Assembly: GCA_019313605.1 (NCBI GenBank)
Contig: JAFDAW010000017.1
Coordinates: 1 to 34,790 of the forward strand
DNA from: Deltaproteobacteria bacterium
GTDB lineage: Bacteria > Myxococcota_A > UBA9160 > SMWR01
Direction: 5' to 3'
Length of the DNA stretch: 34,790 nt
Part shown: in pieces, positions 1 to 34,790 of the stretch
How the letters are laid out: every line of letters starts with the position of its first letter
How positions within the stretch are numbered: position 1 is the stretch's first letter
Made by a program: the position numbers and the translations under genes
Notes under the pieces: model-generated
Databases searched by the model: none
The model's input: the letters and a program-made list of their open reading frames with translations, nothing else
Told to the model about the DNA's origin: nothing

Positions 1-51
1 CCGACCATCGCAGCGGGTGAAATCGAAAGCGCATTCGCGCTTCTCGCCGAG

Positions 52-1248
52 ATGACCCGCGGCTTCGCGGAATCGCAGGATCTCGAGGCGACCCTCGAGC
101 AAGCACTGACCTCCGTCGCCAAACACCTAGACGCGGAGGCGGGCTCTCTTTGGCTGCTCGATCTCGAGCGCGAAGAACTGCACTGCCGGGCGTCCGTCGG
201 CCCCAATCCCATCACGGGTCTTCGTCTACCGATGACGAAGGGAATCATCGGTCGGAGCATCGCGGAGAACACCTGCCAGTGTGTGTTCGATGTCAGCAAG
301 GATCCGGCGTTTTCGACCAAGGCCGACGACGAGAGCGGGATGGTCACCCGCTCACTGTTATGCGCTCCGATGAGTTTTTCAGACCAACGGATCGGCGCGA
401 TCGAACTCATCAACCAGCGCGGTGGAGACGGCCACTTCCATCAAAAAGACGTCCATCCGCTGCAGGTTCTGGCATCGTCGGCCGCACTCGCGATTGCGAA
501 CAACCGCATGGCGGCGTCGCTCGTCGAGGCCGAAAGAGCCCGCCGCGAACTCGAGCTGGCGGCGGAGATCCAGCGCAATCTGCTTCCCACGGCGCGACCC
601 GATCCATTCCCCGTTCAGGGGCTGAACGTCCCCGCCCGAACGGTTTCCGGAGACTTCTTCGATTTCATTCCCATTGCGGACGGGCGTATCGGTTTTTGCC
701 TGGGCGACGTTTCGGGCAAGGGCATCAACGCTGCAATGCTGATGGCCAAGACCGCCAGCCTCTACCGATGCATGGTCAAGACGATCCCGAGCCCGGCCGA
801 ATTGCTTCGCCTACTCAACGATGAGATCTGCGAAACGGCCACGCGCGGCATGTTCGTCACGATGGCGGCGGGCGTCTACGATCCGACAACCGGCGCGATT
901 CGCCTCGCCAACGCGGGCCACGAACCGCCCGTCTGTCACACGGAAGGTCGCTTTTCGGTCTTCGAAGCCGGAGCGCCGCCACTCGGTATCGTACCGGGTG
1001 TCGAAATCCCGGAGGTGGAACTGGATTTGAACGGCGGCTCGCTCTACATCTTCTCGGACGGTCTCACGGAGGCCGAAACGAAATCGGGCGATCAACTCGG
1101 GAGCGCCGGATTCGAAGCGCTGCTGCCGAAATTCGCCGATCTGCCACTCGCGGGCCGCGTGGAGGCCATCGTGGACAGCGTCAGCCAGCTCGCGCTCAAA
1201 GACGATCTCACGCTGCTCGCAGTCTCAGACGAGGCGCGGTCTCGCTGA
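52..1248 (+). CDS. GAF-domain sensor fused to a PP2C/SpoIIE-type serine phosphatase (RsbU/RsbP-like)
   Basis: 398-aa ORF. N-terminal GAF-like region; C-terminal PP2C/SpoIIE hallmarks (AAEIQRNLLP, SGDFFDF, GDVSGKGINAAMLMA, ANAGHEPP, SDGLTEA, DDLTLL). The frame stays open back to base 1, so the true start may lie upstream of the window. Confidence 0.85.
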   Translation: MTRGFAESQDLEATLEQALTSVAKHLDAEAGSLWLLDLEREELHCRASVGPNPITGLRLPMTKGIIGRSIAENTCQCVFDVSKDPAFSTKADDESGMVTRSLLCAPMSFSDQRIGAIELINQRGGDGHFHQKDVHPLQVLASSAALAIANNRMAASLVEAERARRELELAAEIQRNLLPTARPDPFPVQGLNVPARTVSGDFFDFIPIADGRIGFCLGDVSGKGINAAMLMAKTASLYRCMVKTIPSPAELLRLLNDEICETATRGMFVTMAAGVYDPTTGAIRLANAGHEPPVCHTEGRFSVFEAGAPPLGIVPGVEIPEVELDLNGGSLYIFSDGLTEAETKSGDQLGSAGFEALLPKFADLPLAGRVEAIVDSVSQLALKDDLTLLAVSDEARSR

Positions 1249-1673
1249 TGTCCGAATCCCGCTCCAAACGGGTGTTACAGCTGCGTTTTGCGGCGCGGGC
1301 TGCGGAACTCAAAGGGGTCCGCGAAGCCGTGCGGGAGGCTGTGAAGGGCTGCGGGTGCAGCGCCAAATCCTCTGGGGACATCGTGCTCGCGACCGATGAA
1401 GCCTGCCAGAACATCATTCGCCACGCCTATGGCGGAGAGTCGGATGACGTCATCGAATTCGAGATCGAACACCGGGGCGACGTCTTGGTCTTCTCACTGG
1501 TCGATCACGCGCCCGCGATCGACCCGAGCCAGGTCAAGCCACGCGACCTCGACGACATTCGGCCCGGTGGGCTCGGTACCCACTTTATCCGCCGAGTCAT
1601 GGACGAAGTGGAGTTCCTGAATCCCCCCTCGGGACGCGGGAATCTGTTAAGAATGGTGCGACGAATCGACTGA
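1248..1673 (+). CDS. RsbW/SpoIIAB-like anti-sigma-type serine kinase (HATPase_c)
   Basis: 141 aa. N-box DEACQNIIRHAY, DHAP, G-box GGLGTHFI. The ATG overlaps the upstream stop (TGATG at 1246-1250). Confidence 0.8.
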   Translation: MSESRSKRVLQLRFAARAAELKGVREAVREAVKGCGCSAKSSGDIVLATDEACQNIIRHAYGGESDDVIEFEIEHRGDVLVFSLVDHAPAIDPSQVKPRDLDDIRPGGLGTHFIRRVMDEVEFLNPPSGRGNLLRMVRRID

Positions 1674-1696
1674 GGGCCCCACCTCGAGAGGAACTC

Positions 1697-2029
1697 ATGG
1701 AACACACAGTGAGAGAAGAGCAGGGAAACGTCGTCGTAAGTTTCAAAGGCGACGTAGATCTCGAGCACTCCCCCAAGGCGCGTGAAGTTCTCCTGGGGTG
1801 TGTGGAAGAGGGGCAAGACGTCTTCGTCGATCTCTCGGCGGTCAGCTATATCGACAGCTCCGGTGTCGCGAGCCTCGTCGAAGCCTTCCAGGCCTCCAAG
1901 AAAAAGGGCACGCGCTTCGCACTGGTTGCGGTGAACGCGGCCGCGATGCGGGTACTCGAACTCGCGCGGCTCGACAAGGTCTTTACGATTCACGAAAGCC
2001 TTTCCGAAGGAATCAGTGGCGGCGCCTGA
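1697..2029 (+). CDS. STAS-domain protein (anti-sigma-factor antagonist, SpoIIAA/RsbV-like; possible MlaB analogue)
   Basis: 110 aa. Conserved phosphorylatable motif SYIDSSGVASLVE (DSSG at residues 53-56). GAGAGGA Shine-Dalgarno upstream of the ATG. The 3' end overlaps the next gene by 14 nt. Confidence 0.85.
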   Translation: MEHTVREEQGNVVVSFKGDVDLEHSPKAREVLLGCVEEGQDVFVDLSAVSYIDSSGVASLVEAFQASKKKGTRFALVAVNAAAMRVLELARLDKVFTIHESLSEGISGGA

Positions 2030-2831
2030 TCAAAAGAGCTCGCCGACGCAGGTCCTCGAATCGGTGGGACGGGGTGCGGCCCAGTTCGCAGGCGCGTTCG
2101 GCTTCGGCGCCCATCTCTTCTTCCAATCCCTCTACTGGCTCATCATGGGTCGCAGCAAGGGCCAGCGGGTTCGCGCCGAGCCTCTCTTCGCCCAGATGAT
2201 GGTGATCGGAGTCCTGGCGATCCCGATCGTGTCGATGCTCTCCGTGGCGATCGGCATCACGCTCTCGATGCAGGGCATCAACTCCCTCGAAAAATTCGGC
2301 GCTCAACACCAGGTAGTTTTCATGGTCGCGCTCTCGGTCACTCGCGAGTTCGGACCCCTGATCACGGGGATTCTCGTCGCGGGCCGATCCGGCTCCGCAC
2401 TCGCTGCGCGCATCAGCACGATGGTGATCAGTCAGGAAATCGACGCGCTCAAGGTCATGGGCATCAACCCGGTCCGCTACCTCGTGGTGCCGGCCCTGAT
2501 CGGAATGATGATCGTACTTCCGTGTTTGACCTTGTGGTCGATCGGCATCTCGTTGGTTGGGTCAGCGTTTTACGTGGCGCCGCAGATCGGCACGACCATG
2601 GGGGCGTACTTCTCACAGATCAACGCGTCGATCGACGCCGAAGACCTCGCCCACGGCCTGACCAAGAGCCTGATCTTTGCCGTGTTGATCACGATCGTCG
2701 CCGTCGTCGATGGAATTTCCGTCAAGGGCGGCGCGGAAGGTGTCGGCCGCGTGACGACATCGGCTGTCGTTCACGGAATCACGGCAATCGTGTTGACGGA
2801 CATGGTCTTCGTATTCATGACGACGAGTTGA
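2016..2831 (+). CDS. MlaE-family ABC transporter permease
   Basis: 271 aa, multi-pass membrane protein with MlaE/Ttg2B-like sequence. GTG start preceded by GAAGGA. Sits directly upstream of the ATPase. Confidence 0.85.
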   Translation: MAAPDQKSSPTQVLESVGRGAAQFAGAFGFGAHLFFQSLYWLIMGRSKGQRVRAEPLFAQMMVIGVLAIPIVSMLSVAIGITLSMQGINSLEKFGAQHQVVFMVALSVTREFGPLITGILVAGRSGSALAARISTMVISQEIDALKVMGINPVRYLVVPALIGMMIVLPCLTLWSIGISLVGSAFYVAPQIGTTMGAYFSQINASIDAEDLAHGLTKSLIFAVLITIVAVVDGISVKGGAEGVGRVTTSAVVHGITAIVLTDMVFVFMTTS

Positions 2832-2832
2832 G

Positions 2833-3642
2833 ATGACACAAGCCCAGACCCCGCAGCAGCCCGTGATCGAGGTGAACAACCTCGTCACCCATTACGGCGA
2901 GCGCAAGATCCTCAATGATGTGAGCCTGACGATCCAACAGGGCGAGATCATGGTGATCATGGGCGGCAGCGGATCCGGCAAGAGCACCTTGCTCCGACAC
3001 ATGGTGGCGTTGGAAAACGCCACCTCGGGCTCGATCAGGCTGCTCGGAAACGAGCTGAGCAAACTCAGCCAGATGGAGTTCTACAAGCTGTGCCGGAAGA
3101 TCGGCGTTTCGTTTCAGGGTGGAGCGCTCTTCAGCTCGTTGACCGTGATCGAAAACATCATCCTGCCCCTTCACGAGCACACCGACCTCGACCGGATGAC
3201 GATGGAGATCATGGCGCGGATGAAACTCCAGGTCGTCGACCTCGCCCCGTTCGAAGATCTGATGCCCGCGCAACTCTCGGGCGGCATGATCAAACGAGCA
3301 GCCATCGCGCGAGCCATCGTGATGGATCCGTCGCTGCTATTCTTCGATGAACCCTCGGCGGGACTCGATCCGGTAGTCTCTTCTGCGCTCGACGAATTGA
3401 TCCTGGAATTGCGGGACGCCATGCAAATGACGATCGTCGTCGTAACCCACGAACTCGACAGTGCCTTCAAGATCGCAGATCGGATCACCGTGCTAGACAA
3501 GGGTGAGATCTTGATCGTCGGGACCGTCGACGAGGTGCGAAACAGCAACAATGAGCGGATCCAGAATCTTCTCAATCGGCGATTCGAGGAGGAAGAACTG
3601 GATCCAGATGAATATCTGAGGCGACTCATGGGCCAGAGTTAG
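2833..3642 (+). CDS. MlaF-like ABC transporter ATP-binding protein
   Basis: Walker A GGSGSGKST, signature LSGGMIKRAAIARA, Walker B LLFFDEPSAGLD, H-loop VTHEL. Starts 1 nt after the permease stop. Confidence 0.9.
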   Translation: MTQAQTPQQPVIEVNNLVTHYGERKILNDVSLTIQQGEIMVIMGGSGSGKSTLLRHMVALENATSGSIRLLGNELSKLSQMEFYKLCRKIGVSFQGGALFSSLTVIENIILPLHEHTDLDRMTMEIMARMKLQVVDLAPFEDLMPAQLSGGMIKRAAIARAIVMDPSLLFFDEPSAGLDPVVSSALDELILELRDAMQMTIVVVTHELDSAFKIADRITVLDKGEILIVGTVDEVRNSNNERIQNLLNRRFEEEELDPDEYLRRLMGQS

Positions 3643-3654
3643 GATTTCGAATCG

Positions 3655-4572
3655 ATGAAAGACGCCAATCGAAACTACGTTGCGGTGGGAGCTTTCGTGC
3701 TCTCGATGCTGGCTGCGGTCGTTTTGTGGTTCGCGGCCCTTTCGGGTCTAGCCGTATCCACGGACTCGTACTTCATCCTCTGGGACAACGTGATGGGTCT
3801 GAAGCCCGGCACCCAGATCCTGTTCGAGGGCTACCAGATCGGCTTGATCGAGAACATCGAACGCTCCCCGGAGGCGGATTCGGGTGGTCCAAATTACCGC
3901 GTCGAGATCGAAGTCGAGAAGGATTGGCCGATCCCCGTGAGCGCAGAGGCGGAGACGACCGCGCCGTCCTTTCTGGCTGCGCTCGTCGTCAACATCGAAG
4001 CCGGCGATTCGGACGAGATCCTCGCACCGGGAAGCGTGATTCGAAGCAAGGAGCAGGGAGATCTGCTCGCCGCAGCGAGCGACGCGATGTCGAAGATTTC
4101 GGAAGTGCTCGACTTCATGAAGCCCAGAATCGAAGAGATCACGAACTCCGTCGGCCTGGTCCTCAGCGAAGAGAATGCCGAGCAGATTCAATCCATGCTC
4201 GAGACGATGAACGCCCGGGTCAAAGAGATCCTCAGCGACGAGAACGCGGAGAACATCGGGGTCATCCTGACCAACCTCGGCAACGTAGCTCGGGACATGT
4301 CAGATGTGACCGGAGGCCTGCAGACTTCAAAGGCCCAGGTCGACAACATTCTCGCGACGATCGACGGATTGATCGACAGCAACAGCGGTGACATTGGGAA
4401 GTCGCTCGCCGATCTTCAGGCATCGCTCGAAGCTGTGTCGCGGCATATCGACGCCATCGCGAGCAACCTGGAGGACACGACTCGAAACACCAAGGAATTC
4501 AGCGAGCAGATCCGCAGCGATCCGAGTGTGCTGCTGCGGGGTCGCGATGCACCCGACGACGGTGCCAAATGA
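3655..4572 (+). CDS. MlaD/MCE-domain protein with long helical C-terminal extension
   Basis: 305 aa. N-terminal TM anchor, MCE-like core (LKPGTQILFEGYQIGLIENI), then an Ala/Leu/Asp/Ser-rich helical tail. Confidence 0.8.
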   Translation: MKDANRNYVAVGAFVLSMLAAVVLWFAALSGLAVSTDSYFILWDNVMGLKPGTQILFEGYQIGLIENIERSPEADSGGPNYRVEIEVEKDWPIPVSAEAETTAPSFLAALVVNIEAGDSDEILAPGSVIRSKEQGDLLAAASDAMSKISEVLDFMKPRIEEITNSVGLVLSEENAEQIQSMLETMNARVKEILSDENAENIGVILTNLGNVARDMSDVTGGLQTSKAQVDNILATIDGLIDSNSGDIGKSLADLQASLEAVSRHIDAIASNLEDTTRNTKEFSEQIRSDPSVLLRGRDAPDDGAK

Positions 4573-5186
4573 TGACGAATCGGATCTCGACGAATCGGAT
4601 AGGGCTGTTGCTCATCGGCGCGGGATGCTGGCTGATGCTCTGGGGTTGTGCGTCGGGGCCCGCCCCGATCGACCACTACTACCGCATCGACGCAGGGGTT
4701 CCGGACGCACCGGCTGCAAAGAAACTGGAGGGAAACCTGCAGATCGATCGATTGCGTGCGGATGCCCTCACCGGCAAACGCCAAATCCTCTACAAGGAGA
4801 CCGGAAACTCTTCGAAGATCCACCAGCATCCCTACCAGCGCTGGTCGGATCCGCCGACGATCCTGCTTCAGACGGAACTGGTTTCATTCTTGAGCGTTGC
4901 GGCGGCCGCTGATTCCGTGATATCGGCGACGGCCCGTGTGAAGGCCAACTACGCGGTATCTGGCCGCATTCGAGAATTCGAGCGGGTGCTCGGCCCCAAG
5001 GTGCACGTGATCGTGGAAATCCAGCTCGCCGCCACGAGTGCCGAAAGTGGCGAGATCCTCGTCAACCGCATCTACCGCGAGGAGCGAGACGCGGCAAGCG
5101 ACTCTGTCGAGGCCTCCGTGGTCGCGTTCAACGAAGCCGTACACATCATTTTCGAACAATTCCTCGCAGACCTGACCGGCCTCTGA
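4569..5186 (+). CDS. ABC-type transport auxiliary lipoprotein (PqiC/YmbA, DUF330-like)
   Basis: 205 aa. Lipobox LWGC after a hydrophobic signal, and a HYYRI motif right after the signal, typical of this family. ATGA overlap with the MCE gene. Confidence 0.7.
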   Translation: MMTNRISTNRIGLLLIGAGCWLMLWGCASGPAPIDHYYRIDAGVPDAPAAKKLEGNLQIDRLRADALTGKRQILYKETGNSSKIHQHPYQRWSDPPTILLQTELVSFLSVAAAADSVISATARVKANYAVSGRIREFERVLGPKVHVIVEIQLAATSAESGEILVNRIYREERDAASDSVEASVVAFNEAVHIIFEQFLADLTGL

Positions 5187-5257
5187 CCCCATAGCCCGCG
5201 CGGCGCGCAATGAACGGGGCAAGCCGCCTACGCGCTCTTTCGAGTTCCCTGTGCGCG

Positions 5258-5333
5258 CGTGAGGGGTGGGGCCGGGGGGCCTGTGCGCTCCAACCCCATG
5301 TCGCTTACAGGCCCCCCGGCCCCACCCCTCACG
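5258..5333. repeat. Perfect 27-bp inverted repeat (hairpin) with 22-nt loop, GTGAGGGG core
   Basis: 5258-5284 (CGTGAGGGGTGGGGCCGGGGGGCCTGT) is the exact reverse complement of 5307-5333. Intergenic, downstream of the mla-like operon. Confidence 0.9.
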
Positions 5334-5407
5334 GTCCGTTGCTGGTTGTTGGGTTTCGCGGTCCCATAACTGGTGCGCTAATGAGAACCCCCTTGCCAGC
5401 AACCGAT

Positions 5408-5486
5408 CCGGATGATCGGGGTGTGAGGGGCCTCCGCGCGGAATGGTTCACTGAGCACGGAGGCCCCTCACGCCGCGATCATCCGG
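5408..5486. repeat. 29-bp imperfect inverted repeat (hairpin) with 21-nt loop, GTGAGGGG core
   Basis: 5408-5436 pairs with 5458-5486 at 27 of 29 positions (one G.G mismatch, one T.G). Shares the GTGAGGGG...CCCCTCAC core with the 5258-5333 element. Confidence 0.85.
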
Positions 5487-5568
5487 CGCATACTGCCCGC
5501 TATGCGTTGAACAGGCCAATTTCTGGTAGCCTCTCGCGCCGAGTTCCAAGCACCCGAATGGAGAGTCC

Positions 5569-6102
5569 GTGGATCCCAACGAAGCACTTCTCACAATCGC
5601 CGAAATCGCAATCGCGACCATCGGCTTTGCTGGAATCATGTCGGCATTGCGGCCGAGCTCTTCCCATTCGGTGGACGCGATGCATCGACTGCGGCTTCGC
5701 CTGATGGTCGAAGCCAGTGCGAGCGTGATGATCTTCGCGTTTCTCCCCTTCGTACTCCAGGGACTGGTCGACAGCGAAAGCGTCTGGACTTTCGGAAGCG
5801 GGATTCTCGCCGTTACGTCCCCGCTGCTCGTGGGCAGTATCTACGTGCGGCAGCGGCGCCTCTTTGGCTCTGGGCTGATCCGCGAAACACTGCTCTTCGA
5901 CACCTTCGTCATGGCCAGTGCCGTGGTGGTCGAAATCGCCTTGATCGTGAACTGCCTCGGCATATTTTTCGAGTCTCACTTCTCCGCCTATCTACTGGGC
6001 GTGCTGTTTCCGCTCGCCGTGGCGGTCGCGATGTTCATCCGCGCCATTTTCGCAGCCGATGCACACGATCGCGGCGTTACCCCTTCGGACTCCGACGACT
6101 GA
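5569..6102 (+). CDS. Hypothetical integral membrane protein
   Basis: 177-aa ORF with GTG start preceded by GGAGAG. Several hydrophobic helices, GC-rich third codon positions. No recognisable family motif. Confidence 0.55.
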   Translation: MDPNEALLTIAEIAIATIGFAGIMSALRPSSSHSVDAMHRLRLRLMVEASASVMIFAFLPFVLQGLVDSESVWTFGSGILAVTSPLLVGSIYVRQRRLFGSGLIRETLLFDTFVMASAVVVEIALIVNCLGIFFESHFSAYLLGVLFPLAVAVAMFIRAIFAADAHDRGVTPSDSDD

Positions 6103-6184
6103 AGCTTCGATTCATGGATCAGCGCGACCGTCTTGATGCGCGCAAGATTCTGGATCGGGTTTGACGCGGACTTTTTTGAACGGG

Positions 6185-6658
6185 TTAGTAGGTGCCGGCG
6201 AGTTTCGAGTGGTCCCAGGAGATGATCCGGTTGGGGGTGACGCGGATCAGGATGCGCTTGAGGGCGGTTCTCTTTACGTCTTCGTTGATTACGGCGTGGG
6301 CTTCGGCGCCCGCTTCCGTGGTCTCTTTTTGGGATGCGGCTTCTAGTGTGGCGATAATGGCTTCGGTGTCATCGCTCAGTTCGGCGGTGCCGTAGATCAC
6401 CACGCCCTTGAGTTCCGCGTATTCGCGGCCGGATTCGACGAGCAAGCTGACGCGCGGATCGCGCTGCAGGTTCTTGATCTTCTGCGTTCCGCGGAAGGTC
6501 GCCATCGAGATCGCGAAATCATCGTCGGAGACGAACCACATCGGCATCGGGTGGGGCATGCCGTCCGGGCCAATGCTGTTCAAGATGATCGTCTTCTGGG
6601 CGCGCAGGAAAGTGCGGATTTCCGCGTCCGTCATGCGGATCTGATCGCGTCGGGGCAC
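6185..6658 (-). CDS. Pyridoxamine 5'-phosphate oxidase (PPOX) family / putative F420- or FMN-dependent protein
   Basis: 157 aa with the typical PPOX-family N-terminus (EIRTFLRAQKTIILNSIGPDGMPHPMPMWF). GTG start with GGAGAG Shine-Dalgarno. 27 nt downstream of the reductase gene. Confidence 0.7.
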   Translation of the reverse strand: MPRRDQIRMTDAEIRTFLRAQKTIILNSIGPDGMPHPMPMWFVSDDDFAISMATFRGTQKIKNLQRDPRVSLLVESGREYAELKGVVIYGTAELSDDTEAIIATLEAASQKETTEAGAEAHAVINEDVKRTALKRILIRVTPNRIISWDHSKLAGTY

Positions 6659-6685
6659 GTTCTCTCCGTTGGCCGCGCAGGGCCC

Positions 6686-7768
6686 TCAGTCGGGGTATTC
6701 GATCGTCACCTTGCCACTGACGCAGCGCGCCTGGCAAGTCAGCACCCAACCCTCTTTCAGCAAGCTCTTCGAGAGGCAATCGTTGACGTCCATCTTTACC
6801 TCTCCTGCCATCAGCTTTGCCATGCAGCAGGAGCAATACCCCTCTTCGCACGAGAAGGGGGCGTCGAGGCCCGCAGCCCGCACCGCCTCGAGAATCTTCT
6901 CGCCTTTCTTGTAGGGGATTTCTGTGGTTTCGCCGTCGAGAACGATCGTGATCGCCTCGGACGCGTAATCGCCACCCACTTCCGGGGCGGGCTCCTCGAC
7001 ATGCGACTCCGGATCGTGCGGCGACACGAAGCGCTCGACGTGAACGAGATCGTGGGCGACGTGCAACTCTCGAAGCGCCTCCTCAACGATGGCCATGAAG
7101 GGCCCGGGGCCACACAGATAGAACTCCGATTCCACGTCGGAGCCGACGTGGCGCTTGGCGCTGTCGAGATCCAGAAACCCGTCGACATCATCGTGGCAAT
7201 AGACGATCTCGAGTCGCTCGGGATGAGCGCGAGCGAGCTCATCGAGTTCGGCTTTGAAGATGACCGAACTCTCATCCCGGTTCGCGTAGAAGAGTTTCAT
7301 CGCGCGTTGGGAAGTGGCGAGTGCGGATTTGATGATCGAAATCACCGGCGTGATTCCGCTTCCCCCAGCGAACAGGATGATCTTCCGATCCGCTTCGTCG
7401 AGCACGAAAGAACCCGCCGGGGGAACCACCATCAGGAGCGTTCCCGGCTCGACGCCATCGTTCATCCAGTTCGAGATCCGACCGTCGCTGACACGCTTGA
7501 CGGTCACCTTGTACTCGCGATCGGCATCCGGAGAACTCGCCAACGAATAGCTGCGCGTCAGCACACAGCCCGCGTAGGGAATCTTGAAGCTCAAGAATTG
7601 ACCGGCTCGGTAGCGGAAGCGCTCAGTGAGTTCGGCTGGAATTTCAAACACGATCGAACGCGAGTCACTCGTCTCATCGATCACCCGCTTGACGCGGAGC
7701 TCTACGCAGGATGCAGTCGCATCTCGCCAATCGGCTGCCGAAACACCCGCTTGCTCGAAGTCCGTCAT
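6686..7768 (-). CDS. FNR-family oxidoreductase with C-terminal plant-type 2Fe-2S ferredoxin domain (PaaE / phthalate dioxygenase reductase-like)
   Basis: 360 aa. FAD motif RSYSLAS, NAD(P) motif LFAGGSGITP, 2Fe-2S cysteines CEEGYCSCCMAKL...LTCQARC. Confidence 0.85.
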   Translation of the reverse strand: MTDFEQAGVSAADWRDATASCVELRVKRVIDETSDSRSIVFEIPAELTERFRYRAGQFLSFKIPYAGCVLTRSYSLASSPDADREYKVTVKRVSDGRISNWMNDGVEPGTLLMVVPPAGSFVLDEADRKIILFAGGSGITPVISIIKSALATSQRAMKLFYANRDESSVIFKAELDELARAHPERLEIVYCHDDVDGFLDLDSAKRHVGSDVESEFYLCGPGPFMAIVEEALRELHVAHDLVHVERFVSPHDPESHVEEPAPEVGGDYASEAITIVLDGETTEIPYKKGEKILEAVRAAGLDAPFSCEEGYCSCCMAKLMAGEVKMDVNDCLSKSLLKEGWVLTCQARCVSGKVTIEYPD

Positions 7769-7920
7769 CGTCGGCGCGTGGCTCCCCGCTCGCTGTATCG
7801 CATATCGATGGATCCGCGGATTCTCGCTGACCCGCGCTGCACGCGAGCCGGGCAGGCTAGCGCAACCCCGCCGCGGAGCTCAAGAAATCCCCGCAGTCCC
7901 ACACGAGGCGAGCCGGAGCA

Positions 7921-8646
7921 TCAATCGGCGGGAACGTAGAGATCGACGACGGCGCCGTTTTCGAGTTGCCGCTCGAGCAACGACCAGATCTCTCGCGCAG
8001 CTTCCTCGGGATCGCGGCCCTGATCATTTTCGTGAATGCCGACAAACATCTCGATGCTCGGGAAGTCGTCACTCGACGCCTCACGAATCTCTCGCTGCAT
8101 CGCGGTCTCCACGATTCCCGGAGCAACCGCGAGCAATCGACAGCGGTCTCCTCGGCGGGCCTGCTCGGCACCGGCCGTTCGCACCCATTGATCCATCGCG
8201 GCCTTGCCCGCGCAGTACGCCGACCAACCTTCGAATACCGTAAACGCCGCACCGGAGCTGATCATCACGACGTGACACTCGACCTGGGTCTTGCGAGCGG
8301 CGTGCAGGAACGCATCCCCGAGTATCTGCGGCGATGCGCTGTCGAGCAGAACCTGTCTCGTGTATGCATCCGGTGGAACTTCGCCCGCAAAGCCGATCGG
8401 CTGGAGCGTCCCGGCCGAATGAATGAAGACAATGCGCTCGCCCGCGAAGTCTTTAATTTCCCTTGCAAAGAGATCCGCGACTCCGCGCCACGCTTCGGGA
8501 TCGGAGAGATCGGCCTCGAAGTGCTCGTATCCCTCCAGCTCGCGCCGGCTGATGTTGATGACGCGCGCGTCGGAGTAGGGAACAACCCGCGCCATCGCGG
8601 CGCCGATCCCGCTGGAACCGCCGGTAATGAAAACGAGGTTTGACAT
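7921..8646 (-). CDS. SDR-family NAD(P)-dependent oxidoreductase
   Basis: TGGSSGIG cofactor motif right after MSNLVFI; catalytic YCAGKAA (YxxxK). The ORF-track start at 8982 adds about 112 non-SDR residues, so ATG 8646 is preferred. Confidence 0.8.
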   Translation of the reverse strand: MSNLVFITGGSSGIGAAMARVVPYSDARVINISRRELEGYEHFEADLSDPEAWRGVADLFAREIKDFAGERIVFIHSAGTLQPIGFAGEVPPDAYTRQVLLDSASPQILGDAFLHAARKTQVECHVVMISSGAAFTVFEGWSAYCAGKAAMDQWVRTAGAEQARRGDRCRLLAVAPGIVETAMQREIREASSDDFPSIEMFVGIHENDQGRDPEEAAREIWSLLERQLENGAVVDLYVPAD

Positions 8647-8838
8647 CACGGCCGCAGTGTAGGAAAACCCGTTGTACGGCGAACCCATGGCCGATCCGTG
8701 CGAGAAGGCCCCGGGCGAGATAACCTCTGCCGGAGCGTGTGAGCCAGTCGCCCCCCGGATGCTTCGAGCGGCCCTCGGGTTCACAGCCCAACTCAACCCG
8801 AACCGCGGATGCACCGTGTGCAATGAGGTTTCGAGGCC

Positions 8839-9219
8839 ATGACGCGATCGACCCCCATCTGGCCCGTCGTCCTCATCTGCGTGTTCGCGGCATCCGCGAG
8901 CGCCGACGTGGCCGAGCGCTCGCTCACCGTAACCGCCACGGCCTACAATTCGCTTCCCGAGCAGACCGACGATGAGCCCCACCTGGCGGCCTGGGGAGAT
9001 TCACTCGCCCCGGGCATGAAGGTGATCGCGGTTTCCCGCGATCTCATTCCCGCGGGTCTCGATCGTCGCACCCCGGTAAAGATCGAGGGGTTTCCGGGCG
9101 TGTACCTCGTCCTCGACAAGATGAACAAGCGCTGGGAGAAGCGCATCGACATCTATATGGGACACGATCTCGAGGCGGCGCGAGCCTGGGGTAAACGGCA
9201 AGTGGAAATCAGCTGGTAG
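8839..9219 (+). CDS. Secreted 3D-domain (MltA/RlpA-type double-psi beta-barrel) protein
   Basis: 126 aa. Signal peptide ending ASASA. TATAYNSLPEQTDDEPHLAAWGD and IDIYM resemble 3D-domain proteins. Confidence 0.65.
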   Translation: MTRSTPIWPVVLICVFAASASADVAERSLTVTATAYNSLPEQTDDEPHLAAWGDSLAPGMKVIAVSRDLIPAGLDRRTPVKIEGFPGVYLVLDKMNKRWEKRIDIYMGHDLEAARAWGKRQVEISW

Positions 9220-9277
9220 ATCCCGTGAACGCTGACGGATCGCATGACTCTCTCTTCGGTTTCGGTTTGTAACACGC

Positions 9278-10021
9278 ATGGGCACACTCGGTTGGATTCT
9301 CTGCAGCGGATTTTTGATGAGCATGATTGCGCTCGTGGGCGCCGTCACGTTCGCACTGCCGGATCGCACCCGTGAGCAGCTGATCCTGCCACTCGTCGCT
9401 TTTTCTGCCGGATCGCTCCTCGGTGGCGCGCTGCTCCACATGATCCCGGAGGCCGTTGAGCGAAGTGGCGGCGCGGCGACCGTCTACCTCTGGGTGTTGG
9501 CTGGCTTCACCTCGTTTCTGGCCTTCGAGCAATTCCTGCATTGGCACCATTGGCACAGCGATGCGCCCGAGGTGAAGAGCCCGCTGAGCCACATGATGGT
9601 GATCGGCGACAGCGTCCACAATTTTCTCGGCGGCGTCGCGGTCGCCGCCGCGTTCATCGTCGACATCCGACTCGGCACGACCACCTGGCTCGTCGCTGCA
9701 GCTCACGAAGTTCCGCAGGAGCTCGGCAAGTACGGTGTGTTGATCCACGGCGGCTGGAAGCGCGGTCGCGCCCTCGTCGTGAGTTTTCTCTCCTCGCTGA
9801 CTTTCCTGATCGGCGGAATCTTCGCCTACGTGGTGTCATTCGAGTTCGACATCGGGTTCCTGGTGCCCTTCGCGGCCGGCAACTTCCTCTACATCGCCGC
9901 GTCGGACCTGGTTCCAGAGGTGAACCGACACCATCACCTGGGCGTCAATCTGCTCCACTTCGCATCCTTCTCCGCGGGAATTGCTCTGCTTCTCGCAATT
10001 CACATTATTTCAGGGAAATAG
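9278..10021 (+). CDS. ZIP-family divalent metal transporter (ZupT-like)
   Basis: 247 aa, multi-TM. Signature HEVPQELGKYGVLIHGG plus His-rich HWHHWH loop. Confidence 0.85.
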   Translation: MGTLGWILCSGFLMSMIALVGAVTFALPDRTREQLILPLVAFSAGSLLGGALLHMIPEAVERSGGAATVYLWVLAGFTSFLAFEQFLHWHHWHSDAPEVKSPLSHMMVIGDSVHNFLGGVAVAAAFIVDIRLGTTTWLVAAAHEVPQELGKYGVLIHGGWKRGRALVVSFLSSLTFLIGGIFAYVVSFEFDIGFLVPFAAGNFLYIAASDLVPEVNRHHHLGVNLLHFASFSAGIALLLAIHIISGK

Positions 10022-10186
10022 GCATGCGAAAGTGCGAGGTTTTTCGCTGAATTGCATTGAAAGTCCTAATTTTTCGAGTAGCCGGACTTCCCATCATCAG
10101 AAAATCAAGCACAATATTGGTCGGTAGCGGTCCATTGGCGCTGAACGGGTCTGCTCCAATGTCTCGCGCAACACAACCTGCAGTAC

Positions 10187-10492
10187 ATGGTGCATATCAT
10201 GGCCGTAAGAAAGAAAGCCTCCAAGAAGAAGAAGGTCGTACGGAAGAAGAAGGCCGTGCGAAAGAAGAAAGCCGTACGCAAGAAGGCCGGCTGGGGTGGA
10301 CGCCGAAGAGGCGCGGGCCGACCGCTGGGCACGGGAACGGGCCCGTCCAAGCACGCGCGAATCAATCGCGTCGTAGCGATGCTGAGCAACGATGAGCTGA
10401 AGATCCTACAAGCGCACGCGAAGCGTGAGAAGCTGCCCCTCGGGACGGCCGCTTATCGGATCATCGCGCAGTCGTTGCGCCGCCTCCGCTGA
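10187..10492 (+). CDS. Small lysine-repeat protein with ribbon-helix-helix-like C-terminus
   Basis: 101 aa. N-terminal KKKxVR repeats encoded by 18-nt tandem units (about 10202-10291). The C-terminal pattern RINRVVAMLSNDELKILQAHAKREKLPLGTAAYRIIAQSL fits strand-helix-helix. Start could be ATG 10199. Confidence 0.55.
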   Translation: MVHIMAVRKKASKKKKVVRKKKAVRKKKAVRKKAGWGGRRRGAGRPLGTGTGPSKHARINRVVAMLSNDELKILQAHAKREKLPLGTAAYRIIAQSLRRLR

Positions 10493-10621
10493 CCCGGGCG
10501 TTCCGAACCGGACCACGGGCGGCGCGGCGCGATCGTTCCTCCAGTACGCCGGCGATCTGCCGGTGGGCGTGGAGCCAGGACGCGGGCGCCGCCCATCGCG
10601 AATGGAAGATTCTAGAAACCT

Positions 10622-10646
10622 CGCGCGGGTGAAGTGTGCCCGCGCG
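10622..10646 (-). terminator. GC-rich hairpin between convergent genes, possible terminator for the MORN gene
   Basis: CGCGCGGG / CCCGCGCG 8-bp stem with 9-nt loop, 10 nt past the minus-strand stop. Followed on the minus strand by only a weak T-rich run (GGTTTCTAGAATCTT). Confidence 0.3.
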
Positions 10647-10656
10647 TCGGCTCGGA

Positions 10657-11283
10657 TCACTCCTCGGAAAAGGTTTCGACCGAGATGCGATCGCCGTCGA
10701 CGAATTCGGCGACCTTGCGCTTCGCTCCATCCGGATACCAGCCCGTCCAGGTCCCGTGGAATTGGCCCTTTCGAAAGGCTCCCTCCGCTTCCATCTGGCC
10801 GTTTTCAAAATAAGCGACCGCGGGGCCGTCCTTTTCTCCGTCGACATAGTGTTCGAAGAATTGAAGCTGCCCGTCGAGATACCAGCGCATCATTTCCCCA
10901 TTGCGCTTGCCGTTCGCAAAATCCTGCTTGAGGAGCTTGATTCCCTCCTCTCCCCAGGTCGAAAACGTTCCGTGGCGCTGATCGTCGGCGTAGTGTCCCT
11001 CTTCCGCGAGTTGACCGTTGATATGCCAAAGCTTGAAAACGCCGTTCAACTTGCCTTCGTCGAAGTGCGCTTCGGCCTTTGGGTCACCGCCTTCGTACCA
11101 GGAGAGACTGGGACCGTGCTGGGTCCCGTCGGAAAGTTCACACCACGCCTTGAATCCGTCGGGAGGCGACTGCCCATGGACCACGGCCTCACTCGGGCAT
11201 TGGATTGCCTCTGCCAGCGCAGAACGGGGATCGAGCAGGGCCGCAAATAGACAGACGGCGATCCACAGTGTGATTCGACACAT
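10657..11283 (-). CDS. Secreted MORN-repeat (YwqK-like) protein
   Basis: 208 aa. Signal peptide, then repeated G-x-x-x-G-x-W/F-x-x-W/Y-x-x-x-G units (GKLNGVFKLWHINGQ, HGTFSTWGEEG, GKRNGEMMRWYLDGQ, GEKDGPAVAYFENGQ, GQFHGTWTGWYPDG). Confidence 0.75.
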   Translation of the reverse strand: MCRITLWIAVCLFAALLDPRSALAEAIQCPSEAVVHGQSPPDGFKAWCELSDGTQHGPSLSWYEGGDPKAEAHFDEGKLNGVFKLWHINGQLAEEGHYADDQRHGTFSTWGEEGIKLLKQDFANGKRNGEMMRWYLDGQLQFFEHYVDGEKDGPAVAYFENGQMEAEGAFRKGQFHGTWTGWYPDGAKRKVAEFVDGDRISVETFSEE

Positions 11284-11346
11284 ACCGGTCCCAGGGTATC
11301 ACTTTGCGCCCACCCCATGGGTTGGGTGGGTGATCGCGATCAGCAG

Positions 11347-11469
11347 GCGAAGCTGATGGATTCGCTTGCGTCGTCGCACAACCCCATTCTGGGGTCGTGC
11401 TCCTAGCTGGCGAATCCTTCGGATTCGCTTGCGTCGTCGCACAACCCCATTCTGGGGTCGTGCTCCTAG
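11347..11469 (+). repeat. Two tandem copies of a structured two-hairpin intergenic repeat (REP-like)
   Basis: A 49-nt block (GGATTCGCTTGCGTCGTCGCACAACCCCATTCTGGGGTCGTGCTCCTAG) is identical at 11358-11406 and 11421-11469. Each holds the hairpin GCACAACCCC-ATTCT-GGGGTCGTGC. Copy 2 also has GCGAATCC-TTC-GGATTCGC. Confidence 0.9.
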
Positions 11470-12440
11470 GGTGTGATGATCAGCTTGCCGTGGGTCTTTC
11501 GAGAGGCGAGTTCTCCGAGCGCAGAGGGAAGATCTTCGAGCGGGTAGGTGCGGAAGATCAGCGGCTTGATCAAGGCCTCGCGGTAGAGGGCGAAAAGGCC
11601 CTCGAAGGTCTCCGGCACCCTTTGGGGCTCATTCTCCAGATAAGCCCCCCAATGGATGCCCGTCACCGCAATGTTCTTGAGCATGATGCGATTCGTCTTC
11701 ACCTCCGGGATGCGGCCGCTTGCAAATCCGACGACGAGAAGCCGGCCGTTCCAGGCGATGCACTTGAGAGATCGGTCGAATACGTCACCACCGACGGGAT
11801 CGTAGATGACGTCTGCACCGCTGCCGCCCGTGATCTCGTGCACGCGGGCCACGAAGTCGTCCACCCGGTAGTCGATCACTTCGTCGGCACCGAGTTCGCG
11901 CGCGATCTCGAGCTTATCCACCCCGCCCACCGTCGCGATCACGCGGGCTCCGAGCGCCTTGCCGATCTGCACGGCTGTGCTTCCGACACCGCCAGCGGCG
12001 GCGTGAACCAGGAGCGTCTCGCCGGCTTGCAGATTCGCGCGAAAAATCAGCGCCGCATAACTGGTCGGATAGATGATCGGAATCGCTGCGCCTTCCCCGA
12101 ACGACATCTCATCGGGCATCCGGTGGACATCAGCGGCAGGAACGACCGCGGTCTCCGCAAAACCGCCGATCTGCGTCCCGGCGAGAACGCGATCACCCAC
12201 CGCGAATCCCTCGACTCCCGCGCCGAGCGCTTTCACCACGCCCGCGATCTCGCCGCCCGGCGTAAACGGGAAATCGGGTTTGACCTGGTATTTGCCCTGG
12301 ACGATCAAGGTGTCGAAGAAGTTGCAACCGGCGGCGCGTACTTCGATCTGGAGCGCGCCCGGTCCGGCTTCGGGTTCGGGGATCTCCGACACCCGAAGTT
12401 CGGCGGGTTCCATATAGTGGTCGACTGAGATTGCGCGCAC
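11466..12440 (-). CDS. qor: NADPH:quinone oxidoreductase (zeta-crystallin / MDR family)
   Basis: AAGGVGSTAVQIGKALGARVIATVGG nucleotide motif. The N-terminus RAISVDHYMEPAELRVSEIPEPEAGPG aligns with typical Qor starts. GTG at 12440 sits 9 nt after GGAGG. The ORF-track start at 12506 would run into the repeat. Confidence 0.85.
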   Translation of the reverse strand: MRAISVDHYMEPAELRVSEIPEPEAGPGALQIEVRAAGCNFFDTLIVQGKYQVKPDFPFTPGGEIAGVVKALGAGVEGFAVGDRVLAGTQIGGFAETAVVPAADVHRMPDEMSFGEGAAIPIIYPTSYAALIFRANLQAGETLLVHAAAGGVGSTAVQIGKALGARVIATVGGVDKLEIARELGADEVIDYRVDDFVARVHEITGGSGADVIYDPVGGDVFDRSLKCIAWNGRLLVVGFASGRIPEVKTNRIMLKNIAVTGIHWGAYLENEPQRVPETFEGLFALYREALIKPLIFRTYPLEDLPSALGELASRKTHGKLIITP

Positions 12441-12459
12441 GAAATTTCGCCTCCAAGCT

Positions 12460-12525
12460 GCGCGTTGGCCTTCGGCCAAAGCTTTTGCGGCGTCGCGCAA
12501 CCCCATTCTGGGGTCGCGCTCCTAG
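12460..12525 (+). repeat. Copy of the two-hairpin intergenic repeat
   Basis: GCGCGTTGGCC-TTC-GGCCAAAGC...GCGCAACCCC-ATTCT-GGGGTCGCGC-TCCTAG. Same order and orientation as the other copies. Directly upstream of the qor Shine-Dalgarno. Confidence 0.85.
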
Positions 12526-12624
12526 CTGCGCGCAGGCCGTCCCTACCAGCCCCGATCGACCATTTTAACCGTCGATTACGTTCGCGCAGCTTCGGGGGGC
12601 ACAACTGAGCCGGCGCGGGTTAGA

Positions 12625-13821
12625 ATGGCGCGCATGGGCACCACCGAGCTCAAGAAAGCCGTCTGTGCTGCGGTCGACGACATCCGCGACGAGCTGCTGC
12701 GGCTATCGCACGGCATCCACGCGAAGCCCGAGCTCGCCTTCGAGGAGCGCGAAGCGGCGGCTCTGCTCAGCGAGTCGATCCGCCGATCGGGGATCGAGGT
12801 CGAAACCGGGGCCTACGGGCTGGAGACCGCGTTCTCAGCAGAATTCGGATCCGGCGATGCGGGCTGCGTGGCGATTCTCGCCGAGTACGACGCTCTGCCG
12901 GAAATCGGGCACGCGTGTGGGCACAACATCATCGCGAGCGCGGCGGTCGGCGCGGGGCTGGCTTTGTTCAAGCTGGCCGACCGCTTGCCGGGCAAAGTGC
13001 GGATTCTCGGCACGCCCGCTGAGGAGCGCGGTGGCGGCAAAGAGTTGATGGCGCGAAAGGGCGCGTTCGATGGAGTCGACGCGGCGATGATGGTGCACCC
13101 CGCCGGCGCAAACCTCGTGACGATGCCGAGCTTGGCCTGCTCGGAAGTCGATGTCCGCTACCGGGGTCGCGCGTCTCACGCGGCGGCGATGCCCGAGCAG
13201 GGGATCAACGCGCTCGACGCATTGGTAATCGCCTACCAGTCGATCGCTGCGCTGCGCCAGCACATCGGGATCTTCGAGCGCATTCACGGCATCATCACCA
13301 ACGGCGGGCAAGCGCCCAACATCGTTCCCGAGAACGCAGCGGGGCGTTTCTACGTGCGCTCCGCCAACGCCGACGAACTCGCAGCGCTGAAAGCCCGGGT
13401 CGAGAACTGCTTTCGCGCAGGAGCTGCGGCGACCGGCGCCGAGCTGGAATTTACCTGGAACGAGGTCGATTACCTCGACATCCGATTCAACGAACCGCTC
13501 GCAGAGAGCTACCGCGCCAACGCGGAGACACTCGGGCGCGTATTCTTCCCGATCGAGAAGGTGCCCGCCGGGCTCGCGGGCAGCACGGATATGGGAAACG
13601 TGAGCTATCGCGTGCCGTCGATTCACCCGATGATCGCATCCGCTCCGCTCACCTGTTCGATCCACAACGCAGAGTTCGAAAAGTGGGCCGGAGGCGAAAT
13701 GGGCGACGAGGCGACGATCGACGGAGCCAAGGCGCTCGCGATGACGGCTATCGACTATCTGTGCGATCCGGAGCTGCGCGAGCGAGCCCGCGAGAGCTTC
13801 GAGCACGGCGGCGACCAATGA
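12625..13821 (+). CDS. M20-family amidohydrolase / metallopeptidase
   Basis: 398 aa. Metal-site region AEYDALPEIGHACGHNIIASAAVG and GTPAEERGGGK. The start could instead be ATG 12634. Confidence 0.8.
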   Translation: MARMGTTELKKAVCAAVDDIRDELLRLSHGIHAKPELAFEEREAAALLSESIRRSGIEVETGAYGLETAFSAEFGSGDAGCVAILAEYDALPEIGHACGHNIIASAAVGAGLALFKLADRLPGKVRILGTPAEERGGGKELMARKGAFDGVDAAMMVHPAGANLVTMPSLACSEVDVRYRGRASHAAAMPEQGINALDALVIAYQSIAALRQHIGIFERIHGIITNGGQAPNIVPENAAGRFYVRSANADELAALKARVENCFRAGAAATGAELEFTWNEVDYLDIRFNEPLAESYRANAETLGRVFFPIEKVPAGLAGSTDMGNVSYRVPSIHPMIASAPLTCSIHNAEFEKWAGGEMGDEATIDGAKALAMTAIDYLCDPELRERARESFEHGGDQ

Positions 13822-14402
13822 GCGGCCCGCCTGAACCCGAAGCGGATCAGAAGATCGATCCGAGCGCGTGGATCGCCCCCAGCGCGCAGATCTACGGCGC
13901 GGTCACCATCGGGCCGGACGCTTCGGTCTGGCACAACGCCGTATTGCGCGCCGAGTGCGAACGGATCGAGATCGGGCGAATGACCAACCTGCAGGATTTC
14001 ACAATGGTCCACATCGCCTACGACAACCCGACGACCATCGGCGAATTCTGCTCGATCACCCACCACGCAACGGTGCACGGCTGCACGGTCGGCGATCACT
14101 GCCTGGTGGGAATCGGCGCCGTGATCATGGATCACGCGGTGATCGGAGCGGGATCCATCGTGGCGGGGGGCGCATTCGTGACCGAGCGCAGCGTGTTTCC
14201 CCCGCATTCGATCATCGCCGGGGTCCCCGCCAAGCAGATCGGCGAGCGCGACAGCGCGCGCCCCAACCGCCTGAACGCCTGGGTGTACCAACGAAACGCC
14301 GAGTTCACGCGCCGCGAAGACTACCGCGCCTGGACAGGCGCGGAATACAAAGCGTGGTACGAGGCGAAGAGCGCCGAAATCGAAGCCGACCGGGATCTCT
14401 AA
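13818..14402 (+). CDS. Gamma-carbonic-anhydrase-like left-handed beta-helix (hexapeptide repeat) protein
   Basis: ATGA overlap with the M20 gene. Hexapeptide-repeat run (IAPSAQIYGAVTIGPDASVWHNAVLRAE...IGRMTNLQDFTMVH...VGDHCLVGIGAVIMDHAVIGAGSIVAGGAFV). The upstream part of the ORF-track frame (13683-) is Arg-rich overlap noise. Confidence 0.8.
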   Translation: MSGPPEPEADQKIDPSAWIAPSAQIYGAVTIGPDASVWHNAVLRAECERIEIGRMTNLQDFTMVHIAYDNPTTIGEFCSITHHATVHGCTVGDHCLVGIGAVIMDHAVIGAGSIVAGGAFVTERSVFPPHSIIAGVPAKQIGERDSARPNRLNAWVYQRNAEFTRREDYRAWTGAEYKAWYEAKSAEIEADRDL

Positions 14403-14447
14403 GGCAGGCCCAATGCGCGCACCGGCAACCAACCCTGATAATTGGCT

Positions 14448-14494
14448 GGGGAGAGCCTTGGGCGACATGGGGTTAGAGCCCAAGGCCTCTCCCC
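14448..14494. other. Long imperfect hairpin downstream of the M20/gamma-CA pair
   Basis: GGGGAGAGCCTTGGGC (14448-14463) pairs with GCCCAAGGCCTCTCCCC (14478-14494) with one bulged C and a 14-nt loop. No T-tract follows. Confidence 0.6.
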
Positions 14495-14557
14495 TCTCGA
14501 TCATCAGGCGCACTAGCAATCGCGTCGCCGCGGCCGCGCCCATTGCTGCCCCTAACG

Positions 14558-14623
14558 GCGCGTTGGCCTTCGGCCAAAGCTAACGCGTCGTCGCACGACC
14601 CCATTCTGGGGTCGCGCTCCTAA
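14558..14623 (+). repeat. Copy of the two-hairpin intergenic repeat
   Basis: GCGCGTTGGCC-TTC-GGCCAAAGC...GCACGACCCC-ATTCT-GGGGTCGCGC-TCCTAA. Its terminal CTA supplies the stop codon of the minus-strand TetR gene. Confidence 0.85.
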
Positions 14624-15285
14624 CTGGAATTAGGCGCACGGCCGAGGCCGCGAAACAGCAACTCCACCGTACCTTCGATCTCCGTCCGGCAGGCGCCCTC
14701 GGACAACAACCCATTCGCCCAGGAAATCCGTGCGCCGATCGCCCCGTGGAACAGAGCGCGGGCCGCAGCCAGGACGTCGACTCGGGGATCCAGATCGCCC
14801 AGTGCGCGGCCCCCCTGGAGGATCTCCGCCAGCAGGCCGATGGTGCGGTCGTTCAGCGCCAACACGCGGGCCGAGATGCGAGAATCGGGGTAGGTGGTGG
14901 CGCGAATCGCGATTACCGTGAGATCCGGATGCCGCGCGAGGAGTTCGTGTTGGCTCTGAAAGAATTTCTGAATGCGCTCGCGGGTCGGGGTGGTTCGGGC
15001 GTCCTGGCGGCGAAAATCGAGCCAGGCCTCTTCCTGTAGATCGGCGAGCTCGAGCACGAGGAGTTCGTGCTTCGACCGCACGTGCCGGTAGATCGAGCTC
15101 GCCCCCATTCCCGCGCGCGCGGCAATGGCGCGAAGGGTCGCCGCATCGAAACCGCGCTCTTGAAACAATGCGCGGGCCGCCTCGCGAATCCGGGCGCGGC
15201 TGCGGGCGCCGCGCAGCAGCCGTCCGTCCTCGGGCTGATGGAGCGCGCCGGTGGTGGATATTCGAGCAGGGTCACGGGGTTGCAT
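14620..15285 (-). CDS. TetR/AcrR-family transcriptional regulator
   Basis: HTH region RIREAARALFQERGFDAATLRAIAARAGMGASSIYRHVRSKHELL. ATG 15285 is preferred over the TTG at 15345 because the first 20 codons of the longer ORF end mostly in A/T, unlike the rest of the gene. Confidence 0.8.
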   Translation of the reverse strand: MQPRDPARISTTGALHQPEDGRLLRGARSRARIREAARALFQERGFDAATLRAIAARAGMGASSIYRHVRSKHELLVLELADLQEEAWLDFRRQDARTTPTRERIQKFFQSQHELLARHPDLTVIAIRATTYPDSRISARVLALNDRTIGLLAEILQGGRALGDLDPRVDVLAAARALFHGAIGARISWANGLLSEGACRTEIEGTVELLFRGLGRAPNSS

Positions 15286-15302
15286 TTGTGCGAACAGAAT
15301 CG

Positions 15303-15480
15303 CATAGATTTGATTGTGTCCCAAAGATTGTGCTTGCCGAGCCAAACCTCCGCCGCCGGGCTGGCTGACCGCCGCGACGCGCCAACGCAGCTCGAGCGCT
15401 CGATCGATCCGCTAAGTACTCGATCGCAAAATAGAAACGCCCCGATCAGCACAATCTTTGGGACACCACCCATAGATTTG
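15303..15480. repeat. 19-bp perfect inverted repeat pair flanked by a 10-bp direct repeat (MITE-like footprint or paired TetR operators)
   Basis: GTGTCCCAAAGATTGTGCT (15316-15334) and its exact reverse complement (15448-15466) are separated by 113 nt. CATAGATTTG occurs at 15303-15312 and 15471-15480, just outside the two arms. Confidence 0.8.
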
Positions 15481-15842
15481 GAGCGACCCGCCAGTGCGAG
15501 AACGCGTGGATCCAGAAAGCACGAAGGCTCAGCCAGCACTGGCCGAGCCTTCGGACACCGTCAACCCGGCCGCTTCAACCCTATCGGGAAGAACCAAACG
15601 AGCCCGGCGTCAACACCGTCTCCGACCTCTAAGAGTCGCGGAGCGGTGTCCGATCCGAGTTGGCACTCGTTGAGCAAGCTTTGTGCCGCCCCTCAACCTG
15701 ACCGTAAGTGTCTGTTTTTATTACTTGTTAGAGATTCTCAGCCAAGGCCGAGGGAAGCTCGTTTCCCGATGGCGGAAAAGCTTTTCTCAATCGAAGCTGG
15801 ATTTTTCGGTCTCTCGGCGATTGGGGGCCCCGGATCGCCGGG

Positions 15843-16121
15843 TCACTCGCAGCGCGAGACCGAATCACCGGGGCTGGACGCTCGACACGAGATCGGATCG
15901 CCGAGGATCCCGGTTCTGAGATTGGCGCTGCGGGTTCGGGCGCGCTCGTTTTCGAAGCGGGCTTTTCGGGTTGCGACCCATTCGGGCTCCGCTGGATCCG
16001 CTCCGATGTCGTATCTCGTCCCACCGCCGGCCCGTTCGAGCGCATTCATGACGTCGTTCCAATCCGCACTCGCGGCGCCCGCAGATAGAACAATCCAAAC
16101 TGCCAACAGCAGATATCGCAT
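15843..16121 (-). CDS. Small hypothetical secreted protein
   Basis: 92-aa ORF. ATG preceded by AGGAG with a 6-nt spacer. N-terminal signal-like MRYLLLAVWIVLSAGAASA. No family recognised. Confidence 0.45.
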   Translation of the reverse strand: MRYLLLAVWIVLSAGAASADWNDVMNALERAGGGTRYDIGADPAEPEWVATRKARFENERARTRSANLRTGILGDPISCRASSPGDSVSRCE

Positions 16122-16273
16122 AACACACTCCTATGTCTTTAGAGTTGACTCTGAAGGATTCGGAGTCGTGTCGGAGCGATCGGTCGATTGCTTTAGCGAT
16201 TTGGTGGAGAACACCGTAATTCAGTGAAGAACGGTGAAGGAAATCGGTTCTTGCGACTGAGATCTCTCGGTCG

Positions 16274-17167
16274 TTACGTGTCGCCCTTCAAGGCCGCGCG
16301 AAGATTCGGCGGATTGCTGGCGCCGATGTCTTCGAGTTGCTTACGAGTTGCTTCGTCGAGGTCCTTCGGAACACAGATCTTGATGACCACGAAGAAGTCA
16401 CCGGCGGGACCACCGCTTGGATGCGGAACCCCCTTGCCGCGCAAACGCAACTTGGATCCACTGTCGGTTCCCGACGGAACCGTGACGGTGACCCGACCGT
16501 CGAGACTCGGAACTTCGATCTTGGTTCCCGAGGTCGCCTCTGAGATCGTCAAGGGAACATCGAGCAGAATATCGCGATCCTCGCGCCGGAAGAGCGGGTG
16601 CGGCCGGACCCGAATCGTCGCCAGCAGATCGCCAGGGGGACCGCCCCCAAGCCCCTCGCCGCCCTTGCCCCGCAGGCGGATCTGCCCCCCGTCCGCGACG
16701 CCGGGCGGAATCCGAACGGTCACGGACTCGGAGCGTTTGCCTCCGTCCCGGGTGGGCCGAGAAACCTGAAAGCGCTGTTCGCAGCCGCGGGCAGCGTCGA
16801 GGAAATCGAGGTCGACCCGCGCTTCGAGGTCTGCTCCTCGATGCCGACGAGTCCCGCGACTGGGTCCGGAACGGCCGAAGATGTTCGAGAGCAGGTCCTC
16901 GAAATCCATGCCACCGGGACCCGCGCCGCCAAAGCCTTCTTGGCCGCTGAATCCCCCTCCGAATGCGTCGCGCGCACGCCGCGCCTCCGCGACGTCGAAC
17001 CCGGGCTGAAACGAAACTTCTCCGAACTCGTCGTAGGCCTTGCGCTTCTCGGGATCGGAAAGCACCGAATTGGCCTCCGATACCGCCTTGAAGCGATCGG
17101 CGTCCTCATCGGCGTCGCGTGCGACACCCAAGATCGCGTAGGGATCCTTCGCTTCCGACGCTGCCAT
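16274..17167 (-). CDS. CbpA/DnaJ-like co-chaperone with truncated J-domain (no HPD motif, no zinc finger)
   Basis: DPYAILGV...SVLSDPEKRKAYDEFG brackets of a J-domain, G/F-rich linker, and DnaJ C-terminal domains (VRIPPGVADGGQIRLRGKG, DLLATIRV, VTVPSGTDSGSKLRLRGKGVP). The ATG overlaps the upstream stop (TGATG). Confidence 0.75.
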   Translation of the reverse strand: MAASEAKDPYAILGVARDADEDADRFKAVSEANSVLSDPEKRKAYDEFGEVSFQPGFDVAEARRARDAFGGGFSGQEGFGGAGPGGMDFEDLLSNIFGRSGPSRGTRRHRGADLEARVDLDFLDAARGCEQRFQVSRPTRDGGKRSESVTVRIPPGVADGGQIRLRGKGGEGLGGGPPGDLLATIRVRPHPLFRREDRDILLDVPLTISEATSGTKIEVPSLDGRVTVTVPSGTDSGSKLRLRGKGVPHPSGGPAGDFFVVIKICVPKDLDEATRKQLEDIGASNPPNLRAALKGDT

Positions 17168-18009
17168 CAATCATCCTCGGGCGGCTTCGCGGGCTCGACC
17201 ATCGTCTCGGGATTGGCGATCCAGTCCCGGACCATTCCGAGAGAGTATTGAGAATAGAGGCCGTCTTCGATGCGTTCGTCGTACGTATAGGCGGCGGTGA
17301 ACTTTCGCCCACCAGTGGCGTCCTGCTCAACCTCTCCCATCACGGCAAAGATGGACGTCGTTCCGTACTCCCAGAGGTGATGGAAACCCGCCGGGTAGTT
17401 GATCGAACCGAGGTTGGCGATAAAGACCGACGAGTACAACGGATCCGCGTCGATAATCTTACGCGGCAACAAGCCGAAGTGGTCCGCGAACCGTGCGATG
17501 GCGAGCGGAATCCTGGGGAGCGGATGGGGGAGACGGAGCAACCAATCCATCTCCTTCTCGCTCGTCGTCTTCTTGCCCTTGCGTCCCAAGCTCAATTGCT
17601 CATAGGTCGCGTCGGTCATCTCGCCCAGGGTTTCGCTCTCGGGATGAAAGCAGCGCTTGATGGTGATCATGGGAGCGCCGTCGATGAGTTTCTTCTTGGC
17701 ACTGAACGTTATCCACACGCCGTCGCGTTGCCAGAGACGACCGGCCTTCACGAATCGATTGACACCGGGCCGACGCAGCATCGCAATCGACACCGCGCGC
17801 AAATAGAGGTGAAACAACGTGATCGGGCGATTCCTCGGGCGCTCTTTGTTTGCCTTTTCCATGAACTCGAACGCGGCGTCGGCGCGAATCTCCTGGTTCA
17901 TGTAGAAGACCGAGTCGTTTCGCCGTGGCGACACGTAGGGCATGAAGCGGCGCATTGCGCTGAGATCGCGAACCAGGGTGGCATCGGGGCGCTTGCCGAA
18001 CATCGTCAT
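17167..18009 (-). CDS. Stand-alone 2-oxoacid dehydrogenase acyltransferase (E2 catalytic domain / CAT-fold)-like protein
   Basis: 280 aa. C-terminal YDERIEDG...MVRDWIANPE aligns with the E2 motif DHRxxDG...P, with Glu where the catalytic His is expected. No lipoyl or subunit-binding domain. Confidence 0.6.
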   Translation of the reverse strand: MTMFGKRPDATLVRDLSAMRRFMPYVSPRRNDSVFYMNQEIRADAAFEFMEKANKERPRNRPITLFHLYLRAVSIAMLRRPGVNRFVKAGRLWQRDGVWITFSAKKKLIDGAPMITIKRCFHPESETLGEMTDATYEQLSLGRKGKKTTSEKEMDWLLRLPHPLPRIPLAIARFADHFGLLPRKIIDADPLYSSVFIANLGSINYPAGFHHLWEYGTTSIFAVMGEVEQDATGGRKFTAAYTYDERIEDGLYSQYSLGMVRDWIANPETMVEPAKPPEDD

Positions 18010-18043
18010 CTCCCATGGAACAGCAGGGTTGAAGAGCGAGAGT

Positions 18044-18685
18044 CTAGTTATTGCGGCGGCGGTCCGCGGGGGGGCGCTTCATGAGCCACGCACGCACGCC
18101 GAGAACCGAGGTTTCGCCTACCGGCGCGAATCCCGCCCGCTCGTAGAAACGGATATTCGCCTCGCTGTCGGTTTCCAGGTAGGCGGGTATGGGGTCGCGG
18201 TCGACGTCGGCCAGCCAGTGCGAAAGCAGGGCCGCTCCGATGCCTCGGCGCTGTGCCGAGCAGTCCACCCCCAGGACTGCGAGATACCAGTGGGGCTCGG
18301 GGGGGTGAAGTGCGTCGAGGACCTCGAAGACCACCTCCCAACGCCGGGCGACCGACCACCCCTGCCGCATCAATAAGCCCAACCGAACCCTCAGGGGCGG
18401 CGGGGGCAACGGGAACCGGCCCGGGGGAGACGCGACGAGGCCACCCGCCACCTCCCCGTCCAGGGTCGCCACGAGAACCTGTCCATGCTGGTGCGCGATG
18501 GGAAGAAGTGCCCGCATGTTGTCGCGATTGGAGCGGAAGCGGCGATCGGGATCCGCGGATCGATTCACCGCGCGATTGAGGGGGTTGCCGCAGAAAGCGC
18601 GAGCCAGCACGTCGGCCGTCGGTTGCAGCTGCGAATCGGCCAGCGGAGCGACCGATGCCGCGCTCGGATCATTCCAGCCCGACAC
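18044..18685 (-). CDS. GNAT-family N-acetyltransferase
   Basis: 213 aa. Acetyl-CoA motif A region LAVLGVDCSAQRRGIGAALLSHWL and C-terminal FYERAGF. Confidence 0.8.
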   Translation of the reverse strand: MSGWNDPSAASVAPLADSQLQPTADVLARAFCGNPLNRAVNRSADPDRRFRSNRDNMRALLPIAHQHGQVLVATLDGEVAGGLVASPPGRFPLPPPPLRVRLGLLMRQGWSVARRWEVVFEVLDALHPPEPHWYLAVLGVDCSAQRRGIGAALLSHWLADVDRDPIPAYLETDSEANIRFYERAGFAPVGETSVLGVRAWLMKRPPADRRRNN

Positions 18686-18734
18686 GGGTGAAGCCTATCG
18701 GCGCAGCGTCGCGGATTGGAACGAAAGTATCCGG

Positions 18735-19292
18735 TCAGGCACCCTCGCGGGCTCGCTGGCGATGCACCGTGTCGCGATGGCCGACGGGGAGATTGAGGAT
18801 CTCACGCGGAAATGCCTCGACGATGAACTCGACCACATCTCGAACGCGGACCACGAAAACGGGCCGGTGCTCGTCGTCGACCACGGGAATGTGCCGGAAG
18901 CCCCCGACTGACATCATATTGAGCGCCGAGGCGACCGTCGAACGCACCAGGAGGGTCTCCGGATCCGGCGTCATCACTTCACCCATCGGCAGCGCTGCGG
19001 GGTTTCTTCCGCGGTCGACGACCCGGAAGAGCACGTCGCGTTCGGTGAAAATGCCCGTGATCTTGCTGTTTCGGGTGCCGTCGTCGGTGATCACCACGCA
19101 ACTGCAGTGTTCACTCTTCATCAGGCGCATGGCCTCGGTAACGGTCGTGTGGGGTGACACGATCAGCGCTCGGCGCACCGGGAGCACCGCGACGGGTTCT
19201 CGGAGCAGCGCCGAATCGAACGTGCGTCCAGCCGGCCGCTGCGACTCGAAATAGTTTTCGTCGATCAGATCGTCTCGATCCTTGAAACCCAT
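18735..19292 (-). CDS. CBS-pair domain protein
   Basis: 185 aa. Two CBS motifs (VSPHTTVTEAMRLMKSEHCSCVVITDD...GIFTERDV and VRSTVASALNMMSVGGFRHIPVVDDEHRPVFVVRVRDV). GGGAGGGAG Shine-Dalgarno upstream. Confidence 0.8.
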   Translation of the reverse strand: MGFKDRDDLIDENYFESQRPAGRTFDSALLREPVAVLPVRRALIVSPHTTVTEAMRLMKSEHCSCVVITDDGTRNSKITGIFTERDVLFRVVDRGRNPAALPMGEVMTPDPETLLVRSTVASALNMMSVGGFRHIPVVDDEHRPVFVVRVRDVVEFIVEAFPREILNLPVGHRDTVHRQRAREGA

Positions 19293-19508
19293 TTGCTCCC
19301 TCCCTTCTCTGTATGATCTGGAGATCCTTTCATTGTAAACCCACCAGCCAGTGCTGAACAGAGAGAATCTCCAAGCTTTTAAATACCAGATTTACTCTAT
19401 TAAAACAAGATGTTACGAGATTTTGACGATACGGGACGCAAGCGGCTTCCCCGCAGAGATCCCGGGGCTGGCTCGGGCGGAAGATATCGGGGAAGCTCCG
19501 GCCCGATC

Positions 19509-19844
19509 ATGGACCCGAATTCAGCCGAATCCGCTCCCGCTCCGGTACTCGCGAGCTATCAACGCAAGGCGCTCCGCGGGCTTGCGAACCCGCTGCGCCC
19601 AATCGTCCACGTCGGCGAAGCGGGCGTGAGCGACCAGGTTCTGCGCGCGCTTGACGAAGCCCTCCTCGCCCACGAGCTCGTCAAGGTTCGACTGTTGGCG
19701 CCCGAGGACAAGAAGGCAGCGGCTCAGGCGATCGCCGACAAGAGCGGTGCGGCGCTCTGCGGACTGGTGGGTCACACCGTGATCCTGTATCGGCCCAACC
19801 CCGAAGACCCCCGAATCGAGCTGCCCGAGCGGCGGACCGACTGA
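19509..19844 (+). CDS. yhbY: YhbY-like CRM-domain RNA-binding (ribosome assembly) protein
   Basis: YQRKALRGLANPLRPIVHVGEAGVSDQVLRALDEALLAHELVKVRL...GHTVILYRP parallels E. coli YhbY. The upstream part of the ORF-track frame (19410-) is Arg/Gly-rich and A/T-rich, so probably non-coding. Confidence 0.8.
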   Translation: MDPNSAESAPAPVLASYQRKALRGLANPLRPIVHVGEAGVSDQVLRALDEALLAHELVKVRLLAPEDKKAAAQAIADKSGAALCGLVGHTVILYRPNPEDPRIELPERRTD

Positions 19845-19854
19845 TCCCGAAGCC

Positions 19855-21176
19855 ATGCCGGGCTCAAAGCCTTCCCGCCCGCGCCCCGCCCTCGCCGCAA
19901 TTGGCTTGCTCGCCGCGATCTCGGGCTGCGCGTACGCGCTGATCGAAGACGGCGTCATCCGCGAGGGCCCCATGCGGGAAATCGTGGCGAATACGGTTCG
20001 CGCGCGGGCAATCGAACCGGAGGGGCCGATTGCGGCCCGTACCGTGAACCGGGACGAGTTGCGCGCAGTCCTCGCCGAGGCATTCGGCCAATGGAAAACT
20101 CCCGCTGAGCTCGCGGATTACGAGCGGGCACTGGTCGCGCTGGGCCTCTGGCCTGCGGACCGCGATCTCTACGCGGAGGCGCTCGCCATCTACGGGCGGA
20201 GGCGCTCGCCATCTACGGCGAAGCGATCGTCGGAGTCTACCTGCCCACGAGCAGAGAACTCCTGCTCGTCTCCGATGCGGATGCATCCCGAGGGTTGGGC
20301 TTTCTCTCTGCAGTGTTGCGCCGGGACTTTCAGACAGAATTCGCACTCTCCCACGAAATCATTCACCTGCTTCAACACCAGGCCTATCCGGAATTGATGG
20401 ATCCCGATCAGGTGCCGACTAACAGCGACGACCTCGAAACCGCGATCCAGGCGGCCCTCGAAGGAGACGCGCTGCGTTTCGGATTCGACGCCGTCGGCAT
20501 GCAACCACCGGCGCCAGCCAATTGGAGGGTGATGGTCGATGGACAGATGTCCGGCTCCGAAGGCAGCGCGCTCGCAGAAGCGCCAGCGCTGATTCGTCTC
20601 ACCCTCGCCTTTCCCTACGCCCGCGGTTACGCACTGGCGTGGAACGAAGAATTTGGCCTGCTCGAGTCGCCTCCGATCTCGACCGAGCAGGTCATGCACG
20701 ACGACCGGCGACGCGAAGCCTTTCTACAGATGGATCTGAACGAGTTGGAAAGTCGGTTACCGACGGGCTGTCGCACCCTGCAACGCAACACGGCCGGTGA
20801 GTTGCTGATCTCGGTCCTGTTTCGCGACCTGTCGGAAAGCCCCGACCCTGCGATCTGGGAGGGCTGGAACGGAGACCGCTACCTGGTCGCAGACTGCGAG
20901 GGCCGCACCGAGTGGGTGTGGTGGACGGCCTGGGACTCCGCGGCCGACGCCGCGGAGTTTGCGGACGCCTACTTCGAACTCGCCTCGGCCGTGGCCGCGC
21001 GCGCGGGTTCTGCGATCCCCGTCTCGACGCAAACGGAAGCGACCTACGTGGTCGTCACGAGTAGCGGCTTCGCCGACGAAGCGTCGAAGCCGCCGCCACC
21101 GGCCACTCGGGTAGCCGACCTGGCGTCTCTTCAAGCGCTGCTCCGCAGCAGCGAAAGACGCGCCGCTCGCGAGTGA
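19855..21176 (+). pseudogene. HExxH zinc-metallopeptidase lipoprotein, frame broken by a 23-bp tandem duplication
   Basis: Lipobox LLAAISGC at the N-terminus. The HEIIH...ALEGDA gluzincin-like motif lies in the downstream ORF (20295-21176). Deleting one 23-bp copy joins both ORFs into one frame of about 432 aa (…LAIYGEAIVGVYLPTSRELLLVSDADASRGLGFLSAVL…). Confidence 0.8.
20173..20218 (+). repeat. Perfect 23-bp x2 tandem duplication inside a coding sequence
   Basis: GCGGAGGCGCTCGCCATCTACGG at 20173-20195 is repeated exactly at 20196-20218. Confidence 0.95.
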
Positions 21177-21191
21177 TCTCCGATCCGCGTC

Positions 21192-22883
21192 TCAGAACAG
21201 GCCGGTGATCTTGCCCTCGTCGTCGACGTCGATGACTTCTGCCGCCGGAATCTTGGGCAGCCCCGGCATCGTCATGATGTCGCCGCAGTAGACGATCACG
21301 AACTCGGCGCCGGCCGCGAGCCGAACATCGCGCACCGGGAACGTGAATCCCTTGGGAGCACCGAGGAGCGTCGGATCGGACGAGAACGAGTACTGGGTCT
21401 TCGCCATGCAAACCGGAAGATGGCCGTAGCCCGCTTTCTCGAGAGCGGCGAGCTTGTTGCGCACGCGTTTGTCCGTTTCGACCTTGCCGGCGCGGTAGAT
21501 CTTCGTTGCGACGATTTCGATCTTATCCCACAGGGGCATTGAGTCTTCGTAGAGGTGGTGGAAGTTCGAAGGAACCTTGCCCATGATTTCGACGACTTTT
21601 TCGGCGAGCTTCAGGCCACCCTTGGACCCGTGTTCCCAGACGGTGCTCTCGACGACTTCCACACCGAGAGCGGCGCACTTCTCCATCGTCATCTCGACTT
21701 CTGCCTTCGTGTCCTGCGTAAAACGATTCAGCCCAACCACGACAGGAACGCCGAAGGATTGACAGTTGTCGATGTGCTGCTTCAGATTCGCCAGGCCTAG
21801 GGAAAGTGCCTCGAGATTCTCCGTCGCCAGGTTCCCCTTCGGAACACCGCCGTTCATCTTGAGCGATCGGATCGTCGCGACGACGACGATGACGTTGGGC
21901 TTGAAACCCGCCTTGCGGCAGACGATGTTGAGGAACTTCTCGGCGCCGAGATCCGCACCGAAACCCGCTTCCGTCACGACGTAATCCGCCATCTGGAGCG
22001 CTGCCCGCGTCGCGATGATCGAGTTCGCACCGTGAGCGATGTTCGCGAACGGGCCGCCGTGCACAAACGTCGGCGTGTGCTCGACGGTCTGGACCAGATT
22101 CGGCCGGATTGCGTCTTTCAGCAGCGCGGTCATCGAACCGTGAACCTTCAAATCCTTCGCGCACACTTCTTTCTTGTCGTAGTCATAAGCGACGACGATG
22201 TTCCCGAGGCGGCGTTTGAGATCATTCAGGTCGGTACTCAGGCAGAAGATCGCCATGATTTCCGACGCGACCGTGATCTGGAAGTGATCCTCTCTCGGCA
22301 CCGCGTCGTTCAAACCGCCCAGCCCGATGACGATGTTGCGAAGAGACCGGTCGTTCATGTCGAGAACGCGAGTCCAGTTGATCCGGCGAGGGTTGATCCC
22401 GAGGGCATTGCCGTGGTGAAGGTGATTGTCGATCGCAGCCGAGAGCAGATTGTTGGCCAGACCGATCGCATGGAAGTCACCCGTAAAATGGAGATTGATC
22501 TCCTCCATCGGGAGAACCTGCGCGTAGCCACCGCCGGCGGCGCCTCCCTTCATGCCGAAGCACGGCCCAAGCGAAGGCTCACGGAGACAGAGCATCGTAT
22601 CTTCGCCGTTCGCGACGAGTGCATCAGCGAGTCCTACGGCTGTCGTCGTCTTGCCTTCACCGGCCGGAGTGGGGCTCATGGCGGTGACGAGAATCAACTT
22701 TCCTTTGCCACTTTCCGCATTTGAAAACGCCAGGCACTTCTCGCGCGTAAGCTTGGCGATATGGCGACCGTAACAATCGAAATCGTCGTCTTCGAATCCC
22801 GCTTTCTTCGCGATTTCACCAATCGGCTTGAGCTGGGCATTCTGGGCAATTTCGATATCGGAAGGGAACTGGTTGTTGGCCAT
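21192..22883 (-). CDS. fhs: Formate--tetrahydrofolate ligase
   Basis: 563 aa, full-length match to the FTHFS pattern (PTPAGEGKTTT P-loop, EPSLGP, FANIAHG, GFGADLGAEKF). AGGAGA Shine-Dalgarno. Confidence 0.95.
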   Translation of the reverse strand: MANNQFPSDIEIAQNAQLKPIGEIAKKAGFEDDDFDCYGRHIAKLTREKCLAFSNAESGKGKLILVTAMSPTPAGEGKTTTAVGLADALVANGEDTMLCLREPSLGPCFGMKGGAAGGGYAQVLPMEEINLHFTGDFHAIGLANNLLSAAIDNHLHHGNALGINPRRINWTRVLDMNDRSLRNIVIGLGGLNDAVPREDHFQITVASEIMAIFCLSTDLNDLKRRLGNIVVAYDYDKKEVCAKDLKVHGSMTALLKDAIRPNLVQTVEHTPTFVHGGPFANIAHGANSIIATRAALQMADYVVTEAGFGADLGAEKFLNIVCRKAGFKPNVIVVVATIRSLKMNGGVPKGNLATENLEALSLGLANLKQHIDNCQSFGVPVVVGLNRFTQDTKAEVEMTMEKCAALGVEVVESTVWEHGSKGGLKLAEKVVEIMGKVPSNFHHLYEDSMPLWDKIEIVATKIYRAGKVETDKRVRNKLAALEKAGYGHLPVCMAKTQYSFSSDPTLLGAPKGFTFPVRDVRLAAGAEFVIVYCGDIMTMPGLPKIPAAEVIDVDDEGKITGLF

Positions 22884-23045
22884 GACATTCTCCTAGAGAG
22901 GGATTCAGCACTTTACGAGCAAGCACACCGCCGGACCAATGGAGGTGCGAAGCTACGTGAAACCGACTCCGAATAGTACGAGGCGGCGCGTACGTGTGCA
23001 AGCTGAAACCAGCTATCGAGTTCCTTTGCAACCCGTTTCGAACGA

Positions 23046-23429
23046 CTAACTGCTGGGCGTATCGACGAAGCGAGCGATCGCCTTGCGCATGTCCTGCCGA
23101 TGGAGGTTCCCGAGATGACCATCGCGCTCGAAAAAGTGCACGCGATTGGGGAACAATGCCTCTGCCCATGAGGCATCTTGGGACCGGAGTAAGAAATCGT
23201 TGCAATCGCTCACGAAGAAGACCTTGTCGTTGCTCGTGAGGCCGCACTCGAGGGAGCACGAATTGGATAGGTCGATCGAGAATTCCGAGTCGAGGCGGGC
23301 CCATGGCAGCTCTGCCCTGAGATCGAGCGCCTCCCGCAGGATCCCAGCGATCTGCTCATCGCGTACCTCCTCCGGGACGGCCAGCGGCGCGATCGCTTGC
23401 TCTCTGCGTTTCGTGGTCGACAGCTGCAT
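23046..23429 (-). CDS. Hypothetical protein (resembles the C-terminal part of an alpha/beta hydrolase)
   Basis: 127-aa ORF. The tail ...VHFFERDGHLGNLHRQDMRKAIARFV looks like the His-loop end of alpha/beta hydrolases, but the ORF is too short for the full fold. Confidence 0.4.
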   Translation of the reverse strand: MQLSTTKRREQAIAPLAVPEEVRDEQIAGILREALDLRAELPWARLDSEFSIDLSNSCSLECGLTSNDKVFFVSDCNDFLLRSQDASWAEALFPNRVHFFERDGHLGNLHRQDMRKAIARFVDTPSS

Positions 23430-23521
23430 GGATCGGCTAATGGTCTCTCTGTGCGAGATCCGGATCGATCATCGATAGAAGCCAAGAGAATCACCCCGCC
23501 TAACGACGAATCGGGTGCGCG

Positions 23522-24739
23522 ATGAATATCAGTCGGTGGATTTCGGAAGCCCCCTCCGTCGCCGAGGCCTACGACACGACGCGGCCTGGTTTCGAAGCCT
23601 ACGTCGACGAAATCGACGCGTGGTATCAGACTCGCCCCGGGACGTACTCCGGGCTGGATGAGACGGCGAGGCACGAGGGAGACGCGGCCCTGGCCTTCCG
23701 GATCGCGCTGAAGATCGCCGAGTCCCGCCGCATCGTTCGCGAACTGGCCGCGCCCGTGACCATCACGCTGCTCAATCCCGTCTACAAGGAGACGGGCCGG
23801 ATGCAGCGGAGAGAGGAGCACCCGCACGGCGAGGATTCGATCCGCAGCAAGGTTCGGATCCTTCGCGGCCTCGAAGCACTCAATCACCATCTGACCGCTC
23901 GCCTGATCGTGATCGACGACGAGTGCCCGAACGAATCGGGCAAGATGGCCGATCAAGTCCTGCGCGAGTACGGGGAGGATCACGCGAGTGAGAAGTACCG
24001 CACCCTCTTCCTCGCCGAGGCGATCGATGCCCCGGATCCCGAACTTCCCGCCGGTCTGACGCACAAGGACGGCCCGAGACGGAGTGTAAAGGGCGGCGCG
24101 CTGCTATTCGGAATGCACAAGGCGCTGAGGCACACCGCAGACGGGCTGCATCTCGTGGTCGACAACGATGCGGATCTCTCCGTCCACCCGGCGCAAATCG
24201 GCATCCTGATCGAGGACATCGTCGAGGCACGCGCGAAGGCGGTGGCCGGCTCGCGCCGCGAGGTCGACTCCGTGGCGTTGATCGGGCCATCGAGAAACAC
24301 GCGCGGCCATCTCTTCATTCGAATCTGGCAGCACTGGCTGCCCGAACTCGCGCGCGTGATCACGGATACGAACCGCGCCTTCAAGGCCTTCGAAGCCGGG
24401 TCCCTGGCGGAAATCCTCCCTCGGATCGAAATCTACACGTTCCCCTACCAGATCGAGCTACTGCAGGCCTACATTACGAGCGGGATCCCGCTGAACAAGC
24501 GGGGTATCGCCTATGTCGACTCCGAAGCGGCCTCCACCCAGGACGGTGCGGAGATCACCGAAACCTATCTGAACCAGGTCCGCCAGATCATCGACATCGC
24601 GCGACGCTACGGGGAACTCGATCAGGACGACGAACTAGCCCGGTTCTTTCTAACGGTTTCAGAAGCGGAGTGGCGGCGGATCGAAGCCAACCCGCCCAAC
24701 ACGCTCACCGAGCTGCGACACATGGCTCGCGGCAGCTAG
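23522..24739 (+). CDS. GT-A fold (family 2-like) glycosyltransferase
   Basis: 405 aa. LIVIDDECPNESG, DxD-type VVDNDADL, NRAFKAF. Confidence 0.7.
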   Translation: MNISRWISEAPSVAEAYDTTRPGFEAYVDEIDAWYQTRPGTYSGLDETARHEGDAALAFRIALKIAESRRIVRELAAPVTITLLNPVYKETGRMQRREEHPHGEDSIRSKVRILRGLEALNHHLTARLIVIDDECPNESGKMADQVLREYGEDHASEKYRTLFLAEAIDAPDPELPAGLTHKDGPRRSVKGGALLFGMHKALRHTADGLHLVVDNDADLSVHPAQIGILIEDIVEARAKAVAGSRREVDSVALIGPSRNTRGHLFIRIWQHWLPELARVITDTNRAFKAFEAGSLAEILPRIEIYTFPYQIELLQAYITSGIPLNKRGIAYVDSEAASTQDGAEITETYLNQVRQIIDIARRYGELDQDDELARFFLTVSEAEWRRIEANPPNTLTELRHMARGS

Positions 24740-24793
24740 GGCGAAACTCGTAAGCCCTCGGTTGCGAGAACGGATGCAGTGCGGGCTAATCGA

Positions 24794-24839
24794 TGGTGGA
24801 CCCTCCAGGGCTCGAACCCGGGACCGTCCGGTCATGAGC
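24794..24839 (-). other. Orphan 3' half of a tRNA(CAU) (anticodon loop to CCA): degenerate att-like direct repeat
   Basis: The reverse complement reads CTCATGACCGGACGGTCCCGGGTTCGAGCCCTGGAGGGTCCACCA. It differs at 4 positions from the matching part of the intact tRNA at 26156-26232. No D-arm or 5' acceptor strand upstream. Confidence 0.8.
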
Positions 24840-24994
24840 TGGGGGCTGGTCTCGATCTCTCCGGAATCGTTGGAGTTCCTCGCCCGCAGCGCGCCACACT
24901 GTGACGGGATGCCAAGGCGCTGTGCTGCCTAGCTTTGACTGTGCGAGAATCCGCGCAACCGCGGCAGAATCTCGCAGATATAGGAGGAAAACCC

Positions 24995-26124
24995 ATGAAG
25001 CGTTCCGTTTTCGTCTACCTCGCAGGCTTTCTGAGCTGCGTACTCGTGCTTGCACTCGTCGCGGCAACTCATTCTCCGACGAAGGCCGTAACCGATCGGG
25101 ATGTCTACTACCCAGCGAGTGAGGATCTCGCGCCGGACGAGATGCGCATCGTCGCGCTGGGAACGGGGATGCCGAGCGTTCGGCCCAAGCAGGCGGCGGC
25201 TTGCTGGCTGGTGGAGCTGGGCAACGGCGACAAGTTCCTCTTCGACATCGGCAGCGGCTGCCACGAGCGCCTCGCCGCCCAGAAGATCCCCTACGACTAC
25301 CTCGACAAGGTGTTCATCGGCCACCTGCACGTCGATCACATGGGCGACCTGCCCAGCGTGTGGCTCGGCGGCACGGTGATGAACCGCCTCGTCCCCCTCC
25401 GCGTCTGGGGACCGAGCGGCGGGACCCCCGAACTCGGCACCGCACACTCGATGGAACTGATGAAGAAGATGTACGCCTGGGACATCGGCACGCGGTCGGG
25501 GGTCATCGATTTCCGCGGCGGGGCACTCGAAGTCCACGAGTTCCCTTTTGACGGCGTCAACGACGTGATCTTCGACGAGAACGGCGTGGTCATACGGAGC
25601 ATCCCGGCGGTTCACGGTCTGGACGGGGCCGTGAGCTTCGTGCTCGAGTGGAACGGGCTGAAGTTCGTCTACGGCAGCGACACGATCCCGAACAAGTGGT
25701 ACGTCGAGCACGCCAAGGGTGCGGACGTGGCCATCCACGAGTGCTTCCTGCCTCCGACGCTTCTCGTGACGAAGCAGGGGTTCTCTCCCCAGGAGGCTCT
25801 GATGGTGGGAACCCAGGGCCACACGTCTCCGGAGCAGTTCGGCAAGGTGATGTCGCTCGTGAAGCCGCGCCTCGCGATCGGCTACCACTTCTACAACGAT
25901 TTCGATACCGAGCCGGAGGTCCGAAAGCGGGTCCGCAAGACCTACGACGGCCCGCTCGATCTCGCCCTGGACTACATGGTCTGGAACGTCACCAAGGACG
26001 ACATCCGGGTGCGCATGTCCGCTGTGGACGAGGAGATCTGGGATTTCCCGAGGTCACTGGACCGATCTTCGACGAGATCAACGAGAAGTACGGGACCGAC
26101 ATCGAGCCGATCTTCAAGAAGTAG
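24995..26124 (+). CDS. MBL-fold metallo-hydrolase with N-terminal signal/anchor; apparent frameshift near the 3' end
   Basis: AGGAGG 7 nt before the ATG. HLHVDHMGD (HxHxDH) motif. After ...AVDEEIW the plausible C-terminus FPEVTGPIFDEINEKYGTDIEPIFKK* continues in another frame. The uninterrupted frame gives a Ser/Arg-rich tail that reads into the tRNA (stop at 26221). Confidence 0.75.
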
Positions 26125-26155
26125 CCGGCGCTCCGAGGCAACTCGGCCAAAACGA

Positions 26156-26232
26156 TGGTGGGCCCTCCAGGACTCGAACCTGGGACCGTCCGGTTATGAG
26201 CCGGTTGCTCTAACCAACTGAGCTAAGGGCCC
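26156..26232 (-). tRNA. tRNA with CAU anticodon (Met, or Ile2 read via lysidine), CCA encoded
   Basis: The 77-nt reverse complement is GGGCCCTTAGCTCAGTTGGTTAGAGCAACCGGCTCATAACCGGACGGTCCCAGGTTCGAGTCCTGGAGGGCCCACCA. It folds as a cloverleaf: 7-bp acceptor, GCTC/GAGC D-stem, CTCATAA loop, CCAGG/CCTGG T-stem. C4-G69/C5-G68 and the loop context resemble tRNA-Ile2. Confidence 0.9.
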
Positions 26233-26601
26233 TCGCGCATAGCCTAGCAGCAGCTGGGCGAGGCGGATCCTCACCCAATTCGAGAGGATCCAAAAAAGCT
26301 GACGGCATTTTGGCGATGACCGGCGATCGAGGTGGGGCATCCTCGAACAGGTACTGGGGAAAAACTCCCCGCACCGCCTGGCTCAGAATTGAACGCGTCT
26401 CTTTCACTCTTGAACACGCCGCTTCCACTCGAAATGCGGCTCGAGACCAGATAAACTGCTTTCCTGTTTTCGCTGTTGCATCTGCGAAACAAGAACCCGG
26501 GCCTTGTCGCCGGGTCACCAGCGTGCGTCGGTCGGTGAGACTCCGACGGAGAAAGCTCGCACCTGGCGGTTTTGTGACACTGGGGTTTTGGGAGAGCGTC
26601 G

Positions 26602-26961
26602 ATGGACCAGTGGGTTGCCGCAGCGGGATTCGTCGCCGTCGCGATCATTGTGCCCGTGAGCATGCTCGTCGGAGCCAAGCTCCTCGCGGTCACGGCCAAA
26701 TCCAGCTCCAAGCTCAAGACAATGACCTACGAATGCGGTGAGGAGCCAGAAGGAGGCGCCTGGCTTCAGTTCCACCCGCGATACTACCTGGTGGCGCTCA
26801 TCTTCGTGCTCTTCGACATCGAAGCGGTCTTTCTGTTTCCCTGGGCGCTTGCGATCGAAGAACTCGGCGGGCTCGCGATCGTCGATATGTTGATCTTCGT
26901 GCTGGTTCTGCTCTTGGGGTGGGGTTACGCGCTGCGAAAAGGGGCGCTGAAGTGGCAGTAG
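26602..26961 (+). CDS. nuoA: NADH-quinone oxidoreductase subunit A
   Basis: 119 aa. YECGEEP and FDIEAVFLFPWA motifs. GGGAGAG Shine-Dalgarno. Confidence 0.9.
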   Translation: MDQWVAAAGFVAVAIIVPVSMLVGAKLLAVTAKSSSKLKTMTYECGEEPEGGAWLQFHPRYYLVALIFVLFDIEAVFLFPWALAIEELGGLAIVDMLIFVLVLLLGWGYALRKGALKWQ

Positions 26962-27788
26962 ACGAAAGCCAGCGCACCTATGAGCACCCTCTCTACCAGC
27001 ATGTCGAGCGCATGCCCGGTGTTAGTGTCGCGCTGGGCAGCATCGATCAATTGCTCACCTGGGGCTCGGCGAACTCGCTCTGGATCTTTCCGATGGCGAC
27101 GAGTTGCTGCGGCATCGAATTCATGGCGGCCGCCGCGAGTGGCGTGGACCTCGACCGGATGGGTTCGATTCCGCGCGGCACTCCGCGCCAATGCGATGTG
27201 ATGGTCGTCGCGGGCACCATCACGGTCAAGATGGCGCCGCGCGTCAAGAAACTCTGGGAGCAGATGCCGGAACCCAAGTGGTGTGTCGCGATGGGTTCGT
27301 GCGCGATCTCCGGCGATTTCTATCGCGACATCTATTCAGTAATTCCCGGTATCGACACCTTCGTCCCCGTCGACGTCTACGTTCCGGGCTGCCCGCCGAA
27401 CCCCGAAGCACTGATGCACGGTCTCTTGCTGCTGCAGGAAAAGATTCGGATGGTGCGCGAGGGAACACTCACGCGTGAAGAGGTTCGGCCCGAATCGCCT
27501 CCGAACCTGAATCGCCCGGCAATCGGCCGGCTTCAGGATCCCGAACGCGATCCCCTCACCGACGAAGAGCAGACCGACAGTGCCGCAGGTCTGGGTTTTG
27601 GAGACAACTTGAATCTGGCCCAGATTCGCAGGCCGCGGCCCGAACCGGAGCTTCGACCGCAGGTCGATGCGGAGCCCCGACCGCAGGTCGACGCGGAGCC
27701 CCGACCGCAGGTCGACGCGGAGCTTCGACCGCAGGTCGACGCGGAACCTCAGCCGGAAGTCGACGCCGACGAAGAGAGCGCACCGTGA
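26919..27788 (+). CDS. nuoB: NADH-quinone oxidoreductase subunit B with a repeat-containing C-terminal extension of about 95 aa
   Basis: N2-cluster cysteines (ATSCCGIEF, MGSCAISGD, VPGCPPNPE). The start is uncertain: GTG 26919 overlaps nuoA by 43 nt, and GTG near 26951 or ATG near 27010 are alternatives. The tail carries RPQVDAEP repeats. Confidence 0.85.
   Translation: MGLRAAKRGAEVAVDESQRTYEHPLYQHVERMPGVSVALGSIDQLLTWGSANSLWIFPMATSCCGIEFMAAAASGVDLDRMGSIPRGTPRQCDVMVVAGTITVKMAPRVKKLWEQMPEPKWCVAMGSCAISGDFYRDIYSVIPGIDTFVPVDVYVPGCPPNPEALMHGLLLLQEKIRMVREGTLTREEVRPESPPNLNRPAIGRLQDPERDPLTDEEQTDSAAGLGFGDNLNLAQIRRPRPEPELRPQVDAEPRPQVDAEPRPQVDAELRPQVDAEPQPEVDADEESAP
27633..27773 (+). repeat. 24-bp tandem repeat (about 5.5 units) inside the nuoB 3' region
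   Basis: Units CGACCGCAGGTCGA(T/C)GCGGAGCCC at 27654, 27678, 27702 and 27726, a degenerate unit at 27750, and a partial unit before 27654. In frame, encoding (E/L)(P/L)RPQVDA repeats. Confidence 0.9.
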
Positions 27789-28282
27789 CGAGAGACGAAG
27801 CCCAACAGCGGTTCGTCGCGCTGCTGCAAGAGCGGTTCGGCGTCGAAGAGATCCCCGACGACAACTACCCGTTGATCGATGCCAAGCATCACTTCGAACT
27901 CGCCCGCGTGCTCCGGGAAGAATTCGGCTATCGCATCTATTCGTTCGTCGTTGCAAGCCACTACCTCGAAAAAGTAGATGCAAAAAACGACAACGCAGTG
28001 ATCGACATCGAGCACTACGAAGTTGCGACCGGTATTCGCTGTGTCGGTGCGCCCGCGCACCTGGCCAGCTGGCGAGTGCGGGTCGAACTCGATCAAAGCA
28101 TTCCCACGCTCTTCCCGCTGTTTGCGGGTGCCGACTGGCAGGAGCGCGAGCAGTACGACCTCGTGGGTGTTCGCTTCGACGAGCACCCGGACCTGCGCCG
28201 ATTGATGATGCCCGAGGATTGGGAGGGACACCCCCTCCGCAAAGACTACGCGATCGAAACCGCCTGTCCGCCCTGGAGATAG
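27785..28282 (+). CDS. nuoC: NADH-quinone oxidoreductase subunit C
   Basis: 165 aa. LFAGADWQEREQYDLVGVRFDEHPDLRRLMMPEDWEGHPLRKDY. GTGA overlap with nuoB. Confidence 0.9.
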   Translation: MTRDEAQQRFVALLQERFGVEEIPDDNYPLIDAKHHFELARVLREEFGYRIYSFVVASHYLEKVDAKNDNAVIDIEHYEVATGIRCVGAPAHLASWRVRVELDQSIPTLFPLFAGADWQEREQYDLVGVRFDEHPDLRRLMMPEDWEGHPLRKDYAIETACPPWR

Positions 28283-28283
28283 T

Positions 28284-29465
28284 GTGCACAGTGTCACCGG
28301 GGTCGACCCCCATCTCGACATAGAGACCTACGATCCCAGTGCGGATCTGATGGTGCTCAACCTCGGGCCGCAGCACCCATCTACCCACGGTGTGTTTCGC
28401 GTCAAGCTCTACCTCGACGGTGAGATCATCATCAAGGCCGTTCCCTACGCGGGATATTTGCATCGCGGCGTCGAAAAACTGTGTGAAGAACTGACCTTCG
28501 TGCAGATCATCCCGATCGTCGACAAGAACGACTACGTCTCGCCGATGATGAACGAGCAGGCCATTGCGATGGCGTGCGAGGCGATGCTGGGGATCGAAGT
28601 GCCGCCCCGCGCGCTCTACCTGCGCACCATTTTCGCCGAGTTGCAGCGACTCGCCTCGCATCTGCTCTGGCTCGGCACTTTCGGCATGGACCTGGGCGGC
28701 GCGCTCGGCGGGGGCGCGACGCTATTCATGTACTGCTTCCGCGAGCGCGAGACCATCCTCGGCTTGTTCGAGGAAGTCACCGGCTGCCGTTTCCACTACA
28801 ACACGCACGCGGTCGGTGGCAATCGGCACGACATCACGCCCAAATTCAGCTGCGATACGAAAACGACGCTCGAAGTGATCGAAAAGCGCCTCGAGGAGTA
28901 CGTCCAGATCTTCAGCTCGAATCGGATCTACCGCGCCCGCACCCAGGGGATCGGCGTGCTCGACGGAGATCTCGCAAATTCTCTGGGGATCACGGGCCCG
29001 CTGGCGCGGGCCAGCGGCGTGGATCACGACCTGCGGCGTGACGCCCCGTACCACATCTACGGCGAACTCGACGTGAAGGTCTTTACCGAAAGCGCAGGTG
29101 ACTGTTTTGCGCGAACGCTGGTGCGCTTGAACGAAATGTACGAAAGCATCCGGATCGTTCGAGAAATCATCGATTCCGTTCCCGAAGGACCCATCCTCGG
29201 CATGAAGCCCGGCAAGTCACCGGGCCACATCAAGATCGACGCGAGTCAGGGTTACTCGTGCATCGAGTCGCCTCGGGGCGAACTCGGTACCTATATCATT
29301 GGCGGTGGGAAAAGCCGCGGCGCGAGCGCCTACCGGCTCAAGATCCGATCTCCCAGTCTCCACGCCGCATCCTGCATCCCCTATCTGTTTCCAGGGCACA
29401 CGGTGAGTGACGCCGTCGCGATTCTCGGAACACTCGATCCGATCATGGGCGAGGTGGATCGATGA
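28284..29465 (+). CDS. nuoD: NADH-quinone oxidoreductase subunit D
   Basis: 393 aa. LNLGPQHPSTHGVFR, HRGVEKL, ESPRGELG, DPIMGEVDR. Confidence 0.95.
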   Translation: MHSVTGVDPHLDIETYDPSADLMVLNLGPQHPSTHGVFRVKLYLDGEIIIKAVPYAGYLHRGVEKLCEELTFVQIIPIVDKNDYVSPMMNEQAIAMACEAMLGIEVPPRALYLRTIFAELQRLASHLLWLGTFGMDLGGALGGGATLFMYCFRERETILGLFEEVTGCRFHYNTHAVGGNRHDITPKFSCDTKTTLEVIEKRLEEYVQIFSSNRIYRARTQGIGVLDGDLANSLGITGPLARASGVDHDLRRDAPYHIYGELDVKVFTESAGDCFARTLVRLNEMYESIRIVREIIDSVPEGPILGMKPGKSPGHIKIDASQGYSCIESPRGELGTYIIGGGKSRGASAYRLKIRSPSLHAASCIPYLFPGHTVSDAVAILGTLDPIMGEVDR

Positions 29466-30439
29466 CGCCGCTGATGCACGGTTTCGTCTGGGGTCTCGTC
29501 ATCGCCACCGTCTTGGTGACGATTGCGGTGCTTTCGATCTGGTTCGAGCGCAAATTCTCCGCCCGAATGCAAAGCCGCCTCGGTCCGACACTCGTGGGCC
29601 CCGCCGGCATCCTGCAGCTCGTAGCAGACGCCTTGAAGATGATGCAGAAGGAAGACCTCATCCCAGAGAAGGCGGACTCGATCCTCTTTCGCCTGGCGCC
29701 TCCCTTCACGGTGCTCTTCACCCTCAGCGTTGCGGCGGTGATTCCCTTCAGTGAAAACGTGCTGGCCGCCGACCTCGACATCGGCGTGCTCTTCATGCTG
29801 GCCGTCGGAGGGCTCGTCGTATTCCCGGTCTGGATCGCAGGCTGGTCGAGCAACAACAAATACGCCCTGCTAGGCGCGATGCGCGCTGTCGCGCAGGGCA
29901 TCGCGTACGAGATCCCACTCGTGTTGTCGGCAATGGTTCCGGTGGTTCTCGCACAGTCGATGCGCTTCAGCGACATCATCTCGGTTCAGGCGGAGACCCA
30001 TTGGTTCGTGATCTGGCCGCTGGGGCCGGGCCTGATCGCCTTTGTGATCTTCTTCATCTGCTCGCTCGCCGAGGCCAACCGCATTCCCTTCGATATCCCC
30101 GAAGCCGAGAGCGAACTGGTCGCAGGTGTGACCACCGAATACGCGGGCATGCGTTTTGGGCTGCTGCAGATGGCCGAATACCTGCACACGCTGATCGCAT
30201 CCGCGGTGGCCGCCGCCATCTTCTTCGGCGGCTGGGACGGCCCCTTTGCTCCGGGCCTGCACTGGATGGTGCTCAAGACGCTCGCGCTGTTCTTCACGAT
30301 CTTCTGGATCCGCTGGTCGCTGGTGCGCTTTCGCTCCGACCAGCTGATGGCGCTGTGCTGGAAATACCTGCTTCCGCTCAGCCTGCTGCTGGTCATGGTC
30401 GCTGCGCTCTTCGTCCATTACTGCGGGGTGGGCGCTTGA
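29462..30439 (+). CDS. nuoH: NADH-quinone oxidoreductase subunit H
   Basis: 325 aa. ERKFSARMQSRLGP, NNKYALLGAMRAVAQ, PFDIPEAESELVAG. ATGA overlap with nuoD, so there is no room for nuoEFG. Confidence 0.95.
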   Translation: MTPLMHGFVWGLVIATVLVTIAVLSIWFERKFSARMQSRLGPTLVGPAGILQLVADALKMMQKEDLIPEKADSILFRLAPPFTVLFTLSVAAVIPFSENVLAADLDIGVLFMLAVGGLVVFPVWIAGWSSNNKYALLGAMRAVAQGIAYEIPLVLSAMVPVVLAQSMRFSDIISVQAETHWFVIWPLGPGLIAFVIFFICSLAEANRIPFDIPEAESELVAGVTTEYAGMRFGLLQMAEYLHTLIASAVAAAIFFGGWDGPFAPGLHWMVLKTLALFFTIFWIRWSLVRFRSDQLMALCWKYLLPLSLLLVMVAALFVHYCGVGA

Positions 30440-30996
30440 TGGGTTACTTGATCGACACCGCGCGCGCGATGGCCGTGACCATGCGAAACGTTTTTCGCCC
30501 ACCGACCACGGTCCAGTACCCGGCGGAAGACCGCGTGCGCCCCGAACGCTATCGGACCAGTTTTGCGTTGGTCCACGACGAGGGCGGTGACGAGGCCTGC
30601 ATCGCGTGTCTGGCGTGCGAGCGCATCTGCCCGTCTCGCATCATCACCGTGAAGCCCGCGGGCAAACGCGAGTCGCCCGTCACCGGCAAGAAGCGCAACT
30701 ACCTCGAAAATCTCACGCTCGACCTGAACGCCTGCATTTTTTGTGAACTCTGCGTCCAGGTTTGCCCCACGGATGCACTGATCATGTTGCGCGAACTCGC
30801 CAAGCCAGCGTTCAGCCGCGAGGACCTCTTCCTATCGATGGAGCGCCTCTACGAAAATGAAAAGCTCGCGCATAGCTGGGGCACGGGCTCGCGGCTGATG
30901 GCGATGCAAAACCCAAAGCGCGGCTTGCCCGCCCCCGAGCCGAAGGCAGCAACTCCACCCCAGGGCGCCGATCCAGTCCCGGAAGGCTCCTCATGA
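30439..30996 (+). CDS. nuoI: NADH-quinone oxidoreductase subunit I (2x[4Fe-4S])
   Basis: CIACLACERICP and CIFCELCVQVCP. The ATG overlaps the nuoH stop. The ORF-track frame upstream of 30439 is overlap noise. Confidence 0.9.
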   Translation: MGYLIDTARAMAVTMRNVFRPPTTVQYPAEDRVRPERYRTSFALVHDEGGDEACIACLACERICPSRIITVKPAGKRESPVTGKKRNYLENLTLDLNACIFCELCVQVCPTDALIMLRELAKPAFSREDLFLSMERLYENEKLAHSWGTGSRLMAMQNPKRGLPAPEPKAATPPQGADPVPEGSS

Positions 30997-31526
30997 CCGA
31001 GTCATTGATTTTTTTCGCGCTCGCCGCCTTTATCTTGCTGGGCGCGGTGAGGGTTGTCGCGTCTCGCGATCTGGTGCACGCCGTGCTCTGGCTCGCGGTC
31101 GTGCTGGTGCTCACCGCGGTCATGTTCCTGATGCTGGGTGCTCCGTTTCTCGCCGGTGTCCAGCTTCTGCTCTACACGGGCGGCGTGATCACGCTGATGC
31201 TCTTCGGCGTGATGCTGACCCGCCGTCACCACGAGATTGGCGTCGAAGTCGATAGCTCGCGGCGACTGCCTGGCGCGCTGGGTGCGCTGGCTCTTTTCGG
31301 CGCGATGGCGTGCGCGATCTTCCGCACCGATCTTCCCGCCTGGCCGTCGTCTGCGCCGGTTTCCGCGCTCGAGATCGGCCGCGCGTTCTTGACCGATCAC
31401 CTCATCGCCTTCGAGGTGCTGTCCATCTTGCTACTCGCAGCGATGATCGGTGCAATCGTGCTCGGCAGGCAGAGCGACTTCGGCGACGAACCCGAGACTG
31501 TGTATCGAAAGGGTGGCCGCCCGTGA
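30993..31526 (+). CDS. nuoJ: NADH-quinone oxidoreductase subunit J
   Basis: 177 aa, hydrophobic. LGAPFLAGVQLLLYTGGVITLMLFGVML. ATGA overlap with nuoI. Confidence 0.85.
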   Translation: MTESLIFFALAAFILLGAVRVVASRDLVHAVLWLAVVLVLTAVMFLMLGAPFLAGVQLLLYTGGVITLMLFGVMLTRRHHEIGVEVDSSRRLPGALGALALFGAMACAIFRTDLPAWPSSAPVSALEIGRAFLTDHLIAFEVLSILLLAAMIGAIVLGRQSDFGDEPETVYRKGGRP

Positions 31527-31528
31527 CG

Positions 31529-31822
31529 ATGCAAACTCTCTTGTTGCTGACCAGCGCCCTGTTCTGCATGGGGATCTATGGAGTCCTCACGCGGCGCAAC
31601 GCGATCGCATTGCTGCTCTCCGTCGAACTGATGATCAATGCCGTGACGATCAACCTGGTTGCGTTCTCCCGATTTGGGGACGGAGTGACCGGGCAGGTCT
31701 TCGCGGTATTCACGATCGCCCTCACCGTGGCGGAAGTCGTCGTGGGGCTGGCGATCGTCATTCTGCTCTTCCGCTGGCGTCGCGAAATCGCAATCGATTC
31801 CGCGAACGAACTCAGGCACTGA
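31529..31822 (+). CDS. nuoK: NADH-quinone oxidoreductase subunit K
   Basis: 97 aa. LLSVELMINAV...ALTVAEVVVGLAIV. GTG 31523 (GTGA overlap with nuoJ) is an alternative start. Confidence 0.9.
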   Translation: MQTLLLLTSALFCMGIYGVLTRRNAIALLLSVELMINAVTINLVAFSRFGDGVTGQVFAVFTIALTVAEVVVGLAIVILLFRWRREIAIDSANELRH

Positions 31823-31829
31823 CGTTATT

Positions 31830-33604
31830 GTGATGACACCCCTCGACTACGCGTTGATCGCACTTTTCGTTCCGCTCGCTGCGGCGTTCATCATTGCTGT
31901 GGTGGCACCGCTGCGGCATGCGGGCATGCCCGCCGCCGTGCTTTCGGTCGCGGCAGCGCTGATCTCGCTGGGCGCATCACTCGCGCTGTTGGTGGAACAA
32001 CTCGCCCAGCCCGATCGGGTCATTCACGAAGTCGTGCGCTGGCTGCCGAACGGTGCGGATACACTCGCTCAGGTCGGCATCCATCTCGATGGCACTTCGG
32101 TTTCGATGTCCGTGGTCGTGACGCTCGTCGCGACCTGCGTTCAGATCTTCTCTCTCGGCTACATGGCCGACGAGCCGCCCGCCGCCCGGGGGCGCTACTT
32201 CGGCTACCACTCGTTTTTCATCTTCACCATGCTGCTGTTGGTTGTCGCTCCCAATCTGCTTCAGCTCTTCGCAGGCTGGGAACTGGTCGGCCTGACGAGC
32301 TACCTGCTGATCGGTTTCTATTTTCAAAAGCCCAGCGCCGCCAAGGCCTCGGTCAAGGCGATCTGGGTCACCAAGTTCGCCGACATCGGCCTGCTGGGAC
32401 CGCGACCCTGTCAGAAGGCTGGGCGACGGTCATCACGCTGCTGCTGTTTCTCGCCGTCGTCGGGAAATCGGCCCAGTTCCCACTCCACATCTGGCTCCCC
32501 AACGCCATGGAGGGTCCGACACCGGTTTCGGCATTGCTGCATGCAGCCACCATGGTGGCCGCGGGCGTTTATCTCGTGGTACGGGCCGACCCGCTCTTCG
32601 AGCAAGCCCCGACCACACAGATGGTGATGGCCTGGCTCGGCGGCTTCACGGCGCTCTTCGCTGCGGTCCTCGCGACCGTTCAAACCGACATCAAGCGCGT
32701 GCTCGCGTATTCGACCTGCTCGCAGCTCGGCTACATGGTCTGCGCACTCGGCGCCGGCGCGTCGATGGCGGGTTACTTTCACCTGACTACCCACGCCTTC
32801 TTCAAGGCGCTGCTGTTTCTCGCCGCGGGCAGCATGATCCACGCCGTCCACAGCAATGAGTTGTCCGCGATGGGCGGTTTGGGGCGCCGCATGAAGATCA
32901 CCTCGACGGTCTTCATCGTCGGAGCGCTCGCACTCGCGGGAATCCCGGGGCTCGCGGGATTCTTCAGCAAAGACCTCATCCTCGAAGCCGTCCACGAAGC
33001 GGGCCTGTTCGGGCCGTGGGCGATGTTGATCGCCGCGGCCTTCCTGACCGCATTCTATATGGGGCGCGTGGTCTTCCTCGCGATCTTCGGCACCGCCTCG
33101 GAGTCGTCCGAGCACGCCCACGAGAGCGGCTTCAGCATGACGGGGCCGCTCTTGCTGCTGGCCGCCGGTTCGATCGGGATCGGCTACTTCGGCTCCGACT
33201 TCGCGTCACTTGCGGGCGGGTCGTATCACTTCCACGTAGGCATGTCGGGAATGCTAGGCACCGCTTGTGCGCTGGCCGGCTTGTTGCTCTCGTGGTTGAT
33301 CTACGGTTCGCGTCAGCTGAGCCCGCAAGCCTTCAGCTTTCTCGCACCGATCGGAAGGCTCGCCCGCTCGGGCCTGGTCGATCGCTTCTTCGAGTTCGCG
33401 TATCGACGTGGTGCACTCGTCTTCGCCGATGCCGTGGGATTCTTCGATCGCTATGTGGTCGACGGCGTGATGAACTGGATCGGCTGGTCGACCATCATGT
33501 CGGGACGCCGGTTGCGCAAGACCCAGACAGGCAATGTGCGTGACTACGTGTACGCCGTCGTCGCGGGCACCGTCGTCATCGTCTTCTGGGGGCTCTCGAG
33601 GTGA
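31830..33604 (+). pseudogene. nuoL: NADH-quinone oxidoreductase subunit L, reading frame interrupted near 32400
   Basis: The N-terminal part (…WELVGLTSYLLIGFYF…KFADIGLLG) is in frame 0. The rest (…WATVITLLLFLAVVGKSAQFPLHIWLPNAMEGPTPVSALLHAATMVAAGVYL… to the stop at 33604) is in frame 2. The segment between the two conserved blocks is much shorter than in E. coli or Thermus NuoL. Confidence 0.85.
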
Positions 33605-34790
33605 GCGGCTTGTCGCTGAGCAGCATCGTTGCGATGCCCTTCATTGCAGCAGTCATCCTGCTGTTCATTCCGGACCGCAACCGCCTTGGAGTGCGCGTGG
33701 TTGCGCTCCTCGGTGCCGGCTATTCGCTGCTCGGCAGCTGTCTGGTCGCACTGCGCTACGACCTCGCCGCAGGCGGCTTCCAGATGGCCGAAACCCACGC
33801 GCTGGTACCCAGCTTCGGGATCGCGTTCCGGTTCGCGGTCGACGGTTGGGGGGTGTCGCTGCTGCTCTTGACCGGCCTGGTCATCGTGGCCGGCGTGCTC
33901 GCGAGCTGGACGCTCGACGATCGCTCGAAGAATTTCTTCATCACGCTTCTGGTCCTGGTAACCGGCGTCTTCGGCGTCTTCGTCTCGCAGGATCTTTTCG
34001 TCTTCTTTCTCTTCTACGAAATTGCCGTCCTGCCCATGTACCTGTTGATCGGCATCTGGGGCAGCAGCCACGCGGTGACCGAGGCCGGCCCCTTCAAGTA
34101 CGTCTGGAGACTCTTCGACATCGGGGGCCGCGAGTACGCGGCGATGAAGCTCACCTTGATGCTGTTGGTGGGTTCGGCGTTCATCATCGCGGTGATGCTC
34201 GCGATGTACCTGGCGACCGGTGCGGGCAGCTTCGATATGCGGATACTCGGCTCATTCGATTACGACCGCTCGCTGCAGATGTGGTGTTTCCCGCTGCTCT
34301 GGCTCGGCTTTGGAGCGCTCGCGGGCGTCTTCCCGTTCCACACCTGGTCCCCGGATGGGCACGCCTCTGCGCCCACCGCGGTATCGATGCTGCACGCGGG
34401 CGTGCTGATGAAACTCGGCGCCTTCGGGATCATGCGCGTCGGATTCATCATGCTGCCCGAGGGTGCCATCGCGTGGGCACCGCTCGTCGGTTGTGTCGCG
34501 GTGGTCAACATCGTCTACGGCGCCCTGGCAGCCATGAGTCAGCGAGATCTGAAATATGTCGTCGCCTACTCATCGGTGAGTCACATGGGCGTCGTGATGC
34601 TCGGCGCAGCGACCCTGACGGTCGAGGGCTGGAACGGAGCCGTCTTTCAGATGTTCGCGCACGGTCTGATGACCGGCCTCTTCTTTGCGCTCGTCGGCCT
34701 CGTCTACGGCCGCTCTCACACCCGCCACATACCGTCCATGGGGGGCTTCGGGCTGCGCATGCCCGCGATTGCGACATTTTTCACGCTCGC
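33601..34790 (+). CDS. nuoM: NADH-quinone oxidoreductase subunit M (partial, continues past the window)
   Basis: Hand translation from GTG 33601 (GTGA overlap with nuoL) is open to the window end. It contains FPFHTWSPDGHASAPTAVSMLHAGVLMKLGAFG and VAYSSVSHMG. Missing from the ORF track because no stop lies within the window. Confidence 0.9.
   Translation, partial: MSGLSLSSIVAMPFIAAVILLFIPDRNRLGVRVVALLGAGYSLLGSCLVALRYDLAAGGFQMAETHALVPSFGIAFRFAVDGWGVSLLLLTGLVIVAGVLASWTLDDRSKNFFITLLVLVTGVFGVFVSQDLFVFFLFYEIAVLPMYLLIGIWGSSHAVTEAGPFKYVWRLFDIGGREYAAMKLTLMLLVGSAFIIAVMLAMYLATGAGSFDMRILGSFDYDRSLQMWCFPLLWLGFGALAGVFPFHTWSPDGHASAPTAVSMLHAGVLMKLGAFGIMRVGFIMLPEGAIAWAPLVGCVAVVNIVYGALAAMSQRDLKYVVAYSSVSHMGVVMLGAATLTVEGWNGAVFQMFAHGLMTGLFFALVGLVYGRSHTRHIPSMGGFGLRMPAIATFFTL

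Follow-up and report, generated by a model that had tools for sequence, protein, structure and literature searches.

A GAF phosphatase, RsbW-like kinase and STAS protein encoded in one conserved unit with an Mla-type lipid transporter: a partner switch whose output may be an ABC transporter

Seven same-strand genes at the beginning of the window (the whole stretch of DNA analysed here, 34.8 kb) encode, as assigned from open reading frames and Pfam/NCBIfam matches, a GAF-PP2C phosphatase, an RsbW-like kinase, a STAS protein, MlaE, MlaF, a long MCE protein, and a PqiC-family lipoprotein (Table 1). We consider it rather likely that these genes make up one conserved unit, in which a partner switch has the MlaFE ABC transporter, and not a sigma factor, as its output. 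Because the module fronts an Mla-type transporter in hundreds of species with no sigma factor nearby, the STAS protein probably serves this transporter as a subunit under phosphorylation control. The fuller reading, which we regard as evenly poised, is that an RsbV-type STAS protein has been recruited as an MlaB-like subunit of MlaFE, and that the GAF phosphatase and the RsbW-like kinase gate inter-membrane lipid transport post-translationally in many Alphaproteobacteria, Gammaproteobacteria, and Myxococcota. A reading of the sequence alone had not recognised the arrangement as a characterised one, and our literature search likewise found no paper describing a GAF-PP2C/kinase/STAS module together with an Mla transporter.

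Table 1. Features of the seven-gene block, with positions in the window
Product	Positions	Strand	Basis or remark
GAF-PP2C (SpoIIE-type) serine phosphatase	1..1248, first Met at 52	+	GAF + SpoIIE/PP2C domains; 5'-truncated at window edge
RsbW-like GHKL serine kinase, 141 aa	1248..1673	+	HATPase_c_2 (PF13581), 2.2e-27
Single-domain STAS protein, 110 aa, Ser54 in DSSG, proposed MlaB equivalent	1697..2029	+	TIGR00377
MlaE-type ABC permease, 271 aa	2016..2831	+	PF02405, 5.3e-65
MlaF-type ABC ATPase, 269 aa, conserved C-terminal tail	2833..3642	+	NCBIfam MlaF, 193.8 bits
Long MCE/MlaD protein, 305 aa	3655..4572	+	PF02470 + TIGR00996
PqiC-family (ABC_trans_aux) lipoprotein, 205 aa	4569..5186	+	PF03886, 8.7e-12

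The tight packing of the block, on which the sequence-only reading had been built, was recovered at every claimed junction when the letters were re-read. The stop codon of the phosphatase gene and the start codon of the kinase gene overlap as TGATG (1246–1250), the kinase and STAS genes are separated by 23 nt carrying a Shine–Dalgarno-like GAGAGGA, and mlaE starts with a GTG at 2016, 14 nt inside the STAS gene (2016–2029), with GAAGGA just 5' of it. Further downstream, a single nucleotide (2832) lies between mlaE and mlaF, and the MCE stop and lipoprotein start codons overlap as ATGA (4569–4572). For a transcript boundary within 1673–2016 there is neither a signal nor room in the sequence, the flanking gaps being 23 nt and −14 nt.

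The phosphatase frame is open to base 1 of the window, and in two near-identical contigs (L001 and L084) it starts ~33 codons 5' of Met-52, giving a full protein of ~431 aa, so that the window edge truncates the gene. The earlier description of a phosphatase with a GAF domain thus stood as to its domains, with Pfam placing GAF at residues 10–148 and SpoIIE at residues 210–391 (PF07228, 8.5e-42), and was corrected as to its start, which precedes position 52. The metal-binding and catalytic residues Asp201, Asp204, Asp219, Asp336, Asp384, and Asp385 are kept in 70–72 of 72 orthologs. The top PDB matches of the GAF domain are GAF domains that bind cyclic nucleotides, those of CyaB2 (1ykd, 2e-19) and PDE2A, and the signal of the phosphatase may be a cyclic nucleotide. 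The kinase has RsbW as its top PDB match (6m36_A) and RsbW models as its best HMM matches. Its predicted N box (Glu51 and Asn55), Asp86, and G2 box (Gly107-Gly108-x-Gly110) are invariant in all 78 orthologs, so that the claim of intact N and G boxes holds for these two; the predicted G1 box reads Asp86-x-Ala88-Pro, without a glycine, again in 78 of 78. The phosphatase and the kinase form a pair: the two are fused into one protein, with the kinase domain at the phosphatase C-terminus, in 53 of the 80 loci inspected, and the same GAF-SpoIIE-HATPase_c_2 fusion occurs in 120 of the 120 top database matches. Fusions of kinase and STAS also occur (P0136). Module genes carry the source annotations RsbU and anti-sigma B antagonist.

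The STAS protein retains the phosphorylatable DSSG motif attributed to it (Asp53-Ser54-Ser55-Gly56), which is present in all 83 sequences compared, and conservation across classes is 95% or more in its helices α2 and α3 and in all catalytic motifs. It scores above the cutoff of TIGR00377, the anti-sigma-factor-antagonist superfamily (76.6 bits; cutoff, 53.45), and fails the curated MlaB model NF033618 (24.2 bits; cutoff, 90). Among PDB entries, the closest structures are RsbV and SpoIIAA, and the match to MlaB (E, 0.0097) covers residues 43–89 only. An AlphaFold2 model (pLDDT, 90.3) shows a complete SpoIIAA fold, β5 (residues 97–99) and α4 (residues 102–107) included; Foldseek searches with this model ranked RsbV first (TM, 0.81–0.88), with MlaB chains appearing from rank 40 on (TMq, 0.55–0.62). 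By sequence and by modelled fold, the protein is of the RsbV type and not a member of the MlaB family. Its Ser54 nevertheless aligns with Thr52 of Escherichia coli MlaB.

The transporter genes begin with an MlaFE core. The MlaE domain occupies residues 58–266 of the permease, in which Pfam finds no STAS domain. For the ATPase, the best NCBIfam match is MlaF, at a score under the equivalog cutoff of 441, and the top PDB matches are the MlaF proteins of A. baumannii, P. aeruginosa, and E. coli; Tyr261 and Leu265 of its C-terminal tail align with the same residues of E. coli MlaF, and 66 of 67 orthologs retain them. The MCE protein consists of an N-terminal anchor, a single MCE domain (residues 38–117), and a helical C-terminal region of ~190 aa, and has a mycobacterial Mce protein (8fed_B) as its top PDB match. 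Its ortholog in L083 gives a faint Helical_needle match. The lipoprotein has a signal peptide ending in LWGC and matches the ABC-type transport auxiliary lipoproteins 13hr and 13hq. The reported lack of MlaC beside a PqiC-like lipoprotein was confirmed, neither an MlaC nor an MlaA homolog being found across the 34.8-kb window.

A species-level genome scan returned at least 578 relatives of the STAS protein, and the locus counts given here cover the best 80 of these at least 578, which belong to Myxococcota, Alphaproteobacteria, and Gammaproteobacteria. These loci preserve the order (GAF-PP2C)-(kinase)-STAS-MlaE-MlaF-MlaD-lipoprotein, and mlaE follows the STAS gene in 77 of the 80, always between −14 and +93 nt relative to the STAS stop codon; the arrangement is not peculiar to this genome, but extends over three bacterial classes in this neighbourhood survey. 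The median STAS–mlaE gap is 8 nt (78 loci), and the 14-nt overlap recurs in 13 further loci. A more distant STAS protein (P0183) is also surrounded by the same seven genes. The module tracks the ABC core rather than the periplasmic parts: in nine loci it stands before the genes of a canonical Mla system (short MlaD, MlaA, MlaC, and convergent MlaF) instead of the long MCE and PqiC-like proteins. One locus (L078) retains STAS-MlaEFD-lipoprotein with the enzymes absent nearby. No flanking gene family beyond the block occurs in more than 22 of the 80 loci. Some STAS relatives at ~100 bits were found in other contexts, and in one locus (L068) the module is followed by a CHASE2 cyclase, with no mlaE there. 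A cultured Thalassospiraceae isolate is among the species with the operon, and Telmatospirillum carries the kinase form.

The nearest biochemical precedent is MlaB of E. coli. Thr52 of MlaB is central to the interface with MlaF, and its replacement by Glu weakens binding; MlaB is needed for MlaF to remain on MlaE; and Tyr261 and Leu265 of MlaF pack between the two proteins (PMC7367683). The present STAS protein resembles MlaB in being a small cytoplasmic STAS protein encoded in an mla operon beside mlaE and mlaF, in having a Ser/Thr at the SpoIIAA phosphorylation position (Ser54 here, Thr52 in MlaB), and in the partner ATPase, which is 269 aa long and whose C-terminal tail bears the corresponding Tyr and Leu. 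It differs in being RsbV-like, whereas MlaB is minimal (four strands and three helices, without β5/α4); in being encoded upstream of mlaE, the MlaB gene standing at the operon end; and in having a kinase and a phosphatase of its own. Phosphoregulation had been suggested for MlaB by Kolich et al., with no kinase known to them (PMC7367683). A second precedent is the Mpc (Mla-Pqi chimeric) system of Brucella abortus, MpcEFDA, in which a STAS domain is fused to the MpcE N-terminus (PMC12436622). Both systems combine a core of MlaE and MlaF with a long, MlaD-like MCE protein whose C-terminus is helical, a PqiC-like lipoprotein gene in last place, and a STAS domain associated with the permease, and both lack MlaC and MlaA (here, within the window). 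In the present operon, however, the STAS protein is a separate 110-aa product of a gene overlapping mlaE and following those of a GAF-PP2C phosphatase and a kinase, neither of which is reported for Brucella (PMC12436622). That the STAS protein belongs with the transporter is seen in L078, which lacks the enzymes yet keeps the STAS gene, and agrees, by analogy, with the Brucella STAS–MlaE fusion.

Based on these comparisons, the following switch can be proposed. Unphosphorylated STAS would stand in for MlaB: its helical face, with Ser54 at the centre, would bind the MlaF-type ATPase at the helical subdomain, and from there STAS would stabilise or activate the ATPase on MlaE. The RsbW-like kinase would bind the same face and phosphorylate Ser54, whereupon STAS would leave the ATPase and lipid transport would fall. 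Binding of a small ligand, possibly a cyclic nucleotide, to the GAF domain would prompt the GAF-PP2C phosphatase to strip off the phosphate, and transport would resume. We infer all three of its essentials: that STAS binds MlaF, that the phosphorylated state means off, and which ligand is sensed. The E. coli T52A variant of MlaB is non-functional (PMC7367683), and the site therefore does more than a simple on/off switch predicts; moreover, with an RsbV-like fold including β5/α4, docking of the STAS protein on MlaF could differ from that of MlaB.

The regulatory proteins themselves have familiar counterparts. With RsbU/RsbW/RsbV and SpoIIE/SpoIIAB/SpoIIAA the module shares the three protein families, the DSSG motif, the kinase N and G2 boxes, and the PP2C metal-binding aspartates, but it differs from them in having no linked sigma factor, a GAF sensor, and an ABC lipid transporter downstream. 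SypE of Vibrio fischeri is a bifunctional kinase/phosphatase regulator with a STAS substrate, SypA, and a non-sigma or mixed output. The fused form found in 53 of the 80 loci is similar to HsbR of P. aeruginosa, a single polypeptide with PP2C and RsbW-like kinase domains and an adjacent STAS substrate, HsbA, and in systems of this type the phosphorylation state of the STAS protein sets the output (PMC6482189, PMC5085249). In the HsbR/HsbA and SypE/SypA systems a receiver domain does the sensing, and the targets are FlgM, a diguanylate cyclase, RpoS, or biofilm polysaccharide, whereas the present module has GAF sensing and genes wired to MlaFE.

Three other explanations were weighed against the proposed switch. 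The kinase, rather than STAS, might touch the transporter, blocking MlaF or MlaE in the manner of an anti-sigma factor until unphosphorylated STAS captures it and lifts the block. Partner switching canonically works in this way, and the idea accounts equally well for the conserved co-location of the three regulators with mlaFE and for the strong conservation of the kinase. We nevertheless think it unlikely: the kinase is tethered to the phosphatase in those 53 loci, L078 has a STAS protein but no kinase beside its transporter, the MlaB-contacting tail motif of MlaF is conserved, and the only known precedents linking STAS and ABC proteins are direct MlaB–MlaF binding and the STAS–MlaE fusion.

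Slightly less probable still is a classical partner switch, in which the kinase is the anti-sigma factor of a distal sigma factor, and the mla genes are co-transcribed or an envelope-stress regulon target. The fused Rv1364c of Mycobacterium tuberculosis, which regulates SigF, counts in its favour, as do the TIGR00377 score of the STAS protein, its closeness to RsbV and SpoIIAA structures, the RsbW-type matches of the kinase, and the source annotations. The genomic surroundings argue otherwise. The claim that the block holds no sigma factor gene was borne out for the whole 34.8-kb window, which has no sigma-like ORF, and no SigB/SigF-type ORF is present in the 80 inspected loci, an ECF-like ORF occurring in only four of them, on the opposite strand and 3.8–5.5 kb away. 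Nor is a cognate sigma factor encoded just upstream of the window, where L001 and L084 have a 98-aa ORF followed by divergent MsrP/MsrQ-like genes, and the Pfam-labelled flanks of L083–L086 contain none within 8–10 kb. The linkage of STAS to mlaE is specific, through overlaps or single-digit gaps in three classes and two transporter architectures, and STAS remains with the transporter where the enzymes are missing (L078). Transporter output, as first suggested from the sequence, is thus supported by the lack of a linked sigma factor, the gene order in 77 of 80 loci, and the lack of room for a transcript boundary; the phosphatase–kinase fusions, the occurrence of the module before two Mla architectures, the STAS gene of L078, the Ser54–Thr52 alignment, and the conserved Tyr261/Leu265 tail add to this. 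Finally, it is very improbable that STAS is a constitutive structural MlaB-like subunit with phosphorylation serving another target, or that the adjacency reflects mere co-expression of two unrelated functions. In favour, HsbA (PMC6482189, PMC5085249), SypA, and further STAS proteins have a range of targets other than sigma factors, and in L068 the module stands beside a nucleotide cyclase gene. Against this, the block has no third gene family conserved with it, and the phosphorylation site sits at the position central to the MlaB–MlaF interface, so that phosphorylation could hardly spare the MlaF contact.

The operon thus offers a candidate kinase, phosphatase, and sensor domain at the right place in hundreds of species. 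The finding also cautions that thousands of genes labelled 'sigma-B regulation protein RsbU' or 'anti-sigma B factor antagonist' are probably unrelated to sigma B. Because the operon occurs in a cultured Thalassospiraceae isolate, and its kinase form in Telmatospirillum, the question can be approached by standard biochemistry. If the proposed switch is true, it would be the first example in nature of an ABC transporter controlled through phospho-STAS, an RsbV-type STAS protein convergently filling the role of MlaB, and would provide the kinase and phosphatase that the proposed phosphoregulation of MlaB has lacked. It would also add a new class, the ABC transporter, to the outputs of partner switching, and would explain how lipid transporters of the MCE/Mla kind are turned on and off.

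Seven same-strand genes had been proposed at the left end of the window, and domain searches with the seven plus-strand ORFs returned the named domain in each case. The close junctions claimed between them are also present, namely the TGATG at 1246–1250, the 14-nt overlap of the STAS and mlaE genes, the 1-nt gap at 2832, and the ATGA at 4569–4572. Translation of mlaE starts at a GTG (2016) that falls within the STAS gene by 14 nt and has GAAGGA just before it, and the 23-nt gap between the kinase and STAS genes carries a putative ribosome-binding site (GAGAGGA) as read from the sequence. The domains assigned to the phosphatase at 52–1248 stand, but the start at 52 does not: the frame is open to base 1 of the window, and near-identical metagenome contigs place the start about 33 codons before Met-52, for a full protein of 431 aa, so that the gene is cut by the window edge. 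Similarly, the kinase retains the N box and the G2 box, whereas its G1 box is a glycine-less D-x-A-P that is fixed in 78/78 orthologs.

Genes of the partner-switch and transporter operon in the window
Gene product	Position	Strand	Basis
GAF + SpoIIE/PP2C phosphatase	52–1248	+	domain match
HATPase_c_2, RsbW-like kinase	1248–1673	+	domain match
STAS protein	1697–2029	+	domain match
MlaE	2016–2831	+	domain match
MlaF-like ABC ATPase, 269 aa	2833–3642	+	domain match
MlaD/MCE protein, 305 aa	3655–4572	+	domain match
ABC_trans_aux (PF03886) lipoprotein	4569–5186	+	domain match

As the sequence-only reading had it, the window contains the PqiC-like lipoprotein gene (PF03886) and no MlaC; it also contains no MlaA and no second STAS, kinase, or PP2C gene. 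The promoter scan returned no promoter-like sites, and the terminator scan gave eight terminator-like matches against a shuffled mean of 4.8 (sd, 2.3), which is not clearly above expectation. Two long GC-rich hairpins lie directly 3′ of the last operon gene, at 5258–5333 (27-bp stem, fully paired; 22-nt loop) and 5408–5486 (32-bp stem, 91% complementary; 15-nt loop). The sequence of their first arm has no second copy within the window, and they may be terminators or REP-like elements.

The arrangement is widespread. Database searching gave 3465 relatives of the STAS protein, the closest 120 being 66–100% identical, and when one genome per GTDB species was scanned by pattern, at least 578 species had a relative. 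The best 80 of these loci were fetched, and the seven window proteins were searched against their six-frame ORFs. The loci derive from Myxococcota/‘Deltaproteobacteria’, from Alphaproteobacteria (Rhodospirillales and others), and from Gammaproteobacteria, with two in bins of unexpected label, and show the same gene order almost throughout. The survey of gene neighbourhoods thus shows that the arrangement is not unique to this genome, mlaE directly following the STAS gene in 77/80 loci at a distance of −14 to +93 nt (median, 8 nt; 78 loci including the additional contig L001). In the three exceptions, the STAS gene is followed by the contig end (L021), by transposases (L026), or by a cyclase (L068). 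The L026 transposase genes, of the IS110 (8741–9757) and Mutator (10274–11506) families, lie directly after the STAS gene, with a large MASE1-PAS-GGDEF-EAL protein beyond them; this operon was apparently disrupted through insertion sequences. In the gammaproteobacterial locus L068, a CHASE2-adenylate/guanylate cyclase gene (5705–7939, +) replaces mlaE after the fused GAF-PP2C-kinase and STAS genes, with FHA, PP2C, and Hanks-kinase genes as neighbours. A more distant STAS protein (107 bits to the family profile) is again encoded in a full seven-gene operon, and two other relatives at ~100–117 bits occur in unrelated gene contexts, indicating that the Mla-linked STAS clade is large but bounded. 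The two bins of unexpected label, Opitutales and Spirochaetales (L005 and L043), contain full operons with proteins 61–78% identical to Myxococcota STAS, which suggests mis-binning or recent horizontal transfer. A tblastn search of the plasmid collection with the fused phosphatase-kinase yielded no operon; its two matches, in Burkholderia and Caballeronia, were weak and partial (~32% identity). A complete operon of the fused type is present in a cultured isolate, Thalassospiraceae bacterium LMO-JJ14.

Flank clustering revealed no further conserved partner gene; because no flanking family is common to more than 22 of the 80 loci, the conserved unit is exactly the seven-gene block. In L001 and the syntenic 66-kb contig L084, the phosphatase gene is preceded by a 98-aa ORF (L001, 1348–1644, +; L084, 7846–8142, +) and then by divergent MsrP/MsrQ-like genes. 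This ORF has no Pfam match and is absent from the wider locus set. Sixteen Rhodospirillales loci carry a same-strand PhaC (polyhydroxyalkanoate synthase) gene 2–4 kb upstream of the operon (e.g., L052, 4304–6148, +; L083, 5895–7691, +), as a lineage-specific synteny.

The module varies chiefly in how its enzymes are joined. In 53/80 loci, GAF-PP2C and kinase form a single protein of ~570–620 aa with the kinase at its C-terminal end, tying both enzymes to one substrate, and the fused gene ends a median of 9 nt before the STAS gene. The best 120 database matches of the fused protein are all GAF-SpoIIE-HATPase_c_2 proteins, among 4529 matches at E ≤ 1e-20. Apparent N-terminal extensions of the phosphatase in L014, L074, and L017 match no Pfam domain and are probably ORFs called too long. 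The exhaustive representative search gave no STAS–MlaE fusion in the best 150 of the nearest STAS relatives, but did show the STAS domain joined to the kinase, to another STAS domain, and to TLC/MFS transporters. The TLC/MFS-type cases (P0152, P0179, and P0259; 830–844 aa) carry a close STAS relative at the C-terminus, a further instance of an RsbV-like STAS domain coupled to a transporter. In three loci (L023, L029, and L046), mlaE is preceded by a tandem pair of STAS genes; those of L023 (7600–7950 and 8001–8333) encode proteins 48% and 64% identical to the window STAS, both with DSSG, and such pairs may divide the work, one copy facing the kinase and the other the transporter.

Conservation was counted over ~70–83 orthologs per protein, and is high wherever catalysis or recognition would be expected. 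Glu51, Asn55, Asp86, and the GGxG motif of the kinase are present in 78/78 orthologs, and the PP2C aspartates in 70–72/72. The MlaF-like ATPase has intact Walker A, signature, Walker B, and H-loop motifs, and its Tyr261 and Leu265, located at the E. coli MlaF positions, occur in 66/67 orthologs. The best solved relatives of the GAF domain are cyclic-nucleotide-binding GAFs (CyaB2, 2e-19, then PDE2A and PDE5), and Asn121, Lys122 (Gln in the window), Phe129, and Asp133 are conserved, a pattern reminiscent of the NKFDE motif. This likeness is a lead rather than a result; together with the cyclase of L068, it hints at a cyclic-nucleotide input.

The STAS protein keeps the phosphorylatable DSSG motif, as claimed: Asp53, Ser54, Ser55, and Gly56 are present in 83/83 sequences, and helices α2 and α3 are nearly invariant. 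In its predicted structure (pLDDT, 90.3), the SpoIIAA topology is complete, with β5 and α4 present. Foldseek places B. subtilis RsbV at the top (TM, 0.81–0.88) and E. coli MlaB only from rank 40 (TMq, 0.55–0.62); sequence searches give TM1442 (1e-12), RsbV (7e-10), and MlaB (0.0097), and the protein scores above the cutoff of the anti-sigma-antagonist superfamily model but below that of the MlaB model. It is therefore not a member of the MlaB family. Ser54 nevertheless aligns with Thr52 of E. coli MG1655 MlaB, which is central to the MlaB–MlaF interface in the MlaFB crystal structure; the T52E substitution weakens binding, and MlaF is lost from MlaE without MlaB (PMC7367683). The operon also resembles Brucella Mpc in having MlaE, MlaF, a long MlaD ‘needle’, and a PqiC-like lipoprotein without MlaC or MlaA, but differs in that Mpc carries its STAS domain on the permease itself (PMC12436622), whereas here the STAS protein has its own gene.

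The reading with the most support has the STAS protein fill the role of MlaB in these transporters. In nine loci, mostly of Gammaproteobacteria, the fused enzyme and STAS genes precede MlaE, a short 148-aa MlaD, MlaA, MlaC, and a convergent MlaF, with no other STAS gene in the locus. As the same module stands before two transporter architectures, it goes with the MlaFE core rather than with the periplasmic machinery. Where the block is broken, the STAS gene remains with the transporter: in L078, STAS-MlaE-MlaF-MlaD-lipoprotein is kept with no kinase or phosphatase nearby, and in Telmatospirillum (L055) the kinase is present without an adjacent PP2C. Against the alternative that the kinase, rather than the STAS protein, contacts the transporter, the linkage pattern discriminates weakly. 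It argues more clearly, especially through L078 and the two transporter architectures, against a third, unlinked target of the module and against a distal sigma factor under classical partner-switch control. For sigma factors, all ORFs of at least 50 aa were screened by phmmer with RpoE, SigB, SigF, RpoH, and FliA as queries. No sigma-like ORF was found in the 34.8-kb window, in agreement with the claimed absence from the block, nor upstream of the phosphatase in L001 and L084, nor within 10 kb of the operon in LMO-JJ14. Only 4/80 loci contain one, each ECF-like and on the opposite strand 3.8–5.5 kb away, one being confirmed by Pfam.

With the STAS protein acting in place of MlaB, the RsbW-like kinase and the GAF-PP2C phosphatase would together fix the phosphorylation state of Ser54, and this state would decide whether the protein docks on the ATPase. 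If phospho-STAS behaves like its counterparts in SpoIIAA/SpoIIAB and MlaB T52E, it would bind neither kinase nor ATPase, so that kinase activity would lower transport and the ligand-activated phosphatase would raise it. Of this scheme, gene content, conserved motifs, linkage, fusions, and the lack of a linked sigma factor are observed; STAS–MlaF binding, the direction of the switch, and the ligand are inferred.

SypE/SypA and SiaABCD are partner switches with non-sigma outputs. HsbR/HsbA is another (PMC6482189, PMC5085249). As STAS regulation of MlaF is likewise known, the module joins two known kinds and founds no new category; in full-text searches of bioRxiv preprints and open-access articles, no account emerged of Mla or MCE transporters with a linked kinase/phosphatase/STAS module. 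Phosphoregulation of MlaB was raised as an explicit open question in the MlaFB study (PMC7367683). The module, widespread and probably mis-annotated in databases as sigma-B regulation, makes that question directly testable.
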